Below, in pieces: positions 1-64,000 of a DNA stretch of 64,000 nt; position 1 is the stretch's first letter, and the number at the start of each line of letters is the position of its first letter. The notes under the pieces were generated by a model, which saw only the letters and a list, made by a program, of their open reading frames with translations, was not told the origin of the DNA and did no database searches. Source of the DNA: a bacterium (lineage in GTDB: Bacteria; UBA8248); contig CBDCRP010000002.1 of the NCBI GenBank assembly GCA_965221165.1, positions 192,001-256,000 on the forward strand, in the 5' to 3' direction. The translations under genes were made by a program, and so were the position numbers.

Positions 1-645
1 TCAGGAAATGCGCGCGCTCGTTTCCATGAAGCCACGCGAAAGATCGAAACGGGCCTGCGCAGTCGACCCCACCGTATCCTCTTCATCCACCAGGCGCCGC
101 AAGACCCTGACGGCCAGCCACGCGCCCAAAGCTCCCTGGGTCGCCACCGTGCGCGCTCCCCTTTCACGCGAGGCCGCACCCGGCCTCCCGAGTGCGGCGG
201 TTCCTTCGAGAATCTCACCCGCCTCACCTGCGGAGACGCCTTGTATGGTGAATCTTCCCGAAGGCTCGAATTTCTCGAAATCCGCAGATGCCTCATCTCC
301 CAACCAGACGAGCGCGTCGAAAACCTCCTCCTCGTCCAGGTAACGGGAAACCAGCGTGCAATCGGGATTCAAACTCCTTACGCCATCGCCCACACAAGCG
401 CCCAGGAAGGATGAAAGCGGCGATTCTTCCTTCAATCCATCGGCCCCATCCAGCGGACACCAGCCGACCCGCCCCACGCCCCCGGCGGCCAGATAGACCA
501 GGGCGACGAGGGCGGCGCTTTTCTCTTCTGCCGAAAACGCGATGAGCACGGAAGAAGCCAGGAGGCGCTCCTGGCCGATCCCTCCCACCCCGGGCAGAAG
601 AATGTGCCGGCTGTAGCGCTGAATCTGCTCTTCGCTCAAACCCAA
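1..645 (-). CDS. Degenerate ThiF/MoeB (E1-like) family protein
   Basis: N-terminus LSEEQIQRYSRHILLPGVGGIGQERLLASSVL is a typical MoeB/ThiF start, and YLAAGGVG and SLNPD are retained. No GxGxxG, SNLxRQ or CxxC motifs. Likely TTG start at 645 behind a GAGGAG RBS (the track ORF starts at 726). Stop TGA at 1-3. Confidence 0.75.
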   Translation of the reverse strand: MGLSEEQIQRYSRHILLPGVGGIGQERLLASSVLIAFSAEEKSAALVALVYLAAGGVGRVGWCPLDGADGLKEESPLSSFLGACVGDGVRSLNPDCTLVSRYLDEEEVFDALVWLGDEASADFEKFEPSGRFTIQGVSAGEAGEILEGTAALGRPGAASRERGARTVATQGALGAWLAVRVLRRLVDEEDTVGSTAQARFDLSRGFMETSARIS

Positions 646-679
646 GGGACGGTTCTCCTCTCGGGAGTATTGCGGGAGA

Positions 680-958
680 TTAGAGGCCGCCCGCGATGGC
701 CGGCACGATGGAGACCTCATCGCCATCGCTCACCGCCGTTCCCTCTCCCTGCAGGAAGCGGATGTCCTCCTGGTTCACATAAATGTTCACGAACCGGCGC
801 AGCTTGCCCTGCTCGTCGTAAAGGCGCTGGCGAATGCCCGCAAATTGCCGGTCGAGGTTTTCGAGCACTTCCTTGATATCCGCGCCCCCGATCTCCACGG
901 CGTCCTGCTGCTGGGTGAACTCCTGTAAAGGTGTCGGAATACGAACCGTTACCGCCAT
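680..958 (-). CDS. MoaD/ThiS/CysO-family ubiquitin-like sulfur carrier protein
   Basis: 92 aa. VTVRIPTPL start, LRRFVNIYVNQEDIRFL and C-terminal IVPAIAGG followed by one extra Leu. Confidence 0.9.
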   Translation of the reverse strand: MAVTVRIPTPLQEFTQQQDAVEIGGADIKEVLENLDRQFAGIRQRLYDEQGKLRRFVNIYVNQEDIRFLQGEGTAVSDGDEVSIVPAIAGGL

Positions 959-1014
959 TTCTGTCTCCTGATCTGTCTGAAACCCCTCTTTTCGGGGTGA
1001 ACGAAATAAGATTT

Positions 1015-1974
1015 CTAATGAAATTGCTGCTCCAGACTATAATACCTCTCCCAGCCATCGGGAATGACGACCACCACGTTTTCCTCCGGACTCATCCGCC
1101 GCGCTACGCGCAGGGCCGCGCAAACGGCCGCGCCCGCCGAAATGCCTGCGGCCATGCCCTCCTCCCGGCTCAGGGCCTTGCTCATGTCGTAGGCGTCCGA
1201 ATCGCTCACCTGCGCCATTTCGTCGATGATCGCCCGGTTCAACACCCCGGGAATGAAGCCGGCGCCTATTCCCTGTATATGGTGCGGTCCCGGCTCCCCG
1301 CCCGAAAGAACGGGCGATGCGGCGGGCTCCACCCCCACGATGAGGGTTTCGGGGCTTCTCTCCTTCAGTACCTCGCCCACTCCCGTGATGGTGCCTCCCG
1401 TCCCCACGCCCGCCACGAAGGCGTCTATCGATTCCGCGCCCATGTCGCGCAAAATCTCGCGCGCCGTGGTCCTGCGGTGGATTTCCGGGTTGGCCGGGTT
1501 GTTGAACTGCTGGGGCATGAAATAGTCCGGATTTTCGGCCAATATGGCTTCCGCCTTGACGAGGGAGCCGTACATGCCGCCTTCGCTGGAGCTGAAGACC
1601 ACCTCCGCCCCATAGCCGGTGAGCAGGGAGTGCCGCTCGTGACTCATGCTCTTGCTGAGCACGATGATGGTCCTGTAGCCGCGTATGGCGCCGATGAGCG
1701 CCAAGCCGATCCCCGTGTTGCCGCTCGTAGGCTCGATGATCGTTCCGCCGGGCTTCAGGAGTCCGCGCCGCTCGCCGTCGAGCACCATGCTGAGCGCGAT
1801 GCGATCCTTCACGCTTCCGCCGGGATTATATTGCTCGAGTTTGGCGAACACGCGCGCGCCGGATGCGTCGGGCAGACGCTGCAACCGGACGAGGCTCGTG
1901 CCCCCTATGCGATCGATGAGCGAGGGAAGCGCCCTTAAAATCTGGGGCGGGCGACCCCGTGTGCCCAATGCCAT
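1015..1974 (-). CDS. cysK: Cysteine synthase A (PLP-dependent O-acetylserine sulfhydrylase)
   Basis: KLEQYNPGGSVKDR (PLP Lys), EPTSGNTG, QQFNNPANP, GVGTGGT and HHIQGIGAGF motifs. Confidence 0.9.
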   Translation of the reverse strand: MALGTRGRPPQILRALPSLIDRIGGTSLVRLQRLPDASGARVFAKLEQYNPGGSVKDRIALSMVLDGERRGLLKPGGTIIEPTSGNTGIGLALIGAIRGYRTIIVLSKSMSHERHSLLTGYGAEVVFSSSEGGMYGSLVKAEAILAENPDYFMPQQFNNPANPEIHRRTTAREILRDMGAESIDAFVAGVGTGGTITGVGEVLKERSPETLIVGVEPAASPVLSGGEPGPHHIQGIGAGFIPGVLNRAIIDEMAQVSDSDAYDMSKALSREEGMAAGISAGAAVCAALRVARRMSPEENVVVVIPDGWERYYSLEQQFH

Positions 1975-2019
1975 GAGAGTACCCTTCCAAATCTTTTCAC
2001 CAAGACTCAGCCGAGCGTG

Positions 2020-2053
2020 AGACTATAATTCCTAAACAAAATTGTCAAGAATT
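2020..2053 (-). promoter_or_regulatory. Candidate sigma70 promoter of the cysK operon with an overlapping imperfect dyad
   Basis: Minus strand TTGACA (2048-2043), 17 nt, TAGTCT (2025-2020). It is overlapped by the imperfect inverted repeat AATTCCTAAACAAAATTGTCAAGAATT (2027-2053). Confidence 0.55.
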
Positions 2054-2180
2054 CCCCATTAAAGAATTTTTTGTTTTTTCTCCTTTTCGGCGCACCCTCG
2101 CCACACTCCCAATATATTCTCCGTGTGCTACATTCTCAGGACGCATCGTTTTATGTTGGATGAGAAAAGGAGAGCGCGAG

Positions 2181-3002
2181 ATGCCCCATTCCGCAGACGT
2201 TCCCCCCATTGCCTTGACGATAGCGGGTTCGGACTCCGGCGGCGGCGCAGGGATTCAGGCCGATCTCAAGACCTTCAGCGCATTCGGCGTCTATGGCGCC
2301 TCGGTCATCACCGCGCTCACGGCGCAAAATACCGTGGGCGTACAGGGGGTGCACGGCGCTCCGCCCGATTTCATCGCGGCGCAATTCGACTCGGTGTGCT
2401 CGGACTTGGAAATTGCAAGCGCGAAAATCGGCATGCTCGCCACGGTCGACGTCATCGAGGTCGTCGCCGAGAAGCTCAAGGCGCACGCGCTCGCGCGCGT
2501 CGTGCTCGACCCGGTGATGGTCGCCAAAAGCGGCGATCGTCTCCTGGCGCCCGACGCCAGAGACGCGCTCGTCGAAAAACTCTTTCCGCTGGCCGAGGTC
2601 GTCACCCCCAACACGGAGGAGGCGCGCGACATTCTGGAGATCCCCGAGATAGAGAACCTCGCACAGATGAAGGACGCCGCCCGAACCCTCCACGAGCGGG
2701 GGGCGAAATGCGTTCTGCTCAAGGGAGGCCACATCACCGACGGGGCGGTGGATATTTTTTTCGATGGAGAAACCGAGGTCGCCCTCGAGGGCAGGCGCAT
2801 CGACACCCCGCACACCCACGGCACGGGATGCACGCTCTCCTCCGCCATTGCGGCGGGGCTGGCCCTGGGCGACTCCACCATCGAGGCGGTGAGACGGGCG
2901 AAGGATTTCATTCAGGGCGCCATCGAGAACGCGCTGGCCATCGGAAACGGCAGAGGCCCGCTCAATCACATGTACCGTCAGCCCAAAGAGAAATCACCAT
3001 GA
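2181..3002 (+). CDS. thiD: Hydroxymethylpyrimidine/phosphomethylpyrimidine kinase
   Basis: ALTIAGSDSGGGAGIQADLKTF, VLDPVMVAKSG, TPN, LLKGGH and THGTGCTLSSAI motifs. ATG at 2181 after AAGGAG. Confidence 0.95.
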   Translation: MPHSADVPPIALTIAGSDSGGGAGIQADLKTFSAFGVYGASVITALTAQNTVGVQGVHGAPPDFIAAQFDSVCSDLEIASAKIGMLATVDVIEVVAEKLKAHALARVVLDPVMVAKSGDRLLAPDARDALVEKLFPLAEVVTPNTEEARDILEIPEIENLAQMKDAARTLHERGAKCVLLKGGHITDGAVDIFFDGETEVALEGRRIDTPHTHGTGCTLSSAIAAGLALGDSTIEAVRRAKDFIQGAIENALAIGNGRGPLNHMYRQPKEKSP

Positions 3003-3086
3003 GCCGTGAACTCTCGCAGAGCCTGATTTTCATATTCCAGGCTGCGATTCGACCAGACGACGATTCAACCAAAGGAAGGAGTCCCC

Positions 3087-3494
3087 ATGAGTGATCACCA
3101 TAAACCCTTGCGCGTGCGGGAGAGCGAAGCCCTGAGCGGAGAGCTGCCCGTGCCCGGGGGGAGAAGCATGTTCCGGATTCTGCTGGATGAGGAGAGCGTG
3201 GGCGCCAAGCAGTTCGCCTTGCTCATCAACGAATTCGACCCGGGACTCACCTCCACCGCCCACAAGCACGACACCGAGGAACATGCCTTCTACATCATCA
3301 GCGGAACGGGGGTGATCGACATCGAGGGGGATAAGATATCGGTCGAGGCGGGCGACGCGGTTTTCGTGCCCCCCGGCAAGATGCACCAAATCACGAGCAC
3401 GGGTGACTCGCTGTTCAAATATGTGGTTTTATATTCGCCTCCGGGTCCCAATGTGGCGCTCAGGGAAAAAGGCGCCTATGGACTCGCTGAATGA
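3087..3494 (+). CDS. Cupin domain protein
   Basis: AHKHDTEEHAFYIISGTG and GDAVFVPPGKMHQI match the two cupin metal-binding motifs. AGGAG RBS. Confidence 0.85.
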   Translation: MSDHHKPLRVRESEALSGELPVPGGRSMFRILLDEESVGAKQFALLINEFDPGLTSTAHKHDTEEHAFYIISGTGVIDIEGDKISVEAGDAVFVPPGKMHQITSTGDSLFKYVVLYSPPGPNVALREKGAYGLAE

Positions 3495-3572
3495 TTCGGG
3501 TTTGATGCGCTGAATCGTTTTCATGGAATCGGTGTACCAGGGATAAACCAAATTCCTTATCGGGAAGAAAAA

Positions 3573-6122
3573 ATGACTACTGTACTTTCGTTTCAGGTAG
3601 TGCCCAGCATTCCTCCCGAACTGGGAGAACTCGAAGAAATCGCCGACAACATCGCCTTCGACTGGAACCATCGCGCGCGCGCGCTGTTCAGTAGGCTGGA
3701 CGAGACCCAGTGGGAAGATTGCCACTACAACCCCGTCACGATGCTGAAATCCGTCTCTCAGGAGCGGCTCGATGCGGCGGCGCGCGATGCGCATTTCCTC
3801 CGCGAGATGAAAAGCGTGGTCAAAGAGCTTCACGCATATCTCCACAAACCATCCTGGTACCAGAACCTGCCCGAGAGCGAAAAGAGCGAGAACCTCCGCA
3901 TCGCCTACTTCAGCATGGAATTCGGGCTCACGGAATCCGTGCCCAACTACTCGGGCGGCCTGGGCGTCCTCGCCGGCGATCACATGAAATCCGCGAGCGA
4001 CTTGGGACTGCCCCTCATCGGCGTCGGCCTCGCCTACAGCCAGGGATATTTTCGCCAACACCTAGGCCCCGACGGCTGGCAGCAGGAGCGCTACCCGGAC
4101 AACGATTTCCATCACACGCCGTTCCATCTCGAGCACGATGCGGACGGAGCGCCCATCACGGTGGAGGTCGACTACCCCGACGGCCTCCTCACTGCGCAAG
4201 TCTGGCACGTGCAGGTGGGCCGCAACCCCATCTACCTCCTGGACGCCAACGTTCCCGGAAATGCTCCCTCGCTACGCGAAATCACCCTGGCCCTCTACGG
4301 CGGGGACATGGAAACGCGGATTCGCCAGGAGATACTGCTCGGCATCGGCGGCGTAAGATTGCTCCACAAACTGAACCTCCCCCCCGTCGTCTGCCACATG
4401 AACGAGGGACATTCCGCCTTCCTGGCGCTCGAGAGAATCCGTTTTTCCATGGGAAAATTCGGCATCGACGCCGGCGCTGCCCGGGAATTGACTTCTGCGG
4501 GAAACGTTTTCACGACGCACACGCCCGTTCCTGCCGGCATCGACATTTTTCCGCCCGACATGATGGAAAAATACTTTCGAAAATACGCGCAATCCCTCTC
4601 CATGGACTGGGGCGACTTTCTGGGCCTGGGCCGGGTGAACCCCGGACAGGGGGATGAGCCTTTCAACATGGCCGTCCTCGCGCTGCGTCTTTCCTCGGCG
4701 GCGAACGGCGTCAGCAAACTGCATGGCGAGATTTCACGAAAGATGTGGCAATCCATGTGGCCGGAAGTCCCCGAGCAGGATATTCCCATCGACTCCATCA
4801 CGAACGGCGTCCACTTTCCCACCTGGGTATCGCCCGAGATGAAGGACTTGTTCGACAGGCATCTGGGCGGCGGCTGGGTGGATGAGACGGACAAGCCGGA
4901 GAAGTGGGAGAGAGTCGCCTCCATCCCGGCGAGCGAGCTCTGGAGCGCAAGGGAGAAAAGCCGCGAGCGGCTCATCGCGTTTTGCCGCGCGCATGCCCAC
5001 AAGCGGCCATTGGGAAGCGTTACCCACCCCAACGTCACCATGCTCCCCAACCCCAAAACCCTGACGATCGGATTCGCGAGACGTTTCGCCACCTACAAGC
5101 GCGCCACCCTTTTGCTCAAAAGGCCCGAACGCCTCGTTTCACTCCTCACGAACGCGGAAAAGCCCATTCAGATCATATTCGCCGGCAAAGCCCACCCGAG
5201 AGACATGGAGGGCAAGAGCTTCATCCGCGAACTCATCCACTTCGCCCGAAGGGAAAACGTGCAGGACAGGCTCGTATTCGTGGAAGATTACGACATCCAC
5301 GTCGCGCGGCAACTCGTGCAAGGGGTCGATTTGTGGCTCAACAATCCCCGCCGCCCGCAAGAAGCGAGTGGTACGAGCGGCATGAAGGCCGCCGCGAACG
5401 GCGCCCTGAATCTGAGCATCTTGGACGGCTGGTGGGCGGAGGGGTATGCGAGCCGCTTGGGGTGGGCCATCGGCGGCCTGGAGACCTACAACGACCCCGG
5501 CTACCAGGACGAGATGGAGAGCGAGAGCTTGTTCAACACCCTCGAACAAGCCGTGGTTCCGCTTTTCTATGAACGCAGCGAAGAGGGCATTCCATCCCGC
5601 TGGGTGGAGATGATCAAACACTCCCTGCAATCCCTGTGTCCCTATTTCAATACGAGCCGGATGGTGCGCGAATACGCCGAAAAATTCTATCTGCCCCTGG
5701 GGGCGCATCATGCGCGCCTCATGGCGGATGAGAGGGTGCCCGCGAAGGCGCTCTCCGAATGGAAGGAGCACGTGCGCCGCGCATGGCCCGGGGTGGAGAT
5801 CACCCAAATATCAATGGCGCAAAACGGCGTCGTTCCGTTGGGCGCAAAAATGCGGGTCGAGGCGGAGGTTTCGCTCGGAAGACTCTCGCCCGAAGAAGTT
5901 CGCCTCGAGATTTACGAGGGCGCCTGGAAGGAGGAGAAACTGTTGTCCGGCGAGATCATCTCCCCTATGGTTTTCACGGAAGACTTAGGGGGCGGCGCGT
6001 ACCGTTTTCAGGGCGAGATCGAATGCCGCAGACCGGGCATGCACGGCGTGTCGGTGCGCGCAGTGCCCCATCACCCGCATCTCATTCATCCGTTGAGTCT
6101 GCATCTCTTGACCTGGGGTTAG
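3573..6122 (+). CDS. glgP: Alpha-glucan (glycogen) phosphorylase
   Basis: YFSMEFG, YSGGLGVLAGD, HMNEGH, FTTHTPVPAG, FARRFATYKR and EASGTSGMK (PLP Lys). Confidence 0.95.
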   Translation: MTTVLSFQVVPSIPPELGELEEIADNIAFDWNHRARALFSRLDETQWEDCHYNPVTMLKSVSQERLDAAARDAHFLREMKSVVKELHAYLHKPSWYQNLPESEKSENLRIAYFSMEFGLTESVPNYSGGLGVLAGDHMKSASDLGLPLIGVGLAYSQGYFRQHLGPDGWQQERYPDNDFHHTPFHLEHDADGAPITVEVDYPDGLLTAQVWHVQVGRNPIYLLDANVPGNAPSLREITLALYGGDMETRIRQEILLGIGGVRLLHKLNLPPVVCHMNEGHSAFLALERIRFSMGKFGIDAGAARELTSAGNVFTTHTPVPAGIDIFPPDMMEKYFRKYAQSLSMDWGDFLGLGRVNPGQGDEPFNMAVLALRLSSAANGVSKLHGEISRKMWQSMWPEVPEQDIPIDSITNGVHFPTWVSPEMKDLFDRHLGGGWVDETDKPEKWERVASIPASELWSAREKSRERLIAFCRAHAHKRPLGSVTHPNVTMLPNPKTLTIGFARRFATYKRATLLLKRPERLVSLLTNAEKPIQIIFAGKAHPRDMEGKSFIRELIHFARRENVQDRLVFVEDYDIHVARQLVQGVDLWLNNPRRPQEASGTSGMKAAANGALNLSILDGWWAEGYASRLGWAIGGLETYNDPGYQDEMESESLFNTLEQAVVPLFYERSEEGIPSRWVEMIKHSLQSLCPYFNTSRMVREYAEKFYLPLGAHHARLMADERVPAKALSEWKEHVRRAWPGVEITQISMAQNGVVPLGAKMRVEAEVSLGRLSPEEVRLEIYEGAWKEEKLLSGEIISPMVFTEDLGGGAYRFQGEIECRRPGMHGVSVRAVPHHPHLIHPLSLHLLTWG

Positions 6123-6221
6123 GCGGCGGCGCGCGTAAGAGCGCATTTCATGTTTCTCTTCGCTCTTGATAAGCTAACCGAAAAGGAGAACCGGCTCGCA
6201 GCGCGCGTAGGAGAATAGTTC

Positions 6222-6536
6222 ATGATCGAGAAGAAGCCACTCATTGTCGAAATCGGTCAAGGGGGGAGAATCCATCTTCCGAAGGATGTCATGAAATCCC
6301 TGGACGCCGGGCCCGGGAATCAAATCAGGTTCGAGGTCGAGGGGGAATCCGTGCGGATTCTGCGGCACCAGGTAAAAGACCCGTTCGCCGAAGCGGCCAG
6401 GAAGAAGAGTCCCGACATCCAGGAGTTGATGAGCCAACAGGCGGCCAGAAAAAAAGAGGCCGCCGACCTTTTCGACAAGGGAATGCAGGAGAAACACGAA
6501 ATCAGGCCCGAGGACAGGGAGGATTTCTGGCGATAG
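6222..6536 (+). CDS. AbrB/MazE/SpoVT-type DNA-binding domain protein
   Basis: VEIGQGGRIHLPKDVMKSLDAGPGNQIRFEVEGESVRI is a swapped-hairpin pattern. AGGAG RBS. Confidence 0.75.
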   Translation: MIEKKPLIVEIGQGGRIHLPKDVMKSLDAGPGNQIRFEVEGESVRILRHQVKDPFAEAARKKSPDIQELMSQQAARKKEAADLFDKGMQEKHEIRPEDREDFWR

Positions 6537-6571
6537 CGGCGAAGAGCAAGAGTAAACCGCCGCGAAATCCC

Positions 6572-8473
6572 CTACAGGCTGAATCCTTCCTCAAAGCGGA
6601 TGTCGGCTGCTTGCCTGAGTTTTTCCAGATACCGACTGAACACCATCGCCTTTTTCAAGCGAAGCGCGCCTTGCCGGAAATCCGCTTTCTCGGACTCGAA
6701 TTTCTTCATGTCCGCCTTGGGCCCCTCCAGTACTTCGAACAAAATCACGTCGTTTCCGGATTCGGCCGTCCCGAATGCGCCCCTGGCAAGGGTGAATGCG
6801 AGGTTCGAGACCTCCTGAGAAGACCCGAGCGCAGGAGGAACGCCCGTTCGTTTGAAGGCTTCGGGCTTGAGCACCTTGAGTTTCAGCTCCTCGGCGATGG
6901 CCGAGAGGTCACGCTTTTCATCCTTCAACTCCTGAAGCCAAAGCGCCGCTTTTCGTTTCGCGATCTCAGCCCCCTTGAACCGCAGGAATGCGCTCTCCAC
7001 CTGTTTGCGCACATCCGGGAATTTCGGAACGTAAGGCGCTCTTTTCGCTTCGAGCCGCACGAAGCTGACGCCGCCCTCCCCTTCCCGCTCCCTGGATATC
7101 TTTTCCTCTCCCCTCAGGCCGAAAGCAAGCTCACTCACGATGTTGGCTGCAGGCACTTTCCGTGAAAGACGGCCACTTTCAAAGAAACCGGTTTCTCCTT
7201 TTTTCAGCCCGTCGAGATAAGGCTCCGCCTTCTTGTCCTCCACCGCATAGCGGATTTTTCTGAGTTCGCTCCTCGCCCGCTGCTTGGCGCGCAAGTCCCG
7301 CAAATCCCTTTCCACTTCCTTTCGAACTTCCTCGAAGGGCTTCTCCCCGGGCAACAGCCGATCCCGCACCCACAAGAGGTGCATCCCGAAAGAAGTCTTT
7401 ACCGGCTTGCTCACCTCTCCCTTTTTCAGGCCATACGCCACATTCTCCAGTTCGGGCAGCATCTGCCCTCTACCGAACGTGCCGAGATCACCACCTCGCT
7501 TCGCCCCCGGGCCTTCGGAGTGCGCTTTCGCCAGTTCGGTGAATTTTTCGCCCTTCATGATGCGCTCGCGCAACCCGTCGAGCTTATTCCTGCTCGCTTC
7601 CACCAGCTCTTTTTTCGCATCGGGAGGAAGTTTCAAAAAGATTTGATTCACCGATACGCTCTCCTTGCGCGTATATTTCGTGCGGGTTCGCCCGTAGTGA
7701 AACCTCAAATCCGCATCCCCAAGCTCGATTCCTTTCGACATTGCGGAAAACGGGAGATGCCACCAGGATACCTTCCTCTGCGGGCCGGTCTTGAACTGAT
7801 TTTTATTTTTTTCATAATGGGCTTTCAGATCGGTCTCCAACTTCGACACTTCCCCGGCGAACATCTGCGGTCGCAGGCGAATGGCGGCCACCTTGATTTC
7901 CGCGTTTCGCCATTCATAAGCGCGGCGCGCTTCTTGCTCAGTGACCAATACGCCCGTGTCCACATAGTCACGAAGCTGATTGAGGAGAACAACCCTTTTT
8001 TGGTCCTCCTCGAACTGGCGCGGGGTGATGCCGTTCGATTCCAGGATGTCACGATATCGCTGGGCATCGAATTTCCCGTCTGTCTGAAAGGGGGGGAGCG
8101 TTTGTATCTGAAGGGCGACTTGGGCCTTGGTGGCCTCAATTCCGATCCGCTGCGCCTCGCGCAGTTGAAGTTTTTCCAATATGAGGGAATCGAGCGTCTG
8201 GCGCCTCAACCCGAGCCGGCGCGCGAGTTCTTCGTTGTAGGCGGCGCCGAGTTGTCGTCTGAGCCTTTCGGCCTGTTGATAATAGCGCTGCTCGAATTCG
8301 CGCACGGATATCGGCGTATCGCCGACCCACGCCGCGACCCGCCCACCTCCGGGATTGTTCTGTCTACCCGTGAGCGCGAACCCGCCGAAAGATACGAATG
8401 TAAGCGCCACGAAGCCGAGCAACGCCTTCAGGACCCAGCTTTTTCCCTTCTCTCTCAAAAAGCGAAGCATCAA
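6572..8473 (-). CDS. ppiD: PpiD/SurA-like periplasmic chaperone with parvulin PPIase domain
   Basis: N-terminal TM anchor, SurA-N-like region, and rotamase motif FTELAKAHSEGPGAKRGGDLG...PVKTSFGMHL. Confidence 0.85.
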   Translation of the reverse strand: MMLRFLREKGKSWVLKALLGFVALTFVSFGGFALTGRQNNPGGGRVAAWVGDTPISVREFEQRYYQQAERLRRQLGAAYNEELARRLGLRRQTLDSLILEKLQLREAQRIGIEATKAQVALQIQTLPPFQTDGKFDAQRYRDILESNGITPRQFEEDQKRVVLLNQLRDYVDTGVLVTEQEARRAYEWRNAEIKVAAIRLRPQMFAGEVSKLETDLKAHYEKNKNQFKTGPQRKVSWWHLPFSAMSKGIELGDADLRFHYGRTRTKYTRKESVSVNQIFLKLPPDAKKELVEASRNKLDGLRERIMKGEKFTELAKAHSEGPGAKRGGDLGTFGRGQMLPELENVAYGLKKGEVSKPVKTSFGMHLLWVRDRLLPGEKPFEEVRKEVERDLRDLRAKQRARSELRKIRYAVEDKKAEPYLDGLKKGETGFFESGRLSRKVPAANIVSELAFGLRGEEKISREREGEGGVSFVRLEAKRAPYVPKFPDVRKQVESAFLRFKGAEIAKRKAALWLQELKDEKRDLSAIAEELKLKVLKPEAFKRTGVPPALGSSQEVSNLAFTLARGAFGTAESGNDVILFEVLEGPKADMKKFESEKADFRQGALRLKKAMVFSRYLEKLRQAADIRFEEGFSL

Positions 8474-8713
8474 TGTTGAACTCCTTCAAAATCGACCGCA
8501 TATAGGATCGAACACGATTTTTGCGGCGAGCAAAAGAGAAAATAGCCCACCTCTGCTCGCATCGCAAACGGGAGAAGGTGAATTTTTCGGGCCCCGCCCA
8601 TCGCACATGGAAATTTTCATAGGCTAAAGGCTCGTTTATTCTTGAAATTGGTACTTCCCTTGATTATTCTCACTTGGGATGCTAATCATACTGCAACTAC
8701 CGCCCGTGGATGA

Positions 8714-9772
<1,059 letters not shown>

Positions 9773-9851
9773 CCGAGACGCTTCACCGGAGCCTCGGCCA
9801 CTGCCTGCAATAGTGCTTTCGCACTCTACCCCGAATGAACCCTAGAACATT

Positions 9852-10685
9852 ATGTTCCAGTTTTTTATCGAACGCCGAAACATTGCCCTCCTCCTGGGGC
9901 TGTTTCTCGTCTGCTTCACGCTCATGACACTCAGCGTGCGCTTTCGGGGCCAATCCACTTTAATAGAGAGAGGGCTTTTGTCCCTCAGCGGAGCGGCCAT
10001 CCAGATGGCCGACACCCCCAGAAAATGGTCGGTCGAAGTCTGGCAAAAATACCTGCTCCTGAAGACCGCACAGGAAGAAAACGTCGTGTTGAAGCAAAAG
10101 CTGCAATCGCTCAATACGCATCATGCGCAGATACAGGAGTTGAAATCGGAAATCGCGCGTCTCGAGAAATTGCTTGGCGCTTCGAGGAATTTGGCGGCGC
10201 CCGTTCGCCTCGCGCGGATAGTGGCTCACGGCAAAAGCATCTATGGGCAATCGCTGATAGTGGACATCGGCTCGAAAGACGGCGCGCGCAAGAATATGCC
10301 GGTCATGCACCAGAGGGGACTCGTGGGGAGAATCTCCCGCGTGGGGAATAACGTGAGCCAGGTCTTGACCCTCCTCGACTCGAGAAGCGCGGTCAATGTC
10401 ATCGCGCAGCCCTCGCGCGCGCAAGGGGTTTTCTCCATTTCCTCGGCAGGAGAAGGCGAGGTGCGCTACATGCCGCTCGACATGGGAATCAAGAAAGGAG
10501 ACTTACTCGTTTCCTCCGGGTTGGGCGGTATTTTCCCAAAAGGATTCCCCGTGGCCCATATAACGCAGGTCATTGACGCGAATGGATTGTTTCCCAAAAT
10601 AAGGGCCAAGGCGATTGTAAATTTTTCTAACCTGGAAGAAGTGATGATCCTGATGACGAAGCCTAAGGAAAATCCCTGGAAATGA
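9852..10685 (+). CDS. mreC: Rod shape-determining protein MreC
   Basis: TM helix, coiled coil, GLVGRI and SSGLGGIFPKGFPV; follows mreB. Confidence 0.93.
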   Translation: MFQFFIERRNIALLLGLFLVCFTLMTLSVRFRGQSTLIERGLLSLSGAAIQMADTPRKWSVEVWQKYLLLKTAQEENVVLKQKLQSLNTHHAQIQELKSEIARLEKLLGASRNLAAPVRLARIVAHGKSIYGQSLIVDIGSKDGARKNMPVMHQRGLVGRISRVGNNVSQVLTLLDSRSAVNVIAQPSRAQGVFSISSAGEGEVRYMPLDMGIKKGDLLVSSGLGGIFPKGFPVAHITQVIDANGLFPKIRAKAIVNFSNLEEVMILMTKPKENPWK

Positions 10686-11203
10686 TTGTTTTATTTTATG
10701 CAATACTCGCCATCCTGGCTATCGCCTTTCACACGTCGGTGGCGCAATACTTTTCGGATTGGGTTAACGCCAGGCCGGATGCTATCCTTCTCACGACGGT
10801 CTTCCTGGGTCTGCATCGCCGTAGAGAAACGGGTCTCATCGGAGGATTCAGCCTCGGGATTTTTCAGGATGTGCTTTCAGGGGGTTTGTTGGGCTTCAAT
10901 GCGCTTCTGAAAGGGCTGATTGGTTATTACACGGGCCGCCTGAGACGCAACATGACGGCGCGAATCTTCTTTTTTCACTGCGCCGTGGTGTTTTTCGCCT
11001 CGGTATTCGATATTTTGTTTTCAGCGCTTCTCGTGCAAATATTTCTGCCCGCTCAATTTCTGACCATCAATTATTGGATAGAAGGAATCAAGACCGTGGG
11101 GTTGAATGTCGCGCTGGCGCCGTTTGTCATGAATTTTCTGGCCCAAATCGAACACAAAGTCTTCCCGTCCGGCACGGGCGCACCCTACGCAGAGCGATCC
11201 TGA
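10682..11203 (+). CDS. mreD: Rod shape-determining protein MreD
   Basis: Hydrophobic 173 aa with RPD...GFSLGIFQDVLSG; overlaps the mreC stop. Confidence 0.88.
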   Translation: MIVLFYAILAILAIAFHTSVAQYFSDWVNARPDAILLTTVFLGLHRRRETGLIGGFSLGIFQDVLSGGLLGFNALLKGLIGYYTGRLRRNMTARIFFFHCAVVFFASVFDILFSALLVQIFLPAQFLTINYWIEGIKTVGLNVALAPFVMNFLAQIEHKVFPSGTGAPYAERS

Positions 11204-11204
11204 G

Positions 11205-13106
11205 ATGAAAGAGTGGCAGGTCAATTCGAATCCCGAGGCGACCGACGCTCTCAGGCGCCGCGTTCTCATATTCGGCGCCTGCTTCGGCCTCATCCTCTTC
11301 GGCTTGTTCATCAGACTCTGGAACCTTCAGGTGATTCAGGGCGCAAAATTCCGATTCCTCTCCGAGGACAACCGGATCGCCTATCGCCTCGTGCAAAGTC
11401 CCAGGGGCATGGTGTTCGACTCGAAGGGAGAACTGCTTGCGGACAACCGCGCGTCGTTCAACATTTACATGATTCGGGAGAATGCGAAAAAATTAAAGCC
11501 GACCATTCGGGTGCTGGCCGAAATCACCGAACAATCCTTTAAGGAACTCGACAAGAAAGTCCGGCGCGCGAACCCATTCCGCCCATTTCTCATCAAGGCG
11601 GACATCAGTCGGAAAACCATGGCCTTCCTGGAAGAACACAAGCCCGATTATCCCGGCGTATTCGTTCAGGTGACGCCGCTCAGGCAATACCCCTCACAGG
11701 AGCAAGCGGGGCATCTTTTGGGTTATATGGGCGAGATTAACGACCGGCAGTTGCAACGCTTGAAAAAACAAAATTACCGGCAGGGAGATTTGCTGGGCAA
11801 ATACGGAATCGAGCGAACCCAGGAAAAATTCCTGCGCGGCAAAAGCGGTTTCAAGCAGGTGGAAGTAGACGCCTACGGGAGAGAATTGCGCGTCGTGCGC
11901 CCATTCGTGGAAAAACCCGGAAACAACGTCTACCTGACGATTGACCTGGAACTCCAGAAAAAGGCGGAGGAGTTGTTTGAACAACACGAAGGCAGCATCG
12001 TCGTCCTCGACCCATCGGATGGCGCCATTCTCGCCTTGGTCAGCAAGCCGTCATTGAATCCAACCATCTTCGCCGGCGGCATTGACGCCAAAACCTGGGA
12101 AACCCTCTCGAAAGACCCTCTGAAACCGCTCGAGAACCGGGCTACGCGAGGCCAATACCCCCCGGGCTCGATTTTCAAAATCTTGATGGGTTTCGCCATT
12201 CTGAACGAGAAAATCGTCGGTTCCAATGAAAAAATAAGCTGCCACGGCTCTTTCCAATTCGGGAAAAAACTATTTCGCGACTGGAAACAGGGCGGGCATG
12301 GACCTGTAGACTTCACGCAGTCCCTGGCCCAAAGTTGCGACGTCTACTACTACATTAACGGGAACAAGCTGGGCATCGAGAGAATCGCGCGTTACGCACG
12401 CATGTTCGGCCTGGGGTCGCCCACCGGCTTCGCCGCCGCCGAAAAAGGGGGCCTCGTGCCATCGGACGCGTGGAAGCGCCGCCGATTCAAGGAAAAATGG
12501 TATGACGGCGAGACAATCAGCGTGTCCATCGGCCAGGGCTTCAACCTCGTCACGCCCTTGCAGGCGGCCAACCTCATCGCCACGGTGGCGAACGGCGGTT
12601 ACCTCTGGAAACCGTATGTCGTGAAAAAAGTGCTGCGCACCGACGGCAGGCCGCTTTTCGAAGCCAAGCCCCGACTCATTCGCAAAATTCCGATATCACA
12701 AGAAATTTTCCAGAAAATTCGAGAAGGACTCAAAGAGGTCGTCCACGGCGAGCGGGGCACGGCGAAAAAAGCGCAGGTGCCGGGAATCTTCGTCGGCGGC
12801 AAGACGGGCACCGCCCAGACGGTCGACCTGAAATATACGGGCCGTAAAAGAAAGCCGGAAGAACTCCCGCGAAAATTCAGGGATCATGGATGGTTCGTCG
12901 CATTCGCTCCCTACGAGAATCCCACCATAGCCATCGCCATTCTAGGAGAAAATGCCGGCAGGCCGGGGTCATTTTTCACCCCATACGCCAAAGAACTGAT
13001 TTCCTTCCATCTCGAGAAAACCGGGCAACGGATTCTGGCCTCCGGCGCGGCGGATCGGGAAAAAACGAGCCCCTCGAACGTCCGGACGCCTGGAGAGCGC
13101 AGATGA
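11205..13106 (+). CDS. mrdA: Penicillin-binding protein 2
   Basis: TM anchor, PRG.VFD, SxxK (GSIFK), SCD and KTG motifs. Confidence 0.95.
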   Translation: MKEWQVNSNPEATDALRRRVLIFGACFGLILFGLFIRLWNLQVIQGAKFRFLSEDNRIAYRLVQSPRGMVFDSKGELLADNRASFNIYMIRENAKKLKPTIRVLAEITEQSFKELDKKVRRANPFRPFLIKADISRKTMAFLEEHKPDYPGVFVQVTPLRQYPSQEQAGHLLGYMGEINDRQLQRLKKQNYRQGDLLGKYGIERTQEKFLRGKSGFKQVEVDAYGRELRVVRPFVEKPGNNVYLTIDLELQKKAEELFEQHEGSIVVLDPSDGAILALVSKPSLNPTIFAGGIDAKTWETLSKDPLKPLENRATRGQYPPGSIFKILMGFAILNEKIVGSNEKISCHGSFQFGKKLFRDWKQGGHGPVDFTQSLAQSCDVYYYINGNKLGIERIARYARMFGLGSPTGFAAAEKGGLVPSDAWKRRRFKEKWYDGETISVSIGQGFNLVTPLQAANLIATVANGGYLWKPYVVKKVLRTDGRPLFEAKPRLIRKIPISQEIFQKIREGLKEVVHGERGTAKKAQVPGIFVGGKTGTAQTVDLKYTGRKRKPEELPRKFRDHGWFVAFAPYENPTIAIAILGENAGRPGSFFTPYAKELISFHLEKTGQRILASGAADREKTSPSNVRTPGERR

Positions 13107-14245
13107 AAGGCATCGTTCCTTCCCAATCATCCCCTTTTCGGCGAGCCGTCTCTCAGATGGACTGGCTGCTCCTTCTCACCACACTATTGCTCAGCTTGAC
13201 GGGCATTTTCATGATCTACAGCGCGATTCATTCCAACCCCGTTTTTCTGAAAAATTCCCTGCACCTCAAACAAGCGCTGTGGTCATCCATCGGATTGGGC
13301 ATATTACTTTGCATTCTCTTTATCGACTACCACATTTTTACGCAATGGGCCTATCTTTTTTACGCCCTCGTCATCGTTCTGCTCATCGGCGTCCTCTTCT
13401 CGGGCCAGGTGGTCTACGGCGCGAAACGCTGGCTCGTTTTCGGGCCCTTTCGCCTGCAACCCTCCGAATTTGCGCGCCTGGCGGTCATTCTCGTGTTCGC
13501 CAGGTACTTCGGCTCTCGCGGAGAGGAAGAGCCCGTCGGCTTCAAAGAGCTTCTCGCGCCATTTCTTCTGGCTGTCGCGCCCGTGCTGCTGATTGTGAAA
13601 CAACCCGATTTGGGCACCGGGCTCACGGTCCTCCTCATATCGGGAGCCATGATCCTGGCCGTTGGCGTCAAAAGAAGAGTCATCATCACCATGGGAAGCA
13701 TGGCGGTCGCGTGCGCGCCCCTGGGCTGGTTTTTTCTCAAGGACTATCAACGCCGCCGCATATTGACGCTCCTCGACCCCGAGGCCGACCCCCTCGGCGC
13801 GGGATACCAGAGCATGCAAAGCATCATCGCCGTTGGCAGCGGGGAAATCTGGGGCAAGGGGCTTCTCCAGGGCACCCAGAGCAGGCTTCATTTCCTGCCG
13901 GAGAAACACACCGATTTTATTTTTTCCGTACTAAGCGAGGAACTGGGTTTTATCGGCAGCGCCACCGTGTTGGCGTTGTTCTTCATTTTTATTTTACGGT
14001 GCCTGAGCGCGGCGCTGAACGCCGCCGACAAGGAAGGCGCGCTGCTCGCCGTAGGCATCACCACGGCGTTTTTCCTCTACATGATATTCAATATCGGAAT
14101 GACGCTCGGCCTGATGCCCATCGTCGGAATTCCGCTTCCGCTGGTCAGTTACGGGGGAAGCGCCTCCATCTCATCTTTCATCGCCATCGCCCTGGTCTTG
14201 AACGTCAGCATGAGAAGAAAAAGCCTCACTCCCCTGTTCGGCTAG
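13103..14245 (+). CDS. rodA: SEDS peptidoglycan polymerase RodA
   Basis: GAKRWL, LQPSEF, QPDLGT, LPEKHTDFIFS and PLVSYGGS. ATG at 13103 overlaps the mrdA stop (the track ORF starts at 12890). Confidence 0.95.
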   Translation: MKGIVPSQSSPFRRAVSQMDWLLLLTTLLLSLTGIFMIYSAIHSNPVFLKNSLHLKQALWSSIGLGILLCILFIDYHIFTQWAYLFYALVIVLLIGVLFSGQVVYGAKRWLVFGPFRLQPSEFARLAVILVFARYFGSRGEEEPVGFKELLAPFLLAVAPVLLIVKQPDLGTGLTVLLISGAMILAVGVKRRVIITMGSMAVACAPLGWFFLKDYQRRRILTLLDPEADPLGAGYQSMQSIIAVGSGEIWGKGLLQGTQSRLHFLPEKHTDFIFSVLSEELGFIGSATVLALFFIFILRCLSAALNAADKEGALLAVGITTAFFLYMIFNIGMTLGLMPIVGIPLPLVSYGGSASISSFIAIALVLNVSMRRKSLTPLFG

Positions 14246-14252
14246 CCTGCCC

Positions 14253-15716
14253 TTATTCTCCAGTTTCCTTCTCTCCCGGTGGCGGGGACGCGAAACTATT
14301 GCCGATGGCGATGACGGCGTCGCGCCCGCCGTGTCGCTCGACCAGCGCCGCCTGCTCCGCTTTCGCGCGCCTATCCACCTCATCCGGGTCGAGGATGCGC
14401 AAAAGACGCGCTTCCAAATCCGAAAGGACGGATTGATGCGCAGGACTTCGGGAGATGTCGTGGCGTTCTTCGGGGTCGTCTTCCAGATCGAATAGTTCGG
14501 GGTCGTGCCCCACGTAGTGGATATACTTGTAGCGTCCGCGACGAATCATGAACAATCCCGTTTTGGCGCCGAGCGCATGGAATTCACTGAAAATCTCGCG
14601 CTCCGAATCATCCGGTTCGTTCGCGATTCGGAACAACGAGGCGCCGTGCAGCCCCTCGTCCTCCTCACTCTCCAAAAGGCCGGCGCCATCGAGCGCGGTC
14701 GGATACAAATCGATGAGCGAGACCGGCGTTCGCGATACCTCCCCCCTCGGAAGGTCCGGGCCGGAGACGATGAGAGGGACGGCGACGGATTCTTCATACA
14801 TGGTGGATTTTCCCCAAAGACCACGCTCGCCCAGGTTGTCGCCATGGTCGCTGGCGAAGAGCACGCGCGTATTTTCCCCAAATCCCGATTCTTCCAGGGC
14901 GTTCAGGATTTTTCCGACGTTCGAATCCACATAGCTGATCATGGCGAAATAAGACGCCAGGGCGACCCGGCGCTTATGGTCATCGAAATACACGTCATAA
15001 GGGGCGCATTCGTGAAGCGCCGCAATCCAGGGGTGCCAATCGTAGCCACCAGAGGAGTGCGGCCTGGGGAGCGGGATATCTTCCGGCGGATAGAGGTCAT
15101 AAAACCCGGGCGGCCCGATGAAGGGAAAATGCGGACACGTGAGGGAGACGAACAATGCCCAGGGGCGCCCAACGTATTTCGGCGCTTCCCGGGCAAGCCA
15201 TTCGCAGGCCAAATCCGTGACTTGTCCGTCATACGCAATGTATTGGGAATCTCCCGGCCCGATGCGCTCGGCCATCCACTCCGGATGGTTCCTGGGCGGC
15301 AAGCCTTTCTCATCCCGAACCGCGCTGAAAATATCGCCCACCCCCCCCTTGGGTAAATGCAGGGGGATGATCTGCTCGTCGAAACCGGCGGGGAATTCGG
15401 CGTTTCGGTAATGAAGCTTGCCGACCGATGTGGTTCTCACGCCGTTTTCCTGCAGACGGTGGCCCCAACTCGGGGGTGCTCCCTCATAAGGGTGCGCATT
15501 GTCCCAGGCGCTGATTTCGTGCACATACCTGCCCGTGGCGAAACTCGCGCGCGCCGGCGCGCAGATGGGGCAGTTCGTGTAGGCGCTCTCAAAGCGCGTG
15601 CCCGACGCAGCGAGCGCATCGAGGTTCGGCGTCTTGACGAGGGGATGGCCATAGCAACCCAGGGTATTCCGGGTGTGTTCATCGTCCATCAGGAGCAAAA
15701 AATTCATCGGCTTCAT
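14253..15716 (-). CDS. Cys-type sulfatase (choline-sulfatase-like)
   Basis: NFLLLMDDEH, CAPAR (CxPxR), GKLH, SDHG and KSTMYEES motifs. ATG at 15716 with GAGGAG RBS. Confidence 0.9.
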   Translation of the reverse strand: MKPMNFLLLMDDEHTRNTLGCYGHPLVKTPNLDALAASGTRFESAYTNCPICAPARASFATGRYVHEISAWDNAHPYEGAPPSWGHRLQENGVRTTSVGKLHYRNAEFPAGFDEQIIPLHLPKGGVGDIFSAVRDEKGLPPRNHPEWMAERIGPGDSQYIAYDGQVTDLACEWLAREAPKYVGRPWALFVSLTCPHFPFIGPPGFYDLYPPEDIPLPRPHSSGGYDWHPWIAALHECAPYDVYFDDHKRRVALASYFAMISYVDSNVGKILNALEESGFGENTRVLFASDHGDNLGERGLWGKSTMYEESVAVPLIVSGPDLPRGEVSRTPVSLIDLYPTALDGAGLLESEEDEGLHGASLFRIANEPDDSEREIFSEFHALGAKTGLFMIRRGRYKYIHYVGHDPELFDLEDDPEERHDISRSPAHQSVLSDLEARLLRILDPDEVDRRAKAEQAALVERHGGRDAVIAIGNSFASPPPGEKETGE

Positions 15717-15982
15717 CCGCGAAACTCCTCGAGTTGACAAAAAATCCTGAAAATTCGTGAAAGAATAATATCTCCTAAAATACGGGATTGGGAAATACAT
15801 CTCCCCGCACATCACGCCGAAACGCCCCTTCCCACATTCCTTGGTTGCTTATTCCGCACATATACTTCAGTATGTGAAAATCCGTTCGCCCAGGCCCCCG
15901 AGATACAAGGCGCAGGCCGGTGAACAGAGGTAGAATATATCGCCCTTCGCATATGGCGAGAGGCTTTAACAGGTCGAACATA

Positions 15983-18805
15983 ATGAATTTAGACTACGCA
16001 CGGGACGTTTTCCCTTTCGTCCAGAAACCTTCGCGTTATCTGGGGAACGAGGTCAACGCGATCCATAAAGACCTCGCCGAGGTCAGGAGTCGTGTAGCCT
16101 TGGCCTTCCCGGATACCTATGAAGTCGGCATGTCGCACAACGGCATCCGCATACTCTATCACCTCCTGAACGCGGATGAAGACGTTGCGGCGGAGCGCGT
16201 TTTTCTCCCCTGGAATGATTACGAAGCCATTCTGAGAAGCAAAAACGCATTGCTGACCACGCTGGAGAGCCGGACGCCCGTCCGGGAATTTCATATTCTG
16301 GGAATATCGCTTCTATACGAACTGGCCGCCAGCAACATCGTAGTGCTGCTCGATTTGGCCGGCATACCCAGGCGCACCGCCCAAAGGCGCAAGCAAGACC
16401 CGCTCGTCATCGCAGGCGGCCCCGTGACGTTCAACGTAGAGCCGATGGCGCCTTTCTTCGACGCCGTCGCCCTCGGGGACGGTGAAGAGCTGTTCCCCGA
16501 AGTCATCAAAGTGCACGAAAAGTGGCGAGAGACGAACGAGCCGAGAGAAACGCTGCTGGAGATGCTCGAGGAGATTGACGGCATTTACGTTCCGAGCCGC
16601 TACGTGGTCGAGTACGACCCCACCGACGAGGTGAAAAGCTTCCACCACGTCACCGGACATCAAGAACCCGTATTGGCGCGCGTACTGGAGGATTTGAACA
16701 ATTCGCCCCACCCCACGCAGCCCATTATTCCCTATACCCAGGTCGTGCACGATCGGGTAACGCTCGAGGTTCAGCGCGGATGCACGAGGGGATGCCGGTT
16801 TTGTCACGCAGGAATGGTCTATCGCCCCGTGCGGGATCGGGATCCGCACAAGGTTCTCGAACTTGCGGAAGAATCCCTCAAAAATACGGGTTATGAAGAA
16901 ATCAGCCTCTCATCGTTGTGCATCGCCGATTATCAACCCCTGAAAGGGCTGGTTCCCCGCATGATGGAGCGCCTCGCCCCCATGCAGACCTCCATTTCCC
17001 TGCCTTCCCTTCGCGTGGGAGCGATGAGCCCGGACCTGTTGGCCCAAATCGCGCGCGTGCGCCGCACGGGGTTCACTCTGGTGCCGGAAGCGGGCAGCGA
17101 GCGTCTGCGAAACGTCATCAACAAGGTATTGACCGAAGCGGATCTCAAGCGAAACCTTCAGGATATCCTCGATACCGGCTGGCCGGGCGTGAAATTCTAT
17201 TTCATGCTCGGTCTTCCCACCGAGAATTTCGACGACTTGCAAGAAATGGCGAACATGCTCACCTCCTGCATGAGAATGCGCTCACGGGAAACGGGCGAAC
17301 CATTCCGCTTCATGAACGTCAGCCTTTCCACTTTCGTGCCGAAGCCACATACGCCGTTCCAGTGGTTTCCTCAAAACACGAAAGAAGAAATCAGGGAAAA
17401 ACTCGATTTCATCAAACGGGCGGTGCCCGATCGGAGAATCAAGCTGCACTGGTCGAACCCCAAGCACAGTTTTTTGGAGGCCGTCATCTCGAAAGGCGAT
17501 CGCCGCCAGGCGGACGCCATCGAAACAGCGGTCGACATGGGGTGCAAATTCGATGGCTGGATGGAGTTTTTCGATTACGAAAAGTGGATGGCCGCCTTCA
17601 AAACCCATGGCCTCGACCCGGAGTGGTACGCTTACCGCGAAATACCGGAAGACGCGCCCCTGCCCTGGGACCATCTCGACTGCGGGGTGACGAAGGAGTA
17701 TCAGCTCGCCGACTGGAAACGATCCCTGCGGGAAGTCACCATCGGCGATTGCCGCTATGAGGCATGCGGCCAATGCGGCATTCTGGATAAATACAAGGGC
17801 ATCAAATACCATTATGAAAAACCCATGCCCCTCGAAAATTCCTCCCTGCCCATCATCAACGGGCCGGCGAGGACGGGCGACGCCCTTCAGGCGGCGGATT
17901 TGGCTCCCGGTCAGGACATCCCTCCCGCAGAGCCGGTAGAACTCGCAATCGCCAAAACCCGATTGAACCCGAGGCGGCCCAAGCAAAAACGGCGCAAAAA
18001 CATCGTTCGCGAATCCGGACCCGTCCCGGTAGGTTTCGAGGGCGCCCACGACGACAACCCCGGCCTCGCCGAGGAGCAGCCGGACGCGCCCATCCGCAAA
18101 TTCAGATTCATCTATGAAAAATCCGGCGATCTCCGTTTTTTGAGCCACCTGGAGATTCTGAGGACTTTCATCCGCGCGATTCAGCGCGCGGGCTATCGCC
18201 TCGAACATTCCAGGGGGTTCAACCCGCATCCGAAAATCGTTTTCTCCCATGCGCTTCCCGTGGGCGTGGAGAGCCGGGCGGAAGTGGTCGATTTCTCGCT
18301 TCTGGAGACCAACGGACAAATTCGGTTGCGTGATTTGTTCAAAAACCTGAAACGAGAACTCCCCCGAGGCCTCAAGCCACGCTCGGGCCGGCGCATCGAG
18401 GGAAAAGCGCCTTCATCGGCCAATGCGCTGAGGGCCGCGACGTATGAGGTATCCTTGTTACGAGAAGATTTGGTCTCGCCGGAACCGCCGGATTCACATA
18501 TCGGAACCGCCATCGAAGATTTCATGAATGAGAAAAGCATTGAAATATCGCGCGAGCACAAAGGGAAAATAAAACATTTCGACGCGCGGCCATCCATTGT
18601 TCGCTTTTCGCTCGAACCATCGACAGACTCCGCGGTTCGCCTGCACCTCACGCTGCGCTATGGCGATGGGATGAAACCGAAAGTAACGGAAATACTCGCC
18701 AGGTGCTTCGGGCTGTCTCCCGAGGCATGCCTGAGGGCCCGGATTCGGAAAATTTCCGTTCACTGGAGAGTGGGAGCTTACCGCGTGACTGCTAATGCCG
18801 TCTGA
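15983..18805 (+). CDS. B12-binding radical SAM protein (TIGR03960-like) fused to a C-terminal DUF2344/TIGR03936-like domain
   Basis: KPSRYLGNE, AFPDTYEVGMS, CxxxCxxC (CTRGCRFC) and FVPKPHTPFQW. C-terminal K.GDLRFLSHLE...SRGFNPHPKI..ALPVG. Likely ATG at 15983. Confidence 0.88.
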   Translation: MNLDYARDVFPFVQKPSRYLGNEVNAIHKDLAEVRSRVALAFPDTYEVGMSHNGIRILYHLLNADEDVAAERVFLPWNDYEAILRSKNALLTTLESRTPVREFHILGISLLYELAASNIVVLLDLAGIPRRTAQRRKQDPLVIAGGPVTFNVEPMAPFFDAVALGDGEELFPEVIKVHEKWRETNEPRETLLEMLEEIDGIYVPSRYVVEYDPTDEVKSFHHVTGHQEPVLARVLEDLNNSPHPTQPIIPYTQVVHDRVTLEVQRGCTRGCRFCHAGMVYRPVRDRDPHKVLELAEESLKNTGYEEISLSSLCIADYQPLKGLVPRMMERLAPMQTSISLPSLRVGAMSPDLLAQIARVRRTGFTLVPEAGSERLRNVINKVLTEADLKRNLQDILDTGWPGVKFYFMLGLPTENFDDLQEMANMLTSCMRMRSRETGEPFRFMNVSLSTFVPKPHTPFQWFPQNTKEEIREKLDFIKRAVPDRRIKLHWSNPKHSFLEAVISKGDRRQADAIETAVDMGCKFDGWMEFFDYEKWMAAFKTHGLDPEWYAYREIPEDAPLPWDHLDCGVTKEYQLADWKRSLREVTIGDCRYEACGQCGILDKYKGIKYHYEKPMPLENSSLPIINGPARTGDALQAADLAPGQDIPPAEPVELAIAKTRLNPRRPKQKRRKNIVRESGPVPVGFEGAHDDNPGLAEEQPDAPIRKFRFIYEKSGDLRFLSHLEILRTFIRAIQRAGYRLEHSRGFNPHPKIVFSHALPVGVESRAEVVDFSLLETNGQIRLRDLFKNLKRELPRGLKPRSGRRIEGKAPSSANALRAATYEVSLLREDLVSPEPPDSHIGTAIEDFMNEKSIEISREHKGKIKHFDARPSIVRFSLEPSTDSAVRLHLTLRYGDGMKPKVTEILARCFGLSPEACLRARIRKISVHWRVGAYRVTANAV

Positions 18806-20402
18806 AATCGTCGTCAACGCCGAGCCGTTCGAGACACGCATTGCTCTGCTCGAAAACGGAGTAGCGGCTGAACTGTATATCGAACGGGAAGGCGGGAAAA
18901 GCATCGTCGGCAACATCTACAAGGGAAAAGTGACCAAAGTCCTGCCGGGGATGCAGGCGGCGTTCGTAGACATCGGGCTGGAAAAAGCGGGCTTTCTGTA
19001 CGTGAGCGACGTGGACACCATCGAGTCCATTGAAAATTACCGGAAACTTGCGGCTGAAGAAGCGGACGATGACGATGATCTCGATTTCGACGCCAACGAC
19101 TTCGGCAACGGAGACGACCACGAAGGCGGCGATGACGAGCAACAGAACGGCTCGCACCGCAACATCATCGGAAGGCGTTCGCGTCGTTGGGAGAAAGAAC
19201 GGCATATAGAAGACCTGCTCAAGGACGGCCAGGACGTCATCGTTCAAGTCAGCAAAGAACCCCTGGGCACCAAAGGCTCGAGGCTGACGAGCTACATCAC
19301 CCTGCCCGGTCGGTACGTCGTCTACATGCCCACGATCAAGCAGATTGGCATCAGCAGGCGAATCGAGAACGAAGAGGAAAGAAAAAGGCTCAAAAAGCTG
19401 GTCCGCAGGAACCGCCAACCCGGGGCCGGGTACATCGTACGCACGGCGAGCGAAACCATGCCCGCCCAGGACATCGAAGCCAACGTGAATTTCCTGCATG
19501 CCCTGTGGGAAGACATTCTAACCAAAAATGAATCGGCTTCCGCTCCATCCCGGATTCACCTGAATCTGAACATCATAGAACGAACCGTAAGGGATTTGTT
19601 CAATTCCTCCGTCAACAAGATGATCATCGACGACAAGGAACAATACCTGAAGACCAGGAAATTTCTGCAAAACTACTACCCGCACCTCGTTCCCAAACTC
19701 CACCACTACGATGGAGATGAACCGATATTCGACTATTTCGGCGTCGAACTCGAACTCGAACGCGCTCTCGGGCAGCGCGTGTGGCTCAGAAACGGCGGTT
19801 ACATAGTGATTGATCAGACCGAGGCGCTTACGACGATCGACGTCAACACCGGACGCTTCGTGGGCAAGAAGAGCCCGGAGGAAACGATTCTCGAAACCAA
19901 TCTGGAGGCGGTGCGGGAAATCGTATCCCAATTGCGCCTCCGGAACCTGGGCGGAATCATCATCGTCGATTTCATCGACATGGAAAACGAAGAAAACAGG
20001 GAGAAAGTATTCAACACCTTCAAGGAGGAACTCCGCAAAGACCGCTCGCGAACCAATATCTTGAAGATAAGCGAACTGGGGCTCGTCGAGATGACGCGAA
20101 AGCGTGTTCGGGACAGCATTCAGAGAACACTCTGCACCGCATGCCCCTATTGCGAGGGACGCGGCCAGGTGAAATCCGCGATCTCGGTAAGCTATGAAGC
20201 CATGCGAGAGGTGCGCCGAATGAGAAGAGCACACAAGGACGCGGCGAAATTCCTGATTAACGTCCACCCCGAGGTCGTCGACATCCTCCTCGATGAGGAG
20301 AGAAAACACGTGGAGGAACTCGAAAGCCTGCTCAGCATACAACTCGTCATCAAAGGCGACGCCGAACTCCATCGCGAAGGATTCGAAGTCGTTCGGCTAT
20401 GA
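18795..20402 (+). CDS. rng: Ribonuclease E/G family (RNase G-like)
   Basis: GNIYKGKV..VLPGMQAAFVDIG, TEALTTIDVNTG, LGGIIIVDFIDM and CPYC Zn link. Confidence 0.93.
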   Translation: MPSEIVVNAEPFETRIALLENGVAAELYIEREGGKSIVGNIYKGKVTKVLPGMQAAFVDIGLEKAGFLYVSDVDTIESIENYRKLAAEEADDDDDLDFDANDFGNGDDHEGGDDEQQNGSHRNIIGRRSRRWEKERHIEDLLKDGQDVIVQVSKEPLGTKGSRLTSYITLPGRYVVYMPTIKQIGISRRIENEEERKRLKKLVRRNRQPGAGYIVRTASETMPAQDIEANVNFLHALWEDILTKNESASAPSRIHLNLNIIERTVRDLFNSSVNKMIIDDKEQYLKTRKFLQNYYPHLVPKLHHYDGDEPIFDYFGVELELERALGQRVWLRNGGYIVIDQTEALTTIDVNTGRFVGKKSPEETILETNLEAVREIVSQLRLRNLGGIIIVDFIDMENEENREKVFNTFKEELRKDRSRTNILKISELGLVEMTRKRVRDSIQRTLCTACPYCEGRGQVKSAISVSYEAMREVRRMRRAHKDAAKFLINVHPEVVDILLDEERKHVEELESLLSIQLVIKGDAELHREGFEVVRL

Positions 20403-20453
20403 GAGGCATCCTCCCTCCCGTCCACGATTATGCCGCCATCGAGGATAGATGAA

Positions 20454-21245
20454 ATGCGGCGATGCTTATTCGCTTTGGTTTTCGTCATGTTGGCGGCCGG
20501 GTGCGCCAATCTCTTTCAACCCAAGCCGGAGTCCACCTCCTCGGAAGCGCCTCGGAGTGCTTCCGACATCAAGTCTCTCGAGAAAGAATCGTCGTCCGCG
20601 AAAAAACGGAATGCGGGCCTGGAGGCCCGTGTCTCCGGGACCGCCAGGAAACTCGAGAAACTGACCAAGGCCGTTCAGGACCTGAAAAGGAAAAACAGCG
20701 CCCTGGAAGTCACCGTCGAGCGACTGAGGCGAGAAAATATCACCAAAAAGAACTTCTCGATTCCATCAACCCCGCGAGGGAAGATGGGAGTGCGAAAACC
20801 CTCGCCCGGGGTGCGAGCCATGCCGCCCCAAAAGCCGAGACCCGGGCCAATCACCCCGCAAGAGCTCTACAACAGGTCGTATCGCGCCGTCAGGGACGGG
20901 AATACCGGTGAAGCCGTTCGTGGATTTCGCCGTTTCTTGCGCCTGTTTCCCAAGAGTCAACTGGCGCCCCATTCCCAGTATTGGCTCGGCGAGGCCTACT
21001 ACGCACTCAAGCAATACCCACAGGCTCTGGATGAATTTCTCAACGTCATCACCAGATACCCCAAAAGCCGCAAAATTCCGGATGCTTATTACAAACGAGG
21101 GCTTGCCTACATTCAGCGGAAATTTCCTGCCAACGCAACGCTTGAATTTGAAAAACTAATCCGACGTTTTCCCTCTCACCCGCTATCCAAACAGGCGAGA
21201 GTTCAACTCCAAAATCTCAAGCACTTCACCCGAAAAAAGCCCTGA
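20454..21245 (+). CDS. cpoB: CpoB/YbgF-like TPR lipoprotein
   Basis: Lipobox LAAGC, coiled coil, and TPR region with YWLGEAYY...YPKSRKIPDA. Likely ATG at 20454. Confidence 0.75.
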   Translation: MRRCLFALVFVMLAAGCANLFQPKPESTSSEAPRSASDIKSLEKESSSAKKRNAGLEARVSGTARKLEKLTKAVQDLKRKNSALEVTVERLRRENITKKNFSIPSTPRGKMGVRKPSPGVRAMPPQKPRPGPITPQELYNRSYRAVRDGNTGEAVRGFRRFLRLFPKSQLAPHSQYWLGEAYYALKQYPQALDEFLNVITRYPKSRKIPDAYYKRGLAYIQRKFPANATLEFEKLIRRFPSHPLSKQARVQLQNLKHFTRKKP

Positions 21246-21356
21246 TGGGGACAAATGAATCATCCTCCCGCTCGTCCCTGGGCTTTTCCCATGTCTTGAC
21301 ACGAGATACGGCCTCCGTGTTATGGATGCAGGGGTAATTATCGCCGGAGATCGTGA

Positions 21357-22547
21357 ATGAGCACCTGGAACTCCATCATGCGCTCTCAAAATCAAGGCTC
21401 TTTGGGCCTCGCCGACGCTTGGCTCGTCCTGCAGACCCTCCCGGGCATGACTCCCGAACGCCTGAATCGATTGACGGAGGCGTTTCCGAATCCTGCGGAG
21501 GTTTTCGAGGCGCCTCCCGATGTGTTCGCGCGCCTTTGCGGCCGGAAAGCGCGTGAAGTTCTCGAAAAGGATTCTCCCTTCGATCTCGCCGCCAAAATCC
21601 GCCAAGAGGCGTCGAAACTAGGCGCAGAGATAATTACGCGCGATTCCGGGCAATATCCCGAGACCCTGCGCGAGATTTATTCGCCACCGGGCGCATTTTT
21701 CGCCGAAGGTGAAATTCTGGCGGCGGATAGCCTGGCCGTCGCCATCGTCGGCATGCGGCGTCCCACGGACTATGGAAGGCGGGTGGCGAGAGGGCTTGCG
21801 GCCGACCTCGCCAGAAAGGGAGTCACCATCGTCAGCGGCATGGCCTACGGCATCGATGCGGAAGCCCACAGGGCCACGCTCGAGGCGGGAGGCAGAACCA
21901 TTGCCGTCCTCGGATGCGGCCTGACCCAGAACTACCCGGCCGACCACAAGGAACTCAGACAAGAGATAGCCGCCAACGGGGCCGTGGTATCCGAATTCCA
22001 CCTTCGCGCGCATCCGAGGAAAGAGAATTTTCCGAGGAGAAACCGCCTGATCAGCGGCTTGTCTCTGGCGACCATCGTCGTCGAGGCCGCGCAGCGAAGC
22101 GGGGCGCTCCTGACCGCCCGGCTGGCGCTGGAGCAAGGTCGCGAGGTGATGGCCGTGCCGGGGCCCGTTCATACCCAAAAGAGCACCGGCTGCCATCGTC
22201 TGCTCAAAGAAGGGGCGCATTTGGTGGAAAATGCGGACGATATCGTCAACGCTCTTCCAGAATACACACGAAGTATGCTAGATAATCCAGCGCAACTCCG
22301 GGTCAAGGCGTTGCGCCCTGAAACAAGCGAAGCGGAAGCAGTGGCAAGAGCGGCGCCGCACCCGAATCTCACGGATGATGAAAATGCGCTTTTGCGCTTG
22401 CTGGAGAACGGGGACAACACCATAGAGGAATTGACCCGACAGCGAGGACTGCCGGCGCAGGAAGTCTCATCCGCTTTACTGCGCCTGGAATTGGAAGGCT
22501 TGGTAAGACAAACGAATTCAGGTATGTACGAACGGATTCCGTCCTAA
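21357..22547 (+). CDS. dprA: DNA-processing protein DprA
   Basis: AIVG.R..T.YG, VSGMAYGID, FPRRNRLISGLS, VVEA...SGAL and a C-terminal winged helix. Confidence 0.95.
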   Translation: MSTWNSIMRSQNQGSLGLADAWLVLQTLPGMTPERLNRLTEAFPNPAEVFEAPPDVFARLCGRKAREVLEKDSPFDLAAKIRQEASKLGAEIITRDSGQYPETLREIYSPPGAFFAEGEILAADSLAVAIVGMRRPTDYGRRVARGLAADLARKGVTIVSGMAYGIDAEAHRATLEAGGRTIAVLGCGLTQNYPADHKELRQEIAANGAVVSEFHLRAHPRKENFPRRNRLISGLSLATIVVEAAQRSGALLTARLALEQGREVMAVPGPVHTQKSTGCHRLLKEGAHLVENADDIVNALPEYTRSMLDNPAQLRVKALRPETSEAEAVARAAPHPNLTDDENALLRLLENGDNTIEELTRQRGLPAQEVSSALLRLELEGLVRQTNSGMYERIPS

Positions 22548-22764
22548 GGGAGAATCTTGCTTGCCGATAGGGAATCTCAGCCTTGCGCGATAAAATGTAT
22601 CCGTTGGCGAAACGCCCGGTGGCATCCTCGTTAGAAGGCGAAAACGTCATCCTGAAAGAACGTGTCAGCGCAAGCGACCGCAAGTCGAGAGACGATAGCC
22701 GCCCACCGAGAAAATTTCTCCGCCTATTTCGCCCGAAGGGCAATCAGTGGGTATGAGTAAATAA

Positions 22765-25335
22765 ATGACCGAAAAAAAAGCATCAAACAAAGCGGCAGCG
22801 AAACACTCTTCGACCAGGAGCAAAAAGACGCCTTCGGGCAAAAGCGCCTCCCGGGGCGCGCAAAACAAAAAATCCGCGTCCAAACTCCTCATCGTGGAAT
22901 CGCCGACGAAAGTGCGCACCATCCGGAAATTCCTGGGCTCGGATTTCGACATCCTCGCATCAAGAGGCCATGTGCGGGATTTGCGGAAAACGGGTGAGCG
23001 CAAAATGGGAATAGACGTCCACAATGATTTTGAAGCCGACTACGGCGTCATCCAGGGAAAACTGAAAACGATAGCCCAGTTGCGCAAGGCCGCCACGGCG
23101 GCGAAAGAAATCTATCTGGCCCCGGATCCGGACCGCGAGGGGGAAGCCATTGCCTGGCATATCCAGGAACTCCTCGAGGGTTCCGGCGCCGAGAGAGAAT
23201 TCTATCGGGTAACGTTCAACGAGATTACACGAAGAGCCGTGCAGGAGGCGCTCTCGAAACCCGGACGAATCGATCAGAGAAAAGTGGACGCGCAGGAAAC
23301 CCGCAGAAAGCTGGACCGAATCGTGGGCTTCAAGCTCTCCGGTGAAATCCTCTGGAACAAGGTAGCGTTCGGCCTCAGCGCGGGACGGGTGCAGTCGGTC
23401 GCCCTGAAACTCATATGCGAGCGGGAAGAGGCGATAGAGGCCTTTGAACCGAAAGAATACTGGAGCATCACGGCGCATCTCGAAAAAGCTGGCTCAGAGC
23501 CCCGGTTTGAAGCGAAATTGCACCGGATCAACGGAAAAGAAGAGGAAATCCCGAACGAATTCCGGGTGAGGGAACTGGCGGAAAAAATAGCGACCGGCGC
23601 TTTGAGGGTTTCCAAAGTAGAGAAAAAAGAGCGTCGGCGCAGACCGTCCGCTCCCTTTATCACCAGCACCTTGCAGCAGGAAAGTTCCAGCAAATTGCGT
23701 TATGGCGCAAAAAAAACCATGAGCATTGCGCAATCCCTGTACGAGGGGGTGAATTTAGGACGGGATGCGGGAAACGTCGGCCTCATCACCTATATGAGAA
23801 CGGACTCCGTTCGCCTGGCGCCCGAATCCATCGCCGCGGCTCGCTCATATATCGAGACGAAATACGGAAAGGACCACCTCCCCCCGAAACCCAACTTCTT
23901 CAAGACGAGAGAGACTGCCCAGGACGCGCACGAGGCGATTCGTCCCACCGACGTCCTCCTCACGCCCGAGAAGGTGCGGTCTTTCCTGAAACCCGAACAA
24001 TTCTTCCTCTACAGCCTCATCTGGCGGCGCTTCCTTGCGAGCCAGATGGCGCCGGCCGTCTACGATCAAACGAGCGTGGATATCTCCCTGGATCGCCACG
24101 CGGAAAACATCGCGGCCGAGGAGAAACTCCTTCTGCGGGCGAGTGGTTCGGTCTTGAAATTCAAGGGTTTTCTCAGCGTCTACCAGAACACCACCGAATC
24201 CCTGAACGATGCGAATGCCCCGAGAGCCAAGCCGTCCAATTCCGAGCAGGACAGGCTCCTGCCCCCTCTGGAAGACGGCGACCCTCTATCGCTCGTAAAA
24301 TCCGAATCCGCTCCCACCGGCGTTGCGCCCGAGCAGCATTTCACCCAGCCTCCGCCACGCTATACGGAAGCCTCTTTGGTGAAAGAACTCGAAGAAGACG
24401 GCGTCGGCCGGCCGAGCACCTATGCGAGCATTCTGGATACGTTGGAAAAACGCAAATACGCCACCATCGAAAGAAAACGCAGACAGTTTACGCCCTCCCT
24501 TCTCGGCCGGGAGGTGAACCGTCTTCTCATGCAGGGCTTTCCCGACCAAATCGACGTGGGCTTTACCGCGAAAATGGAAAAATATCTGGATGACATCGAA
24601 AACGGGACGACTCCATGGCTGCCCGTCATGAAAGATTTCTATGACAGTTTCGACAAAAAAATTCAGATAGCCAAAAAGGAATTGCCGAGTCTGAAGACGA
24701 AAGGAGAGCCAATCGGCAGAAACTGTCCTGAATGCGAGCGCGAACTGGTGAAGAAATTCAGCAAAAACGGCTGGTTTATTTCCTGCTCGGGATATCCGGG
24801 CTGCCGTTATTCAGAAAACATTCCCGGCGAGAGTGAGCCTGAACCGGAAGCAGCGGAGGAGATGGCTCGCATCGAGGAAATCGCCTCGCCTTGCGAGGAG
24901 TGCGGCGCGCCCATGCAGGCGAAGCGCGGACCTTTCGGATTATATCTATCCTGCACGGCATTCCCCGATGCGCACAAGAAAAGAAAAGCACCCGCCAATG
25001 GACAGGCAACCACAGGCCCCAAGCCGACCGGCGTGCGTTGTCCCCGTGATGGCTGCGACGGGGAACTGGTGGAGCGGCGTTCTCGTCGCACCGGAAAACC
25101 ATTTTACGGGTGCAATCGTTTTCCGGCGTGCAAGACGGTCTCCTGGGATTGGCCCGTGGCGCAGCCCTGCCCTTCTTGCGGGCACCCCATCCTCAACATC
25201 AAGACGACCAAGAAAAACGGAACCCGGCTCGTTTGCCCCCAAAAAGACTGTGGCCACGCGGCGCCATGCCCTCCAGAACGCATCGAGCAGATGGAAGCCT
25301 CTAAAACCCCTTCAACCCAGGAGGCTTCGGCTTGA
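22765..25335 (+). CDS. topA: DNA topoisomerase I
   Basis: IVESPTK, DPDREGE, SAGRVQS, LITYMRTDS (catalytic Tyr), GRPSTY and C-terminal Zn ribbons. Confidence 0.97.
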   Translation: MTEKKASNKAAAKHSSTRSKKTPSGKSASRGAQNKKSASKLLIVESPTKVRTIRKFLGSDFDILASRGHVRDLRKTGERKMGIDVHNDFEADYGVIQGKLKTIAQLRKAATAAKEIYLAPDPDREGEAIAWHIQELLEGSGAEREFYRVTFNEITRRAVQEALSKPGRIDQRKVDAQETRRKLDRIVGFKLSGEILWNKVAFGLSAGRVQSVALKLICEREEAIEAFEPKEYWSITAHLEKAGSEPRFEAKLHRINGKEEEIPNEFRVRELAEKIATGALRVSKVEKKERRRRPSAPFITSTLQQESSSKLRYGAKKTMSIAQSLYEGVNLGRDAGNVGLITYMRTDSVRLAPESIAAARSYIETKYGKDHLPPKPNFFKTRETAQDAHEAIRPTDVLLTPEKVRSFLKPEQFFLYSLIWRRFLASQMAPAVYDQTSVDISLDRHAENIAAEEKLLLRASGSVLKFKGFLSVYQNTTESLNDANAPRAKPSNSEQDRLLPPLEDGDPLSLVKSESAPTGVAPEQHFTQPPPRYTEASLVKELEEDGVGRPSTYASILDTLEKRKYATIERKRRQFTPSLLGREVNRLLMQGFPDQIDVGFTAKMEKYLDDIENGTTPWLPVMKDFYDSFDKKIQIAKKELPSLKTKGEPIGRNCPECERELVKKFSKNGWFISCSGYPGCRYSENIPGESEPEPEAAEEMARIEEIASPCEECGAPMQAKRGPFGLYLSCTAFPDAHKKRKAPANGQATTGPKPTGVRCPRDGCDGELVERRSRRTGKPFYGCNRFPACKTVSWDWPVAQPCPSCGHPILNIKTTKKNGTRLVCPQKDCGHAAPCPPERIEQMEASKTPSTQEASA

Positions 25336-26666
25336 ACGAGAGGCTGCGAATAATCGGCGGAGGTCTCGCGGGCTGCGAGGCCGCATGGCAGGCGGCCAAA
25401 CGAGGCGTTGGTGTCGATCTGTACGAGATGCGTCCCCACATCAAAACGCCCGCGCATGAAACGACCGAGTTGGCCGAACTCGTTTGTTCAAACTCTTTTC
25501 GCTCGAATTCCATGGAAAACGCCTCGGGCCTGCTGAAAGAAGAGATGCGCAAGCTCGATTCGCTCATCCTGCGGGGTGCGGATTCCTGCCGGGTTCCCGC
25601 AGGTCTGGCGTTGGCCGTCGATCGTTCGTCTTTCAGCAAGACGATCACCGAAATAGTCGAAAACGACCCGCGAATCACCCTTCATCGAGAGGAAATCAGG
25701 GATTTAGAAGCCAAAATTCCCACCATCGTCGCCACCGGCCCGTTGACGAGCGATTCCCTTTCCGCAGAAATCGCCCGCCTGACGCAAGGCAAGTATCTGT
25801 ATTTCTATGATGCCATTTCGCCCATCCTGCACGCGGACAGCATCGACATGTCGGTGGCGTTCATGGGCTCGCGCTACGGAAAGGGCAACGAGGAAGGCGG
25901 CGAGGGCGACTATCTCAACTTGGGGCTCAACGAATCGGAGTACTATGAATTCGTCGAGTATCTCCTGGCCGGCGAGAAAATACCTCTCCGTGAATTCGAA
26001 CGCGCGATCTACTTCGAAGGGTGCCTCCCCCTCGAAGAAATGGCCGCTCGCGGAAAAGATACCCTGGCATTCGGGCCGATGAAGCCCGTGGGTCTGGAAC
26101 ACCCCGAAACGGGAGAAACATACAGCGCGGTCGCTCAACTCAGGCGCGAGGATTTAACGGGAGATTACTTCTCGATGGTGGGCTTTCAGACCAGGCTGCG
26201 CTACCCGGAGCAAAAGCGCATTTTCTCGACGCTTCCCGCTCTTGAGAACGCGCGCTTTTTGCGCTACGGCAGCCTGCACCGGAACACCTACATCAACGCG
26301 CCGCGCCTGCTGCGGATTACCTTGCAACTCAAGCGTCACCCGCATATCTTCATGGCGGGCCAGCTCACCGGCGTCGAAGGGTACCTCGAATCGGCCGCCA
26401 TCGGCCTCCTCGCGGGAATCAACGCGGTCGCCACCATCCAGGGAGAACCGGTCGTTCCCCCGCCCCCCACAACGGCGCTCGGCGCTTTGAACCGCTACAT
26501 CATCGAAGCGAATCCGAGAAATTTCCAGCCCATGAACATCAACTTCGGCCTTTTCCCGCCCCTGGAAAAACGAGTCCCCAAAAAGTTCAGGAAAAGGCAC
26601 GTCACCAATCGCGCCATCAAGGATTTGGAGCAATGGCGAAACACGCTCGCATCACAAACAGCCTGA
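25332..26666 (+). CDS. trmFO: Folate-dependent tRNA m5U54 methyltransferase
   Basis: IIGGGLAGCEAA, ELVCSNS, FGPMKPVGL and AGQLTGVEGY. Confidence 0.95.
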   Translation: MNERLRIIGGGLAGCEAAWQAAKRGVGVDLYEMRPHIKTPAHETTELAELVCSNSFRSNSMENASGLLKEEMRKLDSLILRGADSCRVPAGLALAVDRSSFSKTITEIVENDPRITLHREEIRDLEAKIPTIVATGPLTSDSLSAEIARLTQGKYLYFYDAISPILHADSIDMSVAFMGSRYGKGNEEGGEGDYLNLGLNESEYYEFVEYLLAGEKIPLREFERAIYFEGCLPLEEMAARGKDTLAFGPMKPVGLEHPETGETYSAVAQLRREDLTGDYFSMVGFQTRLRYPEQKRIFSTLPALENARFLRYGSLHRNTYINAPRLLRITLQLKRHPHIFMAGQLTGVEGYLESAAIGLLAGINAVATIQGEPVVPPPPTTALGALNRYIIEANPRNFQPMNINFGLFPPLEKRVPKKFRKRHVTNRAIKDLEQWRNTLASQTA

Positions 26667-27592
26667 GCGAGGCTCGGGAATGGTTCGAAGCGCATCTGCG
26701 CGATGAGCGCGACAGTTCCGAGCACACGATTCGCGCCTACGCGGCGGACTTGAAAGACTTCGATGCGTTTCTCGCCGACTGGGCGCAGAAGCCTGTTCCG
26801 CTGGACGAAATCGACTCTTTGGCCATCCGTGGCTATCTCGGCTTTCTGTACCGCAGGGGAACCTCCGCAACGACTGTAAATCGACATTTGTCGAGCATAC
26901 GCAGCCTCTTTCGCTTTTTAAGGCAAGAGGGTTTCTCCCTCGCCGACCCGGCGGCTGAAGTGCCCTCCCCCAAGGAAAAAAGGCCCTTGCCCACCTTCTT
27001 GCCCGTCGACGACGCCGTTCGCCTCATGGAGATGCCCGACACCTCGACCCCCGAAGGCCTCAGGGACAAGGCGATTTTCGAGCTTCTTTACGGCTCGGGC
27101 TTGCGGGTCAGCGAATTGACGGGGTTGAACCGCGCTGATTTGAACATGGGGGAAAGGCTCATCCGCGTTCGCGGAAAAGGAAGAAAAGAGAGAATCGTTC
27201 CCATCACGAAAGAGGCGGCCAAAGCCGTAGCCGGCCACCTCGCGCAAATGGAAATGGACCCACTCGAGGATTCGCCTCTTTTCATCAGCAAGCGAAACAA
27301 AAGGATTTCTCCGGCCTTCGTGCGCTCCATCTTCCGCGCGTATGAAAAAAAAGGCGGTTTCAGCTATCATTTCACACCTCATGCCCTTCGCCATACGGCG
27401 GCGACGCATTTGCTGGAGAGCCAGGAGGCCGACCTGAGATCGATTCAGGAACTTTTGGGGCACGCGAGCCTATCCACGACACAAAGATACACGCAGGTGG
27501 ACTTCTCTCATCTGCGCGCCGTGTATGACGACGCGCACCCCAGGGCGAAGATGAAAACGCAAACGAGGATGACCAATGACGACGCCGGGTAA
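26633..27592 (+). CDS. xerC: Tyrosine recombinase XerC
   Basis: [24 protein letters not shown] and [14 protein letters not shown]. Sits in the usual trmFO-xerC-hslV context. Exact start uncertain. Confidence 0.85.
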
Positions 27593-28124
27593 AATCATTC
27601 GCTCGACCACGATTCTCACGCTGCGCTACAAAGGCCAAACGGCCTTGGGGGGAGATGGGCAGGTCACCATGGGGGACGCGGCCGTAAAACACGGAGCCGT
27701 GAAAATCCGCAAGCTCGGCAACGGGAAAGTGCTCGCCGGTTTTGCGGGTTCGGCTTCGGACGCCATCGCCCTGTTCGAGCGATTCGAGGGGAAACTCGAA
27801 GAATACCGGGGAAACTTGTCGCGCGCCGCCGTGGAGATGGGCAAAGACTGGAGGACGGACAGGGTCCTGCGCCGTCTGGAAGCCCTTCTGGCGGTGGCGG
27901 ACAAGGAAACCTCGCTCATTCTTTCCGGCACGGGCGACATCATCGAGCCGGATGACGGCGTACTCGGAATCGGCAGCGGCGGACCCATGGCGACCGCCGC
28001 CGCGCGAGGCATACTGAGTCTGGAGCCCGACCTCGGCGCCGATGAAATCGTAAGGAATTCTCTGGAAATCGCAGCGGACATCTGCATCTACACCAACAAG
28101 AACATTTCAGTGGAAGTGCTTTGA
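27576..28124 (+). CDS. hslV: ATP-dependent protease peptidase subunit HslV
   Basis: STTIL (N-terminal Thr nucleophile), GDGQVT, GFAG, IGSGG and ICIYTN. Confidence 0.96.
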
Positions 28125-29482
28125 TGGAAAACCTCACACCCGCACGAATCGTCGAGGAACTCGACAGATACGTCATCGGCCAGCAAGACGCCAAAAGAGC
28201 GGTGGCGATTGCGCTCAGAAACCGCTGGCGCAGACAGCAACTGCCGCCCGAGATGGCGGAGGACGTAGCGCCCAAGAACATCATCATGATAGGCCCCACC
28301 GGCGTGGGGAAGACCGAGATCGCAAGACGCCTGGCCAAGCTCACGAAAAGCCCCTTCATCAAGGTCGAAGCCAGCAAGTTCACGGAAGTGGGCTACGTGG
28401 GCCGCGACGTCGAGAGCATGATTCGAGACCTCGTCGAGCTGGCGCGAAACATCCTTCAGGAAGAACAGCGCGAGATCAACAAGAACAAAGCCCAGGAACT
28501 GGCCGAAGAGCGCCTCCTGGACATGCTTTTGCCGCATCCCCCCGGATTCGGCGCAATGGACGAACGCGGTCAATCCAAGGACCCGCTCGGCGAGGAAAGC
28601 TACCAGCGCACACGGGAAAAATTTCGCGCCCTGCTGCTCGAGGGCAAACTCGACGACCGGGAAGTGGAACTGGAAGTGGCGGACAAAGGCCCCGAAATTC
28701 ACTTCATGGGCGGGAACGACATGGAGCAAATGGGCATCAACATGAAGGAAATCATGGGAAACTTCATGCCCCAGGGCTCCAAGAGCAGGCGCATGAATGT
28801 GCCGGAGGCCTTTGCATTCCTCGCCCAGGAGGAGGCGGACAAACTCATCGACCCCGACAGCCTCAACACCGAGGCGATTGAACGCACGGAGCAATCCGGC
28901 ATCGTGTTTCTCGATGAAATCGACAAGGTCGCTTCTCAAAACAACGGACGCGGCGGCCCCGACGTCTCGCGCGAAGGCGTGCAAAGAGACCTGCTTCCCA
29001 TCGTGGAGGGCTCCACCGTACAGACCAAATATGGCCCCGTAAAGACAGACCATATCCTGTTCATTGCGGCGGGAGCGTTCCACATCGCCAAACCATCGGA
29101 CCTTCTGCCCGAGTTGCAGGGCCGGTTCCCCATCCGCGTGGAATTGAACTCCCTGGACCGCGGTGATTTCATCCGCATACTCCAGGAACCCGAGAATGCG
29201 CTGGTGCGGCAATACCCCGCTCTCCTGGCGACGGAGGGCGTCACCATTACTTTCGAGGAAGACGCCGTAGAGGAAGTGGCCAATTTCGCCTTCCGCATCA
29301 ATGAGCAGACCGAGAACATCGGGGCCAGAAGACTGCACACCATCATGGAGCGGCTCCTCGAGGAAATTTCCTTCCAGGCGCCGGAGATGTCCGGGGAAAA
29401 CGTGAAGATCGACGCCGCCTACGTGCGCGAACGCCTCAGCGATATCGTCGAAGATATTGACTTAAGCCGTTATATTCTCTAA
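28124..29482 (+). CDS. hslU: ATP-dependent protease ATPase subunit HslU
   Basis: [36 protein letters not shown] and NIGARRL. TGATG overlap with hslV. Confidence 0.97.
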
Positions 29483-29585
29483 ACCTTCTCTCCCTCCCCC
29501 TTGGCTCGAAACCGCAGGGGAGTGTATATTTCTCGACTTGTGACGAGAAACCCGTACTTTTTTCTTTCTTTTTGAAGGTTTTCGC

Positions 29586-30461
29586 ATGGAAGCAAGAGAC
29601 AGAGCGGCGACACTGGTTGAAGCGCTGCCCTATATCCAACAGTTTGCGGGCAAGACCATCGTCGTCAAATACGGCGGAGCCGCCCAGGTGCAGCCGGAGC
29701 TCCACGCCCCGTTCGCCCAGGATATCGTGTTGCTCAAGTATGTGGGGATCAACGTGGTAGTCGTTCATGGCGGCGGCCCGCAAATCGGCGAGACCCTCAA
29801 GAAAATCGGCAAAACCAGCGAATTCATCGAAGGCCTCAGAGTGACGGACGAGGAGACGGTCGGCGTGGTGGAGATGGTGCTTTCCGGCTCCACGAACAAA
29901 AGCATCGTGAGGCTCATCAACCGGCACGGGGGAAACGCCGTGGGTCTTTCCGGCTCCGACGCCGGCCTCACGACGGCCAAGAAACTGACCATGAGCAGAA
30001 AAGGACCGGGCGGAGAAGACGTGGAGTACGACCTGGGGCGTGTCGGCGAGGTCCTTGCCATACGGCCCGACATTATTCACCACCTCACGGAGGGCGGGTT
30101 CATCCCCGTCATCGCTCCTTTGGGTGTCGGGAAGGACGGCAACATTTACAACATCAACGCCGATTCGGCCGCCGGCGCCATCGCCGGAGCGCTCCATGCG
30201 GAAAAATTCATACTCTTGACGGACGTGCCCGGCATTCTGGACAAAAGCGAAAACCTCATCAGCACCGTGAAGCGCGATGAGGTCGGTAAATTGAAAGACG
30301 AGAAAATCATCACCGGCGGAATGATTCCGAAAGTAGACGCCTGTCTGGACGCCCTCGCATCGAGCGTGACGAAAACCCACATCGTGGACGGCAGGGTGCC
30401 TCATGCGGTTTTACTCGAAGTGTTCACGAAAGAAGGCGTGGGCACGCAAATCGTCAGATAG
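29586..30461 (+). CDS. argB: Acetylglutamate kinase
   Basis: VVKYGG, VHGGGPQI, GLRVTD, YNINAD and GGMIPK. Confidence 0.95.
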   Translation: MEARDRAATLVEALPYIQQFAGKTIVVKYGGAAQVQPELHAPFAQDIVLLKYVGINVVVVHGGGPQIGETLKKIGKTSEFIEGLRVTDEETVGVVEMVLSGSTNKSIVRLINRHGGNAVGLSGSDAGLTTAKKLTMSRKGPGGEDVEYDLGRVGEVLAIRPDIIHHLTEGGFIPVIAPLGVGKDGNIYNINADSAAGAIAGALHAEKFILLTDVPGILDKSENLISTVKRDEVGKLKDEKIITGGMIPKVDACLDALASSVTKTHIVDGRVPHAVLLEVFTKEGVGTQIVR

Positions 30462-30481
30462 CTTCATTTTTGGGGAAAAGC

Positions 30482-31675
30482 ATGGACAATTCCACACTGA
30501 TCTCGGACGCCGAACTACACGTAGCCCCCACGTACGGACGTTACCCCATCGCTTTGGTCCGTGGCGAAGGCTGCCGCGTCTGGGATGCGGACGGAAAAGA
30601 ATATCTGGATTTCGTATCCGGCCTCGCCGTCTGCAACCTCGGGCATTGCCACCCCGGCGTGGTGGCCGCCATCAGGGATCAGGCCGGGAAACTGATTCAC
30701 GTCTCGAATCTCTACCATATCGAGCCCCAAATCGAGTTGGCGAAAAGACTCAACCGGCTCTCTTTCGGCGATAAGGTTTTTTTCTGCAACAGCGGCACGG
30801 AGGCCGTGGAAGCGGCGCTGAAGCTCGCCAGAAAATACTCGTACAAAAAATACGGGGAAGGCAGGCACGAAATACTGAGTTTCGACATGAGCTTTCACGG
30901 CCGCACGATGGCTTCGCTCACCGCCACGGGCCAGACGAAATTTCACGGGGCGTTCAAGCCGCTGCTGCCCGGATTCCGCTACGTGCCCTTCGGCGACGTG
31001 GAGTCCGTGGCCGCTTCGGTTTCGGAGCAAACCTGCGCCATCATGGTGGAGCCCATTCAGGGCGAGGGGGGCGTGAACGTGCCGCCCGATGGCTATCTGA
31101 AGGGTTTGAGGGAGATTTGCGACGCGAACGACCTGCTCCTGCTCTTCGACGAGGTGCAGGTCGGCCTGGGCAGGACGGGCAAACTCTGGGCGTATGAGCA
31201 CGAGGGCGTGGCGCCGGACGCCATGAGCCTGGCGAAGGCCCTGGCGGGCGGAACCGCCATCGGCGCGCTGGTCGCCTCGGACAAGGCCATGGCGTTCGAG
31301 CCGGGCGATCACGCGGCGACGTTCGGGGGCAATCCCCTGGCCACCGCCGCGGGGTGCGCCGCGATGGACGCCATCACCGCGCCCGGCTTCTTAGCGCACG
31401 TCGAGGAAATGGGAGCGTACGCCACCGCAGGTCTCGAGGATTTGGCGGCGCGCCATTCCATCATCAAGGAGATCAGGGGCAAGGGGTTGATCATCGGCTG
31501 CGAGGTGGACGTGGACGCTACTTCCATCGTCACCAAGGGGCTCGAGGCCGGTTTTTTGCTCAACGTGGCCGTCCAGAAGGTCATCCGGCTCATCCCTCCC
31601 CTCGTCGTGGAAAAAGAGATGATCGACAAGCTGATGAATTTCCTGGATGACGCCCTCGCGGATTTGGTGAAATGA
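30482..31675 (+). CDS. argD: Acetylornithine aminotransferase
   Basis: FFCNSGTEA, SFHGRT, EPIQGEGG, FDEVQ, SLAK and TFGGNP; lies in the arg cluster. Confidence 0.92.
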   Translation: MDNSTLISDAELHVAPTYGRYPIALVRGEGCRVWDADGKEYLDFVSGLAVCNLGHCHPGVVAAIRDQAGKLIHVSNLYHIEPQIELAKRLNRLSFGDKVFFCNSGTEAVEAALKLARKYSYKKYGEGRHEILSFDMSFHGRTMASLTATGQTKFHGAFKPLLPGFRYVPFGDVESVAASVSEQTCAIMVEPIQGEGGVNVPPDGYLKGLREICDANDLLLLFDEVQVGLGRTGKLWAYEHEGVAPDAMSLAKALAGGTAIGALVASDKAMAFEPGDHAATFGGNPLATAAGCAAMDAITAPGFLAHVEEMGAYATAGLEDLAARHSIIKEIRGKGLIIGCEVDVDATSIVTKGLEAGFLLNVAVQKVIRLIPPLVVEKEMIDKLMNFLDDALADLVK

Positions 31676-32610
31676 CAAAACGCGACTACCTCACCGGCGA
31701 TGAACTGAGCGCCGCGCAAACGCTCGGGCTCATAGAAGAGGCGCTCGTCCAGAAAAAAGAAACGGCCCGGGGGATACTGCGCCCTGCGTTGGCGGGAAAG
31801 AATTTTGCGCTTGTTTTCGAAAAGCACTCCACGAGAACGAGGGTTTCTTTCGAGGCGGGTCTCTCGCAACTGGGCGCGAACTCTATTTTCCTGGCTCCGA
31901 ACGACACGCAAATCGCCCGGGGGGAAACCCCCGCAGACAGCGCCAGGGTTCTGAGTGAGTATGTGGACGGCATTATCGTCAGAACCTATGCGCACGCGCG
32001 CGTGGAGGAGATCGCCGCCAATGCGTGTGTTCCCGTCATCAACGGCCTGACGGACCTTCACCACCCCTGCCAGGCCCTCGCTGATTTTCTGACGATGCGA
32101 GAACACTTCGGCACCTTGGAGAACTTGAAGCTCGCCTACCTGGGAGACGGGAACAACGTGTTGCATTCTCTGCTGATCGTGGGCGCGTTGGTCGGGGTGG
32201 ACATCAGCGCGGCATGTCCCAAAGGGTTTTGGCCAGACCCCCGAATTCTGGAGCAAGCCCGGGGTTCAGAGCGGGAATCGAACGCGCGAATCAAGATTAC
32301 CGAAGACGTAGAAGAAGCATGCGCCGGGGCCGACGCCGTGTATACGGACGTGTGGACTTCCATGGGCCAGGAAGAGGAGAACGAGCGCCGCCAGAAAGTT
32401 CTGGCCCCGTACCAGGTGAACGAAGAAGCATTTCGACATGCGAATAAAGACGCCGTTTTCATGCACTGTCTCCCCGCGCACAGGGGGGAAGAAGTGACGG
32501 CGAATGTCATGGACGGCCCGAGGAGCGTCGTTTTCACGCAAGCCGGGAATCGACTCCACGCACAGAAGATTCTCCTTCAAATTCTAGCCGGAGGAAGTAA
32601 TGGCGCCTAA
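31672..32610 (+). CDS. argF: Ornithine carbamoyltransferase
   Basis: [20 protein letters not shown] and HCLP. Confidence 0.95.
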
Positions 32611-33811
32611 GCCGAGCCGAGTCGTCCTCGCCTACTCAGGGGGGCTGGATACCTCCGTCATGCTCAAGTGGATTAAAGAACAATATGAATGCCCCGTCGT
32701 GGCCTACGCGGCGGACGTCGGCCAGGGTGCCGGCGAACTCGACGGCTTGGAGGAAAAGGCGTTGGCCACGGGTGCGGAGTCCTGCCACGTTCTGGATTTG
32801 AGAGAAGAATTCGCGCGAGACTACATCTTCCCGATGCTGCGCGCCGGCGCCGTCTATGAGGGCGCCTACCTTCTGGGGACGTCCATCGCCAGGCCTCTCA
32901 TCGCGAAAGGCCACATGGACGTGCTCAAGAAAACGGGGGGCGACGCCGTCGCCCACGGCGCGACGGGCAAGGGAAACGACCAGGTGCGCTTCGAGTTGAC
33001 CTATGCTTCCATCGACCCGGACGTCACCATCATCGCGCCCTGGCGCGACTGGGACTTCGGGGGGCGCTCCCACCTCATCGCCTATGCAGAAAGACACGGC
33101 ATACCGATACCCGTTACGGCGGAAAAACCCTATTCGATGGACAGAAACCTACTGCACATCAGTTTCGAGGGCGGAGTTCTGGAAGACCCCTGGGCGGAGC
33201 CGCCTGCGGATATGTACGTCTTGAGCGCATCGCCCGAAAAAGCGCCCGATACGCCCGAATACGTCGAAATCGAGTTCGAGGAGGGTGATCCCGTGGCCTT
33301 AAACGGAGAGGCTCTCTCGCCGGTCGCCATGATGGAGCAACTAAACGCCCTGGCGGGCGCCCACAGCGTGGGCCGGGTGGATTTGGTGGAAAATCGCTTC
33401 GTGGGCATGAAGAGCAGAGGCGTGTACGAGACGCCCGCAGGCACGGTTCTTCACGCGGCGCGCCGGGCCGTGGAATCCCTCACGATGGACAGGGAAGTCA
33501 TGCAATTGCGCGATTCCCTGATCCCCAAGTACGCGCAACTCGTCTACAACGGTTTCTGGTTTGCGCCCGAGCGGGAATTCCTGCAATCCGCCATCGATCG
33601 CGCGGCGGAACCGGTTTGCGGCTCCGCCAGGATGAAACTCTACAAGGGCGCTTGCAGCGTCGTGGGCAGAAAAGCGCCCGAGGATATGACCCTCTACCGC
33701 CCCGACCTCGCCACCTTCGAGGAAGACACGGTGTATTCTCAAAAAGACGCGGAAGGATTCATTCGCCTGAACGCCTTGCGGCTGCGGGTGCGCGCGCAAC
33801 GCAATTCTTAA
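32600..33811 (+). CDS. argG: Argininosuccinate synthase
   Basis: [23 protein letters not shown] and [10 protein letters not shown]. Confidence 0.97.
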
Positions 33812-33951
33812 TGTAATTCCTGAACTTTAAACTGTAAAGTGCTGGATAATATGCCCTGAAATCGATGTTCTACCGCGAGGCGTATCACGAACTGAGCACC
33901 CGTGAACAACAGCCCTCCTCATTCGAGACGACCTACTCTATCCCGAGATAT

Positions 33952-34881
33952 TCAGGCTTTGGCCGCAGAGCTTTTCTTTCTTCTGGAGCCGCGGCGCGCC
34001 GTCTCGGGCCATGCCAGCAGGATGGGACTCGCCACGTAAATAGAAGAGTACGTACCGGCCACGATGCCTATAGCAAGCGCAAACGCCACGTCGGAAATCA
34101 CGTCGCCCCCCAGGAAGAGGAACACCAGCACGGCGACCAGCGTCGTTCCGGAGGTAAGCAGCGTGCGGGAAAGGGTCTGGTTGATGGATTTATTGACGAG
34201 TCCTGAAAACTCGGCGCGCCTCGAAGCGCGCGTATTTTCGCGGATACGGTCGAACACGACGATGGTGTCGTTCAGCGAATAACCGATGATCGTCAGAACA
34301 GCCGCCACTATCGGGAGGGAAAATTCCTTGCCGGACAAGGCGAAGACGCCGAGCGTGATGACGACGTCGTGCAAAAGCGCCACGACCGAGGCAATCGCCT
34401 GGCGAAACTGAAACCTGAAACTGATGTAAAGCAGGATGCCGATGAGGGCGAACAGCATGCTGCTGAGCGCCTTCTGGCGCAAGTCCGCACCCACTTTGGG
34501 GCCCACCATTTCGGTTCGTCTCATCTCGAACGCATCTTTTCCGAATTTTTTGATAAGCGCGATTTTCACGAGGGATTCGACCCCCTTGATGTTGCCCGAG
34601 CTTTTCTCCACGCGAATCAGAAACTCTCTGTCGGAACCGAAATTCTGGATGACCGTATCGCCCAAAGAAAGTCCCCCGACGGCGCTGCGAATATCGCCAA
34701 TCGGTCTGGCGTCTTTGAACTGCACCTGAACCAGCGTTCCTCCGGTGAAATCGATGCCGTAATTTATCCCTTTGGTGAGGAGCAGGAGAAGGGACACCAC
34801 GACGACCGCGGTGGAAATACCGACGAAGAGTTTGGTTTTGCCGATAATGTCAAATGATGCGTCTGGCCGGATAATCTCCAT
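33952..34881 (-). CDS. secF: Protein translocase subunit SecF
   Basis: GIDFTGG, VGPKVG, GYSLNDTIVVFDRIRE and GTYSSI. Confidence 0.96.
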   Translation of the reverse strand: MEIIRPDASFDIIGKTKLFVGISTAVVVVSLLLLLTKGINYGIDFTGGTLVQVQFKDARPIGDIRSAVGGLSLGDTVIQNFGSDREFLIRVEKSSGNIKGVESLVKIALIKKFGKDAFEMRRTEMVGPKVGADLRQKALSSMLFALIGILLYISFRFQFRQAIASVVALLHDVVITLGVFALSGKEFSLPIVAAVLTIIGYSLNDTIVVFDRIRENTRASRRAEFSGLVNKSINQTLSRTLLTSGTTLVAVLVFLFLGGDVISDVAFALAIGIVAGTYSSIYVASPILLAWPETARRGSRRKKSSAAKA

Positions 34882-36431
34882 TATATGCTCAAACTCCTCA
34901 CGTCGGTTCGGAACAAGAAGAAATCATAGACAAATCTGGTGACGAAAATCGCGGTGAACATACTCGCCACGATGCCGATGCTGAGGGTGACGGCGAATCC
35001 CTTGATGGGTCCCGTCCCGAATTGCAGGAGCACCAGCGCGGCGATGAGCGTCGTTATATTCGCGTCCAGAATCGTGAGGAAGGCTTTCCCGTAACCAGAA
35101 TCGATGGCGGAGCGAATGGTTTTTCCCAGGCGCAACTCTTCTCTGATTCGCTCGAAAATCAGAACGTTGGCGTCCACCGCCATACCGACCGTCAGCACGA
35201 TGCCGGCGATTCCCGGCAGGGTCAGCGTGGCGCCGAAGAACCCGAGCGCTCCCATGAGTATCAGGAGATTGAAAAGAAGCGCCATGATGGCCACGGCACC
35301 GCTCAACTTGTAGTAGATGGCCATGAATATCAAAACGAGAATGAAGCCGACGATAATGCTGATGAGGCCCTGGCGCACGGAATCCGCACCCAGCGATGGC
35401 CCGACGTTTCTTTCTTCCAGAACTTCCACCGGGGCGGGAAGCGCCCCCGCTCTCAGGGCTATCGCCAGATCCGTCGCTTCTTCAAGCGTGAAACTTCCCG
35501 TTATCTGCGCCCTGCCCTGGCTGATTCGCTCCTGAATCGTAGGCGCGCTGTAGACGACGCCATCCAGCACGATGGCGAGGCGCCTGCCCACGTTGGCCGC
35601 CGTGAGGCGATCGAACGAATCCGCACCCACGGAATCGAACGCGATGGCCACGTAGGACTGGTTGAAGCGATCTCCGATTTCCACGCGCGCATCGGTCAGG
35701 TTGTCCCCTGTCAAGGCGGCTTCTCTCTTCACCAGCAAGGGTGTGCGTTGAACCACCTCGCCCGTCTGCCTGTCTCTCGTTACCTCATACAACAAATCCA
35801 GGCCCTCGGGCGCGCGGCCGCTTTCCTGCGCACGGGAGACATTCGCGCTGCTATCCACCATCTTGAACTCCAGGAGCGCCGTTTTCCCGATGAGAGACTT
35901 CGCCCGGGAAGGATCCTCCACTCCGGGGAGCTGGATGATAATCCGCCGCTCTCCCTGGCGCTGAAGCGTGGGCTCGCGCACGCCGAACTGATCGATGCGA
36001 TTCCGTATCGTCTCGAGCGCCTGAATGATGGATTGCTCTTTCGTGCGCTCCACCTGTTGTTGCGCCAGGAAATATACGAAACTCGGCGGGGTCCCCTCTT
36101 CCCTCTCCAGGGTGAGGTCCGGGTAACTCTGCATCATCGTGAGGAAGCGCCCCCTGTCGGCGGGACGATGAAGCGCTACGCTCAGCCTCAGCCCGTCGCG
36201 CTTGAAGGTTCGGGTGCGTATGTCGTCTATGGAAAGGCGGTTGCGCAACTCCGTGAAATAGCGGCTCATTTTCGATTCCACCGCTTTTTCGGATTGCACC
36301 TCGAGAACCAGATGAATCCCGCCCTGCAAATCAAGCCCGAGATTGATGCGCTCGTCCGGAGGGATCAGATAAAACGCGGAAACGGCTATTACGATTGCTA
36401 TCAAACCTGCCCGCCAACTTGCACCCCTCAT
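34881..36431 (-). CDS. secD: Protein translocase subunit SecD
   Basis: LGLDLQGG, GALPAP, VGPSLG and GMAVDANVLIFERIREE. Confidence 0.97.
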   Translation of the reverse strand: MRGASWRAGLIAIVIAVSAFYLIPPDERINLGLDLQGGIHLVLEVQSEKAVESKMSRYFTELRNRLSIDDIRTRTFKRDGLRLSVALHRPADRGRFLTMMQSYPDLTLEREEGTPPSFVYFLAQQQVERTKEQSIIQALETIRNRIDQFGVREPTLQRQGERRIIIQLPGVEDPSRAKSLIGKTALLEFKMVDSSANVSRAQESGRAPEGLDLLYEVTRDRQTGEVVQRTPLLVKREAALTGDNLTDARVEIGDRFNQSYVAIAFDSVGADSFDRLTAANVGRRLAIVLDGVVYSAPTIQERISQGRAQITGSFTLEEATDLAIALRAGALPAPVEVLEERNVGPSLGADSVRQGLISIIVGFILVLIFMAIYYKLSGAVAIMALLFNLLILMGALGFFGATLTLPGIAGIVLTVGMAVDANVLIFERIREELRLGKTIRSAIDSGYGKAFLTILDANITTLIAALVLLQFGTGPIKGFAVTLSIGIVASMFTAIFVTRFVYDFFLFRTDVRSLSI

Positions 36432-36506
36432 GGAACTCTCCTTACGCCGGGTGGTTCGGTTCCACCCGTCTCATAAATCATTTCACCGGGTAAAGGCAAA
36501 ATGATT

Positions 36507-36902
36507 TCACTTTTGCTTTTCTGGTTTTTCTTTCTGGGGAGCCTTGTTCTTCTCCGCACTCGCGCTCGAAGAGGTAATCGTCACAAAAGACCTTTGTACG
36601 CGAATACGCATGTTTTCATCCACTTTCAGCGTGATGATATCGTCCTTGATTCTCGCCACTTCACCCAGAATTCCACTCGCGACGACCTGATCTCCAGGCT
36701 TGAGAGCCTCTTGCATCCTGCGAATTTCCTGCTGTTTTTTTTGCTGGGGCCTGATCATGATGAAATAAATGATGGCGAAAATCATCAGGAACGGCGCCAA
36801 CTGAATCAAGAAACTGGGTGAGCCACCGCCGCCGCCGGAAGGAGGAGCCATGGCGTACGCAACAGAAGAATCGGCCAACCATGCCGCTAAAGAATCCAAC
36901 AT
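36507..36902 (-). CDS. yajC: Preprotein translocase subunit YajC
   Basis: YFIMIRPQQKK...LKPGDQVV.SGI; lies between tgt and secD. Confidence 0.93.
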   Translation of the reverse strand: MLDSLAAWLADSSVAYAMAPPSGGGGGSPSFLIQLAPFLMIFAIIYFIMIRPQQKKQQEIRRMQEALKPGDQVVASGILGEVARIKDDIITLKVDENMRIRVQRSFVTITSSSASAEKNKAPQKEKPEKQK

Positions 36903-37005
36903 TCTCTATATCTCCATGAAAAAGGCGCTCCGTCGGGCAACGTAGCCAAGGCTTCGTAACAAAGCCCCCACTCCTTGTCAAGCAAAGGCATTAAGAATCA
37001 GTCTC

Positions 37006-38208
37006 TTATTCTTTGGCGGAAAGCCCGGAAACAAAGCGTCCCGAACGATCCCGGCGCACCCCACCACCACCCGGAGGTCCTTCCGGGTCCCGGCCCAGGG
37101 GTCCTGCGAGTTGCTCCTCCGCCCAGGAGGAGAAACGGCCCTCGTTGATTGCTTTTCGCGCCTGGGCGAGCAAATCCTGATAAAAATAAAGATTGTGAAT
37201 CGTCATGAGGCGTAGCCCCAGGGTTTCTCCCGCCTGGAACAAATGCCTCAGGTATGCGCGGCTATAACCTTTGCGGCACACAGGGCACCCGCAATCCGGA
37301 TCGATCGGCCCGGGGGCCTCGGTGTGCGACGCATTTTTGATGGAGAGCCTCCCGCTCCATGAAAAAAGATTCCCGCGCCTCGCATGGCGGGTCGGCATGA
37401 CGCAATCGAACATATCCGCACCCCTCAAGACGCCGCGAATCAAATCCGCCGGCGTACCCATTCCCATGACGTAGCGCGGCTTATGAAGCGGCAAAACATC
37501 CGTGGCCGCATCGAGAAGAGAGGCGGTCTCCACCTTCGTCTCTCCCAGGCAAAGACCGCCGACCGCGTAGCCCGGAAAATCGAGCGCCACCAGTTCCTTG
37601 GCGCTCAACTCCCTTAAATCCTCAAAACCTCCGCCCTGGACAATAGCGAAAAGCGCTTGACTCCCAAGGGTGTGCGCCTCTTTGGCTCTTTGCGCCCAAA
37701 GGGTCGTTCGCGCCAGGGCCTGGCGGGCTTCATCGCGCGTATGGGGAAAACCCAGGGGCTCATCGAGCACCATGGCGATGTCGGGACCTAAATTTTCCTG
37801 AACCTGAACGGCGCGCTCGGGCGTGAGCATCATCCGCGCGCCGTCGAGGTGGCTTTGAAAGTCGATTCCTTCATCAGATATCCTGGCGAGCGGGGCCAGG
37901 CTGAAAAGCTGGTATCCGCCGCTATCGGTGAGAATCGGGCCGTCCCAGCCCATGAACCGATGGAGCCCGCCCAGCCCGGCGATAACCTCATCTCCTGGTC
38001 TCAGAGACAAATGATACGCATTGGCGAGAATAATCCGGCAGCCTGCGGATAATAAATCCTCAGGCGCCAAAGTCTTGACGGTCGCCTGGGTGCCGACGGC
38101 CATGAAGGCGGGCGTCTCCACCTCGCCGTGCGAAAGCGCGAGACGACCCGTGCGGGCTTTGCTCTTCGCGTCCCGAGCGGTGATGAAAAATTGCAGGGAC
38201 GTATTCAC
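37006..38208 (-). CDS. tgt: tRNA-guanine transglycosylase
   Basis: ETPAFM.VGT, LTDSGGYQ, IVQGG, FDCVMPTR and CxCxxC...H Zn site; tgt-yajC-secDF synteny. Confidence 0.95.
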   Translation of the reverse strand: MNTSLQFFITARDAKSKARTGRLALSHGEVETPAFMAVGTQATVKTLAPEDLLSAGCRIILANAYHLSLRPGDEVIAGLGGLHRFMGWDGPILTDSGGYQLFSLAPLARISDEGIDFQSHLDGARMMLTPERAVQVQENLGPDIAMVLDEPLGFPHTRDEARQALARTTLWAQRAKEAHTLGSQALFAIVQGGGFEDLRELSAKELVALDFPGYAVGGLCLGETKVETASLLDAATDVLPLHKPRYVMGMGTPADLIRGVLRGADMFDCVMPTRHARRGNLFSWSGRLSIKNASHTEAPGPIDPDCGCPVCRKGYSRAYLRHLFQAGETLGLRLMTIHNLYFYQDLLAQARKAINEGRFSSWAEEQLAGPLGRDPEGPPGGGGVRRDRSGRFVSGLSAKE

Positions 38209-38963
38209 AGGACTTCTATGGGCCCCTCGGAACTGCCTGCGAGGAACTGCCGCACGAGAGGGTCTTCCGTGGACCTGATTTCATCCGGTTCTCCGGCGAA
38301 TATCATCCTGCCCCCGTGCAGCATCCCGATATAGTGCGCGAACCCGAGCACCTTTTCCACATCGTGGCTTATCATCAGGGTTGTCACCTGCAACACTTCC
38401 TGCATTCGAATGATCAGGCGGTGGATGGAGTCGGTGAGTATCGGGTCGAGTCCCGTTGTGGGTTCATCATACAAAATGATTTCAGGCTCACGGATAATCG
38501 CTCTCGCCAGCCCCACGCGCTTCTTCATTCCGCCCGATAATTGGGAAGGCATCCTCGACTCTACCCCGTCGAGCCCAACGAGATGCAAGGTTTCCTTCAC
38601 ACGCCCCGATATTTCCGAGCGCGTGAAACGAGAGTGCTCCACCAACGGGAACGCCACATTCTCTTCCACCGTCATCGAATCGAACAAGGCTGCTCCCTGA
38701 AAGAGCATCCCGAACTTCGAGCGCGCCTTGTTGAGTTCTGTTCCGCGCAATTTTGAAATATCGGCGCCATCTACCAGAATTTCTCCACTGTCGGGGTGCA
38801 AAAGACCCAACGAATGCTTCAACAAGACGCTTTTGCCTTCCCCGCTTCGCCCGATGATGGCCGTGATGCGCCCGCTCGGAACCTGAAAATCCACGCCGCG
38901 CAACACATGGTTCTCGCCAAAACTCTTTGCTATCGCCTTGTATTCAATCTTCGCCACGGCCAC
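38205..38963 (-). CDS. MlaF-like ABC transporter ATP-binding protein
   Basis: GRSGEGKS, GMLFQGAALFDSMTV.ENVAFPL, LSGGMKKRVGLARA and YDEPTTGLDP. Confidence 0.85.
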   Translation of the reverse strand: MAVAKIEYKAIAKSFGENHVLRGVDFQVPSGRITAIIGRSGEGKSVLLKHSLGLLHPDSGEILVDGADISKLRGTELNKARSKFGMLFQGAALFDSMTVEENVAFPLVEHSRFTRSEISGRVKETLHLVGLDGVESRMPSQLSGGMKKRVGLARAIIREPEIILYDEPTTGLDPILTDSIHRLIIRMQEVLQVTTLMISHDVEKVLGFAHYIGMLHGGRMIFAGEPDEIRSTEDPLVRQFLAGSSEGPIEVL

Positions 38964-38989
38964 TCTCGCCTCGGGAAAACAAAAATGCG

Positions 38990-40174
38990 CTAGAATTTGC
39001 GCACATGGCTCACCCGATTATCCCGCAGGTAGATTCTCGGGACACGGGAGCCCACTCCACACATGATCTCATAGGGAATCGTTTCGGCCCTGTCCGCCAT
39101 CTCCTCGCAACTGACGGCCCCGTCACCCTGCTCCCCCAGGAGGACAACCTCGTCCCCGGGCGCGACGCTTTCGATTTTCGACACATCGAGCGCCAGCATG
39201 TCCATGGATACGCGCCCCGCCACGGGAACCCGCACGCCGCCAACCAGCGCATCCGCCCGGTTCGAGAGGATGCGCGGATATCCATCTCCATACCCCGTCG
39301 CCACCATCGCGATTCGCCCGGGAGAATTTCTCTCATACGTTCCGCCATATCCGATGGGCCGGCCCGCATCTATTTTTTTCACCTGCAACACCCTCGCCAC
39401 CCACCTCATGGCGGATTTGAGGGCCACCTTTCCTGAAAACTGAGGCGATGAGCCATAAAGCGCAATACCCAGACGCACCAGGTTGCCGGGCGCGTGGGGA
39501 TAATTCAGAAATCCCGCGCTGTTCGCCATGTGGACATGGGGGGGAAGCAGACTCTTCTCCCTTAGCGTATGGATCAGCGCTTCCATCTCGCGAATCTGTC
39601 CGCCCGTCGCAATCTCTCCTTCTTCTTCGTCCGCCCGTGCGAGATGGCTCATCAGCCCTGCAATCTCGATATTCTCCTTTCGGGAAACGCTTTCGATGAA
39701 ATCGACGGCTTCCGCCGGGCGCAATCCCAAACGTCCCATCCCCGAATCCACTTTCACGTGGACTCTCGCTTTTTTGCCCACTCCTCTCGCCGCGCTCTCT
39801 AGGCCTTCAATCTGCTCCATATGCCAGACAGTGGCGTCACAATCCGCCTCGAGCAACCTTTTCGCGTTATACGCCAATGTATCGCTCATCACCAATATGC
39901 GCGCATCGGCAAATTCGCTCCCCGCCCCGAAAGCACCAGCGGCCCGAAGCGTCTCCGCCTCTGCGACCGCCGCCACCCCGAACCACCTGGCGCCCGCCTC
40001 ATATATGGCGCGAGCGACTTCTACGCCCCCGTGTCCGTAGCCTTCCGCTTTCACGACGGCGAACGGTTCCCGGGAGAGAAGCGGACTCGTCAAATTTTGA
40101 TAATTTCGAATCAGGATGTCCAGATCGATGAAAACGGCGTTGCGATATCCGGACGGAAGCAAATGTTCGCTCAA
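38990..40174 (-). CDS. alr: Alanine racemase
   Basis: AVVKAEGYGHG, HVKVDSGMGRLG, GYGDG and GRVSMD. Confidence 0.95.
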   Translation of the reverse strand: MSEHLLPSGYRNAVFIDLDILIRNYQNLTSPLLSREPFAVVKAEGYGHGGVEVARAIYEAGARWFGVAAVAEAETLRAAGAFGAGSEFADARILVMSDTLAYNAKRLLEADCDATVWHMEQIEGLESAARGVGKKARVHVKVDSGMGRLGLRPAEAVDFIESVSRKENIEIAGLMSHLARADEEEGEIATGGQIREMEALIHTLREKSLLPPHVHMANSAGFLNYPHAPGNLVRLGIALYGSSPQFSGKVALKSAMRWVARVLQVKKIDAGRPIGYGGTYERNSPGRIAMVATGYGDGYPRILSNRADALVGGVRVPVAGRVSMDMLALDVSKIESVAPGDEVVLLGEQGDGAVSCEEMADRAETIPYEIMCGVGSRVPRIYLRDNRVSHVRKF

Positions 40175-40216
40175 AAAAGAAGACCCCTTTTTGGAGACAT
40201 CTTCGCTATTTCGCCG

Positions 40217-41641
40217 CTAGAACGGCGTTTCTTCTCCCTCCGGGTAGCCGGGTTCGGCATATTCCGAGGATACAGTCGCGCCCTCATGGTATGCGTCCAG
40301 GTTCACGAACCGCGCATAGTCCGGGAAAAATTTGAGGTCCAGTTCCCCGGTCGGCCCGTTGCGCTGCTTGGCGAGTATGACGGTTGCAAGACCCTTGTTT
40401 TCAGGCTTTGGGTCGTAATACTCCTCACGGTACAGCATGGCCACGACATCCGCATCCTGTTCTATCGAGCCGGACTCACGCAAATCGGCCAAGTTGGGGC
40501 GCTTGCCCTCTCTGGATTCCACCGCCCTCGATAGCTGGCTGAGGGCCACGACCGGAACATCGAGTTCTTTCGCCAGGCTTTTCAGTCCCCGGGATATCTC
40601 ACTGATCTCCCGCTGGCGATTCTCCATCGAACGGCCCCTATGGTGCACGAGTTGGAGATAATCGACCACCACGAGGCCGAGGCCTTGATCCGCCTGAATG
40701 CGACGACATTTCGCCCGGATGTCGAACACGGATAAATCCGTCGCATCGTCCACATAAATGGAAGCGTCCGAGAGTTCGCCCGCGCTCCGAATCAAATCCG
40801 GCCATTTTTGAGAAGGCATATAGCCGCTCTGAAGCTGCCTGGAATTCACCATGGCGCGTCCGCACATCATGCGAATTGCCAATGCGCGCGCACTCATCTC
40901 GATGCTGAATATCGCCGTGGCTGTTTTTGAGGACAACGCGGCGTATTCAGCGATGCACAGAGCGAACGCCGTCTTGCCCATGCTGGGACGACCGGCGATG
41001 ATGACCAACTCCCCGGGCTGTAAGCCACTCGTCAATTTATCCAGGTCCGAGAATCCCGTAGGCACTCCGGTGACCAACTCCTTGCGATCGTAAAGTTCCT
41101 CCAGGTAGGGAAACGTATGCTTAATGATGTCCCGCATTCCCTCGACGCTTTTCTGGTAACGGCCTGAGGAGACCTCCAGCATAGCGCGCTCGGCATCGTC
41201 CACGAGGGTATCGATATCCTCCTCGCCCACGAATGCTCTCTGCGCGATGGCGTTCGACGTGTGGATCAATTCCCTGAGTATTGCCATGTTCCTGATGAGT
41301 TTCGCATAGGTCTCGGCACGCCTGGCGCTGGAGACATCGTCCGCCAAACGCGCGATATATTCGGGCCCGCCCGCGGTATCGAGCGTTCCTGCCTTTTTCA
41401 GGACATCGGCCAGGGTAAGGAGGTCGATGGGCTCTGATTGCTCGAAAAGCCGGAGCATGCCCTCGTAAATCACACGATGGCTCATGCGGTAGAAATGCTC
41501 CGGCCGCAACACCTCCATGACGGGCGGAACCATCGCGCCATCGAGCAGTAAAGCTCCCAGAACGCGCTGCTCGGCTTCTATGTTTTGTGGGGGAAGGTGG
41601 CCCGGCTGCCCGGACCGCTCGTCACGAGCGGGCATTTCCAC
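40217..41641 (-). CDS. dnaB: Replicative DNA helicase
   Basis: PPQNIEAEQ, GRPSMGKT, VDYLQL, SQLSR, LRESGSIEQDAD and KQRNGPTG. Confidence 0.97.
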   Translation of the reverse strand: MEMPARDERSGQPGHLPPQNIEAEQRVLGALLLDGAMVPPVMEVLRPEHFYRMSHRVIYEGMLRLFEQSEPIDLLTLADVLKKAGTLDTAGGPEYIARLADDVSSARRAETYAKLIRNMAILRELIHTSNAIAQRAFVGEEDIDTLVDDAERAMLEVSSGRYQKSVEGMRDIIKHTFPYLEELYDRKELVTGVPTGFSDLDKLTSGLQPGELVIIAGRPSMGKTAFALCIAEYAALSSKTATAIFSIEMSARALAIRMMCGRAMVNSRQLQSGYMPSQKWPDLIRSAGELSDASIYVDDATDLSVFDIRAKCRRIQADQGLGLVVVDYLQLVHHRGRSMENRQREISEISRGLKSLAKELDVPVVALSQLSRAVESREGKRPNLADLRESGSIEQDADVVAMLYREEYYDPKPENKGLATVILAKQRNGPTGELDLKFFPDYARFVNLDAYHEGATVSSEYAEPGYPEGEETPF

Positions 41642-41747
41642 TTCCAGACTCCAAAGGTTACAAAGTGGAAAGAACGGGCGTGGTCATTAGATTACATCAG
41701 ATGGAGCCAAGATCAAAATACCAGAAAACGTGATTTCCAAATCCAGG

Positions 41748-41774
41748 AAAGAAAAGGGGCGGAGACATCCGCCC
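41748..41774 (-). terminator. Probable intrinsic terminator after rplI
   Basis: Stem GGGCGGA/TCCGCCC with a 4-nt loop, followed on the minus strand by CTTTTCTTT. Confidence 0.6.
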
Positions 41775-41844
41775 GCCTCTTCTATCTATCTGATATAGCG
41801 AGTATTACCACTACGCGCCAGGAATCGACCGAGTATGCGAATCG

Positions 41845-42471
41845 CTATTCGGGGTTCTCTTTTTCGCCTTCGGCGCCGGGGTTCTCATCCGGCTCATCCT
41901 CTGCGACGGCATCGGTTGCCTCTGTTGCCGTTTCTGCTTCTGCCGGAACTTCATCCGCAGCCTCTTCGGCCTCTTCCGCCTTGAGCGCAGCCGCTTCTTC
42001 AGCTTCAGCCTGAGCCTCCAGCGATGCTTCATCAGGCGCCACTTTTACCTGAACAGACGCCCTCACCTCTTGATGCAGCCTGATGGCGACGTCATAAGTT
42101 CCCACCTTTTTGATCGGCTCGTCCAAAAGAATTTTCCTTCGGTCCACCGAGAGGCCCTTTTCCTTCAAGGCATCCTCGATCATCCGATTGGTCACCGAGC
42201 CGAACAGCCTGCCGTCTGCACCGACACGCATCGAGAACTCGACGTCGACCCCTGAGAATTCGCCCGCAAAATCCTGCGCGCCCCGTTTCGCCGCATGGAT
42301 TTGCGCCTCCCGCAACCGCTGCTCGTGCTGCGTCGCGCGCACCGTGCTCGCCGTAGCATGCAGGGCCAGACCCTTCGGGATGAGAAAGTTGAGTCCATAG
42401 CCATCGGCTACTTCGACGACATCTCCCACTTCTCCGAGATGCTCTACATCCTTACGCAATATCAAGCGCAT
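41845..42471 (-). CDS. rplI: 50S ribosomal protein L9 with long acidic C-terminal tail
   Basis: LGEVGDVVEVADGYGLNFLIPKGLA, GRLFGSVT and IKKVG.Y.V.I.LH. Confidence 0.96.
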   Translation of the reverse strand: MRLILRKDVEHLGEVGDVVEVADGYGLNFLIPKGLALHATASTVRATQHEQRLREAQIHAAKRGAQDFAGEFSGVDVEFSMRVGADGRLFGSVTNRMIEDALKEKGLSVDRRKILLDEPIKKVGTYDVAIRLHQEVRASVQVKVAPDEASLEAQAEAEEAAALKAEEAEEAADEVPAEAETATEATDAVAEDEPDENPGAEGEKENPE

Positions 42472-42488
42472 CGTTCGATATCTCCGAC

Positions 42489-42758
42489 TTATGAATGGTC
42501 TACAGTGTAGGGCATCAACGCCATATAGCGCGCGCGCTTAATCGCCGCCGTCAACTGCCGCTGAAAGCGGGCAGACGTGCCGGTCACGCGGCGGGGAATG
42601 ATTTTTCCCCGCTCACTCACCATGTTTCGAAGTGTTTTGACGTCCTTGTAGTCGATGTAAGCCACACCATCCGCCGTGAAGCGGCATATTTTCTTGCGTT
42701 GAAAACGCTTTTTTTTCCTTTTTCTCTTATCGCCAAATCCGCGAGGAACAAGCGCCAT
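42489..42758 (-). CDS. rpsR: 30S ribosomal protein S18
   Basis: [18 protein letters not shown] and [13 protein letters not shown]. Confidence 0.97.
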
Positions 42759-42792
42759 GTCTATCTCCTAAACTGACAAGCAAATTTTGGTC

Positions 42793-43215
42793 TCAAAATG
42801 GTATGTCGTCGTCCATCATGGGTGAGTCCTGGGGCGGCGGCGCGTAAGACTCCGCTCTTCCCGACCCGCCTCCTCCCGTCGTCTCGTCTCGGCGGGAGAT
42901 GAAATGAATGTTATTCGCCACAACCTCATGCTTGCTTCGCCTCGAGCCATCCTGGGCTTCCCATGAGCGGAAACTCAAACGACCTTCCACAACGAGCGGG
43001 CTGCCCTTTCCCGCCTGCTCCATCACCCAATCGCCTTGCCGTCCAAAGACAACCACGTCCACGAAGCATGTATCTTCTTTCCAATCATCTCCACTGCGAT
43101 ACCGCCGATTGACCGCGAAACCGAAAGAAACCACGGAATTGCCGGAGGGCAAAAACCGCTTTTCAGGATCGCGCGTCATGTTGCCACGAAGATAAACGGA
43201 ATTCATTTGGGCCAT
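42793..43215 (-). CDS. ssb: Single-stranded DNA-binding protein
   Basis: N.V.L.GNMTRDPE, VEGRL and C-terminal DDDIPF. ATG at 43215. Confidence 0.96.
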   Translation of the reverse strand: MAQMNSVYLRGNMTRDPEKRFLPSGNSVVSFGFAVNRRYRSGDDWKEDTCFVDVVVFGRQGDWVMEQAGKGSPLVVEGRLSFRSWEAQDGSRRSKHEVVANNIHFISRRDETTGGGGSGRAESYAPPPQDSPMMDDDIPF

Positions 43216-43225
43216 AACGATATCC

Positions 43226-43642
43226 CTACGATTTAGGAGCACGCGACGAGGCGGACTCGGATCGCCTCGGAGAATCACCGTCTCTACCTTCCGAAGCCCC
43301 CTCTCTTTCCCTGGCGGCCGCGCTTTTTGCGTTTTTCTCCAGCTTTCTCAGGAGGGCTTCGTCTATTCGCACCGTCATATAGCGCCACGTCTCTTCATCG
43401 ATGCGCATATCGCGCTCGATATCCGTGACGACCCCTGGTTCTGAATGATAGCTGACGATGAAATAGATGCCGTGACGCTGGCGGTTGATTGGGTAGGCGA
43501 GGCGCTTCTTGCCCCATCGATCCACGTTCAATACTTCTCCGCCCCCTTCCGTCACCTTCTTCTCGAAACCGGAAATTTTCTCTTCCACGGTTTCTTCGGT
43601 GAGTTCCGGGGACAACAAAACCATTGTTTCGTACTGTCTCAT
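43226..43642 (-). CDS. rpsF: 30S ribosomal protein S6
   Basis: MRQYETMV and WGKKRLAYPI. Confidence 0.96.
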   Translation of the reverse strand: MRQYETMVLLSPELTEETVEEKISGFEKKVTEGGGEVLNVDRWGKKRLAYPINRQRHGIYFIVSYHSEPGVVTDIERDMRIDEETWRYMTVRIDEALLRKLEKNAKSAAAREREGASEGRDGDSPRRSESASSRAPKS

Positions 43643-43647
43643 CTAGT

Positions 43648-43695
43648 CCTCCTCCCGGACTGAGCGGCCCCGGCCTTGCCGACCGGAGCGAGGAG
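43648..43695 (-). promoter_or_regulatory. S6:S18-type ribosomal protein autoregulatory leader
   Basis: Minus strand CTCCTC GCTCCGGTC GGCAA GGCCGGGGC CGCTCAGTCCGG GAGGAGG. Anti-SD pairs with the SD, enclosing an inner hairpin with an adjacent CCG, as in described rpsF leaders. Confidence 0.65.
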
Positions 43696-43793
43696 CCAAT
43701 AATGGCCGAAGGTTAGCACACATGCCCCCGGCGGGCCATAGCGTCTCCAAAAGGTGCTGAAAATTCTACTTTGCTCCCAACAACCCGCTTTCG

Positions 43794-45791
43794 CTAGAAA
43801 AGCGGCGCCAATACGAGAGAGACGATGGACATCAACTTAATCAGGATGTTCATCGATGGACCCGAAGTATCCTTCATCGGGTCTCCCACCGTATCGCCCA
43901 CGACCGCGGCCTTATGGGCTTCGGAGCCCTTGCCGCCGAGCTTGCCGTCTTCTATCTCTTTTTTCGCGTTATCCCAGGCTCCGCCGGCATTCGCCATCAG
44001 CAAAGCGACGAGAACACCCGAGAGCAAGGCGCCTGCGAGCATTCCGCCCAGGGCCTCTTTGCCCATGAGATAACCCACCACGATGGGGGCGACGACGGCC
44101 GTAATGCCCGGGAGTACCATTTCCCTGAGAGCGGCCTGGGTGCTGATATCGATGCAGCGCGCGCTGTCGGGGTCTGCGGTGCCCTCCATGATGCCGGGAA
44201 TCTCGCGGAACTGCCGCCTGATTTCCTGAATCATGATGAACGCGGCCTTGCCGACGGATTTCATGGTGAGCGCGCCGATCAGGAACGGGATCGCGCCGCC
44301 GATGAACATGCCGGCCACCACCTTCGCCTCCGTGAGATTGATCTGCTGCAGATCGGCCGCTTTCGTGTACGCGGCGTAAAAAGCCAGAGCCGTCAGGGCG
44401 GCGGAGCCGATCGCGAATCCCTTGCCCATGGCCGCCGTGGTATTCCCCAGCGCGTCCAGGCCATCCGTAATCTTTCGCGTCTCCGGCCCCAACTCGCTCA
44501 TTTCCGTGATTCCGCCCGCGTTATCGGCAATCGGACCATAGGCATCGACCGACATCGTGATGCCAATCGTCGCCAACATTCCCACGGCGGCGATGGATAT
44601 GCCGTAGAGACCCGCCCAAGCATTCGAAACCAGGGTAACCATCGCCAATACGATCAAGGGAGCGCACACGCTCTCTAAACCTATCGCAAAGCCGCTAATG
44701 ATATTTGTCGCCACCCCGGTCTCGGACGCGGCGACGATTTCGCCAACGGGCTTTCCGCCCGTTCCGGTGTAATACTCGGTCAGCCAGCCAATCAAAACGC
44801 CGCCGCCCGCGCCGAAGAGAACGGAGCCGAACACGCCGGTCTTCAGCCCCAGGGCGTTCGTGATGAAATAAGCCAGGATGATGAATATGACCGTTGCGAT
44901 TCCGGTGGCGCTTCTGAGCGCGACAGCCGGGTTTTTCGAGGCCAGCACCTTCATCGAGGCGATGCCGACCGAAGAAGCCATCAGACCCATCATGGCCAAG
45001 AGCAGGGGCAACGCCATCGCCGCCGAGCTGTTGGCCCCCAGTACCGTGCCTACGGTGGAGCCGATGAATATCGTCGAAATGATGGCGCCGACGTAAGACT
45101 CGAACAGATCGGCTCCCATCCCGGCTACGTCGCCCACGCAATCTCCTACGTTGTCGGCGATTACGGCGGGGTTTCTCGGGTCGTCCTCGGGGATGTTCGC
45201 CTCCACCTTACCGACGAGGTCCGCGCCCACGTCGGCGGTTTTGGTGAAAATGCCGCCGCCCACACGCGCGAACAGCGCGATGGAGCTGGCGCCCATGGAG
45301 AAACCGTTGATAACAGTTACGTTACCGGGATCCTTGAGTACGTCGAAATACCAGAACAACACGCCCACGCCCAAAAGCCCCAGGCTCGCGACGGAAAGAC
45401 CCATGACGGTTCCGCCGAAGAAAGCCATGGAGAGAGCTCCCGCCTGACCACCGCCCGAATTCGCGGCCGCCGCCGTTCTCACGTTCGCTTTCGTGGCCGC
45501 GTTCATACCGAAAAAACCGGCGAGAACCGAACAGATGGCGCCGACGATGAACGCCGCGCCCGTTTTCGGGGATATGGCGACGCTCAAGAGAATGAAGACG
45601 ACCACGACGAAAATCGCAAGAATCTTGTATTCCCTTTTCAAGAACACCATTGCGCCGTCATGAATCTGTCCGGCGAGTTTGCGCATCAAATCATTGCCGT
45701 CGGATTGTTTTGAAATCCACCTATAAATCGCCGCCGCCAGAACCAACCCCGCAATCCCGAAGATTGCGGCCATGTTTGAGAAAGCAACCAT
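43794..45791 (-). CDS. hppA: Membrane-integral cation-translocating pyrophosphatase (K+-dependent, probably Na+-pumping)
   Basis: [53 protein letters not shown] and GDTVGDP.KDTSGPS. Confidence 0.93.
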
Positions 45792-45888
45792 TATCTCCCC
45801 TTCCTCCTCCGAATGGGCCTAGTGAGCCTGTTTATGCGAGAGGTATTTGGACGGTTATTTTTCTAATGCCAAAATTTGCAAAACAAAT

Positions 45889-46434
45889 TCAGGACCTGCC
45901 GCCGACAACAAAATCAGACGCACGTTGCACCGCCTCATCGACTGCGGGCTCCACCGCTTCCAATTCACTATCCAGGAAAGAACCCAACAACCAATCCACG
46001 CCGTCTATTCTCTTCGGCGGCCTACCCACGCCGATGCGCAAGCGAGAAAACAAATCCGTACCCAATGAGTGGATGATGCTGCCGATGCCATGATGACCCG
46101 CGTCTCCACCCGATTTCTTGAACTGCACACGACCAAGTTCGATATCCATATCGTCGTGCACTACAAGCAAATCTTTAGGTTCCAAGCCTTCCCCAAGCAG
46201 GAGGGCTCTCACGGCCTTGCCGCTTAGATTCATAAATGTTTGGGGCTTCGCGAGTATGAATTTCCACCCTCGCAACGAGCCATTGCCCACAACGGAATGG
46301 TGCTTCGAACCGCTCATCGATACGCGATGGGCGCGGGCCATTCTATCCACCGCCCAGAATCCCAGATTGTGCCTCGTCAACGCATACTCTGTTCCAGGGT
46401 TACCGAGACCAACGATCAAGACAGCAGCAGCCAT
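45889..46434 (-). CDS. pth: Peptidyl-tRNA hydrolase
   Basis: GLGNPG..Y..TRHN.G, KPQTFMNLSG, HDDMD and RLRIGVGRP. Confidence 0.96.
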   Translation of the reverse strand: MAAAVLIVGLGNPGTEYALTRHNLGFWAVDRMARAHRVSMSGSKHHSVVGNGSLRGWKFILAKPQTFMNLSGKAVRALLLGEGLEPKDLLVVHDDMDIELGRVQFKKSGGDAGHHGIGSIIHSLGTDLFSRLRIGVGRPPKRIDGVDWLLGSFLDSELEAVEPAVDEAVQRASDFVVGGRS

Positions 46435-46476
46435 CCGCTCCCCAGTTTTCTCTTTTCCGGCTTCCTACGAGGACCC

Positions 46477-47154
46477 TCAGTCGGAAGATTCGGCCGGTTT
46501 GTCTCCTTCATCCTCCGCAGTCCCGGAATCCGGCGCATCTTCTCCTTCCGCCCCCGCTTCGAGGAATTCATCCTCGACTTCTTCCTCTTCCTCTTCGACA
46601 GGCGCCATGACCGTCACGACAGGCTCATCGGGATCAGCGACCAAATCAACCTCTTCGGGAAGCTGCAAATCACGCACGTGGATCACATCGCCAATATCAA
46701 TGCCCGAGATATCGACCTCCACTTGCTCGGGAATGGCGTTCGGCAGACACTCGATATCCAATTCGCGCAACAATTGAGAGAGCGTCCCGCCCATTTTCTC
46801 TCCGGGGGACTCACCCTCCAGGGAGAGGGGTACGGAGATCTGAATCTTCTCATCCATCCGAATTTCCAGAAAATCCGCATGAACAATCGCATCCATCATC
46901 GGGTCGCGCTGGAGTTCTTTCACGATAACCGGACGCTCCGACCTGGATTCGCCCTCGACATTGAGCTGGAAAACGACGTTGCTGCCGGCTCCCGTGCCGA
47001 GCAAAGTCTCCAGTTCCTTTGGTTTAATGCTCAAAGGCGTAGAATCTTTTATGCCATACACGACGCCTGGTATATTTCCGGCTCTCCTCACCGCACGGGC
47101 GCCGCGCTTCCCCGTTTGCGTTCTTACATCGACCGAGAGAGATAAATTTTCCAT
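46477..47154 (-). CDS. rplY: 50S ribosomal protein L25/Ctc
   Basis: GNIPGVVYG, HADF, C-terminal beta domain (IGDVIHVRDL) and an acidic tail. Confidence 0.95.
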   Translation of the reverse strand: MENLSLSVDVRTQTGKRGARAVRRAGNIPGVVYGIKDSTPLSIKPKELETLLGTGAGSNVVFQLNVEGESRSERPVIVKELQRDPMMDAIVHADFLEIRMDEKIQISVPLSLEGESPGEKMGGTLSQLLRELDIECLPNAIPEQVEVDISGIDIGDVIHVRDLQLPEEVDLVADPDEPVVTVMAPVEEEEEEVEDEFLEAGAEGEDAPDSGTAEDEGDKPAESSD

Positions 47155-47187
47155 TTTTTACTCCAGATATATCGCCGACCAGAATAG

Positions 47188-48132
47188 TTATTCAAACAAA
47201 CTGCTGACGGACGCGTTCTCGTGAATTCGGCGAATCGCTTCAGCCAAAAGCATCCCCACCTCCAGGACTTTAATGCGAGAGCAACTCTTCGCTTTCTCCG
47301 AAAGTGGTATCGAATTGGTTACGACAAATTCGACGATGCCCGAATTCTCGATTCTCTCCACCGCCGGACCCGACAAGACCGCATGCGTACAACATGCGTG
47401 CACTTGCCGCGCTCCGGCTTTCATGAGCGCCTCGGCGCCCTGGCTTATGGTGCCCGCCGTATCGCAAAGATCATCCACGACCAGAACGTCGCATCCCTTG
47501 ACGTCACCGATAATGTTCATCACTTCCGATTCGTTCCCCCGCTCCCGCCGCTTGTCGATAATCCCAAGCCCCGCGTTCACCCTCCTCGCATAGGCCCGGG
47601 CTCTCTCGACGCCCCCGGCGTCGGGTGAAACGACAACCAGATCCTTGAGATCCTTCTTCTTGAAATACTCTACCATGATAGGCACCGAATACAGATGGTC
47701 CACGGGAATATCGAAAAAACCCTGTATCTGGCCCGCATGCAAATCCATGGTGATGACGCGGTCCGCACCCGAGGCGGCCAGCAGGTTGGCGACGAGCTTC
47801 GCCGTAATCGGCACTCGAGGCTGCACCTTCCGGTCCTGGCGGGCGTATGCGAAATAGGGAATTACTGCGGTAATACGCTCGGCCGATGAGCGCCTGAACG
47901 CATCGAGCATGATGAGCATTTCCATCAGGTTCGCATTCCCCGGGGTGCACAAACTCTGCACGGCGAACACATCCGCCCCCCGGATGTTTTCCTGTATGCG
48001 GACAAATGTTTCACCATCGCTGAAATCAATGATTTCAATCTCTCCGGGTTGAATGCCCAAAGCTGTAAAAATGCTCTGGTTCAGCCCCGGATTCGAGCGT
48101 CCGCCGAATACCTTTAACTGATGTCCCGTCAC
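47188..48132 (-). CDS. prs: Ribose-phosphate pyrophosphokinase
   Basis: [32 protein letters not shown] and [10 protein letters not shown]. Confidence 0.97.
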
Positions 48133-48275
48133 CGTTCCTACCCATTATACTATTGGTAATTCAACCACAAAGAGCGATTTTGATACTTGATTTTCCGGGC
48201 GGAGGCAAGTGGTGGGAGGAGAAATTCTCTCTATTTCCCGTTTTTTTGCGAATTTTACCTCATTTTTCGGTTTTT

Positions 48276-49187
48276 TTACTTAAAACACATCTCCTGGAGC
48301 GGGGTGGCCACGAAGCATTCGCATCTTTTTCCCTCCTCGCTCTTCTTGATGCCGATTGCCGCCCGCCGGGCTTCTCCCTTTCGGCGAAAAAAACCGAAAA
48401 TCGTCGAACCGCTCCCACTCATCATGGCCCTTTTGGCGCCGTGGCGAACGAGCATTCCGCACAGGTTCTCCAGATCGGGATATTTCGGGAAAACGACTTC
48501 CTGCAAGTCATTGCCATATTCATACCGCCCAAGGCGCGCCGGGTCTTTCCCTTTCTCGAAAACGCACCCCTCCCGGTCGAGCTCCCCACGAGACCAGGCG
48601 TAGACATCCTGCGTGGATAGCGCTACGGGCGGCTTGACCAGCAAGAACCAACCACTCCTCAAAGTTTCTTTCGCCTCGACCCGCTCGCCCCGCCCCCGGC
48701 AGACCGCCGCCGGTCCGCCGAGAAAAAACGGAACATCCGAACCTATGCGCGCGGCCACCTCCGCCAACTCCGCCTTGCGCATCCCGAGTTTCCACACCCG
48801 GTTCAACGCCCAAAGCGCTCCCGCCGCATTGCCGCTACCCCCGCCCAGACCTGCGCCCGCAGGAATGTTCTTCTTCAAATAGATGCGCGCGCCGAGCGCT
48901 TTTCTCCCCGACGCCTCCCGCAAGGCGCTCGCGGCGCGATGCACGATATTCTCCCTGCCACCCGGAACGTCACCTCGATCCGCATACACGAGAATCCTCT
49001 TTCCGCTCGGCTCGATGCGAATCTCGTCATACAGAGATATCTGCTGCATCCATGTAACGACTTCGTGGTAGCCATCGGCGCGCAGACCCAGAATCTTCAA
49101 GCACAAGTTGAGCTTCGCAGGCGTCCTGAAAACCACGGATTCGGGAATATCTTCGCCGTTCATGAAACGCGCTACCCTCCCAGCCAT
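48276..49187 (-). CDS. ispE: 4-diphosphocytidyl-2-C-methyl-D-erythritol kinase
   Basis: PAKLNL.L, KNIPAGAGLGGGSGNAA, GSDVPFF and MSGSGST. Start uncertain. Confidence 0.93.
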   Translation of the reverse strand: MAGRVARFMNGEDIPESVVFRTPAKLNLCLKILGLRADGYHEVVTWMQQISLYDEIRIEPSGKRILVYADRGDVPGGRENIVHRAASALREASGRKALGARIYLKKNIPAGAGLGGGSGNAAGALWALNRVWKLGMRKAELAEVAARIGSDVPFFLGGPAAVCRGRGERVEAKETLRSGWFLLVKPPVALSTQDVYAWSRGELDREGCVFEKGKDPARLGRYEYGNDLQEVVFPKYPDLENLCGMLVRHGAKRAMMSGSGSTIFGFFRRKGEARRAAIGIKKSEEGKRCECFVATPLQEMCFK

Positions 49188-50002
49188 AGCGTCTTGGCGC
49201 CCCGAGGAGGCTCCAAGCGAAACAATTCGTCCGGAAGTACGGCGTTCACCGCTCCCTCATCGGCGGAATACGAGATATGGAGCCGATTCTTCCCCTCCGG
49301 TCCGAGTATCTCCACATGCGAGGGACGCCACACTCCCCCGGCCTTGGAAAACACGCCATAGCCAACCACAATCGCGCCACGCCGCGTGCGAATCTCCATT
49401 TTCAGTGGATGCAAAGCCTGAGGCTCCAATTCGACGGAACCCGAAACCGCCTCTCCGGTTCCTCGCTTCGTCTCGAGCAGATAGGCGGAACCCGATTTTT
49501 GTAAATCAAGATTTTCCTCACCCCCCAGCACGGTCGCCCAATCTCCCAGCAACAGCCTTACGAAAATTCCGCTGTTCAGCGGGATGCCCAGAATCCGCCC
49601 GATTCCCCGCCTGTTCGTCCTGCCCATGTACATGGCGTTGCGCGAGGGGGAATAGGCGCGAAACCAGCCGCCTTGCGCGACAACGACCACCAGAGACGTC
49701 CCGAACGGCGAGAGAGGTTCGAGCCGCAGCGAGTCCGGCGCACGCAGGACCATCACCGCCTGGCCGGAAAACGACCCCTCGGGAACCAGAGGATTCGCGA
49801 GTCTCGTTTTCGCCCGGGCGTCGTGAAACCGCAACTGCATGAATGCGATGCCCCGATATGCGTGGGGGTATCGTCTCTGCCTTAGTTTGGCGAGTATTTC
49901 CGCCCTTGACAGGTCGCGCGGCGGAACCTTCCCTACTTGCCGGCCCAGGCAACCGGCCATGCCGAGACATAAGAACACTACAAAAAGGCGCAAGGCTCGC
50001 AA
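49172..50002 (-). CDS. LolB-like outer-membrane lipoprotein
   Basis: Lipobox MAGC and a PDSLRLE.LSPFG pattern typical of the LolA/LolB fold. It occupies the lolB position upstream of ispE. Confidence 0.6.
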   Translation of the reverse strand: MRALRLFVVFLCLGMAGCLGRQVGKVPPRDLSRAEILAKLRQRRYPHAYRGIAFMQLRFHDARAKTRLANPLVPEGSFSGQAVMVLRAPDSLRLEPLSPFGTSLVVVVAQGGWFRAYSPSRNAMYMGRTNRRGIGRILGIPLNSGIFVRLLLGDWATVLGGEENLDLQKSGSAYLLETKRGTGEAVSGSVELEPQALHPLKMEIRTRRGAIVVGYGVFSKAGGVWRPSHVEILGPEGKNRLHISYSADEGAVNAVLPDELFRLEPPRGAKTLWLGG

Positions 50003-50088
50003 AAATCAAACATCCCTGGAGAGAGGAATCAAGAAAATCCTGAAAGGAACCAACGGACGCGGCCAAATGGTCAAAGAATCAAATATCC

Positions 50089-51837
50089 CTACATGAGAGG
50101 TTTTTTCTCTATCGGGAGATGCATTTGAATCTTTTTTTTCAGTTCTTTATTTTTCGGGTCCGCCTCGGAAGCGCGCTTCCAATGGAGAAGCGCTTTTTCG
50201 AAATTGTTCAAGGCGAGATATATGTCGCCCAGGTGGTCGAGGATCACCGCATCCTTCGGCATCTTCGTCACCGCGTGCCGAACCTTCACGAGCGCTTCCT
50301 TGAAGCGGCCCTGACGGTAGTAGACCCACCCGATGCTGTCGAGGAAAGCGGCGTTTTCAGGCTCAACCGCCAAGGCGCGATCCAGAAGTCCTTCCGCCTC
50401 CTCGAGGTTCCTGTTGAGCTCAGAGAACATATAGCCCAGCAAATTGAGGGCGTTGGCATGTTTTGGGTTTTTTTGAATGATTTTCCGCGTCGTCGCCTCT
50501 ACGTCATCCCAGTGCTTGAGTTCGTAAAACACCGTGGAGAGCGAATACAAATACCCCACCCGGTCGGGCTTTAGTTTCACCGCTTTTTGAAGATAGGGAA
50601 GAGCTTCGGCGAACTTCTTTTGTCTGGACAGAAGCAAACCGCGCGTATAATGCACCCGTTCCTGGTCGGGGTGGTGCTTTTCGGCCTGATCCAAAATGCC
50701 GCTCGCCTTCTTCCATTTTTTCTGGTCGACGTACAGCCAGGCGAGTTGGATTTGCCCATCCAGGGATTTCGGAATCAGCGACAATAATTCGAGAAGTTCC
50801 TCCTCGGCGAGCGCATATTGCTTCAACTCCTCGTAAACCCTCGCAACATACCGGCGAACCAGCTCGTCTTTCGGTTTTCTCGCCAAAACGAATCGAAATT
50901 CCCGAAGGGCATCCTGATATTCTCTTTGATCAAAGCTCAAAAAACCGAGGGTCTTGTGTACTTCCACATTGTCGGGCTCTTTCGAACTGAGGACTTTGAA
51001 TTCCTTCAGGGCGTGCTTGTAATTCTTCTTGCGGATATAAAGCCGCCCCAGACGAGAGCGAATAATCCTGTTGCCGGGGTCGATTTTCTGCGCTTTTTTG
51101 TAGGTGGCCTCCGCCTCGTCGAAGTTTTCTTGCGCTTCATAGATTCTGGCAAGCAGGAGGATTCCTCGCGTGAATTTCGGTTGATGCTCAAGGAGTTTGA
51201 AAATCACCTTCTTTGCGTCTTTATATTTTTTCAAGCCCGCATAGGCCTGCGCCAGATAGAATCTGCCAAGCACGGGCCTTCTCCCCGACTCAACGAGGAC
51301 CTCGAACGTCTCGGAGGCTTGGAGATATTTGCCCAGTTCCAGGTAGGCGGTGCCCAGGAGCAGGCGCGTCTCCTGATGCCCAGGGCTCATCTTCAGCAAC
51401 TTGCGATACGTGGCGACGGCTTTGTCCAGCTTCATCCGAGAAGCGTATATGCCCCCCAGGACGAAGTGGGCCTCCAGGTTCCTGGAATCCTGCGCCGTCG
51501 CCTGGAGAGCGAACTTCTCGGCCCCGGCCAATTTCCCCTGACGGACGAGAAGCGATGCCAGACGAGTCGACAGAAAAGAGGAGTTCGGGTTGTTCTTGAC
51601 TGCCTGAAGATAGGACGACTCCGCGTCTTTCAGGTTTCCCGCCAATTCTTCCCGATATCCGGAGATGAAATGAAAATAGGATTTCGACGCTACCTTTATT
51701 TTGGCTGGAATCGGGCGGAGTTTGACTGCGGGCGCACGCATCACCTCCGGCTCCAGCGGCACGCATCCCGATAGAATCAGAACGAGGGGCAACACCAACT
51801 TGCCATAAAATTTGATCATCAAATGCGACCTCTCCAA
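50089..51837 (-). CDS. Tetratricopeptide repeat lipoprotein
   Basis: Lipobox LSGC, many TPR units, and ALNLLGY...DSIGWVYY...DHLGD. Confidence 0.9.
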   Translation of the reverse strand: MERSHLMIKFYGKLVLPLVLILSGCVPLEPEVMRAPAVKLRPIPAKIKVASKSYFHFISGYREELAGNLKDAESSYLQAVKNNPNSSFLSTRLASLLVRQGKLAGAEKFALQATAQDSRNLEAHFVLGGIYASRMKLDKAVATYRKLLKMSPGHQETRLLLGTAYLELGKYLQASETFEVLVESGRRPVLGRFYLAQAYAGLKKYKDAKKVIFKLLEHQPKFTRGILLLARIYEAQENFDEAEATYKKAQKIDPGNRIIRSRLGRLYIRKKNYKHALKEFKVLSSKEPDNVEVHKTLGFLSFDQREYQDALREFRFVLARKPKDELVRRYVARVYEELKQYALAEEELLELLSLIPKSLDGQIQLAWLYVDQKKWKKASGILDQAEKHHPDQERVHYTRGLLLSRQKKFAEALPYLQKAVKLKPDRVGYLYSLSTVFYELKHWDDVEATTRKIIQKNPKHANALNLLGYMFSELNRNLEEAEGLLDRALAVEPENAAFLDSIGWVYYRQGRFKEALVKVRHAVTKMPKDAVILDHLGDIYLALNNFEKALLHWKRASEADPKNKELKKKIQMHLPIEKKPLM

Positions 51838-51858
51838 CTACTTCCCATGCCTGGCGTA

Positions 51859-52395
51859 TTATAGGGAATTCTCATGCGTTCGAATATGACGGATGAGTTT
51901 TTCCGCCGCCTGGCGTAATTGCTCATCCCCCACGTCGGCAATGGCGTTTTCTATGGCGGCGTCATCAAAGGAGGAAATCGGCGTCGCTTTTCTGAAAAAA
52001 GCCGCCGATTCACTCTTCTCCTCATCATAGTCATACGCGAGCCCTGCGTTCGACAGCCTGAAGCGAATCTCACTGATGCGGGAATCCTCGATGTGCTCAT
52101 TGATTCTCGCCAGCAATTCCTGCTTTCTCAACTCGAGCTCTTGCATCCAGCTCGAATCCGCGACTTCCACGTGCAGGCAATTGTTCCTGAGAAAAACCGG
52201 CCGGGCCGCGCGTGAGATACCCTCGCCCACGGCCCTCGACCAGACGCGGAACACGAAATTATTGGCCAGCCGTCTACCCCAGGACTCTTTTTGGCGCAAC
52301 TCTCTCAGGATAGACGAAAACGCTCTGGGTTTCGAGAAGGGGCCCTTAGCCACTCGGGACGTCCTTTTTCTCGGGGCTCTTGGCGATTGCGCCAT
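51859..52395 (-). CDS. dciA: DUF721/DciA helicase-loader family protein
   Basis: W..AVGEGI...A.P......L.V.V.DSSWMQEL...K..L...IN pattern. Alternative GTG start at 52353. Confidence 0.75.
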   Translation of the reverse strand: MAQSPRAPRKRTSRVAKGPFSKPRAFSSILRELRQKESWGRRLANNFVFRVWSRAVGEGISRAARPVFLRNNCLHVEVADSSWMQELELRKQELLARINEHIEDSRISEIRFRLSNAGLAYDYDEEKSESAAFFRKATPISSFDDAAIENAIADVGDEQLRQAAEKLIRHIRTHENSL

Positions 52396-53059
52396 TGTGC
52401 ATTTCAGAAATTTCCCTCATCACGCGATCGATAATCTTCTGGCTCGCCTCTTTCGTGCTGGCGATGGCGTACTCGTCCTCTAAATCCATGGGCTCGCCGA
52501 ATCGTATCTCGATTCTCGCTCCTCGGCGGGGCATGGTTTTTCCCACCGGAATCACCTGGTCGGTTCCCTTCACCGAGACGGGCACGACCGTGGGGGTGGT
52601 GTTTCTCACGATTCGGCCCACCATCCGGTTCCCCCGCATCAGGCTCCCGTCGCGGCTGCGCGTACCCTCGGGGTAGAGTATCACTTTTCCTTCCCGGATA
52701 TATTCCTCAATCATCCGGATGGACTTTCTGTCCGCCCCGCCCCGTTTTACGGGAAAACCCCGCCATTTGCTCAATATCCAGCCCACGACGGGGAGTTCGA
52801 AAAGCTCCTCCTTGCCCGCCTGGCGAATCAGTTCCCTGGGGTATTTCGCATAGATGATCCAGGGTATCACCAGAACGTCCAGCGCGGAGATGTGATTGCT
52901 CAGAAAAAGGACGTTGCCGCCCGGGGGGATGTTCTCCGTTCCGATGATTTTGGGAATCGTGAATACGCGCACCAACAAACCCACGAACAGGAGCCCGAGC
53001 CGTATCATCAATCGTTCCATGAATGGACCCGTACCCACGATCAACTCGGAAGTCCCCAA
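52346..53059 (-). CDS. Lysophospholipid acyltransferase (PlsC family)
   Basis: NHISALD (HX4D), KEELF, FPVKRG and YPEGTRS. Start may be ATG at 53020. Confidence 0.9.
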   Translation of the reverse strand: MGTSELIVGTGPFMERLMIRLGLLFVGLLVRVFTIPKIIGTENIPPGGNVLFLSNHISALDVLVIPWIIYAKYPRELIRQAGKEELFELPVVGWILSKWRGFPVKRGGADRKSIRMIEEYIREGKVILYPEGTRSRDGSLMRGNRMVGRIVRNTTPTVVPVSVKGTDQVIPVGKTMPRRGARIEIRFGEPMDLEDEYAIASTKEASQKIIDRVMREISEMHNGAIAKSPEKKDVPSG

Positions 53060-53283
53060 TCATTCAGACATGCGGAAACAATAAATTTCATGATTTTCAA
53101 CAGTCGAACCACCCAGAAGGCGCAGGGCGCAACAACGCGCATACGGACGGAGCGTTATTATATCCCTTATGACGGGAAAGAACACAAGGGGAGACGGAAA
53201 ATGAGGTTGCCCGGTGAAGAAGGGGGTGCAATAATTCGCCCGCTTTCAGGAGAGTGGCCGTTGGCCCGAGAGGAGAATTTTGC

Positions 53284-54666
53284 GTGTCGAGCATCAACCC
53301 CCTGATCTTCAGGGAATATGACATCCGGGGCGTGGTGGGCAGCGACCTCACCACCGGGGTCGTCGAAACCATCGGAGGCGCTCTCGGCACGCACTTGGGC
53401 GGCGCGCAAGGGGCCGCCATCGCCATCGGGCGCGACAACCGCTTCTCCTCCCCCGATTTTTACGATGCGCTCCAAAAAGGCCTCACCGCCTCGGGCTGCC
53501 GCGTCATCGGAATCGGCATGGTGCCCACCCCGGTGGTTTCCTTCGCGACGCATCACTTCGACGTGGCGGGGGCGGTGCAGATCACGGGCTCCCACAACCC
53601 GCCGGAATTCAACGGCTTCAAGATCACCCGGGGACGCGAGGCGATTCACGGCGAGGAAATTCAAACGATACGAAAAATCATCGAAGAGGGCCGTATCCAC
53701 CGGGCAGATGCACGAGGGGCATTCAGTGAGGTCGACATCAGACCCCAATACATCGAGCGCGCCTCTCAGGATCTGGCGCTCTCGCGGCCCGTCAAGGTGG
53801 TCCTCGATGCGGGAAACGGCATAGGCGGCACGGTGGCGCCCCAGGTATTGAGAAACATCGGCGCCGAGGTGGTGGAGTTGTTCACCGAACCCGACGGCTC
53901 CTACCCGAACCACCACCCCGACCCCACGGTGCCCAAGAACCTAGAATCCCTGATAGCGAAGGTCCGCGAGACGGGCGCCGAGGTGGGAATCGGCCTGGAC
54001 GGCGACGGCGACCGCATCGGCGCGGTGGACGCCACTGGCAGAATCATCTGGGGAGACGAACTGCTCATTCTCCTCGCTGCGCCCATTCTGGCGCGCAGCC
54101 CGGGAGAGGCGGTCGTCTTCGACGTGAAGTGCTCATCGCGCCTGGCCGACGCCGTGAAGCGGATGGGCGGGCGTCCGGTGATGAGCGCGACGGGGCACTC
54201 CCTCGTGCGCGCCAAGATAGTGGAGGAGAAATCCCCGCTGGGCGGCGAACTTTCGGGCCACATCTTTTTCGTGGACGGTTATCTGGGCTATGACGACGCC
54301 ATCTACACTTCGGCGAGGCTCCTGCACCTTCTTTGCGACTCCGAGGGGGAAACGCTCGCCGAGCGCGTCTCGAAAATCCCCGCTTCGGTCTCCACGCCCG
54401 AGATCAGGGTCGCGTGTCCGGATGAGGAGAAATTCCAGATCGTCGAAAACCTAAAGAATCACTTTAAGAAACTATACGAAACCATCGAGGTCGACGGCGC
54501 GCGCATCAACTTCGATAAAGGCTGGGGCCTCATTCGGGCTTCGAACACGCAACCCGTCCTCGTTATGCGCTTCGAGGCGCTCGATGAAGCCTCCCTCAAG
54601 GCATACCGGCACGAAGTATACGAGGAGATAAAAAAATACCCCACCGTCTCCCTGCCAGATGCGTAA
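53284..54666 (+). CDS. Phosphomannomutase/phosphoglucomutase
   Basis: IFREYDIRG, TGSHNP, DGDGDR, GELSGH and RASNTQP. GTG at 53284 after GAGGAG. Confidence 0.93.
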   Translation: MSSINPLIFREYDIRGVVGSDLTTGVVETIGGALGTHLGGAQGAAIAIGRDNRFSSPDFYDALQKGLTASGCRVIGIGMVPTPVVSFATHHFDVAGAVQITGSHNPPEFNGFKITRGREAIHGEEIQTIRKIIEEGRIHRADARGAFSEVDIRPQYIERASQDLALSRPVKVVLDAGNGIGGTVAPQVLRNIGAEVVELFTEPDGSYPNHHPDPTVPKNLESLIAKVRETGAEVGIGLDGDGDRIGAVDATGRIIWGDELLILLAAPILARSPGEAVVFDVKCSSRLADAVKRMGGRPVMSATGHSLVRAKIVEEKSPLGGELSGHIFFVDGYLGYDDAIYTSARLLHLLCDSEGETLAERVSKIPASVSTPEIRVACPDEEKFQIVENLKNHFKKLYETIEVDGARINFDKGWGLIRASNTQPVLVMRFEALDEASLKAYRHEVYEEIKKYPTVSLPDA

Positions 54667-55246
54667 ACTTCGCGCACTCTATGACTGGGTGCTGAACTGG
54701 GCGGATTCTCGCTACGGCCTGCCCGTCCTCATCGTCTTATCGACCACGGAATCCATCTTTTTCCCCATACCGCCCGATCCGCTTCTGATGGCCCTGGCGC
54801 TTTCCAGACCTCAAAAAGCGTATCTCTACGCCGCCGTCTGCTCGGCATCCTCCGTTGTGGGTGGGGCGCTGGGCTACTTAATCGGCTTCTATCTCTTACA
54901 GAGCATCGGCGAGCCCATCATCGCCTTCTACGGCGTTGCGGATAAATACCGACTCGTTCAGGAATACTACCGCGCCTATGACGCCTGGGCGGTGGGAATC
55001 GCCGGCTTCACGCCTATCCCCTATAAAGTGTTCACCATCTCGGCGGGCGCGTTCGAAATCAATTTTCTCGTTTTCCTCATCGCGTCGACCTTAAGCCGTT
55101 CGGCGCGCTTTTTCCTGGAAGCCGCGCTCATCCACCGCTTCGGACCGCCGATAAGAAGTTTCATCGATCGCTACTTTAATTTATTGACCATTCTCTTTAT
55201 CGTATTGCTTTTGGGCGGTTTTCTCCTGTTCAAAGGATTCTTCTAG
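54659..55246 (+). CDS. YqaA/DedA-family membrane protein
   Basis: ESIFFPIPPD and AGFTPIPYKVFTISAG. Confidence 0.88.
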   Translation: MRKLRALYDWVLNWADSRYGLPVLIVLSTTESIFFPIPPDPLLMALALSRPQKAYLYAAVCSASSVVGGALGYLIGFYLLQSIGEPIIAFYGVADKYRLVQEYYRAYDAWAVGIAGFTPIPYKVFTISAGAFEINFLVFLIASTLSRSARFFLEAALIHRFGPPIRSFIDRYFNLLTILFIVLLLGGFLLFKGFF

Positions 55247-56361
55247 TGGCCCGACGGAATGCGCCCCCCCTTTGGGCGGTCATCATGGCGGGAGGCTCTG
55301 GAACGCGCTTCTGGCCCGTGAGCAGAAAAGCGAAGCCCAAGCAATTTCTGCCCCCGGGCGGGGGGATTCCTCAGAAAAACGCCGGCCCATCGCTGCTCGA
55401 ACTCACGCTCAGGCGCGCGCGCGGCCTCGCACCTCCCGAGCGCACGCTCATCATGGCTTCGGCGGCGCACAGGAAATTTTTCAGAAACCTCGATATCCCC
55501 AAGCGCAACATCGTCTATGAGCCCGAGGCGCGAAACACCGCTCCCTGTCTCGGCCTGGCGGCCCGCCTCATCGAATCGAGAGAACCCGGCGCGGCGATGT
55601 GCGCCCTGCCCGCAGACCAGTTCATCGGTGAGACGAGAGCGTTTCGAAAACTCATCAAGGCGGGCGCTGCGCTGGCGAGTGAGCATGGGGCCATCGTCTC
55701 ACTCGGGGTGACGCCGCACTCCCCCGAGACCGGCTTCGGCTACATCGAGCGCGGCCGCCGCATCACGGGCGCGAAAGAGATCGAGGCTTTTCGCGCCAAG
55801 AATTTTTGGGAAAAGCCCCCGCTCGCACGGGCCACGCAGTATGCGGCCTCCGGGAAACACTACTGGAACAGCGGTATTTTCATCTCCCGGGCCGCCCGCC
55901 TGATCGATGAACTCGAGGCCCACCTGCCCCGCCTGAGCGCTATTTTAAGCCGGGCGGCATCCGCATTTGATAAGCGCGACGCCGCTTCTTTCGAGAAATT
56001 CTGGGTGAAGTGCGAATCCATCAGCATCGATCACGCGGTGATGGAGAAAACGCGCAATCTCATCGTCTTGCCGGCCGAGGTAGGCTGGAGCGATCTGGGC
56101 TCCTGGCCCGCCATCCGGGGCGTTTTGCCGCGCGATGAGGCCGGCAACCTCTGGATGCTGCCCCAGGGAGGCAAAACCAAATCCATTGACGCCCGAAACC
56201 TCATCGTCCGCTCAAACAAGAAATTCGTCGCCGCCATCGGGGTCGAGAATCTCATTCTCATCGAGACGGACGATGCGCTCCTCGTCTGCTCGATTACGGA
56301 TGCGCAGAAAATCGGCGAGATGATCAAGAATCTCGACCAGGAGAATACCAAATTTCTATGA
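55246..56361 (+). CDS. manC: Mannose-1-phosphate guanylyltransferase (no C-terminal cupin)
   Basis: IMAGGSGTRFWP.SR...PKQF, EP..RNTAP, PETGFGYI, EKP, WNSGIF and WSDLGSW. Confidence 0.9.
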   Translation: MARRNAPPLWAVIMAGGSGTRFWPVSRKAKPKQFLPPGGGIPQKNAGPSLLELTLRRARGLAPPERTLIMASAAHRKFFRNLDIPKRNIVYEPEARNTAPCLGLAARLIESREPGAAMCALPADQFIGETRAFRKLIKAGAALASEHGAIVSLGVTPHSPETGFGYIERGRRITGAKEIEAFRAKNFWEKPPLARATQYAASGKHYWNSGIFISRAARLIDELEAHLPRLSAILSRAASAFDKRDAASFEKFWVKCESISIDHAVMEKTRNLIVLPAEVGWSDLGSWPAIRGVLPRDEAGNLWMLPQGGKTKSIDARNLIVRSNKKFVAAIGVENLILIETDDALLVCSITDAQKIGEMIKNLDQENTKFL

Positions 56362-56377
56362 ACCGCTCGCAGGATAC

Positions 56378-57190
56378 GTGAACATGCTCTGGGAACACGC
56401 CCTCATTCTCGGTATCGTGCAAGGCCTCACCGAATTTCTGCCCGTGAGCAGCTCGGGCCATCTCGTTTTAGGACAAAGCATTCTCGGGCTGAAAGAACCA
56501 GAGTTGCTCTTCGACATACTGCTCCACGTCGGCACGCTCGCCGCCGTATTGATTTTTTACGGAAAGGATTTGTGGCGCATCGGGCGGGGCTGGTGCGCGT
56601 CCCTGGCGGGCAAAGACCAGGGCGACGGCGCATCCAGAACGGGCTGGCTCTTGATTCTCGGCTCCGTGCCTGCGGGAATCGTGGGCGTTTTTCTGGGTGA
56701 TCTGGTCGTGCAAATGTTCGCCTCGCCCAAACTCGCCGCCTGCGCGCTGCTCGTAACCGGCGGAATTTTGTATTTCAGCAAGCCCGGACAAGACGCGGGC
56801 CGGGGAGAGGCGCAAATGACGGCCAAAGACGCGCTTTTCATCGGCGTTTTCCAGGCATTCGCCATCGTTCCGGGAATCTCCCGCTCGGGCGCGACCATCG
56901 CCGCGGCCCTCATGCGCGGGGTGGCGCGCGAACAAGCCGCGCGCTTCAGTTTTCTGCTCTCAGTACCCGCGATTTCAGGCGCATTTCTGCTCAAGATAAA
57001 AGATTTAGAAGGTCCTCTAGGTGCTAAGCTGCTCCCCTACGCCGTCGGCGCGGTCGCCTCGGCGGTCGTGGGAGCCGTCGCCCTGGGCTGGCTCATCCGG
57101 ATCGTCCGAGGCGGCAACCTGGCGCGCTTCCGCTTCTATTGCTGGGGCGCGGGCGCACTCTCCCTCGTCTATCTGTTCACAACGGGCTAG
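56378..57190 (+). CDS. uppP: Undecaprenyl-diphosphate phosphatase
   Basis: QGLTEFLPVSSSGHL, PGISRSGATI and FSFLL. Confidence 0.95.
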   Translation: MNMLWEHALILGIVQGLTEFLPVSSSGHLVLGQSILGLKEPELLFDILLHVGTLAAVLIFYGKDLWRIGRGWCASLAGKDQGDGASRTGWLLILGSVPAGIVGVFLGDLVVQMFASPKLAACALLVTGGILYFSKPGQDAGRGEAQMTAKDALFIGVFQAFAIVPGISRSGATIAAALMRGVAREQAARFSFLLSVPAISGAFLLKIKDLEGPLGAKLLPYAVGAVASAVVGAVALGWLIRIVRGGNLARFRFYCWGAGALSLVYLFTTG

Positions 57191-57202
57191 CGGGTGATTC
57201 GC

Positions 57203-57817
57203 CTAGTGCATGGGCGAGAAGGAAGCGGGCACCCATATCTCCGAATTCTGCGTATCGAGGAACGGACGCGAACCCGGAGGCCAGTTCGGCAGTTCCTGCG
57301 CTTTTTGGCGGATCTCGGCGCGATGGTTCATGTCGTCATACGCCCAGACGTGAATCCACTGGTTCAGGGGCCCCATGTCGGTCATGAAGAGCGCCGCCAG
57401 CGGGGAGAGCTCTTCTCTCGCCGCGATGTGCTCGGTCCAGCGGCTCAAGACCTCGCCCGTCTTGCCGGGTTGCACGGTGTAGGTTCTGAACTCATATACG
57501 CCGCCATACGCTCCCAGGCGCGGTTCGGGCCGAAACGGAGGAGCCGTGAGAACCGCGCTCTCCTGTTCGAGAATGAGATGCCCGTTGGGCGGCGGCCACC
57601 AGTCCATCGATACCGTCTTCGCCCGCACTTCGGCGCGGTGATCCAGACTCTCATACTGCCAGATGTGCCTGACGCGGTTCAGGTCTCCGACCTCGGTATG
57701 GAAAAATCCCATGATCGGAGAAAGTTCGTTTCTCTTGTCGATGACTTTTGAAAAATTCTCCTCGAACTCGGCCACGCCGCCGACGGTCAGCCTATAAGTG
57801 CGCATCTCGTATATCAT
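57203..57817 (-). CDS. Tandem NIPSNAP domain protein
   Basis: Two repeats of YE.RTY...G.LN...H.W.Y.....RA. Confidence 0.88.
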   Translation of the reverse strand: MIYEMRTYRLTVGGVAEFEENFSKVIDKRNELSPIMGFFHTEVGDLNRVRHIWQYESLDHRAEVRAKTVSMDWWPPPNGHLILEQESAVLTAPPFRPEPRLGAYGGVYEFRTYTVQPGKTGEVLSRWTEHIAAREELSPLAALFMTDMGPLNQWIHVWAYDDMNHRAEIRQKAQELPNWPPGSRPFLDTQNSEIWVPASFSPMH

Positions 57818-58017
57818 GGAAAATCTCCTCCCGGATGGCTTCAGAAAAAGGGTTTATCCGAAGTGTAGGGCCTGACGGCCCGGCGGGCAAGGACGACAGG
57901 CCCTTTTTCGCTCCGAATCGTTCGCGCAAGCGCGAGTGGCGAAACCTCTCTATTCGGGGTTGTTGAATAAGTCCCCAAAAAAAATGGATTTCTCAATCGA
58001 CATACGCTTATGAAATG

Positions 58018-58079
58018 ACTCCCCCCTTGAGGGTTGAGACCGACATTCGAGGGAGAAAAACCACTCCCCCCTTGAGGGT
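58018..58079. repeat. Exact 17-bp direct repeat
   Basis: ACTCCCCCCTTGAGGGT at 58018-58034 and 58063-58079. Confidence 0.9.
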
Positions 58080-58186
58080 CATTTCCGACCGGGGAGGGAG
58101 GGAATGTAGCAGAAGCCGAGCGGTTTGTGCGAAGGCTGATGCGTGGGGGGTGAATTCCGACTGAAGAAGGAGGAATTGACCACCGC

Positions 58187-58353
58187 CGTCATTCCGGCGA
58201 AAGCCGGAATCCAGTGCCGATCGGAATGACAATAACTCCGGCTTTTCATCTCCCCGTCATTGGCGGGAATCAATCAGAAAATAAAAAACAAAGGCAAAAC
58301 ACATGGATTCCGCAGCCCCTCCTTCCTCAGTCGGGACTGACGCCGGAATGACG
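58187..58353. repeat. Inverted pair of CGTC-tagged palindromic (REP-like) repeats
   Basis: CGTCATTCCGGC-GAAA-GCCGGAATCCAG (58187-58214) and an interrupted inverted copy TGGATTCCG...CGCCGGAATGACG (58304-58353). Confidence 0.8.
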
Positions 58354-58372
58354 AACAAAGCCGCAGCACCTC

Positions 58373-58423
58373 GTAAGGACGACAGGTCGCGACCTTGGAC
58401 AGGCACAGGGGCCTGTCCGCTAC
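58373..58423. repeat. GTAG-tagged REP-like palindromes
   Basis: Minus strand GTAGC-GGACAGGC-CCCTGT-GCCTGTCC (58423-58397) and a degenerate plus-strand GTAAGGACGAC-AGGTCGCGACCT (58373-58395). Confidence 0.7.
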
Positions 58424-58510
58424 GGACCCCCCTCTCCGGTTGGTTCCATTCTCCAAATAAAGAAATCCGTATTTTTCAACAAACCCGAACGCGCGAGCGG
58501 CGAATCCTCC

Positions 58511-59215
58511 CTATTCGCCCAGATAGGCTTCGCGAACGGCAGGCGAATCGCGCAAGACGTCCGGCTCATCGCCCATGACGATTCGCCCCGTCTCCATCAC
58601 ATACGCCCAATCCGAGAAATTGAGCGCGAGGTGCGCGTTTTGCTCGACTAGAAAAATGCCCGTTCCCTCATCGCGAATTCGCGTCAGTACCTCGAAGATG
58701 GTCTCGATGATCCTGGGCGCAAGGCCGAGGGAGGGTTCATCGAGCAGGAGGAGGCTGGGCCGCGACATCAAGGCGCGGGCGATGGCCAGCATCTGCTGCT
58801 CTCCGCCGGAGAGCGTGCCGCCCCTCTGCGCGCGCCGCTCGTGCAGAACGGGAAACAGGGAGCAGACGTAATCGAGGTCTTCTTTCACGCCGCCTGGGTC
58901 GTTCCTCAGAAAAGCGCCCATCTCCAGATTTTCGAGCACGGTCAAGTGCGGGAAGATGCGCCTGCCCTCGGGCACCTGACAAATGCCGCGCCTCACGATG
59001 TCGTCCGGCTCCCGGGCGTGAATGGCTTCGCCCTCGAGTAGTATCTCGCCCCCGGATATGGCGTTGACGCCGCAGATCGCCATGAGGGTGGAGGATTTTC
59101 CCGCCCCGTTGCTGCCGATGAGACAGACGACCTGCCCCGGGCGCACTTCCAACGACACGCCCTGGAGCGCGTGGATGTGGCCGTAGTAGAAATGAATATC
59201 TCTCAACTCAAGCAT
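58511..59215 (-). CDS. livF: Branched-chain amino acid ABC transporter ATP-binding protein
   Basis: GSNGAGKS, QVPEGRRIF, LSGGEQQMLAIARALM and DEPSLGLAP. ATG at 59215. Confidence 0.93.
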   Translation of the reverse strand: MLELRDIHFYYGHIHALQGVSLEVRPGQVVCLIGSNGAGKSSTLMAICGVNAISGGEILLEGEAIHAREPDDIVRRGICQVPEGRRIFPHLTVLENLEMGAFLRNDPGGVKEDLDYVCSLFPVLHERRAQRGGTLSGGEQQMLAIARALMSRPSLLLLDEPSLGLAPRIIETIFEVLTRIRDEGTGIFLVEQNAHLALNFSDWAYVMETGRIVMGDEPDVLRDSPAVREAYLGE

Positions 59216-59984
59216 TGGAAGTCCCCAGATAGGCTTCCAGCACCTTGGGGTCGCGCCGCACCTGGGCGGGGGTTCCGTCCGCAATCTTCTCCCCGTGGTC
59301 CAGCACCACCACGCGGTCCGATATGCCCATGACCACCTTCATGTCGTGTTCGATCAGCAAAATGGTGACGCCGCGCTCGCGAATCGCCAGTATCAATTCG
59401 TTCAGCACGCCCTTCTCCCGCGGGTTCATGCCCGCGGCGGGCTCATCGAGCAGCAAGAGGCTGGGCTCGCTCGCCAGGGCGCGGGCAATCTCGAGCCTTC
59501 TCTGATCCCCGTAGGAAAGCGCCTCCGCCATGCCCGAGGCGTAGGCGTCGATGCCCGTGAACTTGAGCAGTTCCATGGATTCGGCGGCCGCCTGACGCTC
59601 TTCGGCCACCATTCCGGGGAGCCTAAAAATCGCGCCGACCGGCCCCGTGCGCATCTTGCAGTGCCGCCCGACCAGGACGTTTTCCAGCACCGTCATCCCC
59701 CGGAAGAGGCGAATGTTCTGAAACGTGCGCGCGATGCCCCGGCTCGTGACGGCGCTGGGCTTGAGCCCCACGAGGTTTTTCCCCTTGAACACGACGTCGC
59801 CTTCGGTGGGCGCGTACAAGCCGGTGACCACGTTGAAGGCCGTCGTCTTGCCCGCGCCGTTCGGGCCGATGAGGCCGAGCACCTCGCCCTCGAACACTAT
59901 CAGGTCCAGAGAATCCAGGGCCACCACGCCGCCGAAGCGCCGCGTGAGCTTCTTCAACAGCAAAAGACGCACTTTTGCGTTCAT
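59208..59984 (-). CDS. livG: Branched-chain amino acid ABC transporter ATP-binding protein
   Basis: GPNGAGKTT, ARTFQNIRLF, LSYGDQRRLEIARAL and IEHDM. Confidence 0.93.
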   Translation of the reverse strand: MNAKVRLLLLKKLTRRFGGVVALDSLDLIVFEGEVLGLIGPNGAGKTTAFNVVTGLYAPTEGDVVFKGKNLVGLKPSAVTSRGIARTFQNIRLFRGMTVLENVLVGRHCKMRTGPVGAIFRLPGMVAEERQAAAESMELLKFTGIDAYASGMAEALSYGDQRRLEIARALASEPSLLLLDEPAAGMNPREKGVLNELILAIRERGVTILLIEHDMKVVMGISDRVVVLDHGEKIADGTPAQVRRDPKVLEAYLGTSNA

Positions 59985-61162
59985 TTTTCCGCCCCCGCCT
60001 CGCCTTGAGGTTCATCGACCTCGAGATGATGGCGCTGTCTCTTGGCCTGCAGCAGTCCCTGGGGTCTCAGCACCATCATCAGCACCATGGCGCTGCCCAG
60101 AAGCATGGGCCGGAAAAGGGTCAATTCCCGCAGCGCCTCGGGCAGCACGGTGAGGATCAGCGCGCCGAGCATCACGCCCGGAATGCTCGCCATGCCGCCC
60201 AGCACCACCATGCACAAGATGATGACGGATTCAAAAAACGTAAAACTCTCCGGTGAGATGAAAGTCTGCTTCGAGGCGAAGACGACGCCTCCGAATCCCG
60301 CCCAGGCCGCTCCGAAAGCAAAGGCGGAGAGCTTCGTGTAGACGATGTTGATGCCCGTGCACTCGGCCACCGTCTCGTCCTCGCGCATGGCCGCCCAGGC
60401 GCGGCCCAGACGGCTCTTGTCGAGCCGGTTCACGATGAAGATGGTGACGATACATAAAGCCACGACGAGGTAGTAGAAGTGCATGGGCTTGTACAGGCGC
60501 ATCTCGCCCAGGTAGGGTCGCCCGATGCCCAGGATGCCGTTCGGGCCTTGCGTCACGTTGTCCCAGTTGTTCAGAACCAGACGGATGATCTCGCCGAAGC
60601 CGAGCGTGACGATGGCGAGGTAATCACCCCGGAGCCTCAGGACGGGAATTCCCAGAATGATCCCGAACAACGCGGAGCAGGCCACGCCTACCCCTAAGGC
60701 CGGCCAGAAGGAAAGCCCGTACCAACTGTTCAAAAGAGCGTAGGAATAAGCCCCCACGGCGTAGAAGGCCACATAGCCCAAGTCCAGGAGACCGGCGAAG
60801 CCGACCACCACGTTCAACCCCAGGGCGAGCATGACATAGATGCCGGTGATGACGAGCACGTCGGTGGAGTAGCGATCGAGCGTCCAGGGCAACGCGATGA
60901 TGAGGAGCAGAAAGAGGCTCCAGTAGCGCTTGTCGTAGGATTTCTCCTCGATGAACCCCCAGGCGGACGCGCAACTGTTCTTGATGCGTTGCGCCGGGCC
61001 CGCCAGCGAGCCGGACTGCACGCTCGCCCGCGTCAAATTCACCACCAGAACGACTACGGCGCAGCCCAAGCCTATCCAGAGGCTGTTCTTCCACCCCGCG
61101 AGAGGCAGCGCCAAAAAGGCGAACCACAGACCTATCAGAGGGACTCTCGCGTATGCGCTCAT
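59981..61162 (-). CDS. livM: Branched-chain amino acid ABC transporter permease
   Basis: GLNVVVGFAGLLDLGYVAFYAVGAY and LRLRGDYLAIVTLGFGEI. Confidence 0.93.
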   Translation of the reverse strand: MSAYARVPLIGLWFAFLALPLAGWKNSLWIGLGCAVVVLVVNLTRASVQSGSLAGPAQRIKNSCASAWGFIEEKSYDKRYWSLFLLLIIALPWTLDRYSTDVLVITGIYVMLALGLNVVVGFAGLLDLGYVAFYAVGAYSYALLNSWYGLSFWPALGVGVACSALFGIILGIPVLRLRGDYLAIVTLGFGEIIRLVLNNWDNVTQGPNGILGIGRPYLGEMRLYKPMHFYYLVVALCIVTIFIVNRLDKSRLGRAWAAMREDETVAECTGINIVYTKLSAFAFGAAWAGFGGVVFASKQTFISPESFTFFESVIILCMVVLGGMASIPGVMLGALILTVLPEALRELTLFRPMLLGSAMVLMMVLRPQGLLQAKRQRHHLEVDEPQGEAGAEK

Positions 61163-62064
61163 GTTCTGTCCGCTCCGCCAGAGCCGCCCAGGATTCCCTC
61201 GGGCCGGAAGATGAGAACGACGACCAGCACCATGAACGCGAAGACGTCCTTATAGACCGCGGAGACGTATCCCGCCCAGAAACTCTCCAGAAGCGCCAGC
61301 AGAAAGCCGCCCAGGAACGCACCCGTGACGTTGCCGATGCCTCCCAGCACGGCGGCGGTGAACGCCTTCATGCCCGCCACGAAGCCGATGTGGTGGTTCA
61401 CTATGCCGTAGTACATCCCCACCATCACGCCGGCCACGGCGGCCAGCACGGAGCCGATGGCGAACGTCACCGCGATCACCCGGTTCACGTTCACCCCGAC
61501 GAGCGAGGCCATCGTCCTGTCCTGTGCGGTGGCGCGCATGGCCTTGCCGAGCTTCGTCTTCTTGATGAACAACTGGAGAGCGGCCATGAGGCCCAGGGCG
61601 AGAATGAGAATGAAAATCTGAAGTCCGTTCACGTAAGCGCCGAGGAGCTGAAAACTCCCCAGTTCCAGCAGATTGGGGAACGCCTTGTCGCGCGCTCCCT
61701 GGACGACCTGCACGTAGTTCTGCAAAAAGAGGCTCATGCCTATTGCGCTGATGAGGGGCGAGAGCCTCGGCGCGTTGCGCAGCGGGCGGTAGGCCACGCG
61801 CTCGAGCGTGATTCCGTATGCGGCGCAATAGATCATCGGGATGAGGAAGACGAGGACAATGCTCAGCGCCAGGCTCGTCTGCGTGAGGCCCATGCTCCCC
61901 AGCACCGCCAGGACGGCGATGCCCACGTACGCGCCTATCATGTAGATTTCGCCGTGGGCGAAATTGATGAGCTGCAGAATCCCGTAGACGAGCGTGTAGC
62001 CCAGGGCGATCAGGGCGTATACGGCGCCCACGACGAGTCCATTCACCAACTGTTGCGCAAACAT
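61159..62064 (-). CDS. livH: Branched-chain amino acid ABC transporter permease
   Basis: YALIALGYTLVYG...LINFAHG and KAFTAAVLGGIG. Confidence 0.93.
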   Translation of the reverse strand: MFAQQLVNGLVVGAVYALIALGYTLVYGILQLINFAHGEIYMIGAYVGIAVLAVLGSMGLTQTSLALSIVLVFLIPMIYCAAYGITLERVAYRPLRNAPRLSPLISAIGMSLFLQNYVQVVQGARDKAFPNLLELGSFQLLGAYVNGLQIFILILALGLMAALQLFIKKTKLGKAMRATAQDRTMASLVGVNVNRVIAVTFAIGSVLAAVAGVMVGMYYGIVNHHIGFVAGMKAFTAAVLGGIGNVTGAFLGGFLLALLESFWAGYVSAVYKDVFAFMVLVVVLIFRPEGILGGSGGADRT

Positions 62065-62091
62065 AGAGAAATCTTCAAATAGTGATGAGAC

Positions 62092-62122
62092 AAAAAAAGA
62101 AGGGGAGGCTCTCGCCTCCCCT
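62092..62122 (-). terminator. Intrinsic terminator or stabilising hairpin between livK and livH
   Basis: 9-bp stem AGGGGAGGC/GCCTCCCCT with a 4-nt loop, followed on the minus strand by TCTTTTTTT. Confidence 0.75.
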
Positions 62123-62150
62123 CTCGTGATTCAGCATGGCAACCCTTGCC

Positions 62151-63275
62151 CTAATTGATTTGTACGAATTTCGACCCCTTTACCTGCCAGAGCACGTAGG
62201 GGCTCTCCAGAACGTCTCCTTTCTTGTTGAACTGGAATTTGCCCAAAGAGGTGTTCCAGGCCTTGCTGCGCAGATGGGCGGCCAGCTTGGCCCCCTTGGT
62301 GCCGCCCGTGGCCTGAATCGAGTTCAGGAGCAGGTTCGCGGCCACGTAGCTGTAAATGGTGTAGGCGCCCACTTCCTTGCCGAAGCGTTTGCGGTGGTTT
62401 TTGATGATGTTCTGGGCCGCCGCGAGTTTCGTCTGATCCGGCGTGAACGTTATATAGGTGCCCTCGGCGGATTTGCCGGCGATCTTGTAGTACTCGTCCG
62501 TGACGATGCCGTCACCGCTCATGAAAACCGCCTTCATGCCGAGGCGCTCGCGCATCTGCTTCACCAGAAGAATGGCTTCGGGGTGGATGCCGCCGAAATA
62601 GACCAGTTCCAGTTTCTTTTGTTTCGCGGCCGTCAGCACCGGCGTGTAGTCCTTGTCCCCCTGCACGACGCCGCTGTAGAAGACGGGTTTGACGCCTCTT
62701 TTCTCCAGGAATCGCTTCGTCTCATCGGCCAGACCCTGGCCATACGTCGTCTTGTCGTGGAGAACGGCAACGCGCTTGAACTTGAGCGTGTCCACGATGA
62801 AGTTCGCCGCCACTTCTCCCTGCTGATCGTCGCGTCCGCAAACGCGGAACACCGTAGAGAAACCCTGCTCGGTGAGCTTGGGATTCGTGGACGCCGGCGT
62901 GATCTGAACGACGCCCGCCTCCGCGTACACGGTGGACGCCGGAATGGAGACCGAACTGTTGAAATGGCCGACGACGCCGACGGCGCCCGAGTTCACGAAC
63001 TTGTGCGCGATCGACACCCCTTCCCTCGGGTCGTGGCGATCGTCGCCCCAAAGGATATCCACCTTCATCTTCTTGCCGCCGACGCTCACGCCGCCCTTGG
63101 CGTTCCACTCCTCGACCGCGAGCGTAGCGCCGTTTTTCAGCATCTCGCCGAACGCCGCCTGATCGCCCGTGAGCGGACCGGCCACCCCGATTTTAAGTGT
63201 CGCGGCATGCGCGGCCGAACCCAGAAATACTGTAGCTGCCAGAATGGTCAAAACATGAAACACCCTTTTCCGCAT
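62151..63275 (-). CDS. livK: Branched-chain amino acid ABC transporter substrate-binding protein
   Basis: Signal peptide (AHA), KIGVAGPLTG, GHFNSS, TPASTNP and HDKTTYGQGLA. Confidence 0.9.
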   Translation of the reverse strand: MRKRVFHVLTILAATVFLGSAAHAATLKIGVAGPLTGDQAAFGEMLKNGATLAVEEWNAKGGVSVGGKKMKVDILWGDDRHDPREGVSIAHKFVNSGAVGVVGHFNSSVSIPASTVYAEAGVVQITPASTNPKLTEQGFSTVFRVCGRDDQQGEVAANFIVDTLKFKRVAVLHDKTTYGQGLADETKRFLEKRGVKPVFYSGVVQGDKDYTPVLTAAKQKKLELVYFGGIHPEAILLVKQMRERLGMKAVFMSGDGIVTDEYYKIAGKSAEGTYITFTPDQTKLAAAQNIIKNHRKRFGKEVGAYTIYSYVAANLLLNSIQATGGTKGAKLAAHLRSKAWNTSLGKFQFNKKGDVLESPYVLWQVKGSKFVQIN

Positions 63276-63416
63276 GTTGAATCCTCCTGTCGACGGCTCG
63301 AAATTCTCAAGACCCTAGGAAGCGATGTGCACTACCGAGCAAACACCATTTCACCCTGGTGATTCGACCCGGCGGCAATCATGTTTTTTCAAAGTACGTG
63401 AACTTTCATTCTTCAT

Positions 63417-63445
63417 ACGATACGATAACGAAAAACGCCTTTCAA
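63417..63445 (-). promoter_or_regulatory. Candidate sigma70 promoter for the liv operon
   Basis: Minus strand TTGAAA, 17 nt, TATCGT in an AT-rich intergenic region. Confidence 0.45.
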
Positions 63446-63487
63446 GACTTTTTTCTTAAAGATTCTTTATTGAACGGAGGCGGCCCG

Positions 63488-64000
63488 CTACGCCGTCTTT
63501 ACGCGCTCGGTGTATTCCCCCGTGCGCGTATCGATTTTGAGCACATCGCCTTCGTTCAGGAACAAGGGCACGGTGACGGTGGCGCCCGTCTCCAGCTCCG
63601 CCTGCTTGGTCGCACCCGTCGCCGTATCGCCCCGCACGCCGGGTTCGGTCTTTTTAATGGCCAACTCCACGAACGTGGGCATCTCGATGGAAATTGCGTC
63701 ACCTTTGTAAAAGAGAATACCCACTATCGTCTCCTCGCGCAAAAGTTTGACGCTGTCGCCGAGCTTCTCCTCCCCCAGTCCGGTCTGATCGTAGGTTTGC
63801 GTATCCATGAAATGCAGGAGATCGCCATCGCGGTAGAGATACTGCATTTGTTTTTGTTCTATCCCGGGGTCGTCGACGGACTCGCCCGAGCGGAACGTTT
63901 TCTCCAGAACGCGGCCCGTTTTGAGATTCTTGAGCTTCGTGCGCACGAAAGCCCCGCCCTTTCCGGGCTTCACATGCTGGAACTCCACGATGATGAAGGG
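63488..64000 (-). CDS. efp: Elongation factor P (5' end outside the window)
   Basis: FQHVKPGKGGAFVRTKLKN, PGVRGDTA and VPLF...G...IDTRTGEY. Confidence 0.96.
   Translation of the reverse strand, partial: PFIIVEFQHVKPGKGGAFVRTKLKNLKTGRVLEKTFRSGESVDDPGIEQKQMQYLYRDGDLLHFMDTQTYDQTGLGEEKLGDSVKLLREETIVGILFYKGDAISIEMPTFVELAIKKTEPGVRGDTATGATKQAELETGATVTVPLFLNEGDVLKIDTRTGEYTERVKTA

What the first reader, a model, noticed from the sequence alone, without database searches (positions are those of the whole stretch)
1..645. Pseudo-E1: a ThiF/MoeB homolog with no adenylation site but an intact trans-acting Arg motif
Seen: the ORF is intact (about 214 aa, good RBS). The N-terminal RYSRHILL.GVG..GQERL segment is strongly conserved, but the GxGxxG loop is replaced by AFSAEEKS, and the DxD..SNLxRQ segment and Zn-binding CxxC pairs are absent. 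Known: in MoeB dimers the N-terminal Arg (E. coli R14) completes the ATP site of the other subunit. The heterodimeric eukaryotic E1s (APPBP1/UBA3, SAE1/SAE2) use an inactive adenylation subunit that donates this Arg. Inference: this may be a bacterial inactive E1 subunit that pairs with an active MoeB encoded elsewhere, possibly just left of the window, to activate the adjacent ubiquitin-like carrier. That would be a prokaryotic parallel of split E1s.
Basis: partly seen in the sequence, partly recalled or inferred. Interest (0 to 1): 0.72.

Follow-up and report, generated by a model that had tools for sequence, protein, structure and literature searches.

The report
Two-gene bacterial E1 with inactive subunit
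This gene encodes a conserved, catalytically dead copy of the sulfur-carrier-activating enzyme MoeB that most likely pairs with a truncated active MoeB in the same operon, a bacterial counterpart of the two-subunit ubiquitin-type activating enzymes of eukaryotes.

Summary
Window 1-645 (minus strand) is an intact 214-aa gene, called pE1 here. It is a full-length homolog of MoeB/ThiF. It keeps the N-terminal RYSRH "arginine finger" helix but lacks the GxGxxG loop, the SNLxRQ segment and both CxxC pairs.

The operon continues left of the window as cysK-cysO-pE1-cysM-JAMM-MoeB-rrf2. That MoeB (tMoeB) keeps every catalytic motif but lacks exactly the N-terminal helix that pE1 retains.

- The seven-gene order recurs in 20 of 20 fetched Nitrospinota loci.
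- A tMoeB ortholog is found in 29 of 30 pE1-bearing genomes and in 0 of 21 without pE1.
- In four relatives the operon is intact but lacks both genes.
- pE1 is under purifying selection (dN/dS about 0.3).
- A predicted pE1:tMoeB complex scores 0.91 against 0.00 for the best control. Similar dimers are already solved, so this may partly reflect memory of them.

A second pairing of the same kind, a mini pseudo-E1 beside a truncated MoeB, occurs in 3 of 401 sampled Myxococcota genomes.

Best reading: an obligate heterodimeric activating enzyme for CysO with one active site. Binding and activity are not shown experimentally. It is a new variant of a known kind.

The parts
1..645 (-). pE1: a 214-aa pseudo-E1, an inactive MoeB/ThiF homolog. 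Start TTG 645-643, stop TGA 3-1.
   Evidence: ORF. (about 70 ortholog clusters). (32 invariant columns). (profile against PDB Uba4/ThiF/MoeB, E 4e-12 to 3e-8). (hhalign against tMoeB, probability 99.4%, 211 columns). (Foldseek top hits ThiF, Uba4, MoeB, SAE1, APPBP1).
655..659 (-). Shine-Dalgarno AGGAG, 9 nt upstream of the TTG start of pE1.
   Evidence: Read directly from the sequence.
680..958 (-). CysO-type ubiquitin-like sulfur carrier, 92 aa. It ends in AIAGG plus one extra Leu.
   Evidence: Pfam ThiS, 2.4e-17. (end-to-end match to M. tuberculosis CysO 3dwg_C, E 3.3e-22). (GG followed by 1-3 variable residues in 31 of 32 loci).
1015..1974 (-). Cysteine synthase, CysK type, 319 aa. First gene of the operon.
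   Evidence: PALP, 8.7e-78. (TIGR01139 cysK, 398 bits against a cut-off of 351).

Best explanation
pE1 is the non-catalytic subunit of a two-gene heterodimeric E1-like enzyme. It plays the role that the inactive adenylation domain plays in eukaryotic E1s. Its partner is tMoeB, an N-terminally truncated but otherwise complete MoeB encoded three genes downstream, outside the window at G000:C2:189709-190527.

Proposed mechanism (inferred):
1. pE1 and tMoeB form a MoeB-like dimer with a single ATP site, located in tMoeB.
2. pE1's N-terminal helix (RYSRH, with R13 equivalent to MoeB Arg14 and ThiF Arg11) reaches across and completes that site, replacing the helix tMoeB has lost.
3. The JAMM protease trims the 1-3 residue cap after the Gly-Gly of the adjacent carrier CysO.
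4. The dimer adenylates the exposed Gly-Gly.
5. The carrier is thiocarboxylated, used by the CysM-type synthase, and cysteine is released by the JAMM protease.

What is shown: homology, the motif pattern, conservation, synteny, co-occurrence and a passing structural model. What is inferred: physical heterodimerisation, the role of the Arg helix, and the substrate.
For: Complementary anatomy:
- pE1 keeps the N-terminal helix and loses the P-loop, SNLxRQ and CxxC.
- tMoeB keeps GxGGxG, D..D..NLARQ, K, DGSDN and two CxxC pairs, but matches Pfam ThiF only from profile position 20 and E. coli MoeB only from residue 28.
- 25 of 25 tMoeB loci have no RYxRQ-like motif in the open frame upstream of the P-loop, and 25 of 25 pE1 have one.
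- In alignment A2, 20 of 20 tMoeB orthologs lack the helix and 6 of 6 outgroup MoeBs have it.

Linkage:
- The seven-gene order recurs in 20 of 20 fetched loci and in the 4 loci with enough flank among the 6 full-length relatives found in the scan of public genome contigs.
- pE1 is in 30 of 51 Nitrospinota genomes.
- tMoeB orthologs (52% identity or more) are in 29 of those 30 and in 0 of the other 21.
- The one exception, G022, has pE1 on a contig of about 3 kb.
- In G023, G034, G010 and G039 the operon is cysK-cysO-cysM-JAMM-rrf2, with both genes missing although they are not adjacent to each other. Only a rhodanese-MoeB type remains elsewhere in those genomes.

Selection:
- dN/dS for pE1 is 0.26-0.42 at dS 0.13-0.64.
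- 15 of 32 invariant residues fall in the 56-residue predicted interface (Fisher p = 0.005).

Model:
- ipSAE is 0.91 (runs 0.92, 0.91, 0.91) against 0.00 for the best of 3 controls.
- That mark was reached by 116 of 157 solved complexes and 2 of 215 mismatched pairs.
- The runs agree in at least 90% of contacts, and partner pLDDT is at least 79.
- The interface includes pE1 residues 9-14, 16-18 and 20, and tMoeB residues 70-78, which hold the ATP-binding R76.

Arginine equivalence: pE1 R13 aligns with ThiF Arg11 and MoeB Arg14. These are the trans-acting fingers named in PMC13139853 (passages).

Independent parallel: in Myxococcota, a roughly 130-aa mini pseudo-E1 with RYARH lies next to a MoeB that starts right at strand beta-1, in 3 of 3 loci.
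Against: - No binding or activity data exist.
- The complex score may come from likeness to solved MoeB and ThiF homodimers and to SAE1/SAE2. My own alignments and riding ligands were also outside the tool's calibration.
- No homodimer models (tMoeB:tMoeB or pE1:pE1) could be run for comparison.
- The MoeB/ThiF arginine finger is reported as catalytically non-essential (PMC13139853, passages).
- One pE1 cluster has His instead of R13 (P0060; L129).
- pE1 evolves 3-4 times faster than cysK, cysM, cysO and JAMM, whose dN/dS is 0.04-0.2.
- The pE1 monomer model is only moderate: pLDDT 69.3, with the conserved C-terminus below 50.
- Relatives without the pair keep cysO, cysM and JAMM. The pair is therefore accessory, and its substrate or benefit is inferred, not shown.
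- tMoeB has no rhodanese domain, so the sulfur donor is unknown.
Confidence: 0.74

Rival explanations
1. pE1 does heterodimerise with tMoeB, but only as a structural or solubility partner, as yeast Tcd1 does for Tcd2. The Arg helix contributes little to catalysis.
For: The arginine fingers of MoeB, ThiF and Tcd1 are reported non-essential, and Tcd1 is needed for Tcd2 solubility (PMC13139853, passages). One pE1 cluster carries His at R13. The strongest predicted contacts are helix-to-helix, between pE1 168-178 and tMoeB 199-210, not in the N-terminal helix.
Against: The N-terminal 30 residues are the most conserved part of pE1. R10, Y11, S12, H14, L16, L17, P18, G21, G22, G24 and Q25 are invariant in 34 of 34 sequences. 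tMoeB has lost precisely this segment in 25 of 25 loci.
Confidence: 0.13
2. pE1 does not pair with tMoeB. It acts as an adaptor, chaperone or regulator for another component, such as CysO, CysM or the housekeeping rhodanese-MoeB, or as a sulfur-transfer protein replacing the missing rhodanese domain.
For: The genome encodes a full-length rhodanese-MoeB that could also dimerise with an E1 fold. pE1 sits between cysO and cysM. A Cys in the GWCPL segment is present in 28 of 34 sequences.
Against: Gain and loss of pE1 track tMoeB, not cysO or cysM, which persist without pE1. The Cys is not invariant. The complementary loss of the helix has no explanation under this reading.
Confidence: 0.08
3. pE1 is a decaying duplicate of MoeB, a young pseudogene without function.
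For: It has lost all catalytic motifs and evolves faster than its neighbours.
Against: The frame is intact in all 30 pE1-bearing genomes. The one stop-codon flag, in G041, was the normal stop. dN/dS is well below 1. The family has 32 invariant columns across 39-100% identity, including a family-specific VGSTxxARFD motif. The start position is conserved and the window copy has an AGGAG ribosome-binding site.
Confidence: 0.02

Closest known systems
Eukaryotic heterodimeric E1s: SAE1/SAE2 (SUMO) and NAE1(APPBP1)/UBA3 (NEDD8)
   Same: Two separate polypeptides of the MoeB/ThiF fold form one active site. One subunit has a dead nucleotide site. The pE1 model hits SAE1 (1y8q_A, E 4.8e-6) and APPBP1 (3dbr_E, 1r4m_A). 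tMoeB residue 31 aligns to SAE2 residue 14, so the catalytic subunit begins at the same point. That the inactive subunit supplies the Arg in these enzymes is partly from recall. The UBA1 equivalent (Arg57) appears in PMC12355090 (passages).
   Different: There is no catalytic-Cys domain, no ubiquitin-fold domain and no E2. The setting is a sulfur-carrier (cysteine) operon, not protein conjugation. The origin is almost certainly independent. pE1 is only 214 aa.
Bacterial BilD E1 of Bil antiviral operons (fused IAD-AAD-CYS)
   Same: It is a bacterial E1 with an inactive and an active adenylation domain forming a pseudo-dimer, with one key Arg (Arg9) supplied by the inactive domain (PMC10557695, passages).
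   Different: BilD is a single polypeptide with a Cys domain and works with an E2 in phage defence. Here there are two genes separated by cysM and JAMM, there is no Cys domain, and the context is metabolic. The same paper states that other known bacterial E1-like proteins are homodimers.
Yeast Tcd1-Tcd2 (ThiF-family ct6A dehydratase heterodimer)
   Same: Paralogous ThiF-fold subunits pair up. The inactive one (Tcd1) supplies the arginine finger (Arg59), and the active one lacks a finger (PMC13139853, passages).
   Different: It is eukaryotic, membrane-anchored and acts on tRNA. Tcd1 keeps a nucleotide site but lacks one Arg. There is no ubiquitin-like carrier.
Mycobacterial CysO-CysM-Mec+-MoeZ cysteine pathway, and operon type 4c of Iyer et al. 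2006
   Same: It has a CysO-type carrier (E 3.3e-22 to 3dwg_C), a CysM-like synthase and a JAB/JAMM peptidase in one operon. Operon type 4c combines ThiS/MoaD, E1, JAB and cysteine synthase (PMC1779556, passages).
   Different: There the E1 is one protein fused to a rhodanese domain. Here the operon's E1 is split into a dead and a truncated subunit, and neither has a rhodanese domain. CysO here also carries a 1-3 residue cap after the Gly-Gly.
E. coli MoeB and ThiF homodimers
   Same: The fold is the same. pE1's N-terminal helix motif is close to identical to that of ordinary MoeBs. tMoeB is 129 bits, E 2.6e-36, to 1jw9_B.
   Different: Those are symmetric, with two active sites, each subunit donating its own Arg helix to the other.

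Membership tests
ThiF/MoeB E1-like adenylation-domain superfamily (as an active enzyme, Pfam PF00899) | E1-type Rossmann-like fold homologous to MoeB/ThiF | tested here: met
   hhalign of the pE1 profile against the tMoeB/MoeB profile gives probability 99.4%, E 4.2e-21, over 211 columns. Foldseek top hits are ThiF, Uba4 and MoeB with TM about 0.6.
ThiF/MoeB E1-like adenylation-domain superfamily (as an active enzyme, Pfam PF00899) | Glycine-rich nucleotide-binding loop GxGxxG after strand beta-1 | tested here: not met
   The loop is replaced by AFSAEEKS, with three extra residues. It is absent in 24 of 25 loci. One clade has GPGGAG.
ThiF/MoeB E1-like adenylation-domain superfamily (as an active enzyme, Pfam PF00899) | ATP/Mg-binding residues: D..D..SNLxRQ, a Lys, and the DxxDN Asp | tested here: not met
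   There are no counterparts in the profile alignment with tMoeB or in the family alignment.
ThiF/MoeB E1-like adenylation-domain superfamily (as an active enzyme, Pfam PF00899) | Two CxxC zinc-binding pairs | tested here: not met
   The pE1 sequence has no CxxC. tMoeB has both pairs.
ThiF/MoeB E1-like adenylation-domain superfamily (as an active enzyme, Pfam PF00899) | Score above the Pfam or NCBIfam curated cut-off | tested here: not met
   Pfam ThiF gives no hit at E <= 1. The best NCBIfam score is 42 bits against a cut-off of 633.
Inactive adenylation subunit of a heterodimeric E1 (functional class, as SAE1/NAE1) | E1 fold with a dead nucleotide site but a retained trans-acting N-terminal Arg | tested here: met
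   R13 aligns with ThiF Arg11 and MoeB Arg14. It is present in 33 of 34 aligned sequences, and R10 in 34 of 34.
Inactive adenylation subunit of a heterodimeric E1 (functional class, as SAE1/NAE1) | A partner catalytic subunit that lacks its own Arg helix | tested here: met
   25 of 25 tMoeB loci lack it. The Pfam ThiF match starts at profile position 20.
Inactive adenylation subunit of a heterodimeric E1 (functional class, as SAE1/NAE1) | Physical heterodimer with the catalytic subunit | tested here: inconclusive
   Model only: ipSAE 0.91 against a best control of 0.00. Similar complexes are solved, so the pass may be from memory. Co-occurrence is 29 of 30 against 0 of 21.
Inactive adenylation subunit of a heterodimeric E1 (functional class, as SAE1/NAE1) | Common descent with eukaryotic SAE1/NAE1 | not tested
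   No phylogeny with eukaryotic subunits was made. The narrow distribution argues for an independent origin.
CysO-dependent cysteine biosynthesis (CysO/CysM/Mec+/MoeZ) | CysO-type carrier, CysM-type PLP synthase and JAMM hydrolase in one operon | tested here: met
CysO-dependent cysteine biosynthesis (CysO/CysM/Mec+/MoeZ) | Activating enzyme of MoeZ type (MoeB fused to a rhodanese domain) | tested here: not met
   tMoeB has only the ThiF domain. The rhodanese-MoeB lies elsewhere in the genome.

The most novel reading that the evidence does not exclude
The Nitrospinota pE1 and the Myxococcota mini pseudo-E1 may descend from one old bacterial lineage of inactive E1 subunits. That lineage would have re-paired with different truncated MoeBs. 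Two-subunit, single-site E1 architecture would then have arisen in sulfur-carrier metabolism, independently of and possibly before the eukaryotic E1s. The dead pocket may also have been re-used as a docking or regulatory site. The tree groups the two pseudo-subunit families together (SH-aLRT 100), while their catalytic partners are not sister groups. Long-branch attraction is an equally good explanation for that grouping.
Probability: 0.15. Interest if true: 0.8.

Novelty: new variant of a known kind. Interest (0 to 1): 0.66.

Why it matters
The step from symmetric MoeB/ThiF homodimers to asymmetric E1s, with one dead and one live adenylation domain, is central to how ubiquitin-type activation evolved. 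So far it has been seen only in eukaryotes and in the fused BilD of phage-defence operons.

This pair is a minimal natural case of that step. It consists of two small soluble-type proteins with complementary losses (helix against active site), sitting in an ordinary cysteine-synthesis operon. Close relatives lack both genes. A second pairing with the same pattern occurs in another phylum.

This makes three questions directly testable in a simple bacterial system:
- What does asymmetry buy?
- Is the trans helix or its Arg needed?
- How does an obligate heterodimer arise by duplication and complementary degeneration?

It also corrects annotation. pE1 is currently labelled "hypothetical protein" or, wrongly, "adenylyltransferase/sulfurtransferase".

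Tried and rejected
Literature:
- Burroughs et al. 2009 (E1-like superfamily) could not be read. The DOI, and a PMC id I recalled from memory, are not held. That paper may describe inactive bacterial E1-like proteins I could not check.
- Six full-text searches found no description of a two-gene bacterial MoeB or E1 heterodimer, and nothing linking Nitrospina with MoeB. Subscription journals are not covered.

Other tools:
- The protein Atlas was closed or did not hold the sequences.
- Earlier findings of this scan had nothing near this place.

Phylogeny:
- The tree of 37 rows does not place pE1 next to tMoeB, so an in-operon duplication origin is neither shown nor excluded. pE1 sits on a branch of 1.86 changes per column.
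- I trimmed long-ORF N-terminal extensions of three Myxococcota MoeB-like ORFs and two mini ORFs before building the tree.

Readings considered and rejected:
- The 241-aa reading from ATG 726. It overlaps cysO and is not the conserved start.
- An intein or insertion splitting one MoeB gene. pE1 is a full-length homolog, not a fragment.
- A catalytic Cys in pE1. It is present in only 28 of 34 sequences.
- Pseudogenisation in G041. The "1 TGA inside" flag was the normal stop.

Ambiguous results:
- Two pE1-negative genomes had partial 48%-identity MoeB matches (G009, and a G040 fragment at a contig end). I counted them as not orthologous, but they remain ambiguous.

Full report
**Observation.** On the minus strand of window 1-645 there is an intact ORF. 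It runs from TTG (645-643) to TGA (3-1) and encodes 214 aa. An AGGAG sits 9 nt upstream at 655-659. A longer reading from ATG 726 overlaps the upstream gene. The public gene call (P0002) and the homologous start in 25 of 25 related loci favour the 214-aa form. I call the product pE1.

NCBIfam models for MoeB, MoeZ, UbaA and ThiF match only the first 60-70 residues. The best is E 5.3e-11 at 42 bits, against a cut-off of 633. Pfam ThiF does not match at E <= 1. In alignments to solved Uba4 and ThiF, the glycine loop is replaced by AFSAEEKS, three residues longer. There is no SNLxRQ segment and no CxxC pair.

**pE1 is a full-length but dead E1 domain.**
- A profile of 34 family members hits solved Uba4, ThiF and MoeB over positions 2-196 (E 4e-12 to 3e-8).
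- Profile-profile comparison with the operon's MoeB family gives probability 99.4%, E 4.2e-21, over 211 columns.
- An AlphaFold2 model (mean pLDDT 69.3, pTM 0.72; the C-terminal 26 residues are below 50) has a Rossmann-like fold.
- Its best structural matches are ThiF (E 2.4e-8, TM 0.60), Uba4 and MoeB. They also include the inactive subunits SAE1 (1y8q_A) and APPBP1 (3dbr_E, 1r4m_A).

**The family is conserved and narrow.**
- The homology search returned 214 proteins at E <= 1e-3. The first 70 clusters (P0002-P0071) are relatives at 39-100% identity, nearly all 198-234 aa. Where named, they are "hypothetical protein" from Nitrospinae, or "adenylyltransferase/sulfurtransferase".
- In an alignment of 34 there are 32 invariant columns. 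Eighteen of them lie in the first 58 residues (RYS.H.LLP..GG.GQ..LL, YL...G.G). A family-specific C-terminal motif, VGSTxxARFD, is also invariant.
- R13 aligns with ThiF Arg11 and MoeB Arg14, the trans-acting fingers named in PMC13139853 (passages). It is present in 33 of 34 sequences, and one cluster has His. R10 is invariant.
- A search of 1.84 billion representatives with a profile of the divergent C-terminal two-thirds found 15 proteins at E <= 1e-3. About 10 are real family members or fragments. The others are long repetitive proteins.
- Among 51 Nitrospinota species genomes, pE1 is in 30, counting the window's own. All 30 belong to one family-level group, and none of the 9 genomes from the other three families has it.

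**Selection.** Nei-Gojobori dN/dS for pE1 is 0.26-0.42 in comparisons with dS 0.13-0.64. The values are 0.04-0.2 for cysK, cysO, cysM and JAMM, and 0.16-0.26 for tMoeB. So pE1 is constrained, but less tightly than its neighbours. No frameshifted copy was seen. The one flag (G041, "1 TGA") was the normal stop codon.

**Context.** The window begins at G000:C2:192001. Reading leftward gives one minus-strand operon:
- cysK-type synthase (window 1974-1015);
- a CysO-type carrier (958-680);
- pE1 (645-1);
- a CysM-type synthase (C2:191968-191030);
- a Prok-JAB/JAMM peptidase (191018-190524; Pfam 3e-20);
- a ThiF-family protein, tMoeB (190527-189709);
- an Rrf2 regulator.

The carrier aligns end to end with M. 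tuberculosis CysO (3dwg_C, E 3.3e-22).

tMoeB has GxGGLG, D..D..NLARQ, the Lys, DGSDN and two CxxC pairs. However, it matches Pfam ThiF only from profile position 20 and E. coli MoeB only from residue 28 (E 2.6e-36). In orthologs the protein starts about 10 residues before strand beta-1. The window genome's 24 extra N-terminal residues are not conserved.

In alignment A2, 20 of 20 tMoeB orthologs lack the RYxRQ helix and 6 of 6 outgroup MoeBs have it. Across 25 loci, 0 of 25 tMoeB frames contain an RYxRQ-like motif upstream of the P-loop, and 25 of 25 pE1 do. The losses are therefore complementary.

The genome also has an ordinary full-length MoeB with an N-terminal rhodanese domain elsewhere (433 aa, ThiF profile 1-238).

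**Co-occurrence.**
- The seven-gene order is identical in 20 of 20 fetched loci. It is also identical in the 4 of 6 loci from the public-genome scan that have enough flank. The other two end at contig edges.
- tMoeB orthologs (52% identity or more) are found in 29 of the 30 pE1-bearing genomes. The exception, G022, has pE1 on a contig of about 3 kb.
- None of the 21 pE1-negative genomes has a tMoeB ortholog. Their best matches are 36-48% identical and of the long rhodanese-MoeB type. Two partial 48% matches (G009, G040) are ambiguous, and one genome has no match.
- In G023 and G034 (same genus, 100% and 99% complete, single contigs), and in G010 and G039, the operon reads cysK-cysO-cysM-JAMM-rrf2. 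Both pE1 and tMoeB are absent, although they occupy two separate positions in the operon. Only the rhodanese-MoeB type is present elsewhere in those genomes.

Related genomes are not independent samples. Even so, presence and absence split within two genera (20 of 22 and 2 of 4), so more than one joint gain or loss is needed.

**Model of the pair.** pE1 plus tMoeB (residues 25-258), with ATP and Mg riding along, scored ipSAE 0.91 (runs 0.92, 0.91, 0.91). The best of 3 controls scored 0.00. That mark was reached by 116 of 157 solved complexes and 2 of 215 mismatched pairs. The runs agree in at least 90% of contacts, and partner pLDDT is at least 79.

The interface includes pE1 residues 6, 9-14, 16-18 and 20 (the Arg helix), 163-183 and 196-209. 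On tMoeB it includes residues 70-78, which hold the ATP-binding Arg76, and 191-239. Fifteen of pE1's 32 invariant residues lie in the 56-residue interface (Fisher p = 0.005).

Two limits apply. MoeB and ThiF homodimers and SAE1/SAE2 are solved, so this pass shows likeness to them and not that these two proteins bind. My own alignments and the ligands were also outside the tool's calibration.

**Mechanism.** The best-supported reading is an obligate heterodimeric E1-like enzyme with one active site, in tMoeB. pE1 supplies the N-terminal helix and Arg in trans and half of the dimer interface. The substrate is most likely the adjacent CysO.

In 31 of 32 loci examined, CysO ends in GG followed by 1-3 variable residues (L, R, LY, VG, V, D, ARA). 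This holds with or without pE1. The carrier therefore probably needs JAMM trimming before activation.

Thiocarboxylation, condensation by the CysM-type synthase and release of cysteine by the JAMM protein would follow, as in the mycobacterial pathway. That part rests on established knowledge of the pathway and on PMC1779556 (passages).

Neither subunit has a rhodanese domain, so the sulfur donor is open. Relatives manage without the pair, so it is an accessory, dedicated activator, and its advantage is unknown.

**Caveat on the Arg.** PMC13139853 (passages) states that the fingers of MoeB (Arg14) and ThiF (Arg11) are not essential. It also reports that in yeast Tcd1-Tcd2 the inactive Tcd1 supplies a non-essential finger while being required for Tcd2 solubility. 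One pE1 cluster has His at this position. The helix and the interface may thus matter more than the guanidinium group.

**Comparison with known systems.** Chambers et al. (PMC10557695, passages) state that known bacterial E1-like proteins form homodimers, except BilD. BilD fuses an inactive and an active adenylation domain, with Arg9 donated by the inactive one. Reviews repeat this.

The present pair has the same logic as SAE1/SAE2, NAE1/UBA3, BilD and Tcd1/Tcd2. It differs in being two separate small genes in a bacterial sulfur-carrier operon, without a Cys domain or an E2. Six full-text searches found no description of such a pair. Burroughs et al. 2009 could not be read.

**A second family.** Weak hits (P0092-P0106 and P0121, 132-143 aa, no Pfam match) form a mini pseudo-E1 family. 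It has RYARHILLP..GG.GQ, no glycine loop, YLAAGGVG and a C-terminal Trp-rich helix.

It occurs in 3 of 401 sampled Myxococcota genomes. In all three loci it lies next to a MoeB-like gene that starts directly at strand beta-1. In L159 the ThiF profile match starts at position 22, from residue 2 of the protein. A JAMM gene follows in all three, a PP-loop ATPase in two, and a GG-ended carrier is present in one.

A quick tree groups mini and pE1 together (SH-aLRT 100) on a long branch. Their catalytic partners are not sister groups. This may be common descent or long-branch attraction.

**Verdict.** It is a new variant of a known kind, and it is worth a bench test.

Noticed in passing
L157 (G303:C46:65000-78000), L158 (G343:C1:10500-23500), L159 (G168:C45:3500-16500), e.g. 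L159 5392-6042 and 6039-6422: A second split-E1 family occurs in Myxococcota. A roughly 130-aa mini pseudo-E1 (RYARH helix, no glycine loop, no Pfam hit) lies next to a MoeB-like gene that starts right at strand beta-1. A JAMM peptidase follows, and in two loci a PP-loop ATPase. The family was found in 3 of 401 sampled genomes.
   Followed up: partly
window 680-958 (-) and the orthologs in L005-L010, L115-L134, L141-L145: The CysO-type carrier always ends in AIAGG followed by 1-3 variable residues (L, R, LY, VG, V, D, ARA), except one locus with an 11-residue tail. It is therefore probably made as a capped precursor that needs JAMM trimming. The cap is present whether or not pE1/tMoeB are.
   Followed up: partly
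L129 (G046:C96:12100-21200), pE1 at 3396-4058; protein P0060: One pE1 clade, about 40% identical to the window's copy, reads RYSHH (His in place of the finger Arg) and has GPGGAG where others have no glycine loop. Several members of this clade still carry a precomputed Pfam ThiF hit. It may be a less degenerate form of the family.
   Followed up: no
proteins P0164 (388 aa) and P0169 (393 aa): Two tMoeB relatives are recorded with both Rrf2 and ThiF Pfam domains. These may be gene-call fusions of tMoeB with the downstream Rrf2 regulator, whose frames abut or overlap, or they may be real fusions.
   Followed up: no
G030:C8:829567-830037 and G030:C6:36561-37031: One genome has two copies of pE1 and two tMoeB orthologs on different contigs. 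Its contamination estimate is 16%, so this may be two strains in one bin rather than a duplication.
   Followed up: no
L002 1006-2307 (G000:C3, around 917354-918655): The genome's other ThiF-family gene has the rhodanese domain at the N-terminus (rhodanese, then full MoeB, 433 aa). From recall, this is the reverse of the MoeZ/Uba4 domain order.
   Followed up: no
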